Below are positions 1-62,525 of a stretch of DNA of 62,525 nt, piece by piece. The notes below the pieces were generated by a model, which searched no databases, had not been told where the DNA came from, and was given only the letters and a program-made list of their open reading frames with translations. The DNA is taken from the NCBI GenBank assembly GCA_964481175.1, contig CAYZSZ010000002.1, positions 1-62,525 on the forward strand. Reading direction: 5' to 3'. Position numbers and translations under genes: made by a program. The DNA is from an uncultured Candidatus Saccharibacteria bacterium. Its GTDB lineage: Bacteria; Patescibacteriota; Minisyncoccia; Phycocordibacterales; PALSA-1337. Each line of letters starts with the position of its first letter. The stretch's first letter is position 1.

Positions 1-61
1 GATTCGAACCCGGAGTCGCCTGTTCCCAAAACAGGAATGTTAGCCGTTACACCACGCTCCG
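1..61 (-). tRNA. tRNA-Pro (anticodon UGG), 3' part cut by window start
   Basis: Reverse complement reads CGGAGCG..GTGTAACGGCTAACAT..CCTGT-TTTGGGA-ACAGG..GGGTTCGAATC. The acceptor 5' strand, D-arm, anticodon stem-loop with UGG and the start of the T-arm are readable. Confidence 0.8.
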
Positions 62-80
62 TAATTTCGAAATAGTAGCA

Positions 81-440
81 TTAAAGTATAATATTCTCAA
101 TAGATTCGACCCTCTGAGTCTTCTTTTGTAGATTTATATGTACTACAATTACCGAAAACTGAAACTCTATGTCTTTGCCGTTTAAGTAAGTTAGTATCGT
201 TCGCTTTAATCTTTTTATCTTTTGCGCATGTACGTTTTCTTCAGCACGATAGTTTCCTTGAATTGATTTTACTTCGATGAAATGGAGGACACCTCCCTTC
301 TTGGCTATGATGTCTATCTCTCCCCACTTCTGTCTAAAGTTCCTTTCAATGACCTCAAAGCCTCTGTCCGAAATGTATCTGACCGCTATATTCTCACCTA
401 ATTGTCCTATGTATTGAGTATTCCCCATATTTTTCAACAA
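81..440 (-). CDS. YraN/UPF0102 family endonuclease-like protein
   Basis: 119 aa ORF. GENIAVRYI..GFEVIERNFR..GEIDIIAK..LHFIEVK matches the YraN pattern. Confidence 0.8.
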   Translation of the reverse strand: MLKNMGNTQYIGQLGENIAVRYISDRGFEVIERNFRQKWGEIDIIAKKGGVLHFIEVKSIQGNYRAEENVHAQKIKRLKRTILTYLNGKDIEFQFSVIVVHINLQKKTQRVESIENIIL

Positions 441-546
441 AGTAAAAAGGACTCAAAGTCAGACATTTTGACGTATTTAAGCCATATTTCCTGTCTCTTA
501 TACCCAATGTCCACAGACTTATCCCCAATTTTGTACTTAATCTTTG

Positions 547-617
547 TGCGGGCACCGGGAATCGAACCCGAATCTCGTCCTTGGCAAGGACGTGTTCTAC
601 CACTAAACCATGCCCGC
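547..617 (-). tRNA. tRNA-Gly (GCC)
   Basis: Reverse complement GCGGGCA-TG-GTTTAGTGGTAGAAC-A-CGTCC-TTGCCAA-GGACG-AGAT-TCGGG-TTCGATT-CCCGG-TGCCCGC-A gives a full cloverleaf. No CCA is encoded. Confidence 0.9.
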
Positions 618-641
618 AACTTCCTCACAATTATAACACGG

Positions 642-713
642 TGCACCCGGAGGGATTCGAACCCCCAACAACGGTTCCGAAGACCGGTATGATATCCATT
701 TCACTACGGGTGC
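642..713 (-). tRNA. tRNA-Arg (UCG)
   Basis: Reverse complement GCACCCG..CCGGT-CTTCGGA-ACCGT..GGGGG-TTCGAAT-CCCTC-CGGGTGC-A. The acceptor stem is perfect. The anticodon stem has one mismatch. Confidence 0.8.
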
Positions 714-775
714 TTATCCGCACATACTAACGTATAAATAGGCAAAAATCAAAACTTATACTACAATTACGCCAA

Positions 776-2251
776 ATGGAGGCACGAATCCCTAGTGAAA
801 TAAGCGCAATTACCCAGACTTTAGAGAAGGCTGGGTTTGAAGCATACATCGTTGGAGGCTGTACTCGAGACACTATCTTGGGGAAAAAACCAAAGGATTG
901 GGACGTGACTACAAATGCAACTCCAGAAAACATCATTTCCCTCTTCCCTAAAACATTCTATGAAAACGAATACGGTACTGTGGGGGTTGTAAACGAGCTT
1001 ACAGAAGATCCAACTCTAAAAATCGTAGAGGTTACTCCCTATCGCATCGAATCTGGCTATACAGATTTTCGTAGACCCGACAAAGTAAATTTTAGTTCAA
1101 AGCTAGAAGATGATCTCAAGCGAAGAGACTTTACGATAAATGCAATCGCTGCCCGAATCAAGAATGGGTCTGTAGACTCTTATATTGACCTATACGGTGG
1201 TTTAAAGGACATAAAGGACAAATCCATTAAGTGCGTTGGAAATGCTCAGGAAAGGCTCTCTGAGGACGCTTTACGCATGCTCCGAGCGGTACGAATCATG
1301 GCAGAGACAGGTTTCACGATTAACACAGAGACCGCTCAGGCAATAAAAGATAATAGCGCCCTCATAAAAGAGATTGCTATTGAGCGTGTTAGAGATGAAT
1401 TCTCTAGAATACTCTCTTCCCCTTCTCCAAAGAAAGGTATTGAAATGTGCCATGAGCTAGACTTACTCAAACACTTCGTTCCTGAGCTTGAGCTCGGTAT
1501 TGGTGTAGAACAGAACCAAGCACATGCTTACGATGTATGGGAACATCTCCTACGCTCACTACAGTGTGCAGCTGACAAAGGATACCCTCTCGACATACGT
1601 ATTGCTGCCCTGTTCCACGATATAGCAAAGCCAGAAACACGCCGGTTTTCACGTGAAACGAGCCAGTTTACCTTCTATGGGCACGAAGTCGTTGGTTCAC
1701 GTGTAACAAAAAAGATACTTGAACGCCTAAAATACCCTACAAAAACAATAGATAAGGTGGTTACCCTAGTGCGCTGGCATATGTTTTTCTCTGATACTGA
1801 AACCATTACCCTTTCAGCTGTTCGACGTATGATAAACAATGTAGGCAAGGAAAACATCTGGGACCTTATGAATGTACGTATCTGTGACCGAATCGGCACA
1901 GGGAAACCTAAAGAAAACCCTTACAGACTAAGGAAATACCACGCAATGATAGAAGAAGCGATGCATGATCCAGTTACAGTGGGAATGCTCAAAATAGATG
2001 GTAAACGCATTATGGACGTTACACATGAAACACCTGGTCCAAAGATAGGCTTTGTTTTACACGCACTTTTGGAGGAGGTCTTAGACAATCCGTCGCTCAA
2101 CACTGCCGTATATTTGGAAGAACAGGCAAATAAACTTATAAAAATGCCCCTTGAGGAGCTCAAGAGGATGGGGGAGGCAGGAAAACATAAAAAAGACGAA
2201 ACGGAGGCTAAAAACCTAGGTGAAATACGAAAAAAGCATCATGTTTCATGA
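776..2251 (+). CDS. cca: CCA-adding tRNA nucleotidyltransferase (class II, with HD domain)
   Basis: 491 aa. N-terminal GGCTRD and RRDFTINA nucleotidyltransferase motifs, and an HD domain (LFHDIAKP). Confidence 0.85.
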   Translation: MEARIPSEISAITQTLEKAGFEAYIVGGCTRDTILGKKPKDWDVTTNATPENIISLFPKTFYENEYGTVGVVNELTEDPTLKIVEVTPYRIESGYTDFRRPDKVNFSSKLEDDLKRRDFTINAIAARIKNGSVDSYIDLYGGLKDIKDKSIKCVGNAQERLSEDALRMLRAVRIMAETGFTINTETAQAIKDNSALIKEIAIERVRDEFSRILSSPSPKKGIEMCHELDLLKHFVPELELGIGVEQNQAHAYDVWEHLLRSLQCAADKGYPLDIRIAALFHDIAKPETRRFSRETSQFTFYGHEVVGSRVTKKILERLKYPTKTIDKVVTLVRWHMFFSDTETITLSAVRRMINNVGKENIWDLMNVRICDRIGTGKPKENPYRLRKYHAMIEEAMHDPVTVGMLKIDGKRIMDVTHETPGPKIGFVLHALLEEVLDNPSLNTAVYLEEQANKLIKMPLEELKRMGEAGKHKKDETEAKNLGEIRKKHHVS

Positions 2252-2319
2252 TTAACATAGTTTCAGGTAACAAAAAACCGCATTCGAAGCTAGATTGATG
2301 CTTGGAAATACGGTTTGTT

Positions 2320-2600
2320 GAGAATGTATTCCATCGAGCTTACCTAAGAGGTGTCGCAACTTCATTTATTACAATGGACTCCACAGAGTCCTAAAAAAAG
2401 ATAAGAATGTGAAGTGATGCGCACACAGTCCAAGCTAAACAGGGGAAACGTCCTCGGGCACACGACTAGTAAACTACCCTAGCGTATTGTGAAGAACTAT
2501 ATGTTCGGAGATCTCTCTCCGGTGAACAAAATAGTTCTTCGGAGAAGTCTCGGTTGACCTCTAAACTGACCTGGGATTATTATAGCAACAGTAAAAGACA
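2320..2600. ncRNA. candidate structured non-coding RNA, family unassigned
   Basis: A 382 nt gap lies between convergent genes with no ORF longer than about 21 codons. GC is locally elevated by eye. A 19-bp interrupted hairpin runs GAAGAACTAT..GTTC-GGAGA-TCTC-TCTCC-GAAC..ATAGTTCTTC (2491-2540). A GGACTC-CACA-GAGTCC hairpin sits near 2377. Confidence 0.3.
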
Positions 2601-2603
2601 TGT

Positions 2604-2635
2604 AAAGGACATTACTGTGGATAACTATGTCCTTT
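2604..2635 (-). terminator. hairpin terminator candidate for xth
   Basis: AAAGGACAT / ATGTCCTTT forms a 9-bp stem overlapping the xth stop codon. In minus sense it is followed by ACATGTCTTTT. Confidence 0.5.
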
Positions 2636-3398
2636 ATAATTTTATTGAGAGAGGGCAGTGATCAGATCCTAAAATATCGTTGTGAATATTGACTTCTTTG
2701 ATCTTTTCCAAAATTCCTTTTGTTACAAAAAAGTAATCGATTCTCCATCCAACGTTGCGATCTCTTGCAAAAGTTTTCATATCCCAGTAAGTGTACACAT
2801 CTTTTTTTTCTGGATTTAGAGATCTAAAAACATCGAAGTAATTATTCTTTACAACTTTATCGAGCCATGCACGTTCGATAGGGAGGAACCCTGTGTTATC
2901 CACATTTTCTTTTGGTCGTGCAAGATCTATCTCTGTGTGTGCAGTATTAATATCTCCACAAAAGATGATTTCATGGCCTTTTTTCTTTAATTTATTGATA
3001 TATTCCAAAAAAGCATCGTAAAACTTGAGTTTATATGCCAATCTGTCAGGTCCACCACCTCCGTTAGGGAAGTAGCAGTTAATAAATACAAAATCTTCAT
3101 AAAATGCAGTGATCATACGACCTTCTTGGTCTAATTCTGGATTGCCAACACTGAATTCTACTTTCAAAGGCTCTATTTTCGAATATATGGCTACACCGCT
3201 GTATCCTTTACGGGTTTTGCTTGATTCAAAAAAGGCATGATAGCCCTTTGGAGCACGAACTTCAGGAGGGAGCTGGTCTGCCTCTGCCTTTATCTCTTGC
3301 ATACAGAAAATATCTGCATTCTGAGCTAGTAACCAATCGAATCCACCTTTCTTCACATTCGCACGGAGACCATTTACATTCCAAGAAATGATTTTCAT
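2634..3398 (-). CDS. xth: exodeoxyribonuclease III (AP endonuclease)
   Basis: 254 aa. MKIISWNVNGLRA..CMQE..GYSGVA..WRIDY..SDHCP are classic ExoIII/EEP motifs. Confidence 0.9.
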   Translation of the reverse strand: MKIISWNVNGLRANVKKGGFDWLLAQNADIFCMQEIKAEADQLPPEVRAPKGYHAFFESSKTRKGYSGVAIYSKIEPLKVEFSVGNPELDQEGRMITAFYEDFVFINCYFPNGGGGPDRLAYKLKFYDAFLEYINKLKKKGHEIIFCGDINTAHTEIDLARPKENVDNTGFLPIERAWLDKVVKNNYFDVFRSLNPEKKDVYTYWDMKTFARDRNVGWRIDYFFVTKGILEKIKEVNIHNDILGSDHCPLSIKL

Positions 3399-3410
3399 GC
3401 AGTCACTATA

Positions 3411-4304
3411 TCACTTTCTCCCTTTACCATGAAACTTTTTGTGTACGTTTCGCAGTTCTGAGTCTGTGATGTGGGTATAAATCTGGGTTGTTGAGATGTT
3501 TGCATGGCCCAAAAGCATCTGGACTGAACGCAAATCAGCTCCATTTCGCAAAAGATCAGTTGCAAATGAGTGGCGAAGCACATGTGGAGTAACCTTTTTA
3601 CTGATACCCGCCTTTGTAGCGTAAAATCGCACGATTCTCTGTATTGCACGGGGAGTGAGATCAAAAAGGGTGCCTGACATATGTTTTGACTTATCCATAT
3701 AGGCTTTTACATGCTTTTTGGCGTCGTCTGAAAGGAAAACAACGCGTACTTTTTCTCCTTTACCACGTACTGACATTTCATCGAGTTTGAGGTTGATATC
3801 AGGCGGTAGGGCACAGAGCTCAGACACACGAAGGCCAGTAGAGAAAAGGAGCTCAAGGATGGCTCTATCGCGTAGATTGTCCCCAGGAGCTTCTAATAAC
3901 CGCCTTAGGTCGTCTGCGGTGATAAAATCGAGAGAGCGTTCTGGTACCTTGGCAAGCTCAATACGCTCTGGAGGAAGAGACTTTATGCCTTGTTTAGCTA
4001 AATACTTGAGAAATGAGCGTAAAGCGATCAAATAATAGTTCTGGGTGCGCTTTTTGAGGGTTTCACTGCGTCTGTGCTCGGGTCGCGCAACCTGTCTGTT
4101 GAGCCATAGTCTGAACTCTCGGAGCACAGCGTCAGTGATTTGCTCTGGTTTTTTGATCTTACCGAAGTCAAAGAAACGGCTCAAATACTGATCATAATTG
4201 CGCACCGTGCTTAGGCTACGGCCTTTCTCAATCTCTACATATTCGAGGAATTGTTGCTTTAAATCTTGCATTTCAAAGGCTTTTATGCTATCGTATGAAC
4301 ACAT
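3411..4304 (-). CDS. tyrosine recombinase XerC/XerD family
   Basis: 297 aa. The C-terminal catalytic region has HVLRHSFAT..LLGHANISTTQIYTH. The true start may be the ATG at 4271. Confidence 0.85.
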   Translation of the reverse strand: MCSYDSIKAFEMQDLKQQFLEYVEIEKGRSLSTVRNYDQYLSRFFDFGKIKKPEQITDAVLREFRLWLNRQVARPEHRRSETLKKRTQNYYLIALRSFLKYLAKQGIKSLPPERIELAKVPERSLDFITADDLRRLLEAPGDNLRDRAILELLFSTGLRVSELCALPPDINLKLDEMSVRGKGEKVRVVFLSDDAKKHVKAYMDKSKHMSGTLFDLTPRAIQRIVRFYATKAGISKKVTPHVLRHSFATDLLRNGADLRSVQMLLGHANISTTQIYTHITDSELRNVHKKFHGKGRK

Positions 4305-4316
4305 TATACATTATAT

Positions 4317-4583
4317 ATGTTGTCACCACGAACCAAATCAAAAGCAATAAAGACAGGAGCTATGCACGAGAAAGACACTGGCTCAGCTTCTGTACAAGTA
4401 TCAATCCTCACTAAGAAGATTGACGAGCTTGCTTCACACCTCAAGAAACACAAGAAGGATAACCACTCACGACGTGGACTCCTTTCTATGGTGGCAGATC
4501 GACAAACACATCTAAATTATTTAAAGAAGCATAATCCAAAGCAGTACTCAAGTATCACGAAAAAACTTGAACTCAAGAAATAA
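4317..4583 (+). CDS. rpsO: 30S ribosomal protein S15
   Basis: 88 aa. DTGSASVQVSILT..HLKKHKKDNHSRRGLL..R matches S15 end to end. Confidence 0.9.
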   Translation: MLSPRTKSKAIKTGAMHEKDTGSASVQVSILTKKIDELASHLKKHKKDNHSRRGLLSMVADRQTHLNYLKKHNPKQYSSITKKLELKK

Positions 4584-5140
4584 TGTCAGTTATCAAGCAT
4601 AAAGAACAACGCGTAGGAATTTTTATAGACGCACAGAACCTCTATCATTCAGCAAAGAATTTATACCACTCACGAGTAAATTTCGGCCAAATAGTAAAAG
4701 ATGCACTCGGTGAACGATCACTGATCCGTGCCATTGCATACGTTATCACCACAGAAGCAGGGGACGAAAAGGCTTTTTTTGAAGCACTCACCAAAATGGG
4801 TATCGAAACAAAGACAAAAGACCTCCAGATCTTTTCTAGTGGAAGCAAAAAAGCAGACTGGGACGTCGGACTTGCAGTAGATGCAATCAAACTCTCACCA
4901 AAACTCGATGCAGTTGTACTCGTAACTGGGGACGGAGACTTTGTTCCACTCGTAGAGTATCTACAACTAAACGAAGGGTGTCAGGTAGAAGTAGCATCGT
5001 TCGGAAAATCAACTTCTTCAAAACTTATTGAAGCTGCGGATGACTTTATCGATCTCGACCAGGACCCGCGTAAATATCTTTTGGGCAATGGATACCGTCC
5101 GCAAAACAACCGAAGAAAAAAACCTGCTATACTAGAGTAG
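4583..5140 (+). CDS. NYN (LabA-like) domain protein
   Basis: 185 aa. VGIFIDAQNLY..DVGLAVDA..VLVTGDGDFVPLV fits the NYN/LabA pattern. Its start overlaps the rpsO stop (TAATG). Confidence 0.7.
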   Translation: MSVIKHKEQRVGIFIDAQNLYHSAKNLYHSRVNFGQIVKDALGERSLIRAIAYVITTEAGDEKAFFEALTKMGIETKTKDLQIFSSGSKKADWDVGLAVDAIKLSPKLDAVVLVTGDGDFVPLVEYLQLNEGCQVEVASFGKSTSSKLIEAADDFIDLDQDPRKYLLGNGYRPQNNRRKKPAILE

Positions 5141-5143
5141 TAA

Positions 5144-6166
5144 ATGCTCCCAGAAGAACAAAATTCTCCACAATCAGGCAAAAAAGAGCTCAACCAAATA
5201 GGCGTAGGTGGTATTAAAAGCCTCCGGACTTTTCAAAGTGACGTAGCAGAAGCGTTGGGCAAAAATACTACAACAGTCGCAAAGATGGCGATTGCAGAAA
5301 ATGTGCGTAAAGCAGAGGGTGAAGTAAAAGCTTTTCAAGCTGCACAAGCATCTCAAGCAGCACCACAAGCACGGCCAGCACAGACACCTCCACCTATGAC
5401 GATCCGACCTCCAGAGGTGATCACAAATGGACCTGCTCCAGTCGAACGGAGTGGGGGAGGAAAGAAAATAATTTTAACGCTTTTAAGCATTATCCTTTTA
5501 TCAGGCGGAATATTTGGCGGACTATACTTTTATTCAAAAAGTCCACTGGCAAACTTGAAACTGCCCGACACACCGACAAAGACTGGCTACCGAGGACTAC
5601 TCGCATCAAATACACAAAAGAAAGTTGTCTTGGGTTCGCTTGTGGATAAACGACTCGAGGAGGTTTTGGCATACGAAAAGACCGCAGCAAAACTAGAACA
5701 AGATCAGGTGTCTGAACTATATTTTACAAAAGGACTTGAAAGCCAGCCGACGCTCATCACGGCAGAAGAATTTATAAATCTGTCGACATCTCGTTCTCCG
5801 GAGACAGTGCGACGATCACTCCTTACTCGTTTTATGTTTGGTTTTCACAAAACAGCGGAAACGATCGAACCGTATTTGGTGCTAAAAACAGAATTTTTCC
5901 AAAATACCTTTACCGGCATGCTCAAATGGGAGCCAGATCTATACACGGACACAAAAGCTTGGCTTTCGGATAAGCAAGTTATCGATGCTAAGACATTTGA
6001 AGACCGGATCATAAAAAACAAAGACGTTCGCATCTTGAGAGATACTTCGGGCAACATTGCTATTATCTATGGTTTCCTGGATAGAAAAACCCTCTTAATA
6101 ACCACTAATGAGGCGACCTTTTTGGAGATTGTAGATCGATTTGAAAAACAAACGTATGTAAGGTAG
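5144..6166 (+). CDS. hypothetical membrane-anchored protein
   Basis: 340 aa ORF with an A/Q/P-rich linker and one TM helix (ILTLLSIILLSGGIFGGLYFY). I recognise no family. Confidence 0.6.
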   Translation: MLPEEQNSPQSGKKELNQIGVGGIKSLRTFQSDVAEALGKNTTTVAKMAIAENVRKAEGEVKAFQAAQASQAAPQARPAQTPPPMTIRPPEVITNGPAPVERSGGGKKIILTLLSIILLSGGIFGGLYFYSKSPLANLKLPDTPTKTGYRGLLASNTQKKVVLGSLVDKRLEEVLAYEKTAAKLEQDQVSELYFTKGLESQPTLITAEEFINLSTSRSPETVRRSLLTRFMFGFHKTAETIEPYLVLKTEFFQNTFTGMLKWEPDLYTDTKAWLSDKQVIDAKTFEDRIIKNKDVRILRDTSGNIAIIYGFLDRKTLLITTNEATFLEIVDRFEKQTYVR

Positions 6167-6175
6167 TATGGTTGT

Positions 6176-6541
6176 ATGAATGCAAAAGACCTAAAATATT
6201 TTAAAGACCGGCTTCTAAAGGAAAAGACTCTTCTCGAGGAAGAGCTAGCTACTGTTGGACGAAAAGATCCAGCAAACCCAAAAGACTGGCAAGCAACTGT
6301 AGACGATAGCCAAGTCGACACAGCAGACGAAAACGAAGTCGCTGATGTTCTCGAAGAATACGAAGAACACAAAGCTATCCTCGCTCAACTTGAAAAGCAA
6401 CTCAACGAAGTTCAGGCTGCACTCCAAAAGATCGCCGATGGTAAATACGGTATATGTGAAGTATCTGGAGAAGAAATCGAACGAGATCGTCTTGAAGCAA
6501 ATCCTTCTGCTCGAACAAGCGTAAAGCACATGCGGAAATAA
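6176..6541 (+). CDS. DksA/TraR-family-like protein lacking the Cys4 zinc finger
   Basis: 121 aa. An acidic coiled-coil N-terminus is followed by GKYGICEVSGEEIERDRLEANPSARTSVKH, where DksA/TraR proteins carry CxxC..CxxC. Confidence 0.6.
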   Translation: MNAKDLKYFKDRLLKEKTLLEEELATVGRKDPANPKDWQATVDDSQVDTADENEVADVLEEYEEHKAILAQLEKQLNEVQAALQKIADGKYGICEVSGEEIERDRLEANPSARTSVKHMRK

Positions 6542-6576
6542 AATTTCCTTCATTTCCACTTTGCTAGACTGGTGGA

Positions 6577-8040
6577 ATGAAATATTCAAAAGTTTTTAGT
6601 GGGCAAAATATGTTTCTTTCGTCAGTCATAGTGACGATCGAAACCGATATAGCAAACGGACTCCATGCATTCTCTATCGTGGGGTTAGGGGATAAGGCTG
6701 TGGACGAAGCAAAGGATCGCGTCTCAGCTGCAATCAAAAATATCGGTTATGTGTCACCAAAACAGAAAAATCAAAAGGTGGTTGTTTCGCTTGCACCGGC
6801 AGATACTCGCAAAGAAGGCTCACATTATGACTTGGGTATTGCAGTCGGATATCTCATTGCAAGTGGGGAAATACAGGTGACAAATACCAAAACACTATAC
6901 TTGGGTGAGCTCTCTCTAGACGGAAGTCTACGGAGAGTCTTTGGCGTGCTGCCAATCGTACAAAAAGCAAAAGAAGTGGGTTTTGAACAAGTGATCGTAC
7001 CGCACATGAATGCGGAGGAAGCGGCTATCATACCAGACATATCGATTGTGCCGGCTCGGACACTAGCCGAAGTGGTTGCTCATATTACAGGGGTGCATAA
7101 AATAAAATCGCAACCTCCGACCGAAATCACATACACAAAGCCAGATTTCGATATTGATATGTGCGACATACGTGGACAAGAAAATGCAAAGCGAGGGATA
7201 GAGATAGCAGCAGCCGGGAAACACAATATCGCACTATTTGGACCTCCAGGAACTGGGAAAACCATGCTCGCAAAAGCACTCTGGGGGATATTGCCGCCAC
7301 TCAAACCAGAACAAGCTATTGAAGTCACAAGTATCCACTCAGTAGTCGGTACTCTTTCAAAAAAAGCGATTACCCATCCACCCTTTAGAAATCCACATCA
7401 CACCTCCTCATATGCATCGATGGTTGGGGGAGGGACGTATCCAAGACCAGGGGAGATCACACTTGCTCACCGAGGGGTGCTTTTCCTTGATGAGTTTCCT
7501 GAATTCGATAAAATTGTGATCGAATCATTACGCCAGCCACTCGAAGAGAAAAAGATACTGATTGCCCGTGCCAAAACATCGATTGAGTTTCCAGCTGACT
7601 GCATCCTCATCGCCACTATGAATCCCTGTCCTTGTGGATATATGGGCTCAAAACAAAAAGATTGCACCTGCACCCCAGCAGAGATCAAAATGTATCAAAA
7701 GAAACTATCTGGACCGATTATCGATCGTATAGATATGTGGATAGAGGTGGGTACTGTTGATTATGAAAAACTAAATTCTAGGACTGGCTTGAGCGAATCG
7801 TCACAGACAGTGGCTCAGCGAGTGGGGAATGCTAGAAAGAGAATCGACTTACAAAAAGAAGTCCGGTTTGACCCGGAAGTGGAGAAAATACTGACCATAT
7901 CAGCAAAACGACTCAACCTATCCGCACGGGCCTACTACAAAACCGTCAGAATAGCTCAAACAATAGCTTTTTTGGAAAATAGAGACCAAATTGAAACAAA
8001 AGATGTCCTAGAAGCACTGCAGTATAGGCCTAAAACTTAG
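6577..8040 (+). CDS. YifB/ComM family Mg-chelatase-like ATPase
   Basis: 487 aa. N-terminal Lon-protease-like domain, Walker A GPPGTGKTML and GVLFLDEFPEF. Confidence 0.85.
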   Translation: MKYSKVFSGQNMFLSSVIVTIETDIANGLHAFSIVGLGDKAVDEAKDRVSAAIKNIGYVSPKQKNQKVVVSLAPADTRKEGSHYDLGIAVGYLIASGEIQVTNTKTLYLGELSLDGSLRRVFGVLPIVQKAKEVGFEQVIVPHMNAEEAAIIPDISIVPARTLAEVVAHITGVHKIKSQPPTEITYTKPDFDIDMCDIRGQENAKRGIEIAAAGKHNIALFGPPGTGKTMLAKALWGILPPLKPEQAIEVTSIHSVVGTLSKKAITHPPFRNPHHTSSYASMVGGGTYPRPGEITLAHRGVLFLDEFPEFDKIVIESLRQPLEEKKILIARAKTSIEFPADCILIATMNPCPCGYMGSKQKDCTCTPAEIKMYQKKLSGPIIDRIDMWIEVGTVDYEKLNSRTGLSESSQTVAQRVGNARKRIDLQKEVRFDPEVEKILTISAKRLNLSARAYYKTVRIAQTIAFLENRDQIETKDVLEALQYRPKT

Positions 8041-9065
8041 AATGGGTTCTTTGCTCCTCGGATTTCAAAGTGAACGTGTGGACCAGTAGACTTACCAGTT
8101 GAACCGACAAGGGCGATAAGATCTCCCTGATTTACATGCTGACCAACAGTTACAAGTAGTTTGCTTGCATGACCATATAGGGTCTGAGTTCCATTTGGAT
8201 GTGAGATTACGACATAGTTACCATATCCCTGATTCCACAATCCATTGAGGCTAATGATGACCGTTCCGGCTGCAGAAGCATATATAGGGGTGCCGATCGG
8301 CGCAGCTAGGTCAACGGCATTAAATCCGTGGAGACCCTGGGTTCTAACTCCTCCGACAATCGGTCGTCGATAGTATCCAGGATAGCTTGGGCCGCTTGCA
8401 CCATGGAGTGCTGCTGTGAGCTGTGGTTTAGCTGAAGGAACAAAAGGAAGTTCAGCGTCTGGAATAATCACTGTATCACCGACTGAGAGGGTAGAATTTG
8501 AGTTTAAATCGTTATAATCAAGCACATCATCTAGCCGAACTTTGTATTTTGAGACGATTGAAGAGAGTGTGTCGCCCTTTGCTACTTTGTGACGAATACC
8601 AGATACAGGCAAAATAATAAGAGTTTGACCGACTTGTAGATTTTTAGCAGTCAAACCCTCATTTGCCCATAGCAATGTATTTACGCTTACTTTAAACATC
8701 GAAGCAATCTCAGACAATGTGTCTCCTTCACGCACTACATAAGTGCTAATCTGAGTGGTAGACAGCTCATCGCTCACATCAGCCATAGTTCCAGAAGGTC
8801 CCGTCTCAGAATAGAGTGCGGTGCCCGAAATAACGGTGGCTTCGGTACGTCCGGGATTTGGATTTGGGTTCAAACTGAGGACTCCTTCGAGGAGATTTAT
8901 GTTTTGAGAATTTGCTTCTGAAGAATCAAAGCTGGCGTAAGCAGACGCATTGACCTCATTTGACATAAATGAAAAAAAACCGGCATATGTTGTTGTCGGA
9001 AATACGAGGAGGGGTGTAAGTATTATTGTGGCTCTACTGAGCCATTTTGCAGCACTGTTTTTCAT
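8037..9065 (-). CDS. LysM-repeat M23 family metallopeptidase
   Basis: There is a signal peptide after the ATG at 9065 (the track ORF extends to a TTG at 9092). Two LysM repeats are present (GDTLSEIA.., GDTLSSIV..). The M23 motifs are HGFNAVDLAAP and STGPHVHFEIR. Confidence 0.85.
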   Translation of the reverse strand: MKNSAAKWLSRATIILTPLLVFPTTTYAGFFSFMSNEVNASAYASFDSSEANSQNINLLEGVLSLNPNPNPGRTEATVISGTALYSETGPSGTMADVSDELSTTQISTYVVREGDTLSEIASMFKVSVNTLLWANEGLTAKNLQVGQTLIILPVSGIRHKVAKGDTLSSIVSKYKVRLDDVLDYNDLNSNSTLSVGDTVIIPDAELPFVPSAKPQLTAALHGASGPSYPGYYRRPIVGGVRTQGLHGFNAVDLAAPIGTPIYASAAGTVIISLNGLWNQGYGNYVVISHPNGTQTLYGHASKLLVTVGQHVNQGDLIALVGSTGKSTGPHVHFEIRGAKNPF

Positions 9066-9185
9066 GGATACTCGTATAGGATATACTAACAAAATTTAAA
9101 GTCAACCAACCAAAAAACTGGACTGTGGACAACAAAAGTTGCGTAATTTTAATCAAAAAATAGGGTAGCATGGTATAGTATTTCC

Positions 9186-11060
9186 ATGCTTAACTCTCAA
9201 CAAAAAGAAGCCAGCCTACACATGTATGGGCCCCTCCTTATTTTGGCTGGTGCGGGTGCCGGAAAGACCAAAACTATCGTCCATCGGATCGAAAATCTCA
9301 TAAAAGAAGGGACCGCACCCCAGCAGATACTCGCGATCACCTTTACCAACAAGGCAGCCAAAGAAATGCGTGAACGAGTACTCAGTATTTTGACTGATAA
9401 ACGAGAAGCACCCTTTGTTAGCACCTTTCACTCATTGGGTGTAAATATTTTGAAAGAACAGCACAAAGTTTTGGGTATACCACGCCACTTTGGCATATAC
9501 GACAAATCAGACGCAAAACGCGCAATCAAAGAAGCGGTCGAGGCATGCGATCTCGATCCAAAGCAGTTTGATCCAGCCAAATTTCAAAACACAATATCTC
9601 GTGAAAAAGGAAATTTTGTAACGTTGGAGCAGTATACTGAAAAGGCGAGCGAATACTTTGAAGAGCTTACCGCAAAAGTCTGGGCAAAATACGAAGAGAC
9701 ACTAAAAAAAGAAAAAGCATTTGATTTTGACGATCTTCTTTTGAAGACCGCAGTTCTTCTTCAGAAAAATAAAGAGGTGAGAGAGTACTATCAAAATCGT
9801 TGGAAATTTATCCATATCGATGAATATCAGGATACAAACAAAGTCCAATATATGATTGCGACACTACTATCAGAAAAAGAAAAAAATCTTTGTGTGGTGG
9901 GGGACATCGATCAAAATATTTACAGCTGGAGAGGAGCAGATATCCAAAATATTTTAAACTTTGAAAAAGATTATCCTGATGCAAAAGTGATCCTACTAGA
10001 GGAAAACTACCGCTCAACACAGCGGATTTTGGACGTTGCTAATGAGGTTATTAAAAAGAACAAGCAGCGCCGAGAGAAGAATCTGTTTACCAAAAATGAA
10101 GAGGGGGACAAAGTAACATTGTTTGAATCGTATGATGAAAACGAAGAAGCTCGCACTGTGATCGACGAAGCATATGCAGTGATTGAGAAAGGAGTTAAAC
10201 CGGATGAAATCGCAGTATTGTATCGTGCAAACTTTCAATCACGTATCCTCGAAGAATATTGTTTGCGAAAAGGAGTACCGTACCAAGTTTTGGGTACAAA
10301 ATTCTTTGAGCGAAAAGAGGTCAAAGATGTGATTTCATATATCAAAGCAGCACTCAATCCAGAAAACGTCAGCGACATGGTACGAGTGATCAACACTCCA
10401 GTCAGGGGGATCGGAAAGGTAACTGTGGCAAAAGTAGTAAATGGGGAAGAAGCGACGCTCCCAAAACTGACTCAAATAAAAGTTCAAGAGTTTAAAAACT
10501 TGTTAGCAAAGATAAAAGAGTTTGCTTTGCAAAACAAACCGTCAGACACAATCAAATTTATACTGTTTGAGTCTCGACTTGAAAAGACATTGCGTGACGG
10601 GACAGCTGATGACCAAGAACGACTCGAAAACATAAAAGAATTGGTAACCGTAGCAACCAAATACGACAACATGCCCCCCGAAGAGGCGATAGAAAAATTC
10701 CTCACAGAAGCAGCGCTTGCGAGCGATCAGGATGACTTACAGGTGCCACAAGCGGGGATCAAGCTCATGACCGTACACGCCTCAAAAGGACTGGAATTTG
10801 ATTATGTATTTATTGTAGGACTCGAACAAGGACTGTTCCCACATGATGAAGATGGGGAGGAGGAGCGACGGCTCTTTTATGTCGCCCTAACGCGAGCACG
10901 CAAGAAAATCTACTTGTCGTGGGCTCAAATCCGTACTATATTCGGAGCACAGAAAGTAAATATGGCTTCGGAATTCATCGATGATGTGCCGTCACATCAT
11001 ATCGATATCAAGGAAAATGAGGTGCCAACTGGGGTAAAAGCTATATTTATCGACTTTTAA
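9186..11060 (+). CDS. UvrD/PcrA-type ATP-dependent DNA helicase (short form)
   Basis: 624 aa. Helicase motifs AGAGAGKTKT, TFTNKAAKEM, IHIDEYQDTN, VGDIDQNIYSWRGA, YRS, MTVHASKGLEFD. Confidence 0.9.
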   Translation: MLNSQQKEASLHMYGPLLILAGAGAGKTKTIVHRIENLIKEGTAPQQILAITFTNKAAKEMRERVLSILTDKREAPFVSTFHSLGVNILKEQHKVLGIPRHFGIYDKSDAKRAIKEAVEACDLDPKQFDPAKFQNTISREKGNFVTLEQYTEKASEYFEELTAKVWAKYEETLKKEKAFDFDDLLLKTAVLLQKNKEVREYYQNRWKFIHIDEYQDTNKVQYMIATLLSEKEKNLCVVGDIDQNIYSWRGADIQNILNFEKDYPDAKVILLEENYRSTQRILDVANEVIKKNKQRREKNLFTKNEEGDKVTLFESYDENEEARTVIDEAYAVIEKGVKPDEIAVLYRANFQSRILEEYCLRKGVPYQVLGTKFFERKEVKDVISYIKAALNPENVSDMVRVINTPVRGIGKVTVAKVVNGEEATLPKLTQIKVQEFKNLLAKIKEFALQNKPSDTIKFILFESRLEKTLRDGTADDQERLENIKELVTVATKYDNMPPEEAIEKFLTEAALASDQDDLQVPQAGIKLMTVHASKGLEFDYVFIVGLEQGLFPHDEDGEEERRLFYVALTRARKKIYLSWAQIRTIFGAQKVNMASEFIDDVPSHHIDIKENEVPTGVKAIFIDF

Positions 11061-11061
11061 T

Positions 11062-11805
11062 ATGCGAGCTAAAAAAACTTTAGGCCAAAACTTTCTCTCA
11101 AACCCTGCTATCGCAGAGACTATTTTGCGTGCTGGAGAAGTCAAAAAAGGGGACAATATCCTTGAAGTAGGCCCTGGAATGGGTTTTTTGACTGATTTTC
11201 TAATAAAATCTGGTGCAAATGTCACCGCAGTAGAAAAAGACGACCGTCTCATATCCAGCTTAAAGGCAAAATTCCCTAGTTTAACCCTTATTCATGGCGA
11301 TATTTTGGAATATACCCACTCTGGAGACTACAAAATCATCGCAAACATCCCATATTACATTACAGGTGAGTTTTTTAGACGTTTTCTACAAGAAATCGCT
11401 CAACCAAGCCTCATGATCATCATGGTTCAAAAAGAAGTAGCCGAACGCATCGCTAGCGAAGAAAAAGAGAGTATCTTATCACTCAGTGTAAAGATATTTG
11501 GGGATCCAAAATACATCGAAACCATAAAAGCAGAAAATTTTGACCCAGTTCCAAAGGTAGATTCAGCAATTTTGGCAATTTATAACATAAAAAAACCGAC
11601 AGATATAAATCTGCAACGTTTTTTTGAGATTGTCCATGCTGGTTTTGCGCATAAACGCAAAGTGTTGATCAATAATTTAGAAAAAATTGCTCCAAAAGAG
11701 GTGCTCGAAAAAGTTTGGAATGAACTTTCACTAAATCCCAAAATCCGCGCTGAAGATATACACATTTTAACCTGGAAAAAGATCGCTCAAATGCTGAATT
11801 CTTGA
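11062..11805 (+). CDS. rsmA: 16S rRNA (adenine1518/1519-N6)-dimethyltransferase
   Basis: 247 aa. LGQNFL, EVGPGMGFLT and ANIPYYIT are KsgA signatures. Confidence 0.9.
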   Translation: MRAKKTLGQNFLSNPAIAETILRAGEVKKGDNILEVGPGMGFLTDFLIKSGANVTAVEKDDRLISSLKAKFPSLTLIHGDILEYTHSGDYKIIANIPYYITGEFFRRFLQEIAQPSLMIIMVQKEVAERIASEEKESILSLSVKIFGDPKYIETIKAENFDPVPKVDSAILAIYNIKKPTDINLQRFFEIVHAGFAHKRKVLINNLEKIAPKEVLEKVWNELSLNPKIRAEDIHILTWKKIAQMLNS

Positions 11806-11818
11806 TATAATTTCAAGG

Positions 11819-12712
11819 ATGATCCCTAGCAAAAAAGTATTTGCACTAATTCTCATTTCTGTATCTATTGTCACATGTGCTTTTATCCTTGCTGAGTATA
11901 AAAATAAAACCGAGGAAATCTCTACATACACCGCCCCAACCTCTACTGCAAACCTGGTCGCAGGAACTATCGATACTTACAAAGATTCTGATGGAGACGG
12001 TCTAAAAGACTGGGAAGAGGCTTTGTGGGGAACGGACCCGAAAGTAGCCGATGCTGCAAAAATAAATAAAAAAGAACCGCTAGCTGCAAAAAAACCAGAA
12101 AACCTGACAGCGACAGACAAGCTGGCTCGTTCTTTCTTTTCTCAGTACATGAACCTAAAAGAGGTGGGTTTGCAAAATGATAAAGACGTTCAGCAGAGAA
12201 CTGTTCAAAATTTGGTAGATACAAATATCCAACCAGTAACACCTCAGCAATATAGCGACGCATCAGTAAAGATTTCTCAACAAGCAACCATCCGTGACTA
12301 CGGCAATTCAATCGCTACAATCATAAAGACAAACACTCTTGCAAAAAGAAGTGAGATAAACATGTTGAGAGACGCACTTTCAACCGAAAACCCTCGTTTC
12401 ATAGAAGAACTGAAACCTTCAGTGCAAGGATACAAAAATATGACACGAGAGCTCATCAACCTCAACGTTCCTCCTGCTGCTGCGGGCGTACATCTACGAC
12501 TCATAAACGCAGTGAGTGGTATTTCTTTCGTAGTCGAAGCTTTTAGTAAAACATTTACTGATCCGGTGAGCTCTATCCAAGGTCTGGCGATCTTCCAAGC
12601 ATCATTCGATAAATTGGTAGCTTCATTTGTTGAAGTCGCCAAACTCCTCCAATCAAACAACGTTACCTACACGGCTGATGAGCCGGGGTATTTTTTCCTT
12701 AAAACACAATGA
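11819..12712 (+). CDS. membrane-anchored hypothetical protein (first gene of T4SS-like operon)
   Basis: 297 aa. N-terminal TM helix and a DSDGDGLKDWEE acidic (thrombospondin type 3-like) motif. Confidence 0.6.
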   Translation: MIPSKKVFALILISVSIVTCAFILAEYKNKTEEISTYTAPTSTANLVAGTIDTYKDSDGDGLKDWEEALWGTDPKVADAAKINKKEPLAAKKPENLTATDKLARSFFSQYMNLKEVGLQNDKDVQQRTVQNLVDTNIQPVTPQQYSDASVKISQQATIRDYGNSIATIIKTNTLAKRSEINMLRDALSTENPRFIEELKPSVQGYKNMTRELINLNVPPAAAGVHLRLINAVSGISFVVEAFSKTFTDPVSSIQGLAIFQASFDKLVASFVEVAKLLQSNNVTYTADEPGYFFLKTQ

Positions 12713-14298
12713 AAAAAATACTCTCGTCCATTTTCATACTAACGCTAACGATCGGGCTTTTACTCCCAAAAGTTTCTCATGCTCAATTAGCTGTAGAGGA
12801 CATACCCCTCACTGCAGTTGCTACATCGATCGCTACAGCTGTAGGTGTTACCGCCCAAGCAAATGAATCGCTTGTTTTGAAAGAGTTTTCTCTAGACCAG
12901 ATAGCTTACATGCTGGGCAAAATGGTGCTGAGAGAACTCACTACAAGTGTCGTGACCTGGATCAACAGCGGCTTTGATGGGAATCCTGCATTCGTCTCAA
13001 ACCCTGGAGAATTCTTCAAATCAATCGGAGACGAAGCCCTCGGCCAGATGATTATGAGCGACAAATATCTTGGTTTTTTGTGTAGTCCTTTTAGCATCGA
13101 CCTAAAATTACAACTAGCGTTTAAGTATCAACCGTTCCAAAAAAGAATCGCCTGTACCCTTACTGATGTGATTGCAAATGCTAGCGGCGCAATCGAAAAT
13201 GCATCTATCAACGGATTTACTGCTGGAGACTTTGCCCAAGGGAACTGGCCAGCATTCGTTGCAATGACCACTGAACCTCAGAACAATCTTTATGGCGCAT
13301 ACGTTCAAGCAGACTACGAACTCTCAGCTCGTATATCTACACTCGAAACCCAAAAACGAGATGAGCTAAATCAGGGCAGAGGATTCCTCTCATGGAGAAA
13401 ATGTAATAGTGACGCTGGGCAGCAAGCTGGGGAAGGTTTTGTCCAAGATGATCCAAACGATCCAAACCCAACACCTCGAAGCGAATATGCACAGAACCGA
13501 GAAGAAAACTGTGACGTGTACACTCCTGGTTCAGTAATCGCTGGTGTACTTGATGCAAACACTACCGGCCCACTACAAGAGCTTCATCTTGCAGATGAGC
13601 TAAACGAAATAGTAAACGCTCTTTTTGCACAGATGGTTAAACAAGTGCTCACCTCAGGACTTCGGGGACTATCTGGAAGTGGAGCGCGTGATCCAGAGTC
13701 ATACATCAATCAGCTACAAGAGCAGCAGGCAGCAACAAACGAACAATTGGTAGGCTTGAAAGACAAGATACTAAAGGGAATAGAACCGCTCATCATCAAA
13801 GAAACTGAGTATAAAACATACAAGGATCAGTCATTGAACAAATTACTCCAAACAAAAACAAAGCTGGACACTGCAAAGACCTGCTTTGTAAACAAGCTCG
13901 CAAATATCCCAGACTTAAACTCTAATCAAACTACCTTCGCACAAAGTAAAATAGGGGAGATCGAATCGGTAATTCAAATCAAAGTTTCACCAAAATCAAC
14001 AACGTTGTTGAGCGAGCTCACAGGCCAAGATTCGCTATTGAACTCTCTTCGAAAGATAAAGGCAGATGCAACGGCAGCTAAAACAGTAAACGAAATTGCT
14101 GGTGCTGCACAGCAGTACGGATCATATACAAGCAGTGCTGGGATCACTCACAATGCCTCAGATATCGACAGTGCAAAAACAGAGCGAGATCGTATACTTA
14201 CTGATATGGCACCGGTCGATCAGCAAGCGGATCGCTTTATGCAGCAATGCGTGATATTCCCGGTTATGAGTGCAGCCGACTCAGGTAGAGTACGATAA
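12709..14298 (+). CDS. secreted hypothetical protein (T4SS-like operon)
   Basis: 529 aa. Signal peptide MKKILSSIFILTLTIGLLLPKVSHA. ATGA overlap with the upstream gene. Confidence 0.6.
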   Translation: MKKILSSIFILTLTIGLLLPKVSHAQLAVEDIPLTAVATSIATAVGVTAQANESLVLKEFSLDQIAYMLGKMVLRELTTSVVTWINSGFDGNPAFVSNPGEFFKSIGDEALGQMIMSDKYLGFLCSPFSIDLKLQLAFKYQPFQKRIACTLTDVIANASGAIENASINGFTAGDFAQGNWPAFVAMTTEPQNNLYGAYVQADYELSARISTLETQKRDELNQGRGFLSWRKCNSDAGQQAGEGFVQDDPNDPNPTPRSEYAQNREENCDVYTPGSVIAGVLDANTTGPLQELHLADELNEIVNALFAQMVKQVLTSGLRGLSGSGARDPESYINQLQEQQAATNEQLVGLKDKILKGIEPLIIKETEYKTYKDQSLNKLLQTKTKLDTAKTCFVNKLANIPDLNSNQTTFAQSKIGEIESVIQIKVSPKSTTLLSELTGQDSLLNSLRKIKADATAAKTVNEIAGAAQQYGSYTSSAGITHNASDIDSAKTERDRILTDMAPVDQQADRFMQQCVIFPVMSAADSGRVR

Positions 14299-14300
14299 TA

Positions 14301-16163
14301 ATGAAAAAAATAATTGGAAACATCCTCATAGTAAGCGTCATCTTCTTTGGAGTAGGAAGCGCTTTTGCTGTACCAAAGGTAGCACAGGCTGCGTGTAGCA
14401 TTGGACCTGTCCATCCAGGAGATGGGCTCATCGACTGTGTAAATGAACTTGTTGTATCAGCACTAATGCCACTTGTGGGAAAATTCCTACAGCTATCTGC
14501 ATACTTGTTTGACCATGCACTCACACTCAACATGAACATTGCAAGCTTCCTGCAAAAATGTACAACAAAAGATTGTGCTACCTCACCTGTGGAAGTTGTT
14601 TGGAAACTGATCCGCGACATCTCCGGAATGTTTTTCATATTTATTTTGATATGGGCAAGTATCAAAATGATTCTCGGCGGATCAAACAGTAAAAGTGTTA
14701 TTGTTGGCGTAGTACTTGCTGGTCTATTGGTAAACTTTAGCTTATTTGCGACAAAACTAATTATCGACGCTTCAAACTCCCTAACACTTACCGTGTATAG
14801 TGCGATTACACCAAATTACAATCCGACAATTGCCCAAAGCCTTGGCTTTGGAGTCCATGAGACAAACAAGCAAATACCGGGAAGTGTTTCGTCTAAAGTG
14901 ATGGAAGTTGTACGCCTCCAGAGCCTTTATGCATCAACCCAAGAATCAGCAAAAAAGACTAACTTCAACATCACTTCAATTATTGCAACTGTGGGTGGAA
15001 TTGTACTCATGTTGGTGCTAGGACTTGCGTTTTTGTCAGCTGGTTTGATGTTTTTATGGAGGTTTATCATGCTTCTTGCGCTCATGGCGTTCTCCCCAAT
15101 ACCAGCACTCGCTCTCGCATTCCCACAACTACAATCAAAAAGCAAAGAGTTTACAAAAAAATTATTTGATCAGTGTCTATTTGCGCCGATATTTCTTTTC
15201 CTCATCTATCTTGCGCTCAAGGTGCTGACTGACCCTGCTTTCATTGCATTAGCAAATCCTTCAAAAAACACCTTCGCGAGCGTCTTTGCTGCCGGCGGTG
15301 CTATAGGCCCACTCGTACAATACTGCATAGTAGTGTTTATAATATACTTCGGACTTTTAACTGCAAAAAGTTTCGGTGCCAAAGGTGCTGACTTTGGAAT
15401 AAGTGGTATCAATTGGTTGAGTAAACTGGGCATGGGGGCAGTCAAGGGGGTTCCAGGTTTTGCTGGGCAACACACACTTGGTCGTGCTGCAAAAGGAATT
15501 GCTGGATCAGAAACATTCAAGAACATCGCTGCATGGAATCCCGATTTAGGTGTTCTTGCTTCAAGTGGTCTCAAAAAAGTATCGGGTGCCACTTTTGGGG
15601 GCACAAAAGGTGGCTACGATGACCGTGTAAAGAAATATGTAAAAGCAAGAACTGAATTGGCAAAGAAATTGGAATTGCCAAAAGACAAGGTAAAGGAAGA
15701 GATGGACGCCATAACTGACCTAAATAAAGAACAATTGCAGAATATTTCTTTAGAGATATCTAGAAAACAGGCTGAACTCAAGAATTTTGTTCGACAAGAG
15801 GTACAAGATGGTTTTGTTGTTGATGTTGAGGACAATTCTCCAGCCGCAAAGAAAAGAGCAAAAGAATTACGAGATGAAATTGCCTCTCTTGCGAAAGAAA
15901 GTACTGAAATAGAAAGTAAGTTCAATAAAGAGAAAGGGGATCTCGAAAAAAATATCAAGAATTCTAGAATCGCTAAATTTAGAGACAAACTTAAATATAG
16001 TTGGAACCCGATCACAGGCAAAGCTGACGATGAAGCTGCAAAGGAAATCGAAAAAGCTATTAATAAAAAGAAGGGAGATAAGCTTATTGAAGACTTAGCA
16101 AAAGAACTGAAAGGTGATGGAGATGATAAAAAAGACGGCGATAAAGATACAAAGACAGCCTAA
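14301..16163 (+). CDS. polytopic membrane protein, VirB6/TrbL-like, with K/E-rich coiled-coil tail
   Basis: 620 aa. A signal peptide is followed by at least six hydrophobic helices. The C-terminal roughly 170 aa are lysine/glutamate-rich. The position next to PrgI-like and VirB4-like genes supports the call. Confidence 0.5.
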   Translation: MKKIIGNILIVSVIFFGVGSAFAVPKVAQAACSIGPVHPGDGLIDCVNELVVSALMPLVGKFLQLSAYLFDHALTLNMNIASFLQKCTTKDCATSPVEVVWKLIRDISGMFFIFILIWASIKMILGGSNSKSVIVGVVLAGLLVNFSLFATKLIIDASNSLTLTVYSAITPNYNPTIAQSLGFGVHETNKQIPGSVSSKVMEVVRLQSLYASTQESAKKTNFNITSIIATVGGIVLMLVLGLAFLSAGLMFLWRFIMLLALMAFSPIPALALAFPQLQSKSKEFTKKLFDQCLFAPIFLFLIYLALKVLTDPAFIALANPSKNTFASVFAAGGAIGPLVQYCIVVFIIYFGLLTAKSFGAKGADFGISGINWLSKLGMGAVKGVPGFAGQHTLGRAAKGIAGSETFKNIAAWNPDLGVLASSGLKKVSGATFGGTKGGYDDRVKKYVKARTELAKKLELPKDKVKEEMDAITDLNKEQLQNISLEISRKQAELKNFVRQEVQDGFVVDVEDNSPAAKKRAKELRDEIASLAKESTEIESKFNKEKGDLEKNIKNSRIAKFRDKLKYSWNPITGKADDEAAKEIEKAINKKKGDKLIEDLAKELKGDGDDKKDGDKDTKTA

Positions 16164-16168
16164 ACTAT

Positions 16169-16747
16169 ATGGAAACAGACGCAATTAAAAAACAACTAAA
16201 CACTCTTCCGAAAGAATACCGAGCGGCACTAGCCACTTTGGATTTACCTCTTCACCTACAAAACATCTCAAAATCTGCCAACCTACATATCGATCAGATG
16301 GCGGAACTAGAAGTTGAAATCACGCTGGCACTCATTGGAATCCGCTCTTCAGATGAATTTGCGGAGAATGTTCAAGAAAAGCTCAATCTAACTGATGATG
16401 AGGCGATCAATCTCACTGAAAAAGTAAACGAAGAGATTTTTATCCCACTGAGAGCTGCTCTACAGAAACAAAATCAGGAACCCGAACATCACCTCGAAAC
16501 TCCAGACGAAATCCTCAAACACATAGAGGATGGGGGACTAGAACTACCGTCAGTCACTCCACCAGCACCGCCTGTCGAAAAACCTGCACCAGCTCCAGCT
16601 CCTGCACCAGCTCCAACGCCCGTAGTAGAAGAGTCAAAAGATCTGACCGAACATCTATTGAAAAACACAGTTGCTTCACCGCATATTGAGGAGACAAAAG
16701 TGGAAAAGAAGTACAATATTGACCCATATCGCGAACCGATTATGTAA
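16169..16747 (+). CDS. hypothetical protein with Pro/Ala-rich linker (T4SS-like operon)
   Basis: 192 aa. It contains PPAPPVEKPAPAPAPAPAPTP, encoded by the nucleotide repeat CCTGCACCAGCTCCA x2. Confidence 0.55.
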   Translation: METDAIKKQLNTLPKEYRAALATLDLPLHLQNISKSANLHIDQMAELEVEITLALIGIRSSDEFAENVQEKLNLTDDEAINLTEKVNEEIFIPLRAALQKQNQEPEHHLETPDEILKHIEDGGLELPSVTPPAPPVEKPAPAPAPAPAPTPVVEESKDLTEHLLKNTVASPHIEETKVEKKYNIDPYREPIM

Positions 16748-16770
16748 AAGGTGCATGCTATAATAGTGTC

Positions 16771-17202
16771 ATGCGTTTTCAAGTACCACAGTTCATCGAA
16801 GTTGAGGACAAGATCTTTGGCCCACTCACCGCCAAACAGTTTATCTATCTCGCTGGAGGAGCTGGTCTATCTTTTGTTATATATAGAGTATTACCGCTAC
16901 CTTTTATCATAAAAGTAATACCAGTTACCCTTGTCCTCGGTTTTGCTGTAGCTCTCGCATTTGGCAGAGTACACCAGCGTTTCCCATTCATATATATAGT
17001 AGAGGCGGCATTTAAGTATTTTACAGGTCCAAAGCTCTATATTTGGAAAAAAATGGACAAAACCCCAGCACACCAGACAGCAAGCGAGGCACAGCAATAC
17101 GCATCTATCCTGGTTCCAAAGATATCAAATAGCAAGCTCAAAGACCTTACTTGGAGCTTGGATATAAAAGAGAGTATATACTCAGACAAGAATCAAAGGT
17201 AA
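16771..17202 (+). CDS. PrgI-family (VirB3-like) membrane protein
   Basis: 143 aa. The MRFQVPQFIEVEDKIFGPLTAKQFIYLAGG start followed by two TM helices is the PrgI-family pattern. Confidence 0.7.
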   Translation: MRFQVPQFIEVEDKIFGPLTAKQFIYLAGGAGLSFVIYRVLPLPFIIKVIPVTLVLGFAVALAFGRVHQRFPFIYIVEAAFKYFTGPKLYIWKKMDKTPAHQTASEAQQYASILVPKISNSKLKDLTWSLDIKESIYSDKNQR

Positions 17203-17211
17203 AATACATAC

Positions 17212-17853
17212 ATGGCAGCACCTTCATCAAAAACAACCCAAGAGTTTGTACCCATCCAAGAAATCCGCGACGGAATCGTTATTCTTCGCGATGGATCTAT
17301 GAGAGCGATCATCCTCGCATCTTCACTTAACTTTGCATTGAAATCACAAGACGAACAGAACTCTATCATTTTTCAATTCCAAAATTTCATCAACTCACTC
17401 GACTTTTCTGTACAGATGTTTATCCAATCTCGAAAGCTCGACATCAGACCATACACCACACTCCTCGAAGGACTCTACAAAGAACAAGTAAATGACTTGA
17501 TGAAAATACAAACTCGAGAATACATCGAGTTCATCAAAACCTTCGTTGAAAACACAAACATCATGTCAAAGAGTTTCTTTGTTGTCATTCCATACACACC
17601 TCCGATCCTCGCAGCAGGGGAGTCTCCGATATCAAAGATCTTTGGTAAAAAGAAAAAAGAGCCCGCAATGATGGGTAATACCCAAGCATTTGAAGAAAAT
17701 CGCAGCCAGCTTGAGCAGCGCATCGGTGTCGTAGAACAGGGGTTAGTGCGCTGTGGTGTTCGCGTGGCCCAGCTAGGAACAGAGGAGGTGGTTGAGCTGT
17801 TTTATAAGATATTTAACCCAGGTGATACCGAAAAACCTATCCAGGTAAATTAA
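17212..17853 (+). CDS. hypothetical protein coupled to VirB4-like ATPase
   Basis: 213 aa, with a 4-nt gap to the VirB4-like gene. The N-terminus is EFVPIQEIRDGIVILRDGSMRAII. I can name no family. Confidence 0.55.
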   Translation: MAAPSSKTTQEFVPIQEIRDGIVILRDGSMRAIILASSLNFALKSQDEQNSIIFQFQNFINSLDFSVQMFIQSRKLDIRPYTTLLEGLYKEQVNDLMKIQTREYIEFIKTFVENTNIMSKSFFVVIPYTPPILAAGESPISKIFGKKKKEPAMMGNTQAFEENRSQLEQRIGVVEQGLVRCGVRVAQLGTEEVVELFYKIFNPGDTEKPIQVN

Positions 17854-17857
17854 TAAT

Positions 17858-19669
17858 ATGGGATTCATCGACTTTTTAACAGGTAAAAAAGAAGAAAAGC
17901 CAGCAGTAGCATCCATACTACCGCAGGAAATATATGAAGCTGGTGTACTTGAGCTCAAAGACATCATTGCTCCATCTGCACTCAAAATCACCCCAAAAGA
18001 ACTCAACTTGGGAGAAAAAGTAGCGCGAACTTTCTTTGTCATTTCATACCCTCGTTTCCTTACCGAGTCTTGGTTTGCGCCTATCATCAACCTCGACAAG
18101 ATATTCAACATTTCAATATTCGTGCACCCAGTAGACACTGCAAAAGTATTACGACACTTCCAAAAGAAAGTAGCAGAGGTGCAAAGCCAGATCAATGACC
18201 GTGAAAGAAAAGGGCTCGTACGTGACCCAATGCTCGACACTGCCTACCAAGACCTCGAGAGCCTACGTGACAACCTCCTACAGGCCCAGGAAAAGATATT
18301 TGATGTGGGGGTATACATCACACTTTTTGCAGACAACGATACTGAGCTCGACAAAATAGAGTCAGAAGTAAAGTCGATTCTCGAAGCGAAACTAGTGTAT
18401 ATAAAACCAGCCTTATTCCAGCAGGAAGAGGGATACAAGAGCGTACTTCCAACAGGTACTGACTTGCTCGAAGTGCATTCAAAACTGAACTCATCACCAC
18501 TCTCAAGCCTCTTTCCATTCGTTTCATTTGACCTCACTTCAGACAAAGGTATTTTGTACGGAATAAATAGACACAACTCTTCACTAGTTTTGTTTGATCG
18601 ATTTCTTTTGGAAAACTATAACTCAGTAACATTCGCAAAGGCTGGATCTGGAAAATCATACACAACAAAGCTCGAAATTCTTCGTAGTTTGATGTTTGAT
18701 ACCGAGGTGATCGTGATCGACCCAGAACGAGAATACGAATATATGGCCGAGGCAACGGGAGGGAAGTACTTCAATATTTCACTTACTTCAGAGCACCACA
18801 TCAACCCATTTGACCTTCCGATGCCTCGAGAAGACGAAGCAGTATCTGACGTTTTGCGATCACACATCGTAAACCTAGTAGGACTATTTCGTATCATGCT
18901 TGGAGGGCTCTCACAGGAAGAAGATGCGATCATCGATCGTGCAATCACCGAAACTTACGCTCTAAAAGATATTACCGCAGAATCAAACTTCGCAAATGTT
19001 GAACCTCCACTCATGTCAGACTTTGAGCTAGTGCTTGCAGGTATGGAAGGTGCTGACTCACTTGTACAACGACTCACAAAGTATACAAAGGGAACATGGT
19101 CAGGCTTTATCAACCGCCCTACAAACGTCGATATCAACAAAAAATTCGTCGTATTCTCACTTCGAGACATGGAAGACGAGCTCAAACCAGTAGCGATGTA
19201 TATCGTCACCCATTACATCTGGAGCGCCGTGCGCAAGAATCTAAAGAAAAGACTGCTCGTAATCGATGAGGCATGGTGGATGATGAAATCAGAAGATACG
19301 GCTTCATTCCTACTCGGTTTGGCAAAGCGAGGACGAAAATACTTCCTCGGTTTGGCGACCATCACTCAGGACGTCGACGACTTCCTCAAGTCTCCATACG
19401 GACTACCGATCATCACAAACTCTTCGATTCAGATGCTTATGAAGCAATCGGCTTCTTCAATGGATATTATCCAGCGTACATTCAACCTTACAGACGAAGA
19501 AAAATATTTACTTCTTGAATCAGATGTAGGAGAGGGAATATTCTTCGTCGGTATGAAACACGTCGCAATCAAAGTAATCGCTTCTTATACTGAGGACCAG
19601 ATCATCACTACCAACCCTTCACAAATCCTAGAAATCAAACGAGCAAAAGCCGAGCTCGAACAACAATGA
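17858..19669 (+). CDS. VirB4/TrbE-family type IV secretion ATPase
   Basis: 603 aa. Walker A KAGSGKSYTTK and Walker B RLLVIDEAWWM. The N-terminal region (FFVISYPRFL..) resembles Gram-positive VirB4 homologues. Confidence 0.8.
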   Translation: MGFIDFLTGKKEEKPAVASILPQEIYEAGVLELKDIIAPSALKITPKELNLGEKVARTFFVISYPRFLTESWFAPIINLDKIFNISIFVHPVDTAKVLRHFQKKVAEVQSQINDRERKGLVRDPMLDTAYQDLESLRDNLLQAQEKIFDVGVYITLFADNDTELDKIESEVKSILEAKLVYIKPALFQQEEGYKSVLPTGTDLLEVHSKLNSSPLSSLFPFVSFDLTSDKGILYGINRHNSSLVLFDRFLLENYNSVTFAKAGSGKSYTTKLEILRSLMFDTEVIVIDPEREYEYMAEATGGKYFNISLTSEHHINPFDLPMPREDEAVSDVLRSHIVNLVGLFRIMLGGLSQEEDAIIDRAITETYALKDITAESNFANVEPPLMSDFELVLAGMEGADSLVQRLTKYTKGTWSGFINRPTNVDINKKFVVFSLRDMEDELKPVAMYIVTHYIWSAVRKNLKKRLLVIDEAWWMMKSEDTASFLLGLAKRGRKYFLGLATITQDVDDFLKSPYGLPIITNSSIQMLMKQSASSMDIIQRTFNLTDEEKYLLLESDVGEGIFFVGMKHVAIKVIASYTEDQIITTNPSQILEIKRAKAELEQQ

Positions 19670-20127
19670 GTAAACAAAAATGGGTAGCTTTCTATGCAGC
19701 AGTAATATTTATAGACATACTCCAAGTACTCCTGGATCTTCTTGCGATTGGAGTCATTATTAACCGAGGGATCGACATTGTGGTCTTCTTTCTACTTCCA
19801 TTTTCACTACATTTAGCTGGTGTTAATATGACAGATCCGAAAAAAATAGCGAGCATGCTGGGCGCTGGTACCCTCGAAATGCTTCCTGGACTAGACGCAC
19901 TTCCTCTCTGGACACTAGATCTTGTGGTTATCCATGCATTCTCCAAAGGAAAGGAGGTTTTTGAAAAAGTTGCCCCAACTACCGCAAAGCATATGTTAAA
20001 GATAAAATCATCAGCTGAAAGAATACGCAAACCTTTAAACAAAGATGGGGTGCGTCTCCCACAAAAAGACACAGGTGATGAGGAAATCGCTGCTGATTAT
20101 TCAGAAATAAGTCGTGATACAATATAG
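19666..20127 (+). CDS. small multi-pass membrane protein (T4SS-like operon)
   Basis: 153 aa with 3 predicted TM helices. ATGA overlap with the VirB4-like gene. Confidence 0.55.
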   Translation: MSKQKWVAFYAAVIFIDILQVLLDLLAIGVIINRGIDIVVFFLLPFSLHLAGVNMTDPKKIASMLGAGTLEMLPGLDALPLWTLDLVVIHAFSKGKEVFEKVAPTTAKHMLKIKSSAERIRKPLNKDGVRLPQKDTGDEEIAADYSEISRDTI

Positions 20128-20132
20128 GGACG

Positions 20133-21113
20133 ATGCAACGTCTTTATTTTGTACTTTTTTTACTTTTTTTCATACCAATATCTGCCTTTGGACAGGTTCC
20201 AACGGCTATAGATAGCATTGAAATAAATATGAGCCCTGAGAGTCCTGCGCCTGGTCAACAAGTAACTATAAAGGTCGCAAGTTACTCTCTGGATCTTACA
20301 CGTTCATCGATCGTCTGGCTTATCGATGGCAAACAAGCTCAGTCGGGAACTGGGTTAGATACATTTACCATAAACGCCCCAACAAATGGCAAAAGTACTA
20401 CCGTGGGCATAGCGATTCGTACTGCAGCTGGTAGAGACCTACGCAGAAACGTAGTCATCCGCCCTGGTGATGTAAGTATTGCCTGGGAAGCAATAGGCTA
20501 TACACCTCCTCTTTTCAAAGGGAAGGGTCTACCTTCATACCAAGGATCGATCCATTTTGTGGCTGTTCCGGAACTATACAAAAACGGCACTCGCATCAAC
20601 CCACAAGATCTTATTTATACTTGGAAAAAGGGATCGACGGTGCTGGGAAGCAATTCTGGATACGGCAAACAAGATGTTGTCATAGCAGGCAACGTAGTGC
20701 CAGAGCCTATGACCGTACGCGTTGATGTGCAATCAAGAGACGGACTTACAAGAGGCGCAGGCACTGTTGTAGTTGATTTTTATGACCCAGAAGTTCAATT
20801 TTATAAAGAAGATCCGTTGTATGGAGTGCTCTACAATAGAGCGCTCATAGACCAGGAGCCACTAACAAACAACGAATTCAAGGTAACCGCCGCCCCTTAT
20901 AATTTTAGCGATGTTGGGAGCTACAATTGGAGCATCAATGGCGATATTCAGCCAGATTTAAATACTCAAAAGAGTATCACTTTTAGAAACAACGGCAACG
21001 TAAGCGGACAAACATTGATCGGCCTTGAAATACGCAGTGCACGAAACATACTCCAGTCCGCAAAACGAGATTTTACGGTATACTTTAGTAAACGAACAAG
21101 CGAACAAGAATGA
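20133..21113 (+). CDS. secreted hypothetical protein (T4SS-like operon)
   Basis: 326 aa. Signal peptide MQRLYFVLFLLFFIPISAFG. The composition is beta-rich. Confidence 0.55.
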   Translation: MQRLYFVLFLLFFIPISAFGQVPTAIDSIEINMSPESPAPGQQVTIKVASYSLDLTRSSIVWLIDGKQAQSGTGLDTFTINAPTNGKSTTVGIAIRTAAGRDLRRNVVIRPGDVSIAWEAIGYTPPLFKGKGLPSYQGSIHFVAVPELYKNGTRINPQDLIYTWKKGSTVLGSNSGYGKQDVVIAGNVVPEPMTVRVDVQSRDGLTRGAGTVVVDFYDPEVQFYKEDPLYGVLYNRALIDQEPLTNNEFKVTAAPYNFSDVGSYNWSINGDIQPDLNTQKSITFRNNGNVSGQTLIGLEIRSARNILQSAKRDFTVYFSKRTSEQE

Positions 21114-22222
21114 AGAAAATAATCTTATCACTATTCATATTCCTTCCGCTCTTCTCATTTGCAGCCTCATCACACTACGTACTACTAGAGCCTTTACCGT
21201 GTATCCAGAACACAGGGCAAGGAGATAGTGACACAGCTTGTGCTGAAGGCACCATGATCAAAGAAATAAAAGCTGAGACGTATATCGCTTATATATACAA
21301 CTTCTCAATCGCTTTTGCTGCTGTTGCTGCTGTCGTGGTGATCATATATGCAGGCTTTGAATATGCATTGAGCGACATCGTCACAAAAAAGAGTGACGCA
21401 AAGGCACGTATCGGCAACGCTATCTGGGGACTTATCACAATTATCTCTTCATATTTTATTCTTGAAACAATCGACCCCAGACTAGTAAATATCGACACTC
21501 AACTACCACCAATCAAAATAACTGGTGTACGTTTCAACTACGAAGGGCTATTACAAACTGCGGACGAAAGAATAAATAAGGATTTGAGCGATGCACTTGA
21601 AAGCGTAAAACCGTTGGAAGCAGAAGCAAAGATCTTGAGAGCTGAAGCGGCAGAGTACAGAAAACAAGCTGCGGCAGCTATTTCTGACCCAGAAAAATCT
21701 GGCGCACTCCAAGTAAAAGCCGCTAGAGCAGAGCAAAATGCAATAGAGCTTGAAAGGGAAGCAAAAAGACTGACCTCAGACGCGACTCTAAAAGCTGGAT
21801 TTGATAAGGTTGATGCGGCTATAGATTCGATCTCGGGCGGAACAATCACACAACGAGAACAAGAAGAAATCGATCTCCGAAAGCAAGAGTTGATCAACGT
21901 CAACAATAGAAACATCGAAACGGTTAAGAAGGCGGGTGATATTGAGGGTGTTAAAATTCTTGAAAACAAGCAAGAATTTTATCTCGAGCAACTCGATCAA
22001 AACCTTTATTTTGAAAGAAGCTTAAAAGCAGCGCAAGAAACGGTTTTGGAATACAATACTGTGGAAGGCGCTCGAGACTCAGCTACTATCAAATCATTGA
22101 TTGAGGACGTAAAAAAGTACAATACCGAAAGAAATTTCTTATCAGCTGAAGAAAACGCGATACTAGCGGCTGAAAAAGCAAACGTAGTAAAGAAGCTTGA
22201 AGACCTAATCAAGCCACAATAA
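21110..22222 (+). CDS. TrbC/VirB2-type T4SS pilin-like domain fused to long coiled-coil
   Basis: 370 aa. It has a signal peptide, LLEPLPC..C, and two TM helices (..AVVVIIYAGFEYA.. and ..NAIWGLITIISSYFILE..). About 230 aa of A/E/K-rich helical sequence follows. Confidence 0.6.
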   Translation: MKKIILSLFIFLPLFSFAASSHYVLLEPLPCIQNTGQGDSDTACAEGTMIKEIKAETYIAYIYNFSIAFAAVAAVVVIIYAGFEYALSDIVTKKSDAKARIGNAIWGLITIISSYFILETIDPRLVNIDTQLPPIKITGVRFNYEGLLQTADERINKDLSDALESVKPLEAEAKILRAEAAEYRKQAAAAISDPEKSGALQVKAARAEQNAIELEREAKRLTSDATLKAGFDKVDAAIDSISGGTITQREQEEIDLRKQELINVNNRNIETVKKAGDIEGVKILENKQEFYLEQLDQNLYFERSLKAAQETVLEYNTVEGARDSATIKSLIEDVKKYNTERNFLSAEENAILAAEKANVVKKLEDLIKPQ

Positions 22223-23448
22223 TGTCACGAACCACCACCTTCATCCTCACACTTGTTGTCATAGTCCTCCTTCTTGTCGGAGCGTGGTGGTATTTCTTTT
22301 TCGAAAAGGGGACTAATGGTGGTGCAAACAATCAAAACAACGCTTCTTCTACCCGCCCCGGCTTTTCTCCTTTAAATCCGAGCACTCCGGTACCACAAAC
22401 CAATTCAGATCCTGCAACGAGCACATCGACCGGAACTGTGTCTGAGCCATCTACAGCAACCCTTCCAAAGATCCGCAAATTGTATGCCACACCAGTAGCT
22501 ACCGGTATCGTCGGCTCATCGACTGCAAGCAGCACCTCGGTTTTCTTTGTCGATCGTGGAACTGGTCATGTATATAACGCAGAAATTGCCACACAAAACC
22601 CAACAAAGCTTTCAAACACAACTATTCTGCGTGTATATGAGAGTCTTTTTGATGTAAATGGAAAAAATGTCCTGATGAGATACATCAAAGAAGGAACAGA
22701 GATCGTTACAACGATGTATGCGCCAGTCAAAGAAGAGATACGGGCAAAGTTTCTTTCAAACAACATTAGCTCTATTGCAATATCTCCAAAAGGAGACAGG
22801 ATATTTACTCTAGAAAAAACTGCGGCAGGCTCTATCGGCTATATTTCAAAACTCGATGGCACTACAAAAGCAGAGATCTTTAATTCTCCTCTCAAAGAGT
22901 GGGTTGCAACCTGGCCAGAGGAGGGAACAATCACACTTACCACAAAAGCAAATCGCCTCAGCCCTGGTTATCTTTTCTTTTTGAATACAAAAACAGGAGG
23001 TCTCACAAAGATTCTTGGGCCGATAAATGGTCTCACCACAAATACCAGCAGAGACGCTAAAAAAGTTCTATACAGCACCTCTGTGGCAGGCAGAGTGGAG
23101 AACAGAGTTCTCACTGTCGCAGATGGATCAAATCAAAATACACTCTTCCAGACCCTGCCTGAAAAATGTATCTGGGGCAATATAAAAAAGACTAGCCTAT
23201 ACTGTGCGGTGGCCACTGAGCCTCTCAAAAATCTGCCTGATGACTGGTACAAAGGCCTAACGAAGGGAGTGGATCAAATATGGCACCTAGATACTGTCAC
23301 GAACGATGTATATAAAGTCTCAAATCTATTCAGCGAAACTGGAGTCCCTATCGACGCAATAGACCTGACCCTCGATCCAAAAGAGCAAGGACTATTCTTT
23401 ATAAACTACAACGATCTCAGTCTCTGGTCTATTGATTTGGCAAATTAA
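22222..23448 (+). CDS. membrane-anchored hypothetical protein (last gene of T4SS-like operon)
   Basis: 408 aa. N-terminal TM helix, an S/T/P-rich linker and a beta-rich body. One-nt TAATG overlap with the upstream gene. Confidence 0.55.
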   Translation: MSRTTTFILTLVVIVLLLVGAWWYFFFEKGTNGGANNQNNASSTRPGFSPLNPSTPVPQTNSDPATSTSTGTVSEPSTATLPKIRKLYATPVATGIVGSSTASSTSVFFVDRGTGHVYNAEIATQNPTKLSNTTILRVYESLFDVNGKNVLMRYIKEGTEIVTTMYAPVKEEIRAKFLSNNISSIAISPKGDRIFTLEKTAAGSIGYISKLDGTTKAEIFNSPLKEWVATWPEEGTITLTTKANRLSPGYLFFLNTKTGGLTKILGPINGLTTNTSRDAKKVLYSTSVAGRVENRVLTVADGSNQNTLFQTLPEKCIWGNIKKTSLYCAVATEPLKNLPDDWYKGLTKGVDQIWHLDTVTNDVYKVSNLFSETGVPIDAIDLTLDPKEQGLFFINYNDLSLWSIDLAN

Positions 23449-24145
23449 GAATCTTTCTCTTTACGTAGATTTCCTGACCCAATGTAAACAAGCTGCTAAC
23501 TGTCCAATAGAGTGCAATTACTCCAGATGTTGTGTATGAAATGATCAACACCATAACAGGGAATATATATTTCATCTGAACTGACATACTTCGAGCAAAA
23601 TCCTCTTGAAATGAAGCGTCTTCTTTCTTTTCTGGAGTCTTTCCTACCGCGTATTTAATCTGAAAGAACTGAGCTACGGCCGCGAATATAGCGAGGACTA
23701 TATTTCTGCCTGCAATGTCAAAATATCCAAACAAATGCATGCTAATTATAGGAACCTTTATAAATGAGTATAAGAGACCGGTGTTTACTGAGGGTAGTCC
23801 AGATCGAACAAATATAGAGTATAGAGCAAAAAGAATCGGCAACTGGATCAGAATGAGCAAAATGCTTGAAAAAGGGTTTACTTGTTTCTTTTTATACAGC
23901 TCAAAGGTGGCAACAGAGAGCGCTTGTTTATCGTCTTTAAACTTTTTTTGAAGCGCTTCTAGCTCTGGCTGGACTTCTTTCATACGAGCTTGGGTGATAA
24001 TGGCCTTTTTTGAAAGAGGAAATAGTGCGAGCTTTACAATACAGGTAAACAAAATCACAGCGATACCAGCATCGATCCAAGGAAGAAAATCAAAAAGGAA
24101 TATTAAGCCGTTATATAAAGGTCTGAAGATATATTCGTGGTACAT
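23429..24145 (-). CDS. yidC: membrane protein insertase YidC/Oxa1 (short form)
   Basis: 238 aa. FPLSKKAIITQARMKEVQPE..Q..NPFSS fits YidC. The position downstream of rnpA is the conserved one. Confidence 0.85.
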   Translation of the reverse strand: MYHEYIFRPLYNGLIFLFDFLPWIDAGIAVILFTCIVKLALFPLSKKAIITQARMKEVQPELEALQKKFKDDKQALSVATFELYKKKQVNPFSSILLILIQLPILFALYSIFVRSGLPSVNTGLLYSFIKVPIISMHLFGYFDIAGRNIVLAIFAAVAQFFQIKYAVGKTPEKKEDASFQEDFARSMSVQMKYIFPVMVLIISYTTSGVIALYWTVSSLFTLGQEIYVKRKILNLPNQ

Positions 24146-24150
24146 AAGGA

Positions 24151-24471
24151 CTATTGTAGCGAAGCTTTAGCCAATAGGGAAGCGACCTCGTCTGTTAGCG
24201 TTTTGAAAGAAACTTGTTCTAGGTCATTTTTAGCAAAGATAATTCCTTGAATTCCTTTGACCGGAACAATCACTGAATACACTCGTCTTCGTGCTCGATT
24301 ACGAATCACTGCCTTTTTACTAACTTTTTTAGGTGTAGACACAGAAAACCGGCCAGTTGAATCGCCGGTTTTTCTATATTTCAACCAAACATTTTCTGAA
24401 TGCAATGATCTTCCTGATTGCATCACCTCAGAAAACAGGTCTTTTGAGAGCCTGGTTGAGCGCTTTAACAT
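24151..24471 (-). CDS. rnpA: ribonuclease P protein component
   Basis: 106 aa basic protein with ..KKAVIRNRARRR.. . It sits between rpmH and yidC in the conserved order. Confidence 0.8.
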   Translation of the reverse strand: MLKRSTRLSKDLFSEVMQSGRSLHSENVWLKYRKTGDSTGRFSVSTPKKVSKKAVIRNRARRRVYSVIVPVKGIQGIIFAKNDLEQVSFKTLTDEVASLLAKASLQ

Positions 24472-24472
24472 A

Positions 24473-24607
24473 CTAGACAGATAGCTTCTTGCGGCCTTTT
24501 TGTCGGCGTCGCTGAAGAACCTTCTTTCCGTTCTTTGATTTGTTTCTTACGAGAAAGCCGTGTGTTCGTGCGCGCTTTCGTCTCTTAGGGCTATATGTTG
24601 TTGACAT
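24473..24607 (-). CDS. rpmH: 50S ribosomal protein L34 (below ORF-track length cutoff)
   Basis: Hand translation gives [44 protein letters not shown] (44 aa). The stop lies 1 nt before the rnpA start. Confidence 0.9.
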
Positions 24608-24713
24608 AGTTGTACCACTATATATCATTATCCCCAATTAATCAACAGCTTTTCAACAAAATTTATCGATTTGCACAAGTAGCGGCATTTATAAACAGGT
24701 ATATAATTTGCTT
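24608..24713. promoter_or_regulatory. rpmH-dnaA divergent spacer with DnaA-box-like site (origin-proximal)
   Basis: The spacer is AT-rich. TTATCCCCA at 24628-24636 has one mismatch to TTATCCACA. Confidence 0.35.
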
Positions 24714-26051
24714 ATGATCGATATAAATAATCTATGGCAGTCAGTCCTAAACGAAATCCAGTTAGAAGTATCGAAGAGCAATTTCATAATGTGGTTCAAA
24801 GACACCTCACTAGGGAAGATAGACGACGGCGTAGTTTACCTCCATGTTCCTAGCGCTTTCTACCAAGAATGGCTACAAAAGAAGTTCCACAACAACATTC
24901 TACGAGTTTTGAGAAAATACAACGAACAAGTTCGAGCTTTGGAGTATGTAATCTCTGACAAAAAGGATAAAAAGAAGGTAGAGGCAAAGCAAACCCCACA
25001 AGTAAACGCTAGTTTTCCTCTTCAAGACCTCTATATCAACAAAAATGACAATCTAAACCCAAAATACACCTTCGAAAACTTTGTAGTAGGCCCTTACAAC
25101 GAGCTTGCACACGCAGCCTCTCAAGCTGTCATACAGCGCCCGGGCCAGGCTTATAACCCATTCTTTATATATGGAGACACAGGGAGGGGAAAAACACACC
25201 TAATCCAAGCAATAGGGAACTTTATCAAAGAAGCGTACCCAGAAAAGAAAGTTTACTATATGACTTCAGAAAAGTTTGGATCTGAGTGCCTCGTTGCCCT
25301 CCAAACAGGGAAGACTCAAGACTTCAAAGAGCGCTACCGCAAATACGACGTGATTATTATGGACGATATCCAGTTCTTTTCGAGCAAAGAAAAGTTTCAA
25401 GAAGAGCTTTTTCACCTATTTAATACTCTTTTAGAACAAAACAAGCAGTTTGTTTTCTCATCAGACAAGCACCCAAACCAGATTCCTGGTCTCGAAGATC
25501 GCCTCCGCTCACGTTTTGGAGCTGGAATGCTCATCGACCTACCTTCACCAGACCTAGAATCTCGATTGGCTATCATCAAAGCAAAAAGTCTTCTTCAAAA
25601 CCTCATTTTGGAGCCAGAGCTCATCGAATATATCGCTGAGAGCTTGGATGGAAACATCCGAGAACTAGAAGGAGTGATGAATACTATATCGATCCAGACC
25701 CAAATGAAGGGAAGACTAACAATAAACGATATAAAGGCAATCCTAAAAGACAATACGAAACCAAAAAAGAACACTTCTGTTAAGGATGTTATAAAGATTG
25801 TGGCTAACTACTACAACATCAACGAAGAGAGCATATACGACAAGACTCGAAAAAAGGAAGTTGTTAAGCCTCGCCAAGTAATCATGTTTCTCCTCCGAGA
25901 AGATTTCAACATTTCATACCCATCGATTGGGGAAAAGATGGGGGGAAGAGACCATACAACTGTGATTCATTCCTGTGAAAAAGTGAAAGACGAGTTGAAA
26001 ACTAATTCACTTTTGTCTCAGGAGATAGGTCAGTTGAGGACAATGTTATAA
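24714..26051 (+). CDS. dnaA: chromosomal replication initiator DnaA
   Basis: The motifs seen are NPKYTFENFVVG, Walker A GDTGRGKTHL, DDIQF and a C-terminal HTH (..GGRDHTTVIHS..). The ATG is at 24714. The track ORF starts at a TTG at 24708. Confidence 0.95.
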   Translation: MIDINNLWQSVLNEIQLEVSKSNFIMWFKDTSLGKIDDGVVYLHVPSAFYQEWLQKKFHNNILRVLRKYNEQVRALEYVISDKKDKKKVEAKQTPQVNASFPLQDLYINKNDNLNPKYTFENFVVGPYNELAHAASQAVIQRPGQAYNPFFIYGDTGRGKTHLIQAIGNFIKEAYPEKKVYYMTSEKFGSECLVALQTGKTQDFKERYRKYDVIIMDDIQFFSSKEKFQEELFHLFNTLLEQNKQFVFSSDKHPNQIPGLEDRLRSRFGAGMLIDLPSPDLESRLAIIKAKSLLQNLILEPELIEYIAESLDGNIRELEGVMNTISIQTQMKGRLTINDIKAILKDNTKPKKNTSVKDVIKIVANYYNINEESIYDKTRKKEVVKPRQVIMFLLREDFNISYPSIGEKMGGRDHTTVIHSCEKVKDELKTNSLLSQEIGQLRTML

Positions 26052-26149
26052 AAATGTTAATAACTTTATAACAAGACATGTTGTAAAATAAAGACAGAAT
26101 CAACTTTTCCACATATCAACAGCCTTAATAGCCCTAATTTAGAAATATT
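26052..26149. promoter_or_regulatory. dnaA-dnaN AT-rich spacer with DnaA-box-like site (candidate oriC part)
   Basis: TTTTCCACA at 26105-26113 has one mismatch to the consensus. AT-rich tracts flank it. Confidence 0.35.
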
Positions 26150-27238
26150 ATGAAAATAGAATGTATACAAGAGAGACTCATGGAAGCAGTCAGTACTGTG
26201 GAAAAGATCACAGGAAAGAACGCTTCTTTACCCATACTCTCAAGTATCGTAATTGAGGCAGATAAAAACAATCTTACTCTAAAATCAACAAATCTAGACC
26301 TAGGTATAGAGATTCTTGTGCCTGCAAAGATCGACGAGCCGGGGGCAGTAGCTGTCTCAGGCACAATACTTTCAACTTTTCTCTCTGGAGTGGCTGGTGA
26401 AAAGATAAAAATGGAGTTAAAAGACTCAAATCTAAAAATAAGTACATCAAAAAACAACACCACTATAAAAGTTCTCCCAATTGACGATTTTCCCATGATT
26501 CCTCGCGTTGAAGGGGATTCTTTCGAACTTGATGGAAAACAGTTTGTTAAAGGACTCAAGTCTGTTTGGTACAGTGCGTCTACATCAGGGGTAAAGCCAG
26601 AGCTTTCAAGTGTTTACATATATTGCGAAGAAGGATACGTTGTTTTTGCAGCAACAGACTCATTTAGACTTGCTGAAAAGAAAGTAAAGATAAAAAAAAG
26701 TAAGGATTTTGGATCCATTTTGATCCCTTTTAAAAATGTTTCTGAGATAGTAAGAGTAATAGAAAAAGCTGAAGGGGATGTAAAGGTAATCCTTTCAAAA
26801 AATCAGATTTCATGTGAATTTGAGAATGTGTACATGGTTTCTCGAGTGGTCGACGGTGTTTTTCCAGACTATCGACAGATTATTCCAAAGGAAAGTAAAA
26901 CATCAGTTGTTGTTTTGAAGCAAGATCTGATCCAGGCCCTAAAAATATCAAATATATTTTCAGACAAATTCAATCAAGTTCATATAAAAGTAAGCGATAC
27001 GGCTTTTGAAATTACCACAAAGAACAATGATATTGGAGACACTCTAAACCAAGTCGAAGCAGTCACAGAAGGGGAACCAATCGAGGTAAACTTCAATCAA
27101 AAATATATTACCGATTGTTTCCAGTCTATCGAGACAGACAGCCTTTCTTTAACCTTTAATGGCCCTAATAAGCCTGTAGTGATACGAAGTGTACCAGATA
27201 GTGCCTTTGTCTATATAGTAATGCCAATGAACCGCTAA
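26150..27238 (+). CDS. dnaN: DNA polymerase III beta sliding clamp
   Basis: 362 aa. The position immediately after dnaA and a three-domain beta-clamp-like sequence (..ATDSFRLA..) support the call. Confidence 0.9.
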   Translation: MKIECIQERLMEAVSTVEKITGKNASLPILSSIVIEADKNNLTLKSTNLDLGIEILVPAKIDEPGAVAVSGTILSTFLSGVAGEKIKMELKDSNLKISTSKNNTTIKVLPIDDFPMIPRVEGDSFELDGKQFVKGLKSVWYSASTSGVKPELSSVYIYCEEGYVVFAATDSFRLAEKKVKIKKSKDFGSILIPFKNVSEIVRVIEKAEGDVKVILSKNQISCEFENVYMVSRVVDGVFPDYRQIIPKESKTSVVVLKQDLIQALKISNIFSDKFNQVHIKVSDTAFEITTKNNDIGDTLNQVEAVTEGEPIEVNFNQKYITDCFQSIETDSLSLTFNGPNKPVVIRSVPDSAFVYIVMPMNR

Positions 27239-27468
27239 TGTTCAATATAGCTCAATTTCTAGAGAAGTTTAAAAAAATAGGATTTGATAAAGAAAGTCAA
27301 AAGAAAATCATCATTGATTCACTTCGAGAAATGAATATCCCTGTGGAAGATATAACAATAAAGAATAAAGTGGTCACTGTTCGAGCCAGCTCAATCGTAA
27401 AAAACCAAATTTTTATGAAGAAAGCAAAGATTTTAGAGAAAATCCCAGGTATTCTCGATATTATTTAA
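27238..27468 (+). CDS. DUF721/DciA-like small protein
   Basis: 76 aa. TAATG overlap with dnaN. IKNKVVTVRASSIVKNQIFMKKAKILEKI resembles the DUF721 core (..L.v.v.ss.w.qel....ll.kl). Confidence 0.45.
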   Translation: MFNIAQFLEKFKKIGFDKESQKKIIIDSLREMNIPVEDITIKNKVVTVRASSIVKNQIFMKKAKILEKIPGILDII

Positions 27469-29956
27469 CTCGCAATTCAAACGTTTTTTCTCCTTTATTG
27501 AATACAGAGTCAAACGATCGTATGGTGATAGTGACATCTCCATCCAAATCAAGATCTTTTGGAATAAATGAGAAAGATTTTTTATCTGTCGATGCAATGT
27601 ACTTGTTGTTGATGTAAAGCTCTGATTTTCGATAAGGGAACTCACCATTAACTGAGAATGATATAGTCACTGTATCCTCATTATCAACTCGATTTGGAAG
27701 ATCAGTATCAAGACTTACTTGAAGTTGCGTATCGGCAGTGTGGACGTTGTCCTTTTCTGAAGGTATGTAGAAACTGCTTGATTCGACGAAGCCAGGGTTT
27801 TTCTTTTGCCATTCAGCAAACCATTTTCGAACACCGTACTCCCAAGACACATACTGTGAGTCGTTCTCAGGATTTTTTGGAATAGGACCGCGCGGATTGT
27901 CTTTGTCTACCCAGTGGAGGATAGAATGGACGCTAGGGTTGATAACCTCTTCTTTTGTTTCGTTAGGGGTAAACTCAGTCGCAAGTTTTCCTGAAATCGT
28001 ATCTTTGAAGTATGATTCGCCACCTTTCCAAGTTCCATTGAGTACTGGTTTAAGTCCCTGGGGAAGAGGTTCTGGTTTTTTAAAATAATCATTTGGCAGA
28101 GAAGACGCTATGTCTGCAAATAAAGCAGACCAAACTGGAGCGATGATGAGGCCGGCAACTTTTCGCTGCATCGGAGTGTTGTCATTGTTTCCAGCCCAAG
28201 CTGTAAGCACAAGGGAAGGGGTGTACCCGATAACCCACACATCACGATAGTCGTTAGTGGTACCTGTTTTTATGGCTACTTCTCGTGGAACACCACTCAA
28301 AAGGTTCGTAAGACTTTCGATACGGACTTTTTTATCAGAAAGGATGTCTGAGATCTGTCGAGCTGTATTTTCAGAGAGGACTCGTTCTGGAGCAGTCCTT
28401 GATTCTTCCAACACTTTTCCGTTCGTGTCCTCAACCTTGAGGATAAAACGAGGGCTATTTTTTATACCGTCATTCGCAAATACTCCATATCCACTTGTTA
28501 TCTCGAGAGGGGAAACTTCACCGCCTCCGAGCACGAGTGTGAGACCATAGCGATCAGGATCATTGAGACTTTCTAGACCCATGTCATTTGCTAGCGATAT
28601 TGAGTCTTTTATTCCTGCCAAGTAAAGTGTTTTTACAGCTGGAATGTTTCTCGACTGGGCTAAAGCAAAACGCATGGTCATAGGGCCAGGGTATATATCA
28701 TCGTAGTTATCCGGCGAGTAACACTTTATTTTGTCGTTTTTTGGATTCTTTGGCTTGCTATCAGGGGTACATTCGCTAGAAAACTCAGTCTTTACGTCAA
28801 ACAGCATCGTGTCTGGGGTGTAGCCTTTGTTAAAGGCAGTAGCATACACAAAGGGCTTCATCGTCGATCCTGGCTGTCGTCGAGCGGTGATGATGTTGAA
28901 ATTTCCATCTATTGTCTGGTCAAAATAGTTTTTTGATCCAACCATCATGACAATATCTCCATTTCGTGGATCGATTGCTACCATGGCGGTGTTGCTTGCT
29001 CCATAGTCGTCGTTTAGCTTTGGTGCAAAATTTTTTACTACACCCTCAGCTTTTTCTTGAAGTTTGTAATCGAGTGTGGTGGTAACCTTTAGACCATTTT
29101 GAAATACAAAATCCTCACCGTACTTATCAATCAAGTACTGCTTTACCATCAAAGCAAAGTGGGGGGCGCGGATGCTGGTGCTACTTCGTTCTAGGAAGTT
29201 CACTACTTCTTTTTTTGCATTATCATACTCTTCTTGAGTGATAAATTTGTTTTCCTTCATTTTTAGGAGAACGAGATCTTTACGTGCATCGAGAGCAGCT
29301 TTGTTTTTTCCGTATGGAGAGTAGTAGGTTGGAGCTTGTGATAGGGCAGAGATATATGCAGCTTCTGCCAAAGTGATATCTTTTGCACTTTTACCATAAA
29401 AGGCACGGCTCGCTTCCTCGACACCATAGAGGCTGCCTCCATAAGGGGTTTCGTTCAGATACGTTGAGAGAATCTGGTCTTTGGTCAACATTTTCTCAAG
29501 TTTCAAAGCCAAAACCCACTCTTTTAGCTTTCGGGTGAGAGTTTTGTCTTTGGTAAGCACGGTGTTTTTTATAACCTGCTGTGTGATAGTCGATCCTCCT
29601 TGTGTGAGTCCTCCTGGGATGAGGTTTGCAATAACTGCACGTATGATAGCGGTCGGTTTGATCCCGATGTGTTTATAAAAATCGATATCTTCGATCGCTA
29701 TGGTACCTTTTTTCAAATAATCAGAGATTTGGTCGAAAGGAACGACAGTTCTCTTGGTATCTTCGTGAACATCGTAGAGGAGAATAGTGCCAGTTCGATC
29801 GTAGATTTTTGTGCTTTGAGTGACACGTCTCTGTTCAAAAGACGAAATATCAGGCATTTTGATGGTAGAGAGCCACAAAATAGCCAGTCCGACGCATATG
29901 ATACCGACCGAACTTGCTAAAAGAGCTAGGTTTTTTATCTTTTTACGATGTCTCAT
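27461..29956 (-). CDS. class A penicillin-binding protein (glycosyltransferase plus transpeptidase)
   Basis: GT51 motifs AIEDIDFYKH, GGSTITQQ and RKLKE are present, along with transpeptidase SxxK (GSTMKP) and KTGTT. The likely start is the ATG at 29956 (MRHRKK plus TM). The track ORF extends to 30040 and overlaps tyrS. Confidence 0.9.
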   Translation of the reverse strand: MRHRKKIKNLALLASSVGIICVGLAILWLSTIKMPDISSFEQRRVTQSTKIYDRTGTILLYDVHEDTKRTVVPFDQISDYLKKGTIAIEDIDFYKHIGIKPTAIIRAVIANLIPGGLTQGGSTITQQVIKNTVLTKDKTLTRKLKEWVLALKLEKMLTKDQILSTYLNETPYGGSLYGVEEASRAFYGKSAKDITLAEAAYISALSQAPTYYSPYGKNKAALDARKDLVLLKMKENKFITQEEYDNAKKEVVNFLERSSTSIRAPHFALMVKQYLIDKYGEDFVFQNGLKVTTTLDYKLQEKAEGVVKNFAPKLNDDYGASNTAMVAIDPRNGDIVMMVGSKNYFDQTIDGNFNIITARRQPGSTMKPFVYATAFNKGYTPDTMLFDVKTEFSSECTPDSKPKNPKNDKIKCYSPDNYDDIYPGPMTMRFALAQSRNIPAVKTLYLAGIKDSISLANDMGLESLNDPDRYGLTLVLGGGEVSPLEITSGYGVFANDGIKNSPRFILKVEDTNGKVLEESRTAPERVLSENTARQISDILSDKKVRIESLTNLLSGVPREVAIKTGTTNDYRDVWVIGYTPSLVLTAWAGNNDNTPMQRKVAGLIIAPVWSALFADIASSLPNDYFKKPEPLPQGLKPVLNGTWKGGESYFKDTISGKLATEFTPNETKEEVINPSVHSILHWVDKDNPRGPIPKNPENDSQYVSWEYGVRKWFAEWQKKNPGFVESSSFYIPSEKDNVHTADTQLQVSLDTDLPNRVDNEDTVTISFSVNGEFPYRKSELYINNKYIASTDKKSFSFIPKDLDLDGDVTITIRSFDSVFNKGEKTFELRVK

Positions 29957-29994
29957 TTGATGAATTTTAGCACAGTTTGTGTTAGATTGTTTGT

Positions 29995-31119
29995 ATGATT
30001 GATGAAATATTGAACCGAGGAATAGAGAACGTATACCCAAATAAAGAGGCCGTAAAAGCTCGACTCGAAAAAGAAAAGCTCACTTTTTATTATGGTGTCG
30101 ACCCTACGGGTCCAACACTTCATGTTGGACACCTCATTCCGCTCCTTCGTCTCGCAAAACTCCAAAAATTAGGACATAAGATAGTTTTTCTTATCGGTGA
30201 TTTTACCGCAATGATCGGTGATCCGACTGATAAAACTGCTGCCCGCAAGAAACTTTCTCGTGAAGAGGTCTTAAATAACTGCAAGAGATACAAAGATCAA
30301 ATCAGCAAATTTCTCGATCTAGATAAAATTGAAATAAAATACAATTCAGAGTGGTTGAGCAGAATGAATTTTGGTGAGGTACTCGAGCTCGCATCTCAGG
30401 TGACTGTCGATCAAATGCTTAAGCGAGACATGTTTGTAAATCGAATGAAAGACAATAAACCTATATACATACATGAGTTTATGTATCCTTTGATGCAGGG
30501 ATACGACTCTGTTGCAATGAATGTGGACGGAGAGATTGGAGGGAACGATCAAGTGTTTAATATGCTTGTTGGAAGAGATTTAGTAAAAAACAAAGATAAA
30601 ATAGTTATTGCCACAAAGCTTTTGGTTGATCCTACAGGAAAGAAAATGGGTAAGTCAGAAGGAAACATGGTCAGCCTCGATCAAAGTCCAGAAGATATGT
30701 TTGGAAAAGTTATGTCATGGACCGATGAGATGATGCCGCTTGCATACGAGCTGCTTACCGAAGAAAACGTGCCGAATATCCACCCAAAAGAAATCAAAAT
30801 AAATCTCGCAAAAAAGATCGTGACACTTTGTCATGATGCGGCCGCTGCAGAAAAAGCACACCAAGCATTTGAACAGACATTCTCAAAAGGGGAGTTGCCT
30901 GAAGATATTTTGACTGTAAAAACAACAGCGGGTACTAGCCTCGTTGATATAGTTGTAGAAAACAAAATAGTCGAATCAAAAAGCGAGTTTCGCCGTCTCG
31001 TTGAAGGAAATGGTGTAGAGATTGTCGGAAAAGGAAAAGTAAGTGATGCACAAATAAAAATCTCCGAGCCTATCGAAGTCAAAGTAGGCAAGCGGAGATT
31101 CTTAAAAATTGTTTTGTAA
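29995..31119 (+). CDS. tyrS: tyrosine--tRNA ligase
   Basis: 374 aa. It has a HIGH-type motif (HVGHLIP), a KMSKS-type motif (KMGKS) and a C-terminal S4-like domain. Confidence 0.85.
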   Translation: MIDEILNRGIENVYPNKEAVKARLEKEKLTFYYGVDPTGPTLHVGHLIPLLRLAKLQKLGHKIVFLIGDFTAMIGDPTDKTAARKKLSREEVLNNCKRYKDQISKFLDLDKIEIKYNSEWLSRMNFGEVLELASQVTVDQMLKRDMFVNRMKDNKPIYIHEFMYPLMQGYDSVAMNVDGEIGGNDQVFNMLVGRDLVKNKDKIVIATKLLVDPTGKKMGKSEGNMVSLDQSPEDMFGKVMSWTDEMMPLAYELLTEENVPNIHPKEIKINLAKKIVTLCHDAAAAEKAHQAFEQTFSKGELPEDILTVKTTAGTSLVDIVVENKIVESKSEFRRLVEGNGVEIVGKGKVSDAQIKISEPIEVKVGKRRFLKIVL

Positions 31120-31302
31120 TTATTCTTCCCAGCGATCACCAAAAGGGTTGATCTCTTCTTCAAGCACACCTTCTTCGTCGTCACCTTCTACCTCCTCATC
31201 GTCTCCGTCCAATATCACAGGAACTTCACCGATCTCTAGATCATCATCTACCTTTTTTGCTTTTTTCGGATCAAATTCTACTTCAAGTTCGTCTGCTGAC
31301 AT
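31120..31302 (-). CDS. hyper-acidic 60-aa hypothetical protein
   Basis: The sequence is MSADELEVEFDPKK..DGDDEEVEGDDEEGVLEEE... It is the last ORF of the minus-strand ruvB-yebC-ruvC string. The antisense Ser-rich ORF looks non-coding. Confidence 0.45.
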   Translation of the reverse strand: MSADELEVEFDPKKAKKVDDDLEIGEVPVILDGDDEEVEGDDEEGVLEEEINPFGDRWEE

Positions 31303-31349
31303 TTCGTTTTGTTATCGTTATTAATCTGATTTTCTAGTTGTAACAAATA

Positions 31350-31832
31350 CTAAATAATTTTGCAACTATTTTTTACTGTGGAAAAGTAAGTGAGACCGAC
31401 TGCGATCGCATCAAACTCATCATCGTGTTTGATTTCTTTTTCAATTTTCACTAATTTTGGAACCATAAAGATAATTTGTTTTTTATCACTGCGCCCATGA
31501 CTCGTGATCGCCATTTTTATCTGTAGTGGTGTAAATTCAAAAATAGGGAGGCCTTTACGAGCAGCTTCGTACGCTACCACACCACGTGCTTCTGCTACAT
31601 GCATGGCAGTTTTTTGGTTGTTTTGAAAGAAAAGTGTTTCGATAGCACAAGCAGTCGGTTCAAATGTTTCTATTACACGGCTGATTTCCTCGCCGATTTG
31701 TTTTAGGCGCACGTAAAAATTATCTTTTGGAGATGTTTTGAAACAGTCAGAGTAGAGCAGGCGGTCTTTGTCGAGAATGGCGATACCAAGTCGCTCAAAA
31801 CCTGGGTCGATAGCGAGAACTCTATTCTGCAT
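31350..31832 (-). CDS. ruvC: Holliday junction resolvase RuvC
   Basis: The likely start is [16 protein letters not shown] at 31832. A later D/E motif (..HDDEFDAIAVG..) is present. Confidence 0.85.
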   Translation of the reverse strand: MQNRVLAIDPGFERLGIAILDKDRLLYSDCFKTSPKDNFYVRLKQIGEEISRVIETFEPTACAIETLFFQNNQKTAMHVAEARGVVAYEAARKGLPIFEFTPLQIKMAITSHGRSDKKQIIFMVPKLVKIEKEIKHDDEFDAIAVGLTYFSTVKNSCKII

Positions 31833-32349
31833 TGGTAAAGACTTCTTGAACTTCGTCATTTTCTTCGAGTTCGTCGATGATGGTCTGGAGCTTTTCACCA
31901 TCTTCGTCGCTAATAGGGATCATGGTCTGTGGCACCCAGCCTTCATTTGTCTTTGTAAAAGCCCATGATGCACTGCCAGGGACAGCAAGTTCAAAACCGT
32001 TTTTTGAAAGAATGTGTTTTACGTCCTGAGCAGCCTTGTTGCGATTGCTGGTAAGGCCTTCGATGATGAGCGCACAGCCTCCTGGGCCGTATGCTTCATA
32101 AGTTACATTTTCCATCACCTCAGTGTCCGTGGTTGCTTTTTTTACTGCTCGGTCGATCGTGTCGTTCGGCACATTTTCTTTGCGTGCTTTTTCGATAGCG
32201 TTCGCAAGCCCTGGGGACTTGAGGTTTCCTCCAGCTTTTTTTGCCTCTACTGTGATAAGTCGAACCATTTTGCCAAAAATCTTGCTCTTTTGAGCATCGG
32301 TCTTTGCTTTCTGATGTTTAATTTTTGAAAATTTATTATGTCCTGACAT
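31822..32349 (-). CDS. YebC/PmpR family protein, shortened
   Basis: The sequence starts [20 protein letters not shown].. and ends ..[11 protein letters not shown]. At 175 aa it is well below the roughly 240 aa typical of the family. Confidence 0.8.
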
Positions 32350-33304
32350 GTGCGTATGCTTTATCGGTTACTTTTCTTCCTCTGCTTGTTCTTTCTAATA
32401 ATCCTAATTGTATCAAATACGGCTCATATACGTCCTCTATAGTTTCTTGTTCTTCGCTCGTTGCTGCACTTAGTGTGCTCAAACCGACTGGACCACCATC
32501 AAACTTGTCGATGATGACTTTTAACATATCACGATCTGCCTGATTTAGTCCAAGCGAATCGATGCCGAGCATAGCGAGAGCTTTGTCGACGATGTCTTTT
32601 GTCAGTTTTGAATGGTTTATCTGAGCGTAGTCGCGGCAGCGCTTTAAAAAGTAGTTTGCGGTTCGTGGGGTAAATCGGCTTCTCTTGGCAATTTCTGCTG
32701 CAGCATTGTGTTCGATCTCGATATCTAGTATCTTTGCTGAGCGTTTGATGATCTCCTCGATTTCTTTTTCGGTATAAAACTCTAGTTTAAAGGTTCCTCC
32801 AGAGAAACGTGACCGAAGAGGAGCAGAGATCATGGCTACGCGTGTGGTCGCAGCTATAAGCGTAAATGGAGGCAGTTCTAGTTGTATAGTTCGAGCCGAT
32901 GGACCTTTGCCGATGATGATGTCGAGTGATCCGCTCTCCATAGCAGGGTAGAGCACTTCTTCTATGGCTTTGTTGAGCCGATGTATCTCGTCGATAAAGA
33001 GAATGTCTCCCGCAGAGAGGTTTGTGAGGATGCTTGCGAGGTCGCCAACCTTTAAAATGGCAGGACCCGAGGTGATTTTGATTGCAGCACCAGTCTCTTT
33101 TGCGATGAGGTGTGCCAAAGTTGTCTTTCCAAGTCCTGGAGGACCATAAAAGAGGATGTGTTCTGGTGGATGATTACGCTGTTTTGCTGCAGTAAGGAGG
33201 ATGTGTAGGTTATCTTTTATGTTTTTCTGACCAATATAGTCATCCCACCGTGAGGGACGGAGGGTTTGATCAAGGTAAGCGATATCTTTGGGGGTACTTG
33301 ACAT
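32336..33304 (-). CDS. ruvB: Holliday junction branch migration ATPase RuvB
   Basis: 322 aa. It has LRP..DDYIGQ, Walker [12 protein letters not shown] and FIDEIHRL. Confidence 0.95.
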
Positions 33305-33358
33305 AAAATTGTTTGTGTGCTAGGATACTCTATGAAACTCATTTACAGTATCGAATTC

Positions 33359-33512
33359 AAAAATCTCTAAGCAATGGATCCCGTTTGCGCGGGGTTCCTG
33401 ATTTATTTTTAAGGACTCTTTGGTTCGTTTCTTCGGAAACGACACTGGGGATATCCTCGAGTATATTTCTAGCTTCTGATGTCCGCATTGAAAGTATTGC
33501 TTAGAGATTTTT
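33359..33512. repeat. perfect 17-bp inverted repeat enclosing 120 nt (structured RNA or MITE-like element)
   Basis: AAAAATCTCTAAGCAAT (33359-33375) is the exact reverse complement of ATTGCTTAGAGATTTTT (33496-33512). The interior holds sub-hairpins, for example CGTTTC-TTCG-GAAACG. Confidence 0.6.
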
Positions 33513-33550
33513 GTACTCGACTTCTAACGTTCTTATCACATCGTACTCCT

Positions 33551-35209
33551 CTATATAGAAATTTCAATAACTCTTTCTAGTTCTTCAATACTTGTAACTC
33601 CCTGTAAAGCCTTGATGACACCATCTTGAGCCATTGTGAGGATTCCTTGGGGTAGGGCAGCTGTTTTTATTTCTTGTGAGCTACCACCCATCTCCACTAT
33701 TTTGTTTACTTCTGCATCGAGAAGAATACCTTCGTATATACCGATTCGGCCTTTGTATCCTGTCTGATTACATTTTTCACAGCCAACTGCTTGCCAGAGC
33801 TTTGCGGTCTGAGGAATTTCTTTTTTATCTATTACTGTTTCGAGTACAGCTTGGACTTTTGGATTGGTATTGTCGATCTCTTTTTTACATGAGGTGCACA
33901 ATTTTCGAACAAGACGTTGTGCGAGGCTGATATTTATCGCAGAACCCATCACTCGAGAGTTTACTCCGAGGTCGAGGAGGCGAGGGAAGGCTCCAGCAGC
34001 GTCATTTGTATGCAGTGTAGAAAATACGAGGTGACCCGTGAGTGCAGAGTTTATTGCAATCGCTGCGGTTTCTCCGTCGCGGATTTCTCCCACCATGATA
34101 ATGTCCGGATCTTGTCGCAAGGCTGAGCGTAGACCTTCGAGGAAGTTGTATCCTTGCTCGTTTACTTGAGTCTGAGTGATTCCCTCTAGGTGATATTCGA
34201 TAGGGTCTTCGATGGTGATGATCTTTACGCTTGGACCATATACTTTTTTGAGAAAAGCGTAGAGAGTAGTTGTCTTTCCTGAACCTGTAGGACCGGTGGT
34301 GAGGACCATTCCGTTTGGTTTGTCGATCTGCTCCAAAAGAATTCTGAGTAGTTTTGTATGTATTCCCAAGTCTTCGAGAGGAACTGCAATAGATTTTGGA
34401 TTGAGAAGACGAAGCACGACTGACTCATTATATGCACCAGGGAGAACTGATGTACGGATTTCTATGTCTGTATCTTTTACTTTTACACTAAAGCGTCCAT
34501 CCTGTGCGCCTTTTTTTACGTTTAGTTTTAGTCCTGAAAGGAGTTTGATACGAGAGAGGAGGAGGGAATAGGTAGCAATATCAAAACTGATTACATCAGC
34601 AAGTACTCCGTCGAGACGATAGCGGAGACGGATGTATTCTTCTTCTGGCTCAAGGTGTATATCCGAAGCTTCTGTTGCAATCGCACCAGCAATGATTGTT
34701 TCGAGCATTCGAGATACTCGATAGCTTTTGTTCTGTGTAAGGATTTCTTTGAGGATGGCCTGGGTTTCTGGTAGTGATTTTGCTTTGGCAACGATGTTTG
34801 AGATCTCTTCGTTTGCTATGTCGAGTGCTCCTGCCTTGGTTTCGTATGCAAAAGAGATGTCTTTGTAGGCTTTCCATGCCTTTTCTAGGCTTGCGGTAGA
34901 AGCGATAAATACAATCGGCTCGTAGCCTGAGTGTTTTAGTCCCTCAGCAATATCAGCGACTTTAGGATCGCTTGGGTTTCTGGCCGCAATCTTTACTTTT
35001 TTATCTACGATAGCAAAAGCAGCCACCTTTGCATCAAAGGCTTTGTGCTCGTCGATGAGTCGGAGGGCATCGGTGTTTACTGATACAACAGAAAGATCGA
35101 TATATTCGATATTGTTCTTTTGAGAGAGGAGTCTCACGAGATCTTCCTCCTCTTTTTTCAAAAGTTCGTTTACTTTTCTATTGCTTTTATCTTCATCGAA
35201 GGTAACCAT
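33551..35209 (-). CDS. GspE/PilB-family type IV pilus assembly ATPase
   Basis: 552 aa. It has Walker A GPTGSGKTTT, an Asp box, Walker B (IMVGEIRD), a His box and a tetracysteine motif (CTSC..CEKC). Confidence 0.9.
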   Translation of the reverse strand: MVTFDEDKSNRKVNELLKKEEEDLVRLLSQKNNIEYIDLSVVSVNTDALRLIDEHKAFDAKVAAFAIVDKKVKIAARNPSDPKVADIAEGLKHSGYEPIVFIASTASLEKAWKAYKDISFAYETKAGALDIANEEISNIVAKAKSLPETQAILKEILTQNKSYRVSRMLETIIAGAIATEASDIHLEPEEEYIRLRYRLDGVLADVISFDIATYSLLLSRIKLLSGLKLNVKKGAQDGRFSVKVKDTDIEIRTSVLPGAYNESVVLRLLNPKSIAVPLEDLGIHTKLLRILLEQIDKPNGMVLTTGPTGSGKTTTLYAFLKKVYGPSVKIITIEDPIEYHLEGITQTQVNEQGYNFLEGLRSALRQDPDIIMVGEIRDGETAAIAINSALTGHLVFSTLHTNDAAGAFPRLLDLGVNSRVMGSAINISLAQRLVRKLCTSCKKEIDNTNPKVQAVLETVIDKKEIPQTAKLWQAVGCEKCNQTGYKGRIGIYEGILLDAEVNKIVEMGGSSQEIKTAALPQGILTMAQDGVIKALQGVTSIEELERVIEISI

Positions 35210-35227
35210 AGCAAAATTATAGCATCA

Positions 35228-35257
35228 TTGACAGATAGCATCTTAAAGTGTTATAAT
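35228..35257 (+). promoter_or_regulatory. near-consensus sigma70 promoter with extended -10
   Basis: TTGACA (35228-35233), an 18-nt spacer ending in TGt, then TATAAT (35252-35257). Confidence 0.6.
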
Positions 35258-35263
35258 ATAGGA

Positions 35264-35680
35264 GTGAATACGTGCTATCTGTTTCTTTTTGTCCTTTGTT
35301 TCATTGCTGCCGGTTGCTCGCATCAAGGCCCGCGCAGGACGCCAACCCTGGTTCAGGCTGGTGATGGCTGGGAAAACCGGATCACCGTCGGGAGCTCCAG
35401 ATACGGAACCCCCGCATCGGTCGCGCAGCCGACCGTGTTCCACACCGGTAAGCAGACCTACAGCAGCTCCTTCGGCCACGCAGAGTGGCGGCAGGAAGCC
35501 AGGGACTGGACCTGGGTCGGTGGATACGATGTCCCGGGAGGTGTCCGGATCGTCGAGTCGGGGAAGGTGACGACCCCGCCTTTCGGTGTCACGGTCGACT
35601 ATCCGTGGTGGTTCGATCGGTGGCCAAACTACCGCATTGCCCCAAATCAGGTGCAGCCAAGCACCATTACATGGCCCTGA
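35264..35680 (+). CDS. GC-rich putative lipoprotein, no recognisable family
   Basis: The signal peptide has a lipobox (LCFIAAG-C). The mature part is W/Y/G/P-rich with high third-position GC in this frame. The only in-frame start candidate is GTG at 35264. The track ORF runs upstream into the antisense of pilB. Confidence 0.55.
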   Translation: MNTCYLFLFVLCFIAAGCSHQGPRRTPTLVQAGDGWENRITVGSSRYGTPASVAQPTVFHTGKQTYSSSFGHAEWRQEARDWTWVGGYDVPGGVRIVESGKVTTPPFGVTVDYPWWFDRWPNYRIAPNQVQPSTITWP

Positions 35681-35694
35681 AAAAGGTCATACAC

Positions 35695-35730
35695 CGCCCC
35701 GAGTACGTTTGTACTCGGGGCGTTTCATTT
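35695..35730 (+). terminator. intrinsic terminator
   Basis: CGCCCCGAGTAC-GTTT-GTACTCGGGGCG forms a 12-bp stem, followed by TTTCATTTT. Confidence 0.8.
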
Positions 35731-35747
35731 TGTGTTAGTATATTTTT

Positions 35748-36146
35748 ATGATTTCAAAATCGCTACAAGAGACCGAAGTTTTTGCAGGAGAACTGCTCAA
35801 AAATATAAAGACCAATGTCATCGGTCTCTACGGCGACCTCGGTTCTGGGAAAACAGAACTCACAAAATCGATCGCCAAACATCTCGGTATTACCGAAGAA
35901 ATAACTAGTCCTACATTTGTAATTGCCAAATTTTATAAAGGAAAAGAAAGGCAGCTTGTCCATATCGATGCATACCGCCTCGAACATTTTTCAGAATTAG
36001 AGAGTTTGGGCTTTAAAGAATGGTGTGCTGACCCTAAAAAACTAGTAGTGATCGAGTGGCCAGAAAAGGTACAAGAGATTCTACCAAAACACGACAAAGT
36101 GGTGTGCACATTTGTAAATGAAACAACTCGAGAGTATACTCTCTGA
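35748..36146 (+). CDS. tsaE: tRNA t6A37 biosynthesis ATPase TsaE
   Basis: 132 aa. It has GDLGSGKTELTK, ..SPTF.. and ..HIDAYRL. Confidence 0.85.
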   Translation: MISKSLQETEVFAGELLKNIKTNVIGLYGDLGSGKTELTKSIAKHLGITEEITSPTFVIAKFYKGKERQLVHIDAYRLEHFSELESLGFKEWCADPKKLVVIEWPEKVQEILPKHDKVVCTFVNETTREYTL

Positions 36147-36224
36147 GGTTCTTGAATTATCTCGCCAGACGAGAAGGAAAGGAAAAAAGGTGATCTAAAC
36201 GAATGAACTGAAAGAAAAATGAAT

Positions 36225-36266
36225 GCCGTCACGGGAGCCCTGGACCCCGTGGCGGCTTTATGTTTA
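36225..36266 (+). terminator. GC-rich hairpin terminator candidate after tsaE
   Basis: GCCGTCACGGG..CCCGTGGCGGC is followed by TTTATGTTTA. Confidence 0.5.
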
Positions 36267-36290
36267 TCTTCAAAAAGGTATAATCACTCT

Positions 36291-38573
36291 ATGGCTAAAC
36301 AATCTCAAAACAAGCGCCTCATCCTCCTCGATGTCCATGCCATCATCCATCGGGCATATCATGCATTGCCAGACTTTGTTTCTGGAAAAGGAGAGCCGAC
36401 TGGAGCGCTCTACGGGCTTTCGACTATGCTCATCAAGATTATCGAAGATCTAAAACCCGACTATATCGTCGCTTGCTACGACCTCCCACAGCCGACACAT
36501 CGTCACGAGGTATATAAAGAGTATAAGGCAGGACGGAAGAAAACAGATGATGCTCTTGTCTCACAACTCAAACGTTCTCGAGATATCTTTGAGGCATGGT
36601 GTATTCCGATGTATGACAAACCAGGCTTTGAAGCAGACGACATGCTCGGCACCATAGTCACACTAGAAAAAGATGTCGATATCATTATCGCTTCTGGCGA
36701 CATGGATACACTACAGCTAGTCGATGGCAAGCGTGTTCAGGTATATACCTTGAAAAAGGGAATCAATGACACCATTTTGTACGATGAGCAGGCAGTCATC
36801 GATCGATTTGGATTTGAACCAAAATATCTCCCTGACTACAAGGGACTACGAGGAGACCCATCAGACAATATCATCGGCATAAAAGGCATCGGAGAAAAAA
36901 CTGCTGGTATTTTGATCAACAAATTTCATACTTTGGAGAATATGTACAAAGTGTTGAAAAAGACTCCAGAAAAGCTTGAGCTCACCGACCGACTACTCGG
37001 GCTCATCAAAGACGGGGAAGAGGAGGCACTCTTTAGCAAAACGTTGGCGACTATCCGACGCGATGCCCCTATCGATTTTGTATTGCCACCTGAGTGGAGA
37101 GAGTGTGTCGACATAGAAAAACTAGAAAAGCTCTTTGCTGATTTGGATTTTCGAACGATGGGAGCGCGTCTCCGCAAACTCCTCGGGGTGGAGAGAGAAG
37201 AGGTGAAAGAGGTAATAGACGAGGCAGAGCTTCGTGAGGTAGCGCTCGCGCTGTGGGTGGTGGATTCAAATAAAACAAAGCCTGAGCTCGAAGATATATA
37301 TAACTTTTCGAAAGTTCACAATTTTGTGCAGTCAAAGAAGATTATCTTTGATGAGTTAGAAAAAAGAAATTCTACTTTTATATATGACAAGATAGAAAAA
37401 CCGCTCATACCTGTCGTCGATAAAATGCAGGAAGTCGGTGCAAAGATCGATGTCGCATATCTCAAAGATCTTTCAAAAACATACCATAAGGAGCTCGAGA
37501 AGATTTCAAAAAAAATTACTGAGTATGCTGGCGAAGAGTTTAATATTGCCTCACCAAAACAATTGGGGGAGATTTTGTTTGTAAAAATGGGGCTCAAGGC
37601 AAAGAACCAGAAAAAAACTGGAACAGGGGCCTTTTCAACAAAAGAGTCGGAACTAGAAAAGATGATCGACCTGCATCCTATCGTCGCCGAAATCCTCAAA
37701 TATCGTGAATACGCAAAGCTTTTGTCGACCTACATCGATGTTATCCCTACACTCGTGGATAGCGAAGATCGTGTGCATCCAAAGATGATCCAGGCTGGAG
37801 CAGTGACCGGACGTATGGCATCAGAAAACCCAAGCATTCAAAACATACCAAATAAAACAGATTTGGGACGAGCGATCCGCCGCGCATTTATCGCAGAGAA
37901 GGGATACAAACTAGTTGCAATCGACTACTCTCAGATCGAGCTTCGTATCGCTGCATACCTATCACAGGACGAAAAGCTCCTCGCTATTTTCAAAAATAAA
38001 GAAGACGTACACACTGCTGTGGCCGCACAAGTTTTTGGGATCGATCTCAAAGATGTGACAAAAGATATGCGTCGCCAAGCAAAGGTGATCAACTTCGGTG
38101 TGATGTATGGAATGGGGGTGACTGCACTCCAGAAAAACCTTGGCACCGATCGAGCGAGTGCACAGAAATTTTATAATGAATACTTTGAAAAGTTTTCAGG
38201 CCTTGCAACTTATCTAGAAAAAACAAAATACGAAACTGCGCAAAAGGGCTACACCGAAACACTATTCGGCCGTCGTCGCTACTTTGAGGGGATACGCTCA
38301 AAGCTTCCATTTATCCGAGCTGCAGCTGAACGCATGGCGATCAATGCGCCGATCCAGGGAACAGAGGCGGATGTGATAAAAATGGCGATGATCAAAATCC
38401 ATGAAGAGCTCGATGTGCGCATGCTTTTTCAGGTACACGATGAACTTGTCTTTGAAATAAAAGAAGACGAGCTCTCGGTCGTCCCAAAGATTCAAGAAAT
38501 CATGGAAGGGATCGTCGATTTTGATTTAACTACTGAAGCGAGAGTGGGGGATAATTGGGAGGAGATGCAGTAA
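36291..38573 (+). CDS. polA: DNA polymerase I (5' nuclease plus polymerase domains)
   Basis: The likely start is MAKQSQNKRLILLDVHAIIHRAYH at 36291. Polymerase motifs are DYSQIELRI, RRQAKVINFGVMYG and QVHDELVFE. Confidence 0.9.
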   Translation: MAKQSQNKRLILLDVHAIIHRAYHALPDFVSGKGEPTGALYGLSTMLIKIIEDLKPDYIVACYDLPQPTHRHEVYKEYKAGRKKTDDALVSQLKRSRDIFEAWCIPMYDKPGFEADDMLGTIVTLEKDVDIIIASGDMDTLQLVDGKRVQVYTLKKGINDTILYDEQAVIDRFGFEPKYLPDYKGLRGDPSDNIIGIKGIGEKTAGILINKFHTLENMYKVLKKTPEKLELTDRLLGLIKDGEEEALFSKTLATIRRDAPIDFVLPPEWRECVDIEKLEKLFADLDFRTMGARLRKLLGVEREEVKEVIDEAELREVALALWVVDSNKTKPELEDIYNFSKVHNFVQSKKIIFDELEKRNSTFIYDKIEKPLIPVVDKMQEVGAKIDVAYLKDLSKTYHKELEKISKKITEYAGEEFNIASPKQLGEILFVKMGLKAKNQKKTGTGAFSTKESELEKMIDLHPIVAEILKYREYAKLLSTYIDVIPTLVDSEDRVHPKMIQAGAVTGRMASENPSIQNIPNKTDLGRAIRRAFIAEKGYKLVAIDYSQIELRIAAYLSQDEKLLAIFKNKEDVHTAVAAQVFGIDLKDVTKDMRRQAKVINFGVMYGMGVTALQKNLGTDRASAQKFYNEYFEKFSGLATYLEKTKYETAQKGYTETLFGRRRYFEGIRSKLPFIRAAAERMAINAPIQGTEADVIKMAMIKIHEELDVRMLFQVHDELVFEIKEDELSVVPKIQEIMEGIVDFDLTTEARVGDNWEEMQ

Positions 38574-38984
38574 TTACTGACCCTCGTCTACGATCTTGCT
38601 AGCTGTAATTGTATTTCCTGAAACTGTGCCGGTGACAAATAAAGTACTTGGACTCATTCCAGGACCATTATAATTTTCTAATCGGAAAGGAGTGTTGCTC
38701 TTTATCCAAGCCGCAACAGTCACTGGTTTTTCGGTGACACCACCCACAATATTTCTATCAGTTATAGAAGTGTCATCAGTTAAAGTAACATTCCATTTTT
38801 TACCTGTAGCTTCAGTTAGTTGCAATGATCCGCTTGCAAGGAGCTTCCAATCGTTCGATCGAACAACAACTTCTTTCTGTGAAGACTGCTTAGAGGTCGG
38901 AGTCGGTGAAATACGATCGTTTGTAAAAATGTAAACCACTAAACCGATAATAATAACTAATATAATGATAATTATTTTTTTCAT
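38574..38984 (-). CDS. membrane-anchored hypothetical protein
   Basis: 136 aa. It has an N-terminal TM helix (IIIIILVIIIGLVVYIF) and a beta-rich ectodomain. Confidence 0.55.
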   Translation of the reverse strand: MKKIIIIILVIIIGLVVYIFTNDRISPTPTSKQSSQKEVVVRSNDWKLLASGSLQLTEATGKKWNVTLTDDTSITDRNIVGGVTEKPVTVAAWIKSNTPFRLENYNGPGMSPSTLFVTGTVSGNTITASKIVDEGQ

Positions 38985-39018
38985 GCCCTAAGTATACCTT
39001 TTTTGCTATACTACAGCC

Positions 39019-39615
39019 ATGTTGTACATCTTTCACGGAAATGACAGGGAAAAGATAAATATAAAAGCACAGGAGCTCATGGCTTCTCTTATTGCAAAAC
39101 GTCCTGATGCAAGCCTTTTTGATCTGAATTCTGATAACTGGAGCACTGATCTACTCAACGAGTACACTGAAAGTCAGGGTCTTTTTGTGCAAAAATATAT
39201 CATCAATGCTCAGGATATCTTTTCTCAGTTTTTTGATGAAGCGGGTGACTATATCGAACGGATAAAAGAATCTCCACACATTTTTGTATTTCGAGAAAGT
39301 GATTTAGATGCAAAGAAAATAAAGGCTCTGACAAAACATGCAGACAAAATCCAGGAATTTTTAAAGGTAGAAAAGAAAGATGATTACAATATCTTTGGAA
39401 TCGCAAATGCGTGGGGGGATAAAAAGAAGCTTTGGACAGCCTACCAAGAAGCAAAGCTACGAGGAATCGCCGATGAGCAGATCCACGGCATCCTTTTTTG
39501 GAAACTTAAAACTATCAACTCACCGCAAATCGGCTCACTCGTCGATGTGTATCATGAAGCTCGCAGAGGAGGGGATATGGAGCTATTGCTTGAGAAGTGG
39601 ATACTGACTGTTTAA
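39019..39615 (+). CDS. DNA polymerase III delta (HolA)-like protein, short
   Basis: 198 aa. The MLYIFHGND start and the overall helical pattern resemble HolA. This is a weak call. Confidence 0.4.
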   Translation: MLYIFHGNDREKINIKAQELMASLIAKRPDASLFDLNSDNWSTDLLNEYTESQGLFVQKYIINAQDIFSQFFDEAGDYIERIKESPHIFVFRESDLDAKKIKALTKHADKIQEFLKVEKKDDYNIFGIANAWGDKKKLWTAYQEAKLRGIADEQIHGILFWKLKTINSPQIGSLVDVYHEARRGGDMELLLEKWILTV

Positions 39616-39618
39616 TTG

Positions 39619-39691
39619 TGCACCCAGTTGGAATCGAACCAACGACCCACTCCTTAAAAGGGAGATGCTCTACCAACTGAGCTATGGGTGC
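39619..39691 (-). tRNA. tRNA-Lys (UUU)
   Basis: Reverse complement GCACCCA-TA-GCTCAGTTGGTAGAGC-A-TCTCC-CTTTTAA-GGAGT..GTTGG-TTCGATT-CCAAC-TGGGTGC-A. Confidence 0.9.
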
Positions 39692-39741
39692 ATTTATAAA
39701 GCTTTTTAAAGCTGTTTTTAACTTCGCTATACTAACACAAA

Positions 39742-40098
39742 CTAAAGAGGGTAGTCAAAAGCAAATGCTCCTGGACCGGTGAGTACTAGAGAAAGTGCGA
39801 TGACAAAGAGAAGGAGATAGTAGTTTACTCCATCAGACAAAAAGGCCTTGTTGGCGATCTGTTTCACCATCAAAAGGCCAAATATGATGACGAGGATGAG
39901 AGCTGCTGCTTGGGTAAAAAGCCCAAGCGCCAAGAGAAAACCAGAAATAGCCTGGATAGATCCAAAGATCACAGCAATGTGCTGTCGCTTCATGATGTGA
40001 ACATATGCAAAATGCAAAACTACAAGTGCGAGAACAATACGAAGCAAAAAAGGAGCGATGAGACTAAAGGTTAGTAGTGATGGAAATAAACTCAACAT
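39742..40098 (-). CDS. DoxX-family membrane protein
   Basis: Four TM helices follow the likely start MLSLFPSLL at 40098. The pattern is DoxX-like. Confidence 0.6.
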   Translation of the reverse strand: MLSLFPSLLTFSLIAPFLLRIVLALVVLHFAYVHIMKRQHIAVIFGSIQAISGFLLALGLFTQAAALILVIIFGLLMVKQIANKAFLSDGVNYYLLLFVIALSLVLTGPGAFAFDYPL

Positions 40099-40116
40099 AC
40101 GTGTAGTATAGCGAAT

Positions 40117-40593
40117 ATGAAGAAAAAAGTATATATACTTTTGCACGATTTGCGGAGTGTCCACAATGTGGGCTCTATTTTTCGTACAGCAGATGCTGCA
40201 GGAGTCACTAAAATATATCTTTCAGGCACCACACCTACACCGCTCGATCGATTCCAAAACAAACGAAAGGATTTTATAAAGGTCTCACTCGGAGCAGAGG
40301 ACAGCGTGCCTTGGGAATATGTAGAGCTATCTGATTTTCTCAAAACCTATAAAGGGCAACTGGTTGCGGTGGAGCAAGACCCAAAATCAGTAAACTACGC
40401 TGAAGCAAAAATAAAAGATGATGTCTGTCTCGTATTTGGTGCAGAAGTCGAGGGGGTGCAAAAAGAAATACTAGAACGTGCAGATCTCATCATCGAGATA
40501 CCCCAAGTAGGGAAGAAAGAGTCGCTCAATGTCTCAGTGACAGCAGGAATTATTTTATTTAGTCAGCCTCTGATGCACGCTACAAAAATGTGA
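40117..40593 (+). CDS. SpoU/TrmH-family RNA 2'-O-methyltransferase
   Basis: 158 aa. It has ..HNVGSIFRTADAAG.., ..FGAEVEGV.. and ..SLNVSVTAGIILF. Confidence 0.85.
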   Translation: MKKKVYILLHDLRSVHNVGSIFRTADAAGVTKIYLSGTTPTPLDRFQNKRKDFIKVSLGAEDSVPWEYVELSDFLKTYKGQLVAVEQDPKSVNYAEAKIKDDVCLVFGAEVEGVQKEILERADLIIEIPQVGKKESLNVSVTAGIILFSQPLMHATKM

Positions 40594-41364
40594 GCTACGT
40601 CCTGCGACCATCTTGCGGAGGATAGTGCCAGTGCAGCCTTTTTTCACGCACGGCTTTCCGGTGCGGCGATAGGCCTGATGTTTTTCTTGGAATTTTCCGG
40701 GTTTGCCGTGGATGTTGCGATAGTCGGACATAGAGTCGCCACCAAAATCAATTCCTTTTTTCAAGGTGGTACGGATAGCCTCGTACAGCAATTTTAGTTT
40801 AGTATCTGAAATACTTTTCACTATTTGTTCTGGATGTATGCCTGCACGCCAGAGTGACTCGTCGCTGTATATATTTCCAACACCCGAAAGCACGGTTTGG
40901 TCGAGGAGGGTAGGCTTGATGCGGCCATTTGGTTTTTTGGATAGGCAGGTTTTAAATACAGGGAATGTAAACGCTTTTTCCAGAGGTTCTGGGCCTAGAT
41001 GTGATAGATCAGGATCTTTTATGACTTCTACTTTTGCAAATCGACGCATGTCTGACATGTGGAGTTCAGTTCCGTCTTTGAAAAATATCTTGAAACGCAC
41101 ATGCCTATTGAACGGATCGGTTTTGTCGTAGTCATCAAAGAGGAGGTGACCAGTCATCTTCATATGGATGAGGAGGGTATACTCATTTTCTAGGTCGATC
41201 AGGATATTTTTTGCGCGGCGTTTTACTCCGATGATCTTTTGACCGATGATTTTACTTTTATCCAATGGTCTTTTGTACTCTGTGTACACAGACGATATGG
41301 TTCGGCCCACAATATGCTTTTGTAGACCGGATACAGTGGTTTGGACTTCGGGTAGTTCTGGCAT
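40555..41364 (-). CDS. mutM: formamidopyrimidine-DNA glycosylase
   Basis: 269 aa. It has an MPELPEV N-terminus, an H2TH region and a C-terminal zinc finger (C..C..C). Confidence 0.9.
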   Translation of the reverse strand: MPELPEVQTTVSGLQKHIVGRTISSVYTEYKRPLDKSKIIGQKIIGVKRRAKNILIDLENEYTLLIHMKMTGHLLFDDYDKTDPFNRHVRFKIFFKDGTELHMSDMRRFAKVEVIKDPDLSHLGPEPLEKAFTFPVFKTCLSKKPNGRIKPTLLDQTVLSGVGNIYSDESLWRAGIHPEQIVKSISDTKLKLLYEAIRTTLKKGIDFGGDSMSDYRNIHGKPGKFQEKHQAYRRTGKPCVKKGCTGTILRKMVAGRSSHFCSVHQRLTK

Positions 41365-41389
41365 ATAATTTGTATACTACACTTTCTAA

Positions 41390-42313
41390 ATGAAAAAGAC
41401 ACTTGTACCACTTGTTCTCCTCATCGCATCACTTGTATATGTAAACAAGTCGATAAATCTCACAGAATATGTGCCGAGTTGGATCAACCAAGCTGGAGTT
41501 TTCTTTGTGCAAAGTATCACTGTGTCTGATCTCAAAACAACATACAAAAAAGCTGAGAATAAAAGAGACAAGGTAAAGGTGCTGCTGGTTGCCGGGCACG
41601 AACCACACTATGGGGGAACAGAATATGGGGGACTAAAGGAGCGAGACCTTGCAGTAGATCTAGCGGAAGAGATAAAAAAGCTTCTCGACAAGGAGTCTGA
41701 ATATAAAGTGGTAATAAGTAGAGATAAAGAAAAATGGAATCCAGATCTCGAAAATTATTTTGTTAAAAACTGGGAGACGATCATGCCATGGAAGGATGCG
41801 TATCAGAGGGAGATGGTACGGCTGTTTAATACAGGACAAGTAAAACGAGTGACTGATGGAGTGCTCCACAACGATGCTCCGCCCGATGTAGCTCGACGAC
41901 TATACGGAATAAATAAATGGGTAAATGAAAATGGATTCGACATCGTCATCCATATCCACTTTAACGATTACCCAAGAAAGAAATTGAGCAGTCCTGGTGC
42001 GTACAAAGGTTTTGCCATATACATTCCAGAAGGGCAGTATTCAAATGCTGAGGCAACAAAAGCCGTGGCAGAAAAGATTCACGCCAGACTCGCAAAATCC
42101 TTTTCTCCGAGCAATCTGCCAAAAGAAAATACTGGACTCGTCGAAGATCAGGAACTCGTAGCGATCGGTCGGCACAATACAGTAGATGCGGTGAGCCTCC
42201 TCATCGAATATGCATATATATACGAGCCACGACTCCATGACCCAGCCCTCCGGGAGAAGAATATAAAACAAATGGCACTCGACACGTATCTAGGACTTGA
42301 GGATTTCTTTTAG
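41390..42313 (+). CDS. N-acetylmuramoyl-L-alanine amidase-like protein
   Basis: 307 aa. It has a signal anchor, then ..LLVAGHEPHYGGTEYGGLKERDL.. and ..IHIHFND.., which resemble the Amidase_3 family. Confidence 0.65.
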   Translation: MKKTLVPLVLLIASLVYVNKSINLTEYVPSWINQAGVFFVQSITVSDLKTTYKKAENKRDKVKVLLVAGHEPHYGGTEYGGLKERDLAVDLAEEIKKLLDKESEYKVVISRDKEKWNPDLENYFVKNWETIMPWKDAYQREMVRLFNTGQVKRVTDGVLHNDAPPDVARRLYGINKWVNENGFDIVIHIHFNDYPRKKLSSPGAYKGFAIYIPEGQYSNAEATKAVAEKIHARLAKSFSPSNLPKENTGLVEDQELVAIGRHNTVDAVSLLIEYAYIYEPRLHDPALREKNIKQMALDTYLGLEDFF

Positions 42314-43483
42314 TATTTCTCGAGCGACTTCTGCATCACTCCACGGAGTCTTTGTGTCGTGAGGTCCCATGATGTATGGGTCAGTTCCTTTTCCTGAAAT
42401 GAGGATGACATCGCCGACTTGAGCCCGCTTTAGGGCAGTGCGGATTGCTTCGCGTCGATCGGGGATGATTTCTGGTTTTTTTGAAGTAACACCAAGAGCA
42501 ACATCCTGCATGATTTGCATCGGATCCTCGTCGTAGGGGTCTTCGTTTGTGATATAAACCATTTCACACTCACGATCCGCTATCGCTCCCATCTCTTTTC
42601 TTTTTGCACGGTCACGTCCACCGCCTGTACCACCGAGGATAGCGATTTTTCTTTTTCCTTTAAATACATTGTAGAGTTTTTGGAGTGAGTCAGCAGTATG
42701 GGCATAGTCGACAACTACATCAAAGTCCTGACCGCACTCGATATACTGGAGGCGACCTGCAATCTGAGTTACATTCTTAAGTGCAGTTTTTATATCTTCC
42801 TCTGAAACACCCAACTCTTTTGCAATCGCGACTGCACCAGCTGCATTGTATTTGTTAAATTCTCCAGGTACTGAAAGTTCGAAAGGGAAGTCCTGTCCAG
42901 TAAAGGTGATTTTCTTTTCTGCATCAAATGAAAGAAACTTTGGAGTCTCTTGATCGTCTTGGTTGCCAATGAGGATGCGGGGTCGCTTTGGAGAATTTTG
43001 GACTGCTTTTGCAATCTCTCGTTTTGCATTGAGATAGTTGTCGTAACTACCGTGTGCATCGATATGCTCAGGAGAGAGATTAGTAAATATGAGGGCGTTA
43101 GGATAGAGCCAGAGGTGTCGATACTGAAGCACTGCTTGAGATGAGACCTCGAGGACAACATGAGTACAGCCGACTTTCAGTGCTCGGTGCATAAAACGCT
43201 GGATGAAAAATCGTCCTGGGGTCGACATTTTAAACAGATTTTTTTGCTCGACACCATCGATCACAAAGTGAATGGTGTTTGAAACAGCTACTTTATAACC
43301 TGCTTGTTTTAGGATGTGATAGGTAAATTCTGTTGTTGAGCTTTTGCCTTTGGTGCCGGTGACAGTGATGACCGTGAGCTTTTTCCCTGGAAAACCATAA
43401 ATGACCGCACCGAGATAGGAAAGGGTGAGGTGGTAGTAAGGAAATAAACTTTTTGGAATGAGTGGTCGGATGTAGCTCAACAT
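42290..43483 (-). CDS. Mur ligase family protein (MurE-like, lacking N-terminal domain)
   Basis: 397 aa. It has a P-loop VTGTKGKSST, ..NLSPEHID.. and a C-terminal domain ..ISGKGTDPY. Confidence 0.8.
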   Translation of the reverse strand: MLSYIRPLIPKSLFPYYHLTLSYLGAVIYGFPGKKLTVITVTGTKGKSSTTEFTYHILKQAGYKVAVSNTIHFVIDGVEQKNLFKMSTPGRFFIQRFMHRALKVGCTHVVLEVSSQAVLQYRHLWLYPNALIFTNLSPEHIDAHGSYDNYLNAKREIAKAVQNSPKRPRILIGNQDDQETPKFLSFDAEKKITFTGQDFPFELSVPGEFNKYNAAGAVAIAKELGVSEEDIKTALKNVTQIAGRLQYIECGQDFDVVVDYAHTADSLQKLYNVFKGKRKIAILGGTGGGRDRAKRKEMGAIADRECEMVYITNEDPYDEDPMQIMQDVALGVTSKKPEIIPDRREAIRTALKRAQVGDVILISGKGTDPYIMGPHDTKTPWSDAEVAREILKEILKS

Positions 43484-43488
43484 ATATT

Positions 43489-44043
43489 TTATGAAAGTAT
43501 TTTTAGTGCCGCTTTTACTTTTGCTCCAGTGTCGGTAATGCTTTTATCTAACTTTTTGAGTGCCTCACGTGCTTCCTGGTGACTGTAGCCAAGAGAGTGG
43601 AGCGCCTCGAGTGCATCGCTATCATTGTTGTGCTTGAGTCCCTCGATCGTTTCTATCTTGTCTTTTAGTTCGAGTACTATTTTTTCCGCATTCTTTTTTC
43701 CAATACCAGACACTTTAGTGAGGTGAGAGGTTTCCCCGGTTTGTATCGCAGACTGTAGTGTCTCGACACTCGCAGCATTGAGTATGCTGAGGGCAGACTT
43801 TGGGCCGATGCCTGATATGGTGATGAGCAGTTCAAAGAAGTTTACCCCTTCACGAGTAGGGAAGCCATATAGATCCTGTGCGTCTTCGCGCACTACCATG
43901 TGAATCCAGAACGAAAGCTCTGTACCGATCGAAGTAGAGAGATATTCGGTCGTTGTATATATTTTGTAGCCGATGCCGTTTACCTCGAGGACGAGGTATT
44001 TGAGGTCGATGTATATAACTGTACCTTTGATGTAGGAAATCAT
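43489..44043 (-). CDS. ruvA: Holliday junction DNA helicase subunit RuvA
   Basis: 184 aa. It has MISYIKGTV.., two HhH motifs (..ISGIGPKSAL.., ..VSGIGKKNAEKI) and a C-terminal domain III. Confidence 0.9.
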   Translation of the reverse strand: MISYIKGTVIYIDLKYLVLEVNGIGYKIYTTTEYLSTSIGTELSFWIHMVVREDAQDLYGFPTREGVNFFELLITISGIGPKSALSILNAASVETLQSAIQTGETSHLTKVSGIGKKNAEKIVLELKDKIETIEGLKHNNDSDALEALHSLGYSHQEAREALKKLDKSITDTGAKVKAALKILS

Positions 44044-44107
44044 AGCTCTATACTAGCGTAAAACTTGTATTTTTGTAAGCCGTGTGGTAATCTCATGACA
44101 CAAATAT

Positions 44108-44371
44108 ATGCCAATAACATCATCAGCAAAAAAGGCACTCCGAGTCTCAAAACGAAAGAGAGTCTTTAACCTACGCCGAAAATCAGCGATAGAGACAACT
44201 TTGAAGCAGTTTACTAAGCTTGTTAAAGAGAAAAAGGTAAAAGAGGCTCAGGCGCTCATCACCAAGATCCAGCAAGTAGCAGACAAAGCAGCAAAAACAG
44301 GGTACATCAAGCCAAACGCAGCAGGACGTATCAAGTCTCGAGCTGTAAAAGCCCTCCAAAAGATCAAATAG
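44108..44371 (+). CDS. rpsT: 30S ribosomal protein S20
   Basis: 87 aa. MPITSSAKKALRVSKRKRVFNLRRKS.. is the S20 pattern. Confidence 0.9.
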   Translation: MPITSSAKKALRVSKRKRVFNLRRKSAIETTLKQFTKLVKEKKVKEAQALITKIQQVADKAAKTGYIKPNAAGRIKSRAVKALQKIK

Positions 44372-45350
44372 TCTTTTTTGTGCGTTGTGTAAGTGCGATA
44401 ATCCCTAATACACAGAAACTAGCTAGCAAATCGACTGCAAAATGTTGAAGTAGATAGACTGCGCCTGTCATGTTTGCTACTGCAACTATGAATAAAACAA
44501 CGCTAAGTTTTTTTGATTTGAATACACGATATGTGCTGAATAAAAGTAGAAAGCCCCAGATCGTATGCATGCTTGGGAAGTTGCTTACCGCATGGCGTAG
44601 GCCTTGATTATCAAGCCAAAAATTTTGATACATGGTTGTTTGTTTTAGTAAGTATGGCGAAGGCGGACCTTTTTTGATCTCATTTGCTATATCCTCAGGG
44701 ATTTCTTGTCTAAAGACGTTTACGACGTATGAAGTGAGTGGTTCCATGGCCGGTACAGCTATCCATATAGGGATACACAGACCTAAGGCGAGGAATCCGC
44801 CAACTAGCCATTTCTTTAGTTCATCTATTTTTTGGGTTACAAACAAAAAACCGGTCCAAACACCAACAAGTAAGGGGACATACATATACGACAGGATGAT
44901 CGTTCGTTCAAAAATAAAATTGTAATGAGAAAACATGAAAAAGGCAGGGTAGACACGAAATATGGTTTTGTCGGCATGCATCAACGCTTTTGACCAGTGT
45001 ATGATGTCTTCGATTCGAGCCGAAATATATACAGAGTCAATCAAGACTGTAGACCAAAGGAGTAAGACAAGTAGCATACACCCATGGAGCAGAGTTATCT
45101 TTATCTTTTCTTTTTGTCCACTACCGTGTGCCACATATAAGATGATCATTGCAACTATTCCAACTACCGCACCGACAAAGAAATGTTGACTTTTAGCGAT
45201 TTGCACCAAGGTATTGCCAGATGCAATCGTTCTTAGTGCTAAAAGCAAGACCCCAAAGTTTGTGAAAAGGAAATACAAGGTTACTGTTGCATATACTGTA
45301 AGTACTAGTGAGTATTGTCGCGCTACGTCTATGATAAGTTTTTTTGACAT
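44364..45350 (-). CDS. polytopic membrane protein with PAP2_C-like (sphingomyelin/IPC-synthase-type) motifs
   Basis: 328 aa with about 8 TM helices. The C-terminal FPSMHT and QHFAVDL resemble the SGHT and HxxxD motifs of the PAP2 superfamily. Confidence 0.5.
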   Translation of the reverse strand: MSKKLIIDVARQYSLVLTVYATVTLYFLFTNFGVLLLALRTIASGNTLVQIAKSQHFFVGAVVGIVAMIILYVAHGSGQKEKIKITLLHGCMLLVLLLWSTVLIDSVYISARIEDIIHWSKALMHADKTIFRVYPAFFMFSHYNFIFERTIILSYMYVPLLVGVWTGFLFVTQKIDELKKWLVGGFLALGLCIPIWIAVPAMEPLTSYVVNVFRQEIPEDIANEIKKGPPSPYLLKQTTMYQNFWLDNQGLRHAVSNFPSMHTIWGFLLLFSTYRVFKSKKLSVVLFIVAVANMTGAVYLLQHFAVDLLASFCVLGIIALTQRTKKTI

Positions 45351-45892
45351 GAATATATAAAAATAGGTGGTAAGTTTCTAAACTCTAAACTCCATTTGAT
45401 CGGACCAAAGCCCTTTTCTTTAAAGTATTGAATATTTGATAGGCTGTATTGTGCCTTTGTAAATACTCCACCAGGCTTCAGAAGCCGATGTATTTTCTCA
45501 CTGAAGCTTATTTTTTCAGCGCACCCAAGCAATGAGAGGGGAATAGAAGAGATGATTGAGTCGAATACCCCCAGTTCTTCACTAGGTACAGTGATGATAT
45601 CTGCGCATATCGCAACCAACCGAGTGTCCGCCATATCTTTTTTTAAAAACTCTATAAAATCAGGATTTTTATCGATCACCACTATCTCAGCGGCTCCTGG
45701 AGCAACTCGTAAAATCTCTTTTGTAAAAGGACCCATACCTGGGCCTATCTCTAGTATCCTCTTTGCTGTTGAGATTCTACCATGTTTTACAACACCTTTC
45801 GCAGAAAAGTGTGAACTGGGAGCTATTTCGCCTAGTGAAAAAAAGTCACGGAAGGCGCTATGAACAAATAGTGAGATATTTTCCAAACCCAT
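45329..45892 (-). CDS. phospholipid N-methyltransferase (PmtA/COG3963)-like SAM methyltransferase
   Basis: 187 aa. It has ..GEIAPSSHF.., ILEIGPGMGPFTKEIL, ..DSIISSIPL.. and ..FRNLPPIFIY. It overlaps the downstream membrane gene by 22 nt. Confidence 0.6.
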   Translation of the reverse strand: MGLENISLFVHSAFRDFFSLGEIAPSSHFSAKGVVKHGRISTAKRILEIGPGMGPFTKEILRVAPGAAEIVVIDKNPDFIEFLKKDMADTRLVAICADIITVPSEELGVFDSIISSIPLSLLGCAEKISFSEKIHRLLKPGGVFTKAQYSLSNIQYFKEKGFGPIKWSLEFRNLPPIFIYSCQKNLS

Positions 45893-45918
45893 ACCTCGGC
45901 ATCATAGCACGTCTCTAT

Positions 45919-46437
45919 CTAGAACTTAAGCAATAAATCTACAGCGTCTGCTATATGCTTCTTGGTATTTTCGTCTGTTAGTTTTCCGTCTGTAAACTTT
46001 GATCCTACAGTATTTACATAGACCTCAACTGGCACTACATATGCGCCAAGGTAGAGCATGATTTTCTTTAGATCGTATTGTGCGAGCGCAGTACCGATAG
46101 GACCGACAGAGGCACCCATAACAAGTACTTTTTTATTCTCAAACGAATTTTTACCCCATGGACGTGATGCCCAGTCGATAGCGTTCTTCAATACTCCTGA
46201 GATAGAGCGGTTGTACTCTGGGGTAGAGATGATGATACCGTCAGCTGCTTCTATTTTTTGTTTTAGAGCGGTTGCTTCGGCAGGAAAGTTGCCTTCGAGC
46301 TCTTCGTTAAAGAAGGGTAGCTTTGATATGTCGACAATCTCTAGGTCTGGGACGGTCTTTTTTACTTCTTGGAGGACTGCACTGTTGTAAGAATCTTTTC
46401 TAAGGCTACCTGAAATGGCAATTATTTTTTTAGACAT
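45919..46437 (-). CDS. NADPH-dependent FMN reductase family protein
   Basis: The likely start is MSKKIIAISGSLRKDSYN at 46437. ..STPEYNRSISGVLKNAIDW.. is present. Confidence 0.8.
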   Translation of the reverse strand: MSKKIIAISGSLRKDSYNSAVLQEVKKTVPDLEIVDISKLPFFNEELEGNFPAEATALKQKIEAADGIIISTPEYNRSISGVLKNAIDWASRPWGKNSFENKKVLVMGASVGPIGTALAQYDLKKIMLYLGAYVVPVEVYVNTVGSKFTDGKLTDENTKKHIADAVDLLLKF

Positions 46438-46500
46438 AGGTTGTGATATATTGATAATACTGCTATTGTATCGGTAACGCTTTACTTTGTAAAGTATCAT

Positions 46501-46779
46501 ATGAAAAAAGTCTGCCCAATCGCTACCATGACCGCTCTCATCGGAGATCACAGCACCGTACTTATCGTACGGGATCTTTTGACTGGACCAAAAAGATTCA
46601 AAGATCTCGAAGAATCGCTAGGGATCAGCACACGCACACTCACGATAAAACTACAGAACCTAGAGAAAGAGGGGATGATTGTTAAGGATGATGGATACTC
46701 ACTCACGAGAAAGGGAAAGGACCTTGGGATAATCACAAAAGCCATGAAGAAATACGGTGAGAAATATTATGCTGCCTAA
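46501..46779 (+). CDS. HxlR-family winged-helix transcriptional regulator
   Basis: 92 aa. It has CPIA..IGDHSTVLIVRDLL.GPKRFKDLE..GIS.RTLT.KLQNLEKEGMI. It is divergent from the FMN reductase gene. Confidence 0.8.
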   Translation: MKKVCPIATMTALIGDHSTVLIVRDLLTGPKRFKDLEESLGISTRTLTIKLQNLEKEGMIVKDDGYSLTRKGKDLGIITKAMKKYGEKYYAA

Positions 46780-46782
46780 ATG

Positions 46783-46854
46783 TGCTCCCGGTAGGAATCG
46801 AACCTACATCACAACTTCCGCAAAGTTGTGTCCTATCCATTGAACGACGGGAGC
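46783..46854 (-). tRNA. tRNA-Arg (GCG)
   Basis: Reverse complement GCTCCCG-TC-GTTCAATGGATAGGAC-A-CAACT-TTGCGGA-AGTTG-TGAT-GTAGG-TTCGATT-CCTAC-CGGGAGC-A. Confidence 0.8.
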
Positions 46855-46874
46855 ATGTAGATCTGAGATTATCA

Positions 46875-47339
46875 TTAAAAACCCAATCTTTCCAGTATTC
46901 TTTTGCCGAGTGGTTCTGGGTGCTCAACTTCTGCAATATATTTCAAAAGTACCTGGCGGACAGCTTCATCGTCAGTATCACGGATGATAAGAGAGATAAG
47001 TGGTACAAAAGTCTTGTATGACTTGATCATGAGACGAGGCTCGTTGTGATCGTTGTCGATCCAAAAGGATTCGAGGTGTAAAAAAGGGTAGAGCGTCTTG
47101 TCGATGACCACTCCACGGTCATTGATCTCAATGGTGATCTCTTTTGGTGGACGGTGAGCGTTGAGCGTGAGAGCAGTAGCTCCTACGATGATAAAGATGC
47201 CAAAGATGGCGTTGCCAAACATAAAAGAGAGGATAGCTGCGGTGAGAGCGATAATACCAACAGCCCAATACCACTCACTTGTCTTTTGAGTGTAGTGATG
47301 TTCAGGTCCAGTCCATTTGATAAGAGGAACGATAGGCAT
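46875..47339 (-). CDS. hypothetical membrane protein
   Basis: 154 aa with two central TM helices. I recognise no family. Confidence 0.55.
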   Translation of the reverse strand: MPIVPLIKWTGPEHHYTQKTSEWYWAVGIIALTAAILSFMFGNAIFGIFIIVGATALTLNAHRPPKEITIEINDRGVVIDKTLYPFLHLESFWIDNDHNEPRLMIKSYKTFVPLISLIIRDTDDEAVRQVLLKYIAEVEHPEPLGKRILERLGF

Positions 47340-47404
47340 GCAGAAATTATAGCATGTTGACTTTCGCGTGTCTGTGATCTAGTGTTGGAAATGGAGAAAA
47401 TCCC

Positions 47405-47974
47405 ATGAAGAAACCTTTTGTTCTGATTGTGTCAGGTCCTACGGGTGCGGGAAAGACGGAGCTAGTCAAATGGCTCTTGATGACTTACCCCAAACTTTTC
47501 AAACGGTCGATCTCGGCAACCACTCGTCCAGAGCGTCCGGGCGAGGTAGGTGGGCGGGATTATCACTTTTTGAGCAGGGAAGAATTCCAGGCTCGGATCG
47601 AGCTCGGAGATTTCCTTGAGTACGCCGTCGTTCACGGCGAGCATCTCTATGGAACTCTGGTCTCCAGTGTTGTCGATGTTCTGGACTCTGGCATCTCACC
47701 AGTCCTCACTATCGATGTCCAAGGTCATGCTTTGGCACGAAAAATCCCGGCTATCAGCGGCGATATTTTTTCGGTGTTCATTACGGTCTCCGACGTCGAG
47801 GTGCTCGTTGAGCGTTTGCGGCGTCGCGGTGACACGAGCGAGGCGGACATTCGGCAACGACTCAAAAGTCGCGACGCTGAACTGAGGGAGATGCGTCACT
47901 ACAACGCCCACCTCTACAATGATGGCTCGCTCGAGATGGCGCAAGAGCAGTTTGCTCGTTTCTTAGGCCTCTGA
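47405..47974 (+). CDS. gmk: guanylate kinase (compositionally atypical, GC-rich)
   Basis: 189 aa. It has a P-loop SGPTGAGKT, ..TTRP.RPGE..G.DYHF.. and ..EYA..HG..YGT. ORFs appear in several frames across it, as is typical of GC-rich DNA. Confidence 0.85.
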   Translation: MKKPFVLIVSGPTGAGKTELVKWLLMTYPKLFKRSISATTRPERPGEVGGRDYHFLSREEFQARIELGDFLEYAVVHGEHLYGTLVSSVVDVLDSGISPVLTIDVQGHALARKIPAISGDIFSVFITVSDVEVLVERLRRRGDTSEADIRQRLKSRDAELREMRHYNAHLYNDGSLEMAQEQFARFLGL

Positions 47975-47988
47975 TGAGGCCGAGGCGA

Positions 47989-48024
47989 AAAACGCTGGGT
48001 TCGTGGAACCCAGCGTTTTTGTTT
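47989..48024 (+). terminator. intrinsic terminator after gmk
   Basis: AAAACGCTGGGTT-CGTGG-AACCCAGCGTTTT forms a 13-bp stem followed by TGTTTG. Confidence 0.8.
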
Positions 48025-48058
48025 GAAATAACTACGTGCTACTATACAAAATATACTT

Positions 48059-49078
48059 ATGAAAAAGATGCTTCTGATTTTATTTTTAGTTGTTGGTGCG
48101 GCTGTCGCTGGATTTTTTATCTCAAAAAATATGGTCGAAAAGCCCACTCGAGTTATTGTTAATATCGACAAAACATTTGAAAATCAAAGACCTATACGTG
48201 ACAAACTTTTGAGCATGCTGGTTGAAAACGATCCAAACTCTATTTTTAAAGTCGTCGATGCAATCCAGGCAGATCCAGCGATAGCCATCAACTGTCACAA
48301 CATTGCACACGATATTGGACATAAAACATATGCACTGTACGGGTTTAATGCTGCCATGACGATGGATAATCCTGAACATGTGCGACACGCACTAGTCGAA
48401 AATATCTGTGCGGGAGGATATGTCCACGGTGTTCTCGAAGAGCTTTCTCAGTATGATCCAGAATTTGCTAAGCGTCCTGATGCGATATGCGACACATTGC
48501 CAAAAGCTAGCCGAGCGAGCTGTTTCCATGGGATGGGGCATGTGTATATGCTCATGAACAATCAGGACACTGTAGCAGCTATTCGCGATTGCCGAGTTAT
48601 CAAAAAAGATTCAGACATGTACCGATGTTTCGAAGGGGTTCGCATGGAGCAGTTTTGGGGACCATTTGCGAGCGAGGAAAGTTCAGAAAAACCACTTCAG
48701 TTGTGTTCAGGACTTACAAACCAAGATGAGCGACCGACGTGTTTCTTGTATTCAACATTTGGGTATCTGCGTACACATGTCAGAGACTATGCTGGAGCAT
48801 CAGCCCTTTGTTCAAAAAGCGGATTGCCCGATATCGACGTACAGTTTTGTTTAAAAGGACTAGGTCTCACTATGATGAGTAAGTTTAAAGGAAAAAATCT
48901 CCACGAGTCTGAACAGTATGTGGTTGGACTGCCTGTTCTCCACAAATTAGCCTTTTATCAGGGGGTCGTAGGGTACTCTACTATCTCAGGACTTTCTGAT
49001 AGCCAGATAACTAGTATCTGCAATCTTCTCACAACCGACAGCCAAATATGCTTGAGCGCAATGGCGAGTAGGGAGTAG
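48059..49078 (+). CDS. membrane-anchored Cys/His-rich repeat protein, unknown family
   Basis: 339 aa. An N-terminal TM helix is followed by at least five spaced units that start with Cys (NCHNIAHDIGH, SCFHGMGH, RCFEGV, TCFLYSTFG, FCLKGLG). Confidence 0.55.
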   Translation: MKKMLLILFLVVGAAVAGFFISKNMVEKPTRVIVNIDKTFENQRPIRDKLLSMLVENDPNSIFKVVDAIQADPAIAINCHNIAHDIGHKTYALYGFNAAMTMDNPEHVRHALVENICAGGYVHGVLEELSQYDPEFAKRPDAICDTLPKASRASCFHGMGHVYMLMNNQDTVAAIRDCRVIKKDSDMYRCFEGVRMEQFWGPFASEESSEKPLQLCSGLTNQDERPTCFLYSTFGYLRTHVRDYAGASALCSKSGLPDIDVQFCLKGLGLTMMSKFKGKNLHESEQYVVGLPVLHKLAFYQGVVGYSTISGLSDSQITSICNLLTTDSQICLSAMASRE

Positions 49079-49218
49079 GTGTTGTTGACTCGCTTTGATC
49101 AAAATGATTAAATCAGCACATGTTGATAAACGGCGTGCGATCGATCTGGTCTAGTTTTGCTAGTTAGAGACTCTTCTCTACAGTTTTTTGTTACCTTAAA
49201 CTCTAAATAAAGGAATAT

Positions 49219-49965
49219 ATGATCAGTGCAAAAGATTGGCTCACTGTTTTTGAAGTAAAAGAAGGAAGCCCCGTAACCATATCGGTTCCGCACGACGGAT
49301 TACCGTACTGTGACCTCTCGGGGTTCTTTGAACCAAGAAAAATGGGGTATCGAGGAAGGGACAAATTCGTCTGGCCGATTGCAAAAGATATTATTTTGCA
49401 CGCAAAAGCCAATGCCGTCCGCGGTCTCATGCCCCGAACGCTCGTCGATTACAATCGAGCGTGGCCAGAAGGGATAAACTATTATCCGCTGACACAAAAA
49501 GAAGTACACACTGCACTCGATGATGTCCGCTTGGTAGAACCGTATCACCACTATCATCGCACCATAGATCGGTTGGTCAAAAAGAGCATCAAACGATTCG
49601 GAAGAGAAAAAACACTCCTGATTGATCTTCATGGATTCGCAAAGCAGCCTCCATATGCACCTCAAGGAGGGTTTGATCTGATTCTCGGAACAGGGAATCG
49701 GATAACAATCCCATATGGAGATGTAGATGTGCGACTAGCGGACCATATGATGAGACGTGGACATAGAGTCTTTCTCCCAAAAGATGAAAGCCTCGGCGAA
49801 ATAGAAGACTACTATAGCGCAGACTTTACTACTCGCCACCACTCAGAAAGACACAATATCAATGTAATCCAAATCGAAGTTGCTTCTCGTTTTAGGTCGC
49901 ACGAGTCGCGGGAACTCGGACAAAAACTCTCTCGAGATCTTGCAGACTTTATCAGTTCTTTGTGA
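49219..49965 (+). CDS. N-formylglutamate amidohydrolase-family-like protein
   Basis: 248 aa. ISVPHDG.. and ..LIDLHGF.. resemble the FGase-family pattern. The call is moderate. Confidence 0.5.
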   Translation: MISAKDWLTVFEVKEGSPVTISVPHDGLPYCDLSGFFEPRKMGYRGRDKFVWPIAKDIILHAKANAVRGLMPRTLVDYNRAWPEGINYYPLTQKEVHTALDDVRLVEPYHHYHRTIDRLVKKSIKRFGREKTLLIDLHGFAKQPPYAPQGGFDLILGTGNRITIPYGDVDVRLADHMMRRGHRVFLPKDESLGEIEDYYSADFTTRHHSERHNINVIQIEVASRFRSHESRELGQKLSRDLADFISSL

Positions 49966-49968
49966 CGC

Positions 49969-49999
49969 AAAACGCCGAGCGTAATGCTCGGCGTTTTTT
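49969..49999 (+). terminator. intrinsic terminator
   Basis: ACGCCGAGC-GTAAT-GCTCGGCGT is followed by TTTTTC. Confidence 0.8.
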
Positions 50000-50067
50000 C
50001 TCTGCGGGAGTGGTTAGATGCGTTCAGAACGGTCGATTTTAGGTCTATAAAAGGGGATATTGTAACC

Positions 50068-50096
50068 TTGACAAATAGAGTATTTGGGTGTATAAT
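50068..50096 (+). promoter_or_regulatory. consensus sigma70 promoter
   Basis: TTGACA (50068-50073), a 17-nt spacer, then TATAAT (50091-50096). Confidence 0.65.
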
Positions 50097-50222
50097 ATAT
50101 CCAGAATAAGACTTTGAGAAATAGGCGTATTTGCTTGAGTTTAGAAGGAAGTAAGCGATTCTGTAGCTAGGCTATCGCCTGGTAAATCGTAGATTTCCCA
50201 CTAAATTCAAACCAAAACTCTC

Positions 50223-50450
50223 ATGAAACGCATTCTATCCTTCCTCGGTGCCATCCTGATCAACATCGTTGGCTTTGCTGCCATCATGGTCTATGCGATC
50301 TCTGTAATGATTCTTTTCCGCGAGGACCAAGGCTTGGGCCTTTACCTCTACGGCGGTGGACTCTCTATGATGTTGGCCTGGCTCTACTTCTCAAACAAGT
50401 ACGCACAGCCTCTCATCCGTATCGCGATCCACCAAGACCCTCTTTGTTGA
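50223..50450 (+). CDS. small two-TM membrane protein, GC-rich
   Basis: 75 aa with two hydrophobic helices. It lies about 120 nt downstream of the consensus promoter and is followed by a hairpin with a T-run. Confidence 0.5.
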   Translation: MKRILSFLGAILINIVGFAAIMVYAISVMILFREDQGLGLYLYGGGLSMMLAWLYFSNKYAQPLIRIAIHQDPLC

Positions 50451-50474
50451 GAGGTCGTCAATGAATCCACTTCA

Positions 50475-50510
50475 AACCCACATCACGAAAGTGCTCTGTG
50501 GGTTTTGTTC
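50475..50510 (+). terminator. hairpin terminator candidate
   Basis: AACCCACA..(CAC-GAAA-GTG)..TGTGGGTT is followed by TTGTTC. Confidence 0.5.
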
Positions 50511-50535
50511 TGCTTAAGTTTTTACAAACTCTCTG

Positions 50536-50622
50536 CGGATGGGGTGAGATTCGAACTCACGGCCCCCTTGCGAGGGCGACGGTTTTCAAGACCGTTGCTT
50601 TAGACCACTCAGCCACCCATCC
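50536..50622 (-). tRNA. tRNA-Ser (UGA)
   Basis: Reverse complement GGATGGG..GCTGAGTGGTCTAAAGC..ACGGT-CTTGAAA-ACCGT, a long variable arm CGCCCTCGCAAGGGGGC, then GTGAG-TTCGAAT-CTCAC-CCCATCC-G. Confidence 0.9.
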
Positions 50623-50680
50623 TTGTGGAGCCATCATACCAAAAATATCATTTTAGTCCAATATATTGTATAGTTTCTTC

Positions 50681-51061
50681 ATGAGATACCTCGGCATCGA
50701 CTACGGATCAAAGCGGGTAGGACTAGCCCTTTCTGATGAGGGAGGCAAGTTTGCTATGCCACACAGCGTACTCCCAAACAACCATAAACTGATCGAAAAC
50801 ATAGCGAAAATATGCAAAGATGGCGTAAGCGGCATCATTTTAGGAGAATCAGTAAATGATAAGGGTGAAAACAATAAAATCATGGACATGATCGTTCCTT
50901 TTAAAAAAGAACTGGAAGGAGTGACTCGGTTGCCGGTGGTGTACGAAAAAGAATATATGTCGAGCCAGCATGCTGAGTTTTTTCAAGGAAAACATGATAT
51001 GCTCGATGCATCAGCAGCGGCGTTAATACTTCAACGATTTTTAGATAAACACAATGGATAA
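50681..51061 (+). CDS. ruvX: putative pre-16S rRNA nuclease / Holliday junction resolvase-like YqgF
   Basis: MRYLGIDYGSKRVGLALSD.. starts at the ATG at 50681. ..DASAAALILQ.. lies near the C-terminus. Confidence 0.85.
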   Translation: MRYLGIDYGSKRVGLALSDEGGKFAMPHSVLPNNHKLIENIAKICKDGVSGIILGESVNDKGENNKIMDMIVPFKKELEGVTRLPVVYEKEYMSSQHAEFFQGKHDMLDASAAALILQRFLDKHNG

Positions 51062-51401
51062 ACTAGAAAATAAAATTACATATGAAGATTTTGCAAAGGT
51101 AGAGGTGCGAGTGGGGAAGATCCTCTCGGCCGAAAAAATACCAGATACTGACAAGCTCCTAAAGCTATCAGTGGATTTTGCAGAGGGGAGTCCTCGCCAA
51201 ATTGTCTCTGGTATTTCTCTATATTTCCCAGATTGCAGCGTGCTCGTCGGTAAGAAATGCATGTTTGTGACAAATCTCGCTCCACGTACAATCAAAGGCC
51301 ATGAAAGCAACGGCATGCTATTTGCTGTATCGACCGAAGATGGAAAGTTTTCGCTCCTAGAACCAAATGCGGATATCCCAGAAGGCGCCAAGGCAAAATA
51401 G
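51054..51401 (+). CDS. tRNA-binding domain protein (CsaA/Trbp111-like)
   Basis: 115 aa. It has DFAKVEVRVGKI..AE..P..DKL..L.VD.G...RQIVSGI.. and ..NLAPR.I.G.ESNGML. Confidence 0.85.
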   Translation: MDKLENKITYEDFAKVEVRVGKILSAEKIPDTDKLLKLSVDFAEGSPRQIVSGISLYFPDCSVLVGKKCMFVTNLAPRTIKGHESNGMLFAVSTEDGKFSLLEPNADIPEGAKAK

Positions 51402-51421
51402 TGTAGTATAATAGAGCGTAA

Positions 51422-52357
51422 ATGCTCAGCCGAAGTTCTAAATTTTTTTCAGTGTTTCCGCCACCAGCCATTTTGAATGTGCAGTGTGCTGGTTTACATA
51501 TTGCCGACGATGCAATACGCGCAATCGTCATGACCTCTGCTGGCAAAAAATATACAGTTGTAAGCTATGGTGAGCGACCTCTACCAAAAGGACTTGTCGA
51601 TGGTGGGACTATTACGAATGAAAATGTATTGGCTCAAGAAATAAAAGCTTTGAAAGAAAAGCTGAAGTTGTCTCTTGTCCGGGTGTCTCTGCCAGAGGAG
51701 CGGATGTATCTTTTTAATATTGAAATGCCGGGGGTCTCTGATCTAGGTATCCGTGATGTGGTCGAAAGCAAGCTCGAAGAAAATATCCCTATTCCACCAT
51801 CTGAGGTGGTGTATGAGTTTGACCCAAGTCAGCGCAAAGGTAAGCTCATCACCAAAGCGAGTGTCTCAGCTTTTCCAGAAAAACTAATTCAGTCATATGT
51901 CTCTTGCTGTACGTTAGCCGGACTCGATGTGCAGGGTTTTGATGCAGAACCACGAGCGATATTGCGCTCACTCGCACTCAGCGATGAAGTATGCCTTGTG
52001 ATCGATATCTCTGCTCATAGTACGAGTATGTTTGTGGTGTCTGGTAAGGTGGCACAGTTCAGCTCGACAATCACTTTTGAAGATATAAAAAATGTTTCGC
52101 TTTTGCAGGAAGAAATAAAAAAAGTTATTACATATTGGAATACTCACGAAGAAGGGAAGGATATAAAAAAGATATACGTCATCGGAAAACTAGCCCAAAC
52201 AGAAAATCTCATCCCTAGTTTGGAATCTTTTTTGAAAATACCGGTTGTCTTGGGAGACGTCTGGGCAGGACTCTCAAACAAAGACAGGATCCCTCCGATA
52301 GAGTTTAACCAAGCACTCGACTACGGAGTGGCTATAGGTCTAGCTATAAAAGAATAA
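51422..52357 (+). CDS. pilM: PilM-like type IV pilus assembly protein
   Basis: 311 aa with an actin-like ATPase fold pattern. It is followed by PilN-like and PilO-like single-TM proteins. Confidence 0.6.
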   Translation: MLSRSSKFFSVFPPPAILNVQCAGLHIADDAIRAIVMTSAGKKYTVVSYGERPLPKGLVDGGTITNENVLAQEIKALKEKLKLSLVRVSLPEERMYLFNIEMPGVSDLGIRDVVESKLEENIPIPPSEVVYEFDPSQRKGKLITKASVSAFPEKLIQSYVSCCTLAGLDVQGFDAEPRAILRSLALSDEVCLVIDISAHSTSMFVVSGKVAQFSSTITFEDIKNVSLLQEEIKKVITYWNTHEEGKDIKKIYVIGKLAQTENLIPSLESFLKIPVVLGDVWAGLSNKDRIPPIEFNQALDYGVAIGLAIKE

Positions 52358-52358
52358 A

Positions 52359-52895
52359 ATGCACACATACCTTCCCGAAACACAAAAAAAGGAATTACGA
52401 AAGGAATATATCGTCCGGCTATTGATCGTTATGTGCTCGACACTACTCGTGGTAACTATTTGTACAATTATCTTTATGCTCCCGGCTTATTTTGTCTCAT
52501 ATGCTGGCCGAACTGAATCACTCAAAAAAACTGAAGCGTTCAGCGAAAAAGGAGTAGCCACTGAAACCAAAGAAGTCGAGGCTCAAGTAAAAGCGATTAT
52601 CGATGTCACCAATCGTTTTGCTGATGGTCTGGGCAAGATGAATGCATTGCAGGCGATAAGCTTGGCACACACAGCGCTCGTCCCCGGGGTGAGTATCCAA
52701 GGCATCGAATTTACTTATACAGCTTCTACTACGGTGGATCTACGCGTGAGTGGTATTGCAAAGACACGAGAGACACTGATCGCATACAAAAAGAAAGTAG
52801 AAACAAATCCAATGGTCGCAAAAGCAGATCTCCCCGTGTCTGATCTGGCAAAGAGTAAAGATATTTCTTTTATTTTAAAAATACTTTCAAAATAA
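52359..52895 (+). CDS. PilN-like single-pass membrane protein
   Basis: 178 aa. The N-terminal basic segment, TM helix and position after the pilM-like gene support the call. Confidence 0.5.
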   Translation: MHTYLPETQKKELRKEYIVRLLIVMCSTLLVVTICTIIFMLPAYFVSYAGRTESLKKTEAFSEKGVATETKEVEAQVKAIIDVTNRFADGLGKMNALQAISLAHTALVPGVSIQGIEFTYTASTTVDLRVSGIAKTRETLIAYKKKVETNPMVAKADLPVSDLAKSKDISFILKILSK

Positions 52896-52896
52896 T

Positions 52897-53439
52897 ATGA
52901 ATACTAAACTCAAAACACTACTCATATCAGTCAGCGTCCTCCTCCTCATCAGTGTGATAACTTTGTTTGTCTTGTTGTTTCTAACTAAAAAAAATAAAGC
53001 AGCGACTATCGTCAGTGTGCAGGAGATCCAACAAGAAGAAATCCGCGCAGCTCAAGCTCAAAAGATTTCAAATGTGCTCGACCGAGTAAAAGAACCAGTC
53101 GCAACACTCAAGAGCTATCTAGTCCCAGACTCTGAGATCGCAGATGTAGCAGAGACTATAGAGAGATTGGGTGCGCGAGCAAAAGTAGATGTCTCGATTT
53201 CTTCACTTGCTGCAGATGATTCTACAAACTTGCCTGTAGGGTCGATCAATAAAATAAAAGCCCGTATCGATGGGAGGGGAGAATGGAAAAATATCCTCGC
53301 ATTTATTACCTTGTTGGAATCTATGCCACGCAAGACAGCGCTGTACAATGTGAGTATCCGTCGAGTTGAGGGAGCAGAGAAAGCAAAAATACCGATGTGG
53401 AATCTTTCATTACAAATAGAAATACTTAAAATAAAATGA
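52897..53439 (+). CDS. PilO-like single-pass membrane protein
   Basis: 180 aa. It has a TM helix, a coiled-coil and an alpha/beta domain. The call rests on position. Confidence 0.45.
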   Translation: MNTKLKTLLISVSVLLLISVITLFVLLFLTKKNKAATIVSVQEIQQEEIRAAQAQKISNVLDRVKEPVATLKSYLVPDSEIADVAETIERLGARAKVDVSISSLAADDSTNLPVGSINKIKARIDGRGEWKNILAFITLLESMPRKTALYNVSIRRVEGAEKAKIPMWNLSLQIEILKIK

Positions 53440-53714
53440 AAAATTTCTTTAAACAAATCACACACGATCCATATCTCGACTGGTTGATCATATTTTCAAT
53501 CGGTGCGATCGGACTTGTTTTTTCAGTCGTGTGGGCGTTTGCTGAATATCAGGATGTAAATGGTATTGATATAGCAGCTGTCGCTACGACAACTAAGGTC
53601 ACGACCGTTGATGTAAAAAAAGTAAATGAAGTGATCGAACAGTACGAAAAAAAGAAGGCAGTGTACGACGCTCCAAATCTCCCGAGCATTGACGTACGCG
53701 ATCCTTCGCTGTAG
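53436..53714 (+). CDS. small single-pass membrane protein
   Basis: 92 aa. ATGA overlap with the upstream gene. It has one TM helix. Confidence 0.5.
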   Translation: MKNFFKQITHDPYLDWLIIFSIGAIGLVFSVVWAFAEYQDVNGIDIAAVATTTKVTTVDVKKVNEVIEQYEKKKAVYDAPNLPSIDVRDPSL

Positions 53715-53727
53715 GCTTTGCGTATTC

Positions 53728-53799
53728 GCCCTTGTAGTTCAATGGATAGAACTGCGGACTTCTAAGCCGTCGATGTTGGTTCGATTCCAACCAGGGGCA
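53728..53799 (+). tRNA. tRNA-Arg (UCU)
   Basis: GCCCTTG-TA-GTTCAATGGATAGAAC-T-GCGGA-CTTCTAA-GCCGT-CGAT-GTTGG-TTCGATT-CCAAC-CAGGGGC-A. Confidence 0.85.
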
Positions 53800-53801
53800 C
53801 A

Positions 53802-54590
53802 CTATATAATCTTTCTCAATCCTTGTTCGAGGCTGACTTTTGGTTCCCAGTTTAGCTTTTGTTTTGCCTTTGAAATATCAGCGATAGAGTACTGAATATC
53901 ACCTTTGCGGGGAGGAGAATATACGATTTTTGATTTCGATTTGCATAGTTTGATGATGAGCTCTGCCAATTCTTTTATGGTGATACCGACTCCACTCGCA
54001 ATGTTAAAGACTTCGAAGCGATCATTGTTATACTCCATCGCTTTTACATTTGCCTCTACGATATCGTCGATAAAAATAAAATCACGCACCTGAGATCCAT
54101 CTCCAGAAATATCTATGTCTTTGTTTTCTTTTGCGAGTCGTATGAAATGATTGATCACACCGGAGCGGGAAGGGTAGACGTTGAAATAACGAAGTGCGAT
54201 ATGGTTGCCACTCGAAAGTATTTTTTCTGCATCTACTTTGTTTTGTCCATACGGTGACTCGGGACGCAGTGCAAAATCTTCTTTTACAGTTTCATTGTAG
54301 GTACCGTAGACTGCAGCGCTACTAGAAAAGACAATTTTTTTACCAAGTGAGGCAATATTTTTTGTTCCCAGCACATTGACCGCATAGTACTCATCAGGTT
54401 TTTCAAAACTCTCTCCGACGCTGATCTTTGCAGCACAGTGAAATACACCATCGACATCGCGATATGATGCAACATCTTCTAAGCGCAAAATATCAAGACC
54501 TTGGTGTGTATCAAATACAATTCCACCAACTCGCTCCGCAATCTTTGATCCTATAAAGCCAGAGCCGCCAGTAACTAGGTATTTCTTCAT
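53802..54590 (-). CDS. NAD-dependent epimerase/dehydratase family protein (short)
   Basis: 262 aa. It has a Rossmann motif VTGGSGFIGS and a catalytic YxxxK (YGQNK). Confidence 0.8.
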   Translation of the reverse strand: MKKYLVTGGSGFIGSKIAERVGGIVFDTHQGLDILRLEDVASYRDVDGVFHCAAKISVGESFEKPDEYYAVNVLGTKNIASLGKKIVFSSSAAVYGTYNETVKEDFALRPESPYGQNKVDAEKILSSGNHIALRYFNVYPSRSGVINHFIRLAKENKDIDISGDGSQVRDFIFIDDIVEANVKAMEYNNDRFEVFNIASGVGITIKELAELIIKLCKSKSKIVYSPPRKGDIQYSIADISKAKQKLNWEPKVSLEQGLRKII

Positions 54591-54604
54591 GTATACATTG
54601 TATA

Positions 54605-54634
54605 TTTAAAAGACAATCCGCGCCAAGCGCGGAT
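54605..54634 (-). terminator. intrinsic terminator for the 75-aa ORF
   Basis: In minus sense, ATCCGCGC-TTG-GCGCGGAT is followed by TGTCTTTTAAA. Confidence 0.7.
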
Positions 54635-54648
54635 AGCTGCTCTGAGTT

Positions 54649-54876
54649 TTAATTCTTGAAATGCTCCTGCGCTCTTTGAAGAGCTGCGGCTACATTTCTG
54701 AAGGTCCCAAGGAACCTAGCGGGGGAAAGGATCTGCCGAGGACATGCTCCAGGCACATCGTCTTCACAGGTAGGATCAATCTTTGCGAAATACGTGTTTG
54801 GAGGAAACCTCAACGAATCTGCCTCCTCTGGGGTAAAAATCCAGAGTTCCCAGGCGCCAAATTTAATAGAGGACAT
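54649..54876 (-). CDS. 75-aa hypothetical protein (island)
   Basis: The ORF has its own promoter (minus-sense TTAAGC, 17 nt, TATAAT, with the -10 at 54888-54893). The ATG lies only 11 nt after the -10, so the mRNA is effectively leaderless. A terminator lies downstream. Confidence 0.5.
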   Translation of the reverse strand: MSSIKFGAWELWIFTPEEADSLRFPPNTYFAKIDPTCEDDVPGACPRQILSPARFLGTFRNVAAALQRAQEHFKN

Positions 54877-55326
54877 TCTAAAGCACTATTATAGCATGTT
54901 TTCTGTGCAGGCTTAAATGCTGTGCATGAACTTTTTGAGATAATGACTATTCATCACGATTCCTTTCAAAAATGGAACGAGGAAATGCGTAAGTTTATGA
55001 GCCAACCTCGCCAAGAAGCATCCATGCCAGTAACCCTATAATATGCTAAAGTAAGACTATTATGCAAAAAGATAATTTCACCGATGTAGTAGAGAACTTG
55101 CCACAAGCTCCTGCTCCAACCCCTGCCCCTGCACAACCAGCTCCTGAACAGCAGGTCATGACGAGTGAAGGAGAAACCGTTACTTTAGGCCAATAAAGGA
55201 CTAAATTACAATAAGGGTAGTTCTCTTGAACTATGTAGTATTGGTAGTGAGTAGAAATTAGTAGAAAAAGAGAGAAAAATCCATTCTTCCACATATATTT
55301 TAAGGGTTTCTTGGTAAAATGAAGGC

Positions 55327-55812
55327 GTGTCAGAAATACCAACAAATACCAAAAATACTAAGGTTCCATATAAGAAGGATGTGTTTGAGATGTATGTCAC
55401 TTGGAAGTCTATTCCTGTCTTCTTTAGGGATATGCCTATAGAAAAAGCACAGAAGCACTTTGGTGATGATGAAGAGCTTATGACTATACTGTTTTCCATT
55501 AAAACCCAGTCACAGTTTGCGGAAAAGTTGGGTGTTGAGCAGTCTACTCTCACCAACTGGAACAAGCTCATAGAGAAGCGGAACATGCTTGATGATACGA
55601 GGAAATGGGGTCAGAAACTCACCAAGAATGTGCTTTTTTCATTGTATAGACTTTGCTTAGAAAAGCCCGATGCTAGAGCTATAGAGCTGTGGTTTCAGAT
55701 AGTACATGGATGGAATAGTAAGAAATCTCTACATTCCCCCGAATATGAGGGAGTGAAGAGCATTACTTACACCGTATTTACCCATCGTTGTCCGTGTTTG
55801 GAGAAGGTATAA
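55327..55812 (+). CDS. HTH protein, terminase-small-subunit-like
   Basis: 161 aa with a GTG start. It has an HTH (SQFAEKLGVEQSTLTNWNK). The C-terminal ..ARAIELWFQIVHGWNSKK resembles the ..fwLKnr.gW.dK tail of phage TerS/HTH proteins. Confidence 0.4.
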   Translation: MSEIPTNTKNTKVPYKKDVFEMYVTWKSIPVFFRDMPIEKAQKHFGDDEELMTILFSIKTQSQFAEKLGVEQSTLTNWNKLIEKRNMLDDTRKWGQKLTKNVLFSLYRLCLEKPDARAIELWFQIVHGWNSKKSLHSPEYEGVKSITYTVFTHRCPCLEKV

Positions 55813-55840
55813 AAGCTTTATTTACAGCCCTTTCTTAATA

Positions 55841-55869
55841 TTGACGAATTACGATAAATATGTTAAGAT
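55841..55869 (+). promoter_or_regulatory. sigma70-like promoter with extended -10
   Basis: TTGACG (55841-55846), a 17-nt spacer ending in TGt, then TAAGAT (55864-55869). Confidence 0.5.
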
Positions 55870-55982
55870 AGTAGTAGTTGGGAAAGCTCTTTGAACTGAG
55901 GTATTTGACTGCATCTTTGAGGGCATTTCGTGCCTTGAAAGATGCAGTCACAAACCAACCTGCACACAACCAACCTCAAAAC

Positions 55983-56471
55983 ATGATAACGAACTGGAAG
56001 ACATTGCCCGTCACCTCCTTCACCTCGGCAGAGGAGCTTCTCAAAGCTTTGGAAGAAAACGGCATCGTGGTTGGGTGGAAAGCCGCCCAACTTATCAGAA
56101 AACTGGATGGCAACATTCAGTTTCCATCGGAACCTGTAAAGGTCTCCATTGTGACGAATGCCGATCTCGGTATTACCGATTCGGTCAGCGTCCAAGACTT
56201 CTACGGGAAAGCTACGGCCGCCCGCCACAAACTCTGCACGACAGGAATCGGCATCCTCGCTCGGCTGGCTTACACGCCATCCGAACAGATTGAAAACTAC
56301 GATCTGTGGTTCATCGCCATCGCGATGGAGCCTGTGGAGGTTGACGGTGAGCACCTCATCCTGCGTATCGCCGCTGGCACGCAAGGCTCTCGGCTTGACG
56401 CGGTCGCCGTGACCGGCGATGAAGCGTTCAATTCCGATGCAAAGGACAAGTGGCTCGTCGTGAGCGAATAG
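55983..56471 (+). CDS. GC-rich 162-aa hypothetical protein (island)
   Basis: The ATG at 55983 follows a roughly 105-nt leader. The amino-acid composition is balanced, unlike the Arg/His/Cys-rich antisense ORF. A terminator lies downstream. I recognise no family. Confidence 0.55.
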   Translation: MITNWKTLPVTSFTSAEELLKALEENGIVVGWKAAQLIRKLDGNIQFPSEPVKVSIVTNADLGITDSVSVQDFYGKATAARHKLCTTGIGILARLAYTPSEQIENYDLWFIAIAMEPVEVDGEHLILRIAAGTQGSRLDAVAVTGDEAFNSDAKDKWLVVSE

Positions 56472-56528
56472 TGGCATATCCACTCGGTGAAGCAACCGCG
56501 AGTTCAATCCTCGTAAAACTTTCAACAA

Positions 56529-56560
56529 CGCACTGGCTTCGGCTGGTGCGTTTTCCTTTT
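56529..56560. terminator. bidirectional-looking intrinsic terminator
   Basis: CGCACTGGC-TTCG-GCTGGTGCG is followed by TTTTCCTTTT on the plus strand. It sits between convergent genes. Confidence 0.7.
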
Positions 56561-56566
56561 ATAATT

Positions 56567-57487
56567 TTATTTCTTTGGAATCGGCGGAAGATTTTTGTAT
56601 CCAATGGTGTACCTAATTGGATTATCCTTGTTTCTTTTATCTTCAGGAATCTCAACCACCACTAGAGGCTCTGGTAACTTTGTACTTAGTAAAAATACAA
56701 TTATTTCCTCGCACAAATGGAATATGTTTTGCCAACAGATATTAAGTACCTCCTCAATAGTTTGATGCTGAATAGTAAAATATTTAGGCTTTATTTTGTT
56801 CTGGTTTAATACATATTGCACAGGTGGAACCTTGAATCCATCATGTTCAATGCTGTTTCTGATTTTAATGAAAATCTTATGCCAAGCTTTTCGGTCATCT
56901 TCAATAAACTTACAAAAGTCCACAAATCTTGCATCGGGATTAATCTTTAAGAATCTCTCTTTCTTTTTTTGAAAGTCTTTGTCATCCACAAAAGCAAAGC
57001 TGATGTTGTATCCTAGAAAACCAGCCAATTTTATCAAGCTCTTTAAGGCAATATTTCCACGAATAAAGAAATCCTTGAAAGACATGTTCATATCATTATC
57101 AATTGTTTTCTCTATTGTTATAAGTCCTTGAGCTTCATTATACTTACAATTTTTTCCATCTTTAATATCCTTGTTATGCTCTTCAATCAGGCTTAGGCAC
57201 TTTTCTTTTGCCAACTTTGCTTCGTATAGATTTTGCATGACTGGCTCATGCTTTTTATCAAAATCCATTTTATCTTTGGCATTATAGATATGATTTCTGA
57301 TGTCGCAGATTTGAAACATCATTCTTGCAATAAAGGGGTCGCTTGTTCCGTTCTCATATGCAATTCTCATAACTCCTCCTCGGGGTAGTGTATCCAACTC
57401 GCAACACTTCTTAAATTTCATCCCACTTCCGCAAGGACATTTGTCATTTCTACCAGGTTTTTTGAGATTATTAGCTGATTCAGTCAT
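56567..57487 (-). CDS. SEC-C zinc-binding motif protein with C-terminal RNxxxH (HEPN-like) motif
   Basis: The protein is 306 aa from the ATG at 57487 (MTESANN..). It has CPCGSGMKFKKCC at residues 17-29 and KIRNSIEHDG with R210/H215 (nt 56843-56860). The gene is AT-rich. Confidence 0.6.
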   Translation of the reverse strand: MTESANNLKKPGRNDKCPCGSGMKFKKCCELDTLPRGGVMRIAYENGTSDPFIARMMFQICDIRNHIYNAKDKMDFDKKHEPVMQNLYEAKLAKEKCLSLIEEHNKDIKDGKNCKYNEAQGLITIEKTIDNDMNMSFKDFFIRGNIALKSLIKLAGFLGYNISFAFVDDKDFQKKKERFLKINPDARFVDFCKFIEDDRKAWHKIFIKIRNSIEHDGFKVPPVQYVLNQNKIKPKYFTIQHQTIEEVLNICWQNIFHLCEEIIVFLLSTKLPEPLVVVEIPEDKRNKDNPIRYTIGYKNLPPIPKK

Positions 57488-57736
57488 AGCAGAAAGAGTA
57501 TAAACAATATAGGTAAAATAAGATATAATGGCTCTACAACTGAATATGAGCCTAACCTTTTGCGAAACACTGTTTCGCATGAGCATGGCTATAGGAAATC
57601 CGTTCAAAGTATAAAGCTCTTCGTCAGAGCACTTTGAACGGTCATGCAGGGAAACTTGTATGGGTGACCTTCGGGTCATCGCTGGCGGAGAGCTTTATGC
57701 TGTCTAGCCTATTATCAACCAAAACCGTTCAAAGAT

Positions 57737-58333
57737 ATGCAAATAGCAAGAATCATCATCGGGGCTTTTATTATACTTGTCTCAATCTTTCAGTTGAAAG
57801 ATATGCCGATAACAGGCATTGTGGGAATAGCTTTAGGCGTAAGTTTGATGCCATATACTTGGGGATTCCTTCATAAGAAATACAACCTCGTTCTTGATAA
57901 GAAATATAAAATTATAATTGCCGTTGTGCTTCTCGTATTGTTCGGCTCCACCCTGCCAGAATCTGATACTCCTCCATCTGTAGCAGTATCAGCTCCTACT
58001 TCTGAAGCAAAGCAAGAAACTCCAGAGGAAGCTACCAAGCCTTCTGAAGATGAGAAGGTAAAGGCTCAAGCAGAACTTGATGAAGTCTTAGGCTTAGCCA
58101 AGAAAGCAGGTTTGATTAAGAGCTATGAGTTTTCGGAAACCAAGAGAGTGATTTATGCGGATAGAGTTTGGTATACCCAGACTGTTACTTTCAAGAAAGA
58201 CTTTATGGGAAAGGTGGCATCACTGCGAAAGACAATTTCAGGTTACCATCGTTTTGAAGTGAGGGATGCTTATTCAGATGAGAAAGTGGGAGAAGTGACT
58301 GCATTCAGTGGTTCTATTGAGGTTTATAAGTAG
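57737..58333 (+). CDS. 3-TM membrane protein with soluble C-terminal domain (island)
   Basis: 198 aa. Three N-terminal hydrophobic helices are followed by a P/S/E-rich linker and a roughly 90-aa beta-rich domain. Confidence 0.55.
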   Translation: MQIARIIIGAFIILVSIFQLKDMPITGIVGIALGVSLMPYTWGFLHKKYNLVLDKKYKIIIAVVLLVLFGSTLPESDTPPSVAVSAPTSEAKQETPEEATKPSEDEKVKAQAELDEVLGLAKKAGLIKSYEFSETKRVIYADRVWYTQTVTFKKDFMGKVASLRKTISGYHRFEVRDAYSDEKVGEVTAFSGSIEVYK

Positions 58334-58392
58334 AAACCCGCCCACAAAGCCCCAGAATGCTTTTTAAGGTCGTTGGGTGATAAAATAATGTT

Positions 58393-60024
58393 ATGCCTTA
58401 CCCGAACAATAAAGAAGAGCTACTGGAAGCTCTCAAGTCAATCTATAATCCCACGGATACCAGTGCCGCAAAGGAAGGCTACCGATATATTATCTATGTT
58501 AGAAAATCAACGGACGAAAGCGAAAATCAGGTTAGGTCACTGGCAGACCAAATCCTAGAGTGCAAGGATTTTGCGATAAAGCATAATTTGAAGTTTTCAG
58601 AAAAGGATATTTTGGAAGAAGCTGAATCAGCAAAGGAGCCAGGCATACGGCCGAAGTTCAAGATGATGATTGATGCTTTGAACAATGGAAAATATGACGG
58701 CATCATAGCGTGGCACCCTGATAGGCTGGCAAGGAACATGAAAGATGCGGGGGAAATAATTGACCTCGTAGACAAAGCTATCATCAAAGACTTGAAGTTT
58801 GTAAGCTTCACTTTCACTAATGACGCAAGCGGTAAAATGCTTTTAGGTATCACCTTCGTCCTCTCAAAACAGTATTCTGATAAATTAAGTGACGATGTTA
58901 ACCGAGGAAACAAGCACAGTATTCTTGAAGGTAAATATATAAATCGCCCTAAATATGGATACTATAAAGACAGGAATAAGTTCTTGCGACCCGATGGAAA
59001 AAACTTCAATTTGATAAAGAACTCTTTCCGCATGAGACTTGAAGGAAAGACGATGGATGATATTGCAAATTATCTCAATGAAAACAGCTATTCTCGGCTC
59101 CTGCCAAACGGCGAAAGATTTTTTCCTAAATTGGACAAGCAACGGATAGAGAGGTTTCTCAAAGACCCTGTCTACACAGGCATCCTCATGTATGGCAAGA
59201 AGAACATTGTAGACCTTACCACTATCTATGATTTTATGCCCATGTTGAGCGTTGAGGATTTTATGAAGATAAACAAGCTGTCAGACAAATCTCAACTCTT
59301 CAAGCTCTCAAAGAGCTATCGCAAAGCTGAAAGCATCAAAGCCAACCTCTTGCGGGGAATTGTTTTTTGCCATTCATGCGATGAAGCAATGGCTTCAGGT
59401 ATTACTCCTAAGAAAACAAAGAAAGGCATTACAAGATATTTTTACTATCGCTGTGAAAATGAGGATTGCCCACGGTACGGAAAATCAGTCAGGGCAAAAG
59501 TCATCATGGAATATATCTATGCGTTCCTTGATAAAAAGCCTTTTGCTTCAAAGAAAAGCTATGACCATTACAAAGCAGAAATGACACATGTATCTGAACA
59601 GAGAATCTTAGATGCCAAAGACACACTTATGTCTCTTAAAGCTCAAAAGAGGAAATTGCATGAGAAACTGCTGAATACCAAAGATTTACTCTTAAATAAC
59701 AAGGATGAGGAAATAAAGGTTCATTTCAAAGGAGATTTGAAGGTCATTGATACAGAAATCGGTAAAGTTGCAGAGGCTATTGCTAAAACGGAAGGATTGA
59801 TAGAGAAAGGAAAGGCCAGTATTCTCACCTATGCTCAATTTCTTGAACTTATGGAAAAAATGCCTATTTTGCTTCGTTCTTTGAAGAATATGAGTGAACT
59901 AGACTACATCATACGAAAAATGTTCTTGAACTTTACGGTAAGTGCAAAAAGCGTAGAGAAATCAACGCTTAATTCACCTTTTGATGTGCTTGATGAGCAC
60001 AAAGTCCTACAATGTGCGCGATGA
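58393..60024 (+). CDS. large serine recombinase (integrase type)
   Basis: 543 aa. The resolvase catalytic domain has YIIYVRKSTDESENQVRSLADQ and ..WHPDRLARN. There is also a recombinase domain, a zinc ribbon (CHSC..C..C) and a C-terminal coiled-coil. Confidence 0.9.
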   Translation: MPYPNNKEELLEALKSIYNPTDTSAAKEGYRYIIYVRKSTDESENQVRSLADQILECKDFAIKHNLKFSEKDILEEAESAKEPGIRPKFKMMIDALNNGKYDGIIAWHPDRLARNMKDAGEIIDLVDKAIIKDLKFVSFTFTNDASGKMLLGITFVLSKQYSDKLSDDVNRGNKHSILEGKYINRPKYGYYKDRNKFLRPDGKNFNLIKNSFRMRLEGKTMDDIANYLNENSYSRLLPNGERFFPKLDKQRIERFLKDPVYTGILMYGKKNIVDLTTIYDFMPMLSVEDFMKINKLSDKSQLFKLSKSYRKAESIKANLLRGIVFCHSCDEAMASGITPKKTKKGITRYFYYRCENEDCPRYGKSVRAKVIMEYIYAFLDKKPFASKKSYDHYKAEMTHVSEQRILDAKDTLMSLKAQKRKLHEKLLNTKDLLLNNKDEEIKVHFKGDLKVIDTEIGKVAEAIAKTEGLIEKGKASILTYAQFLELMEKMPILLRSLKNMSELDYIIRKMFLNFTVSAKSVEKSTLNSPFDVLDEHKVLQCAR

Positions 60025-60087
60025 GGGACTCGAACCCCCGACCTTATCAGTGTAAATGATCTGCTCTACCAACTGAGCTAATCGCGC
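60015..60087 (-). tRNA. tRNA-Val (UAC)
   Basis: Reverse complement GCGCGAT-TA-GCTCAGTTGGTAGAGC-A-GATCA-TTTACAC-TGATA-AGGTC-GGGGG-TTCGAGT-CCCTC-ATCGCGC-A. The tRNA looks intact. Its 3' 10 nt overlap the recombinase stop region. Confidence 0.85.
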
Positions 60088-60101
60088 ATTTACCTGTAGT
60101 T

Positions 60102-60833
60102 ATGCTAGAGTACATCATTATGGAGGAAATTTCAATCTTATACGAAGACAAGCACTATATCGCGGTCAACAAACCGGCTGGTATTGTGGTGCATCCAGAT
60201 GGCAAACGAGAGGAGCCAGCACTCACGGACTGGATCATCAAACACTATCCAAATATAAAGGGAGTAGGGGAACCACTCATGGGGATCGACCGTCCTGGTA
60301 TTGTCCATCGTATCGACAAAGAGACTTCGGGGGTACTTTTGATTGCAAAAGACCAAGAGGCATACGAGGCACTCAAAGCTCAGTTCCAAGACCGAACAGT
60401 AAAGAAAAAATACTATGCATTTGTGTACGGAGAACTAAAAGACAAATACGGCATCATCAATCGTCCGATCGGTCGCAGCAAGAGTGACTTCCGCAAATGG
60501 TCTGCAACACGAGGAGCTCGTGGAGAGATGCGAGAAGCTGAAACCTGGTACACCGTCATAAAGACTACAAAACTAGCTTCATATGTCCTTGTAGAGCCAA
60601 AAACAGGCCGTACACACCAGATCCGAGTACATTTTGCAGCTATCAATCATCCAATCATCCATGACGGTCTTTACGCCGCTGGCAAACAAAAGCTTTTTGG
60701 CTTTACCCGAAACGCCCTACACGCATTCTCAGTCACCTTTACCAATATGGAGGGCAAAGAGGTCACCGTCGAGGCTCCGCTCCCAAAAGACTTTGTGGAG
60801 GCTAAAAACGAGTTTGGGCTTGCGGAAATATAG
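60102..60833 (+). CDS. RluA-family pseudouridine synthase
   Basis: 243 aa. It has ..HRIDKETSGVLLIAK.. and ..GRTHQIRVH. Confidence 0.85.
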   Translation: MLEYIIMEEISILYEDKHYIAVNKPAGIVVHPDGKREEPALTDWIIKHYPNIKGVGEPLMGIDRPGIVHRIDKETSGVLLIAKDQEAYEALKAQFQDRTVKKKYYAFVYGELKDKYGIINRPIGRSKSDFRKWSATRGARGEMREAETWYTVIKTTKLASYVLVEPKTGRTHQIRVHFAAINHPIIHDGLYAAGKQKLFGFTRNALHAFSVTFTNMEGKEVTVEAPLPKDFVEAKNEFGLAEI

Positions 60834-60859
60834 GGTTTGTGATAGATTTGCTCCTACGT

Positions 60860-61255
60860 ATGGCAATAATTACCTCAGTAAATATCGACGAACGAACTAA
60901 ACTTGACTTCCAGTCAGGCGACACTGTTCGTGTTTGGCAGAAAATCAAAGAAAAGGACAAGTTCCGACTTCAAGCATTTGAAGGTCTTGTACTCGCTCGA
61001 AAGCACGGAGAACAAGCAGGAGGAACGTTTACAGTTCGAAAGGTTATGGACGGAGTAGGGGTAGAAAAGATCTTCCCACTATTCTCACCGATGATCGACA
61101 AGATTGAGGTCACTCGACGAGCAAAGACACGACGAAGCAAACTCTATTTCGTACGAGAAAAGGCAGCAAAAGAAATCCGACGTGCGATGCGAAAGACACT
61201 AGCAGCAAAAGAGGTAGTAGAAGAAACTCCAAAAGTAGAAAACACCGAAGCATAA
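60860..61255 (+). CDS. rplS: 50S ribosomal protein L19
   Basis: The ATG is at 60860. ..FQSGDTVRV..K.RLQAFEG.V.A.......FTVRK...GVGVE..FP..SP.I.. is the L19 pattern, followed by a basic/acidic C-terminal extension. Confidence 0.9.
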   Translation: MAIITSVNIDERTKLDFQSGDTVRVWQKIKEKDKFRLQAFEGLVLARKHGEQAGGTFTVRKVMDGVGVEKIFPLFSPMIDKIEVTRRAKTRRSKLYFVREKAAKEIRRAMRKTLAAKEVVEETPKVENTEA

Positions 61256-61260
61256 TAAAT

Positions 61261-61284
61261 CCCGCCGAAAGGCGGTTTTTATTT
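61261..61284 (+). terminator. intrinsic terminator after rplS
   Basis: CCGCC-GAAA-GGCGG is followed by TTTTTATTT. Confidence 0.7.
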
Positions 61285-61324
61285 GATTAAAACTGATATT
61301 TTGCTATAGTGGTGGAGCAATTAT

Positions 61325-61409
61325 GCGCAGGTGGCGAAACTGGTAGACGCACTACCTTGAGGTGGTAGCGCCCGTTAAGGGCTTGGAAGTTCGAGTCTTC
61401 TCCTGCGCA
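61325..61409 (+). tRNA. tRNA-Leu (GAG)
   Basis: GCGCAGG-TG-GCGAAACTGGTAGACGC-A-CTACC-TTGAGGT-GGTAG, a long variable arm, then GGAAG-TTCGAGT-CTTCT-CCTGCGC-A. Confidence 0.9.
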
Positions 61410-61413
61410 CAAA

Positions 61414-62445
61414 ATGACCCGACATAAGCCACATGTCCAAAATATATACGCCATTGTAATAGGTGTATTTATTTTATGTGTGATAACTTTGATTCAGTAT
61501 TCTTTGATTCCAGAAAAGGTAGTCGAAGCACCACAAAAAGAAAAGTACACATACATCCCTCAGTTTGTTGTTCTTTCTTTTGATGGGTCAAAATCTATTG
61601 CTATGTGGAAGAAGACAAGAACATTTGCAAAAGAAATGGCGGCCAGCTCTACACCTGTGCACTTTACCTACTTTGTAAACTCAGTATATTTCATCACCAA
61701 AGAAGAAGGAGATTTGTACCAAGGTCCACGACATCTTCCTGGCCAAACGCCAATCGGTTTTTCTGGTAGCAAAACCGAAACCGCAGAGCGTATCAACCAG
61801 ATCAACCTCGCTATCTCCGAAGGTCACGAAATCGGTTCTCATGCAGCAGGGCACTTTGCAGGCGGAGACTGGACGGTAGCAGAATGGACACACGAATTTG
61901 ATGTGTTCAATGCACTTCTTTTCAGGGATCCATCACTCAACCTTTCAGAAAAAGATATTATCGGCTTCCGAGCTCCAGAGCTCTCTGTAAATGACAATAT
62001 GTATGCGCTTTTACACGAGCGTGGCTTTAGATACGATGCAAGCGGTGTGGCAAAAGGAGACAAGTGGCCAGTCAAAGACAAACGGGGAATATGGAGATAC
62101 CCGCTCGGCACGATATTTCTCGGAGTATACCGTCGACCGACGCTCGCTATGGACTACAACATCTGGATGTACCAAAAAGAAAACATTCAGCAAAACTGGA
62201 CCCAAAATCTCCAAGACGTAGTAGCTGGGTACACAGAATATTTTGAGAAAAACTATACGGGGGATAGGGCACCAGTCATCATCGGTCATCATTTTTCTAC
62301 TTGGAATGACAATGTGTACTGGGAAGCGATGAAAACATTTGCGCGAGATGTCTGTGGACGACCACAAGTGCGCTGTGTAAACTTTCGAGAGCTCACTGAC
62401 TATCTCGATGAATATGGCGTGCCAGAACTCGTAAAAAAGCCATAA
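61414..62445 (+). CDS. polysaccharide deacetylase (NodB-like) family protein
   Basis: 343 aa. An N-terminal TM helix is followed by ..VVLSFDGS.. and ..HEIGSHAAGH.. metal-binding-type motifs. Confidence 0.65.
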   Translation: MTRHKPHVQNIYAIVIGVFILCVITLIQYSLIPEKVVEAPQKEKYTYIPQFVVLSFDGSKSIAMWKKTRTFAKEMAASSTPVHFTYFVNSVYFITKEEGDLYQGPRHLPGQTPIGFSGSKTETAERINQINLAISEGHEIGSHAAGHFAGGDWTVAEWTHEFDVFNALLFRDPSLNLSEKDIIGFRAPELSVNDNMYALLHERGFRYDASGVAKGDKWPVKDKRGIWRYPLGTIFLGVYRRPTLAMDYNIWMYQKENIQQNWTQNLQDVVAGYTEYFEKNYTGDRAPVIIGHHFSTWNDNVYWEAMKTFARDVCGRPQVRCVNFRELTDYLDEYGVPELVKKP

Positions 62446-62474
62446 CTGTGTTATAAATTTGGAGTGTTACATAT

Positions 62475-62525
62475 GGTGGCTATGGTGTAGCGGTTAGCAC
62501 TAGAGTTTGTGGAACTCTCAGTTCG
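62475..62525 (+). tRNA. tRNA-His (GUG), 3' part cut by window end
   Basis: G-GTGGCTA-TG-GTGTAGCGGTTAGCAC-T-AGAGT-TTGTGGA-ACTCT-CAG-TTCG... An extra 5' G, typical of tRNA-His, is present. Confidence 0.8.

What the first reader, a model, noticed from the sequence alone, without database searches (positions are those of the whole stretch)
56567..58333. SEC-C zinc motif plus RNxxxH (HEPN-like) protein divergent from a 3-TM protein: candidate defence/abortive-infection module
Seen: the 306-aa AT-rich ORF begins with the SecA-type metal-binding motif CPCGSGMKFKKCC. In its helical C-terminal half it carries KIRNSIEHDG (nt 56843-56860 translate to R-N-S-I-E-H).

Established: R-[NHQ]-x3-H is the catalytic signature of HEPN RNases. 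These are used by Cas13, Csm6/Csx1, Abi-type and toxin-antitoxin systems, and they are enriched on mobile islands.

The gene is divergent, across a 250-nt repeat-bearing spacer, from a protein with three TM helices, a linker and a small soluble domain. It is convergent with the GC-rich 162-aa orphan. The large serine recombinase follows.

Inference: a two- or three-gene module carried by the island, with a HEPN-like effector and a membrane or sensor partner. It may act in abortive infection or addiction.

I do not recognise this domain combination as a named system.

Caveat: the HEPN call rests on a single short motif and its context.
Basis: partly seen in the sequence, partly recalled or inferred. 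Interest (0 to 1): 0.7.

Follow-up and report, generated by a model that had tools for sequence, protein, structure and literature searches.

The report
Solo SEC-C plus HEPN-like defence gene
A 306-residue protein on a small mobile element belongs to a large, undescribed family with a zinc-finger tag in some members and an invariant Arg/His/Glu set that looks like an RNA-cutting HEPN toxin; it travels alone, often beside restriction-modification genes, and its supposed membrane partner belongs to the element instead.

Summary
Window 56567-57487(-) encodes a 306-aa protein with a Pfam-significant N-terminal SEC-C motif, and RNSIEH lies at 56843-56860.

The rest of the protein matches no Pfam, NCBIfam, PADLOC or PHROG model and no PDB or BFVD fold. 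It nevertheless belongs to a large family: 807 representatives of 50%-identity clusters. Most members lack SEC-C.

In 133 near-full-length diverged members R210 and H215 are invariant, and E260 is 98% conserved. The R-N/D-x3-H motif ends a long helix, as in HEPN helix-3. The only recurrent sub-threshold Pfam hits are HEPN families. Foldseek finds no HEPN structure, so HEPN membership is probable but unproven.

The proposed two- or three-gene module is not supported. Neither the TM protein nor the 162-aa gene accompanies any of about 27 homologues.

Eleven of 25 loci do carry a DNA methyltransferase within three genes. Several loci are serine-recombinase elements next to tRNA genes.

The "repeat-bearing spacer" is a LOOT RNA (RF03000, 57549-57680+). 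It heads the TM-protein and recombinase operon.

Best reading: a single-gene, abortive-infection-type HEPN-like RNase carried as mobile-element cargo. It resembles Lactococcus Rugutis by description, but homology could not be tested.

The parts
56567..57487 (-). Focal gene, 306 aa plus stop: N-terminal SEC-C zinc motif, a helical N-terminal half, and a C-terminal HEPN-like helical domain
   Evidence: ORF. Start supported by homologue alignment. Family of 807 cluster representatives. AF2 pLDDT 82.
57398..57451 (-). SEC-C metal-binding motif, residues 13-30 (CPCGSGMKFKKCC)
   Evidence: Pfam PF02810, E=4.9e-9, above the gathering score. Translation.
56672..57112 (-). HEPN-like core, residues 126-272: long helix, short helix, long helix ending in RNSIEH, beta-hairpin, long helix carrying E260
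   Evidence: Domain-only AF2 model, pLDDT 92, pTM 0.80. Consensus of this region hits HEPN_LA2681 (E=0.001) and HEPN_Apea (E=0.028), both below cut-off. No Foldseek hit.
56843..56860 (-). R210-N-S-I-E-H215, candidate catalytic Rx4H motif
   Evidence: Translation. R and H are invariant in 133 of 133 representatives; N/D follows R in 74%.
56708..56710 (-). Codon of E260, the third near-invariant residue (98%), in the helix after the motif
56527..56552 (+). GC-rich hairpin with a T-run between the convergent 162-aa gene and the focal gene (terminator-like)
57501..57529 (+). Sigma-70-like promoter match (TAAACA-17-TATAAT) 20 nt upstream of the LOOT RNA, back-to-back with the focal gene start
   Evidence: This is a consensus match only; the count does not exceed shuffles.
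57549..57680 (+). LOOT RNA (Rfam RF03000), which fills the 'repeat-bearing spacer'
   Evidence: 74.6 bits against a gathering score of 46.4, full-length model match.
57737..58333 (+). 198-aa membrane protein (about 3 TM segments, linker, small C-terminal domain). It belongs to the LOOT, TM protein, recombinase unit and is not a conserved partner of the focal gene.
   Evidence: No homologue beside any focal-gene homologue.
58393..60024 (+). Large serine recombinase of the element. Its stop overlaps the 3' end of tRNA-Val.
   Evidence: Pfam Resolvase, Recombinase and Zn_ribbon_recom. Homologous recombinases beside focal homologues in L005, L014, L022 and L028.
60015..60087 (-). tRNA-Val(TAC), the probable integration site and right border of the element
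55983..56471 (+). 162-aa GC-rich gene, convergent with the focal gene. It is an independent cassette, not a partner.
   Evidence: Homologues at 52-84% identity in other contexts without the focal gene. About 80% nucleotide identity is confined to window 55906-56485.

Best explanation
The focal gene is a stand-alone cargo gene of a roughly 5.4-kb element. That element carries a large serine recombinase and is integrated at tRNA-Val.

The protein belongs to a large, so far undescribed family. The family's conserved core is a helical domain with an invariant R-(N/D)-x3-H motif at the end of a long helix, plus a near-invariant Glu in the next helix.

**Most likely mechanism (inferred).** This is a divergent HEPN-type, metal-independent RNase. 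It would be kept inactive in normal growth by its own N-terminal helical half and switched on by phage infection or DNA damage. It would then cleave cellular or viral RNA and stop growth, an abortive-infection or addiction type of effector. It would serve as a second line of defence beside restriction-modification systems.

In the Patescibacteria subfamily to which the window protein belongs, an N-terminal SEC-C zinc finger is added. This may tether the enzyme to a partner such as the ribosome (speculative).

**Shown here:** the motif, its conservation and its position in the models; family size; absence of a conserved partner; the restriction-modification and mobile-element neighbourhood.

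**Inferred:** the HEPN fold, the RNase activity, the trigger, and the role of SEC-C.
For: **Conservation.**
- R210 and H215 are invariant and E260 is 98% conserved in 133 diverged representatives.
- The residue after R is N or D in 74%. This matches the HEPN rule that this residue is polar, mostly N, D or H (PMC3710099).

**Structure prediction.** In both AF2 models the motif closes the third long helix and is followed by a loop or hairpin and a fourth helix. In solved HEPN domains the motif sits at the end of helix-3.

**Weak profile matches.**
- Among 78 members scanned at E<=10, HEPN_Apea was the family hit by most members (5). Only five families were hit by more than one member, and three of them are HEPN-clan (HEPN_Apea 5, LA2681 2, Cthe2314 2).
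- Two further HEPN-clan families had single hits (Swt1 and 23S_rRNA_IVP).
- The consensus of the C-terminal domain hits HEPN_LA2681 (E=0.001) and HEPN_Apea (E=0.028) across the motif.

**Genomic context.**
- Of 115 ORFs within three genes of homologues, 11 are DNA methyltransferases, 6 are HTH_3 proteins, 3 are serine recombinases and 3 are tyrosine recombinases.
- Specific contexts include Type III-like, MmeI-like, GmrSD and Type I systems.
- No conserved partner gene was found.
- In L028, as far as annotated, the gene sits with only a recombinase between a tRNA and host genes.
- Embedding of solo HEPN genes in restriction-modification loci is an established pattern, for example ApeA and PrrC/RloC (PMC3710099).
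Against: - Foldseek found no match at E<0.3 for the full model and none below E=1.3 for the high-confidence domain model. No HEPN structure appears among the 50 best matches shown for either model.
- A profile search of PDB sequences found nothing relevant.
- All HEPN Pfam hits are below their gathering scores.
- No PADLOC model matches beyond the SEC-C motif.
- The upstream acidic-x3-basic motif (D139-x3-R143) is conserved only in the close subfamily.
- One homologue sits right after hrcA-grpE-dnaK in an apparently housekeeping context.
- There is no experimental evidence of any kind.
Confidence: 0.5

Rival explanations
1. The protein is a defence or conflict enzyme of a truly new fold. It would use the invariant Arg/His/Glu set for another reaction, for example DNA or nucleotide cleavage. 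Its likeness to HEPN would be convergent.
For: There is no structural match to anything in PDB or BFVD despite pLDDT of 82-92. Pfam HEPN hits are only sub-threshold. Additional conserved polar residues (R55, D77, H104, D130, R285) lie outside a minimal HEPN core. The restriction-modification and mobile-element context holds in either case.
Against: The motif form, its position at a helix end, and the recurrent HEPN-family weak hits would all have to be coincidence.
Confidence: 0.22
2. The protein is non-enzymatic and serves the mobile element, for example as a regulator, an exclusion or maintenance factor, or an adaptor. The conserved residues would bind a ligand or a partner.
For: It is carried on serine-recombinase elements. 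SEC-C motifs are interaction modules. In 8 loci the start codon is preceded by a conserved TTATCCACA-type (DnaA-box-like) sequence, and at least 6 of them are paired with a LexA-fused methyltransferase. This hints at tight regulation.
Against: Strict invariance of just R, H and E over 20%-identity divergence is typical of catalytic residues. Most family members lack SEC-C.
Confidence: 0.1
3. This is the first reader's model: a two- or three-gene module in which the 3-TM protein and/or the 162-aa protein is the sensor or antitoxin partner of the HEPN-like effector.
For: The only support is adjacency in this window.
Against: - Neither neighbour has a homologue within five genes of any of about 27 homologues.
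- The 162-aa gene occurs in L040 and L041 without the focal gene, and only that gene is conserved at the DNA level.
- The TM gene is co-directional with LOOT RNA and the recombinase. The same LOOT-first layout ends in a recombinase in L002.
Confidence: 0.03
4. The protein is the restriction endonuclease of the neighbouring methyltransferases.
For: It is divergently paired with a DNA methyltransferase in at least 6 loci.
Against: - The window has no methyltransferase near it.
- Homologues about 40% identical to the window protein sit beside methyltransferases of different classes: C5 in L009 and L012, N4/N6 in L010, L021 and L024.
- Each of those methyltransferases already has its own C-protein plus a candidate endonuclease.
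Confidence: 0.03
5. The protein is a housekeeping SEC-C protein linked to chaperones or secretion.
For: It carries a SEC-C motif. One homologue lies directly after hrcA-grpE-dnaK, where dnaJ usually sits.
Against: Distribution is patchy: only 23 loci were found in 185,579 species genomes for the close subfamily. Contexts are variable and mobile. Most family members have no SEC-C.
Confidence: 0.04

Closest known systems
HEPN superfamily solo RNases embedded in restriction-modification loci or mobile elements (ApeA/BMEI1217, LA2681, Cthe_2314, integron-cassette HEPN; Anantharaman et al. 2013, PMC3710099)
   Same: - An R-(N/D)-x3-H motif at the end of a helix.
- An all-helical core.
- A single gene without a fixed partner.
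- Frequent placement beside restriction-modification genes and on mobile elements.
- Weak profile similarity to exactly these Pfam families.
   Different: - No match reaches a Pfam gathering score, and there is no Foldseek match to any solved HEPN structure.
- The conserved unit is about 260 aa, with an extra N-terminal helical half and beta-hairpins.
- There is an invariant Glu after the motif rather than the usual upstream Ex3[KR].
- One subfamily carries a SEC-C zinc finger.
Rugutis, a single-gene abortive-infection-like system of Lactococcus plasmids (pUCCL633_059, 359 aa; PMC11381338, PMC12184496, PMC13064643)
   Same: By published description:
- SEC-C motif at the N-terminus.
- The remainder is a confidently predicted fold with no PDB match.
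- It is a single gene on a mobile element.

Rugutis is toxic when co-expressed with the phage c2 large terminase.
   Different: - It is 359 aa against 306 aa.
- tblastn of the family consensus and of a distant SEC-C-bearing member against 72,556 PLSDB plasmids gave no hit. This argues against close kinship if Rugutis relatives are in that collection.
- No R-x4-H motif has been reported for Rugutis.
SecA-type SEC-C metal-binding domain proteins (SecA C-terminus, YecA, YchJ; Pfam PF02810)
   Same: The CxCx8CC zinc motif scores above the Pfam cut-off. NCBIfam hits to YchJ/YecA-type families are confined to the motif.
   Different: Here the motif is N-terminal, which is unusual, and is attached to an unrelated domain. 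In another family member (P0107) it is C-terminal. Most members lack it.
LOOT RNA (Rfam RF03000; Weinberg et al. 2017 motif collection), for the spacer element
   Same: Full-length match at 74.6 bits, well above the gathering score, with all helices present.
   Different: Its function is unknown. Here and in L002 it heads a co-directional gene set ending in a serine recombinase.

Membership tests
HEPN superfamily | Conserved Rx4-6H motif with a polar residue (N/D/H) after the Arg | tested here: met
   RNSIEH at residues 210-215. R and H are present in 133 of 133 representatives, with N or D after R in 74%.
HEPN superfamily | Motif located at the end of core helix-3, at the start of the loop to helix-4 | tested here: met
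   In the AF2 models helix 186-215 ends at H215. A loop and hairpin follow, then helix 244-268. The rule is quoted from PMC3710099. These are predicted structures, not solved ones.
HEPN superfamily | Four-helix up-down bundle superposable on solved HEPN domains | tested here: inconclusive
   Foldseek against PDB gave a best E of 0.32 for the full model and 1.3 for the domain model, with no HEPN entry among the matches listed. Foldseek is weak on helical bundles, and the coordinates could not be inspected.
HEPN superfamily | Significant profile match to a recognised HEPN family | tested here: inconclusive
   Only sub-threshold hits were found: HEPN_LA2681 at 18.9 bits against a cut-off of 27, and HEPN_Apea at 15.3 against 24.4. 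HEPN-clan families account for three of the five families hit by more than one of the 78 members.
HEPN superfamily | Metal-independent RNase activity dependent on the Arg and His | not testable with these tools
   This needs biochemistry.
SEC-C motif (PF02810) | CxC-x8-C[CH] zinc-binding motif scoring above the Pfam gathering score | tested here: met
   36.3 bits against 20.4, residues 13-30.
Rugutis antiphage system | N-terminal SEC-C motif, single gene, remainder a fold without PDB match | tested here: met
   compared with the published description.
Rugutis antiphage system | Sequence homology to pUCCL633_059 | not tested
   The sequence is not held in the tools or in supplements. Indirectly, there was no tblastn hit of the family consensus in PLSDB.
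Rugutis antiphage system | Phage resistance, with toxicity triggered by the large terminase | not testable with these tools
   This is experimental.
   All-against-all BLAST of neighbours within five genes in 26 loci found no cluster that includes the TM or the 162-aa protein. A small HTH_3 gene lies within three genes in only a minority of loci, some of them C-proteins of adjacent restriction-modification systems.
Known defence systems in PADLOC-DB v2 | Match to any PADLOC protein model outside the SEC-C motif | tested here: not met
LOOT RNA (RF03000) | Covariance-model score above the gathering threshold over the full model | tested here: met
   74.6 bits against 46.4, model positions 1-121.

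The most novel reading that the evidence does not exclude
The family is a structurally new, metal-independent nuclease with an Arg/His/Glu active site that acts as a one-gene abortive-infection system. In candidate-phyla-radiation bacteria it would be tethered by a SEC-C zinc finger, possibly to the ribosome. In several restriction-modification loci it would be placed under a LexA-fused methyltransferase. DNA damage or failed restriction would then switch on RNA cleavage, giving an SOS-wired second line of defence in organisms whose immunity is poorly known.
Probability: 0.25. Interest if true: 0.75.

Novelty: new variant of a known kind. Interest (0 to 1): 0.55.

Why it matters
If the call is right, about 800 protein clusters now labelled 'hypothetical' or 'SEC-C domain protein' become a candidate single-gene defence or toxin family. 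The family has a clear, testable active site (R210, H215, E260).

It would add to the sparse catalogue of immunity genes in Patescibacteria. It would also give a mechanistic lead for SEC-C-tagged defence proteins such as Rugutis, whose mode of action is unknown.

The finding also corrects the local annotation in two ways:
- The protein start used in public predictions overlaps a LOOT RNA.
- That RNA, of unknown function, is placed at the head of a serine-recombinase operon of mobile elements.

Tried and rejected
**Family and defence libraries.**
- Pfam, NCBIfam, PADLOC and PHROG scans of the focal protein and its neighbours gave only SEC-C, the recombinase domains and a weak HTH.
- PADLOC on 10 diverse family members gave nothing beyond SEC-C.

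**Structure and PDB searches.**
- Foldseek of the full model against PDB and BFVD, and of the domain model against PDB, gave no significant hit.
- A profile search of PDB sequences returned only designed helical repeats.

**Searches of plasmids, phages and viral contigs.**
- tblastn against PLSDB with the focal protein found only SEC-C stretches; with the family consensus and P0120 it found no match. The consensus found no match against INPHARED phages either.
- A scan of IMG/VR viral contigs found no relative.

**Rugutis sequence.** I tried to obtain it from supplements and from SEC-C hits in Enterococcus and Clostridium plasmids. Those hits are C-terminal SEC-C proteins and unrelated.

**Element borders.** I looked for att-type direct repeats of the tRNA-Val 3' end and found none. 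That is expected for large serine recombinases, which use a 2-bp crossover (my knowledge).

**Other tests.**
- I tested whether the 467-aa gene upstream of a distant homologue equals the unknown N-terminal domain of the roughly 640-aa fusion proteins. It does not.
- The N-terminal domain of those fusions has no Pfam or PDB match.
- The search for related loci with the diverse alignment failed because it had no conserved stretch.
- I considered LOOT RNA as an RNA antitoxin of the focal gene and rejected it. In L002 and L003 it lies about 5 kb from the homologue.
Full report
**1. What is there**

The ORF list gives 56567-57679(-) as a 370-aa ORF. That start is the right one, for three reasons:
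- Every homologue begins at most about 10 residues before the zinc motif.
- The public prediction of 339 aa (P0001) and the 370-aa reading both run across a structured RNA on the other strand.
- The 306-aa protein aligns end to end with its relatives.

Residues 13-30 match Pfam SEC-C (PF02810) at E=4.9e-9, above the gathering score. Nucleotides 56843-56860 translate to RNSIEH.

**2. The body of the protein is an undescribed family**

Outside the SEC-C motif nothing matches. This holds for Pfam, NCBIfam, PADLOC-DB v2 and PHROGs.

A word-indexed search found 12 close relatives at 46-58% identity. Two of them carry source names that place them in bacteria: a Nealsonbacteria MAG and an unclassified 'bacterium'.

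An exhaustive HMM search of 1.84 billion cluster representatives found 807 at E<=1e-3, 260 at E<=1e-10 and 61 at E<=1e-30. Three architectures appear among the best 150:
- Most are about 280 aa and lack SEC-C.
- Some are about 640 aa, with an unknown N-terminal domain of roughly 360 aa (no Pfam or PDB match).
- One has the SEC-C motif at the C-terminus instead (P0107).

SEC-C is thus an accessory of one subfamily. Every named homologue is called 'hypothetical' or 'SEC-C domain-containing'.

In one-genome-per-species collections the close subfamily occurs in 23 loci. Nearly all are Patescibacteria: Nomura-, Sacchari-, Staskawicz-, Berkel-, Magasanik-, Kaiser-, Falkow-, Gracili- and Paceibacteria.

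**3. Conservation**

| Alignment | Result |
|---|---|
| 78 diverse sequences (18-52% identity to the window protein) | Only three invariant columns: R210, H215 and E260 (306-aa numbering) |
| 133 near-full-length representatives aligned to the family HMM | R210 100%, H215 100%, W202 99%, E260 98% |

Further details from the 133-sequence alignment:
- The residue after R is N or D in 74%.
- E214 is present in 79%.
- Other well-kept polar positions are R55, R64, D77, H104, D130, R199 and R285.
- The family signature is W-x7-R-N-x-[IL]-E-H-x-G-[WF]-x-L-P.
- The acidic-x3-basic motif D139-x3-R143 (FKDFFIRG) is kept only in the close subfamily.

**4. Is it HEPN?**

The superfamily paper (PMC3710099) defines these features:
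- An Rx4-6H motif with a polar residue after R.
- The motif sits at the end of helix-3, at the start of the loop to helix-4.
- The core is a four-helix up-down bundle, often with inserts.

*Points in favour.* The AF2 model of the whole protein has pLDDT 82 and pTM 0.75. A model of residues 126-272 alone has pLDDT 92 and pTM 0.80. Both place RNSIEH at the C-terminal end of helix 186-215. A beta-hairpin follows, then helix 244-268, which carries E260. The motif and its position therefore fit.

Profile evidence is weak but directional:
- When all 78 diverse members were scanned against Pfam at E<=10, HEPN_Apea was the family hit by the most members (5).
- Only five families were hit by more than one member. 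Three of them are HEPN-clan: HEPN_Apea 5, HEPN_LA2681 2 and HEPN_Cthe2314 2. The other two are EAP30 and Tex_N, with 2 each.
- HEPN_Swt1 and 23S_rRNA_IVP each had a single hit.
- Consensus sequences of the C-terminal domain gave HEPN_LA2681 (E=0.001) and HEPN_Apea (E=0.028) as their best hits, spanning the motif. Both are below the curated cut-offs.

*Points against.* Foldseek found no significant match for either model in PDB, nor for the full model in BFVD. No HEPN entry appears among the matches listed. A profile search of PDB sequences found nothing relevant.

I therefore rate HEPN membership as probable, not established. Independently of the fold name, an invariant Arg, His and Glu is the classic make-up of metal-independent RNases (my knowledge: barnase and RNase T1 use Glu, Arg and His).

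**5. Neighbourhood**

I compared about 27 loci, taken from the look-up of encoding contigs and from genome contigs.

*No conserved partner.* All-against-all BLAST of ORFs within five genes gave no cluster containing the window's TM protein or its 162-aa protein.

*What does recur within three genes, out of 115 ORFs:*

| Family | Count |
|---|---|
| DNA methyltransferases (7 N6_N4, 2 C5, 1 EcoRI-type, 1 HsdM) | 11 |
| HTH_3 proteins | 6 |
| Proteins with both LexA_DNA_bind and Peptidase_S24 | 5 |
| Large serine recombinases | 3 |
| Tyrosine integrases | 3 |

Eleven of 25 distinct loci have a methyltransferase within three genes.

*Named contexts:*
- Type III-like Mod/Res plus DUF5655, a primase-polymerase and a serine recombinase (L002).
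- An MmeI-like enzyme (L003).
- GmrSD plus an EcoRI-type methylase (L006/L007).
- A HinfI, Mrr, HNH and NOV_C island (L001).
- HsdM/HsdS (L014).
- A Rep, ImmA and serine-recombinase element (L005).

*Minimal arrangements.* In L014 and L028 the order is tRNA, focal gene, then a convergent serine recombinase. In L028 the flanks are a host glutamine synthetase and a large surface-type protein. That element may carry little besides this gene.

*Not the endonuclease.* The focal protein is unlikely to be the restriction enzyme of these systems:
- Homologues about 40% identical to the window protein sit beside methyltransferases of different classes.
- Those methyltransferases already have a C-protein and a candidate endonuclease of their own.

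*Counter-example.* One homologue follows hrcA-grpE-dnaK (L038).

**6. The window's own anatomy**

The stretch between the epimerase gene (53802-54590) and tRNA-Val (60015-60087) looks like a mosaic integrated element. Its parts, in order:
- A 75-aa ORF.
- A 161-aa HTH protein, with a weak HTH_Tnp_1_2 or small-terminase-like match.
- The GC-rich 162-aa gene.
- A hairpin terminator at 56527-56552.
- The focal gene, on the minus strand.
- On the plus strand: a promoter-like site at 57501-57529, a LOOT RNA at 57549-57680 (74.6 bits against 46.4), the 198-aa membrane protein, and the large serine recombinase. The recombinase stop codon overlaps the 3' end of tRNA-Val.

LOOT also occurs in L002 and L003, in each case 34-57 nt upstream of a small, non-homologous, mostly membrane or secreted ORF on the same strand. 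In L002, as in the window, that co-directional gene set ends in a serine recombinase. The TM gene thus belongs to the element's LOOT-to-recombinase unit, not to the focal gene.

The 162-aa gene has homologues at 52-84% identity. They lie in other contexts without the focal gene. Only that gene, window 55906-56485, is conserved at about 80% nucleotide identity. It is an independent cassette.

**7. How it most likely works**

*Shown:*
- A solo gene, mobile, often beside restriction-modification genes.
- An invariant R/H/E set on a helical domain.
- An optional zinc-finger tag.

*Inferred:*
- A HEPN-type RNase held inactive by its N-terminal half.
- Activation on infection or DNA damage, causing growth arrest or cell death. 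This follows the logic of PrrC/RloC, ApeA and the lactococcal Abi HEPN proteins.
- SEC-C, which in SecA binds SecB and the ribosome (my knowledge), could localise it to ribosomes.

*A lead from related loci, not from the window.* In at least six loci the divergent neighbour is a full LexA (DNA-binding plus S24 peptidase) fused to a DNA methyltransferase. The focal gene's start codon there is preceded by a conserved GTTATCCACA or GTTATCCCCA sequence. This suggests damage-responsive control.

**8. Comparison with the known**

The nearest kind is the solo, restriction-modification-embedded HEPN RNase (PMC3710099).

The nearest described system is Rugutis from Lactococcus plasmids. It is a single gene with an N-terminal SEC-C motif, the rest is a confidently predicted fold with no PDB hit, and it is toxic together with the phage c2 large terminase (PMC11381338, PMC12184496, PMC13064643).

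I could not obtain its sequence. tblastn of the family consensus against PLSDB found nothing. Homology therefore remains open.

**9. Verdict**

- An HEPN-like, defence-associated effector: plausible.
- A multi-gene module: rejected.

It is a new variant of a known kind and moderately interesting.

Noticed in passing
window 57549-57680 (+); L002 4645-4766 (-); L003 5084-5202 (-): LOOT RNA (RF03000), a structured RNA of unknown function, scores 74.6-92.6 bits at these three sites. Each copy lies 34-57 nt upstream of a small non-homologous ORF on the same strand. In the window and in L002 the co-directional gene set ends in a large serine recombinase. In the window and L003 it is divergent from a defence-type gene. 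This suggests LOOT is a leader or first gene of the backbone operon of Patescibacteria mobile elements.
   Followed up: partly
L009 1501-3078 (-), L010 987-2852 (-), L011 2522-4387 (-), L012 6340-7917 (-), L021 6490-7908 (-), L024 6406-7923 (-): These are DNA methyltransferases, C5 or N4/N6 class, fused to a complete N-terminal LexA (LexA_DNA_bind plus Peptidase_S24). Each sits convergent with a C-protein plus candidate endonuclease pair and divergent from a homologue of the focal gene. The LexA part is conserved while the methyltransferase class changes.
   Followed up: partly
L009 ~3147-3156, L010/L011, L012, L015, L024 (perfect); L021, L026 (TTATCCCCA): 1-7 nt before the start codon of the focal-gene homologue: A conserved GTTATCCACA sequence contains the DnaA-box consensus TTATCCACA. 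It sits where a ribosome-binding site would be, in the eight loci of the two LexA-methyltransferase-linked subclades. Upstream sequences are otherwise unalike between the two subclades. It is absent from the window.
   Followed up: partly
window 55906-56485 (gene 55983-56471 +); L040 1116-1621; L041 3010-3586: The 162-aa gene is 50-60% GC in a genome of about 42% GC. It is conserved at about 80% nucleotide identity in otherwise unrelated contexts, one beside a GIY-YIG fragment and one in a Resolvase element. The conserved block starts at a 26-nt inverted repeat (55900-55956). It may be a small mobile cassette. Its function is unknown.
   Followed up: partly
window 60014-60024; L022 5355-5373: The stop codon of the large serine recombinase overlaps the 3' end of a convergent tRNA gene (tRNA-Val here, an 82-nt tRNA in L022). 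This fits integration into tRNA 3' ends with the element supplying the tRNA's end. No long direct repeat marks the other border.
   Followed up: partly
proteins P0082, P0093, P0127 and others (about 640 aa); P0107: Many family members carry an unknown N-terminal domain of roughly 360 aa with no Pfam or PDB match. One member carries the SEC-C motif at the C-terminus instead of the N-terminus. The conserved core is thus combined with different accessory modules.
   Followed up: partly
L038 4254-8930: A 309-aa SEC-C-bearing homologue lies 50 nt downstream of hrcA-grpE-dnaK, in the position usually held by dnaJ.
   Followed up: no
window 57488-57679: The public gene call for this protein (339 aa, P0001) and the longest ORF (370 aa) extend the N-terminus across the LOOT RNA on the opposite strand. 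The start is probably mis-annotated.
   Followed up: yes
L022 4060-8927 versus window 56567-61255: A Saccharibacteria locus carries the same set of genes: RluA-type pseudouridine synthase, ribosomal protein L19, serine recombinase and a focal-gene homologue. There the recombinase abuts the other side of the rluA-rplS pair, and an HTH_3 gene directly precedes the homologue. Related elements have inserted at different nearby tRNA sites.
   Followed up: partly
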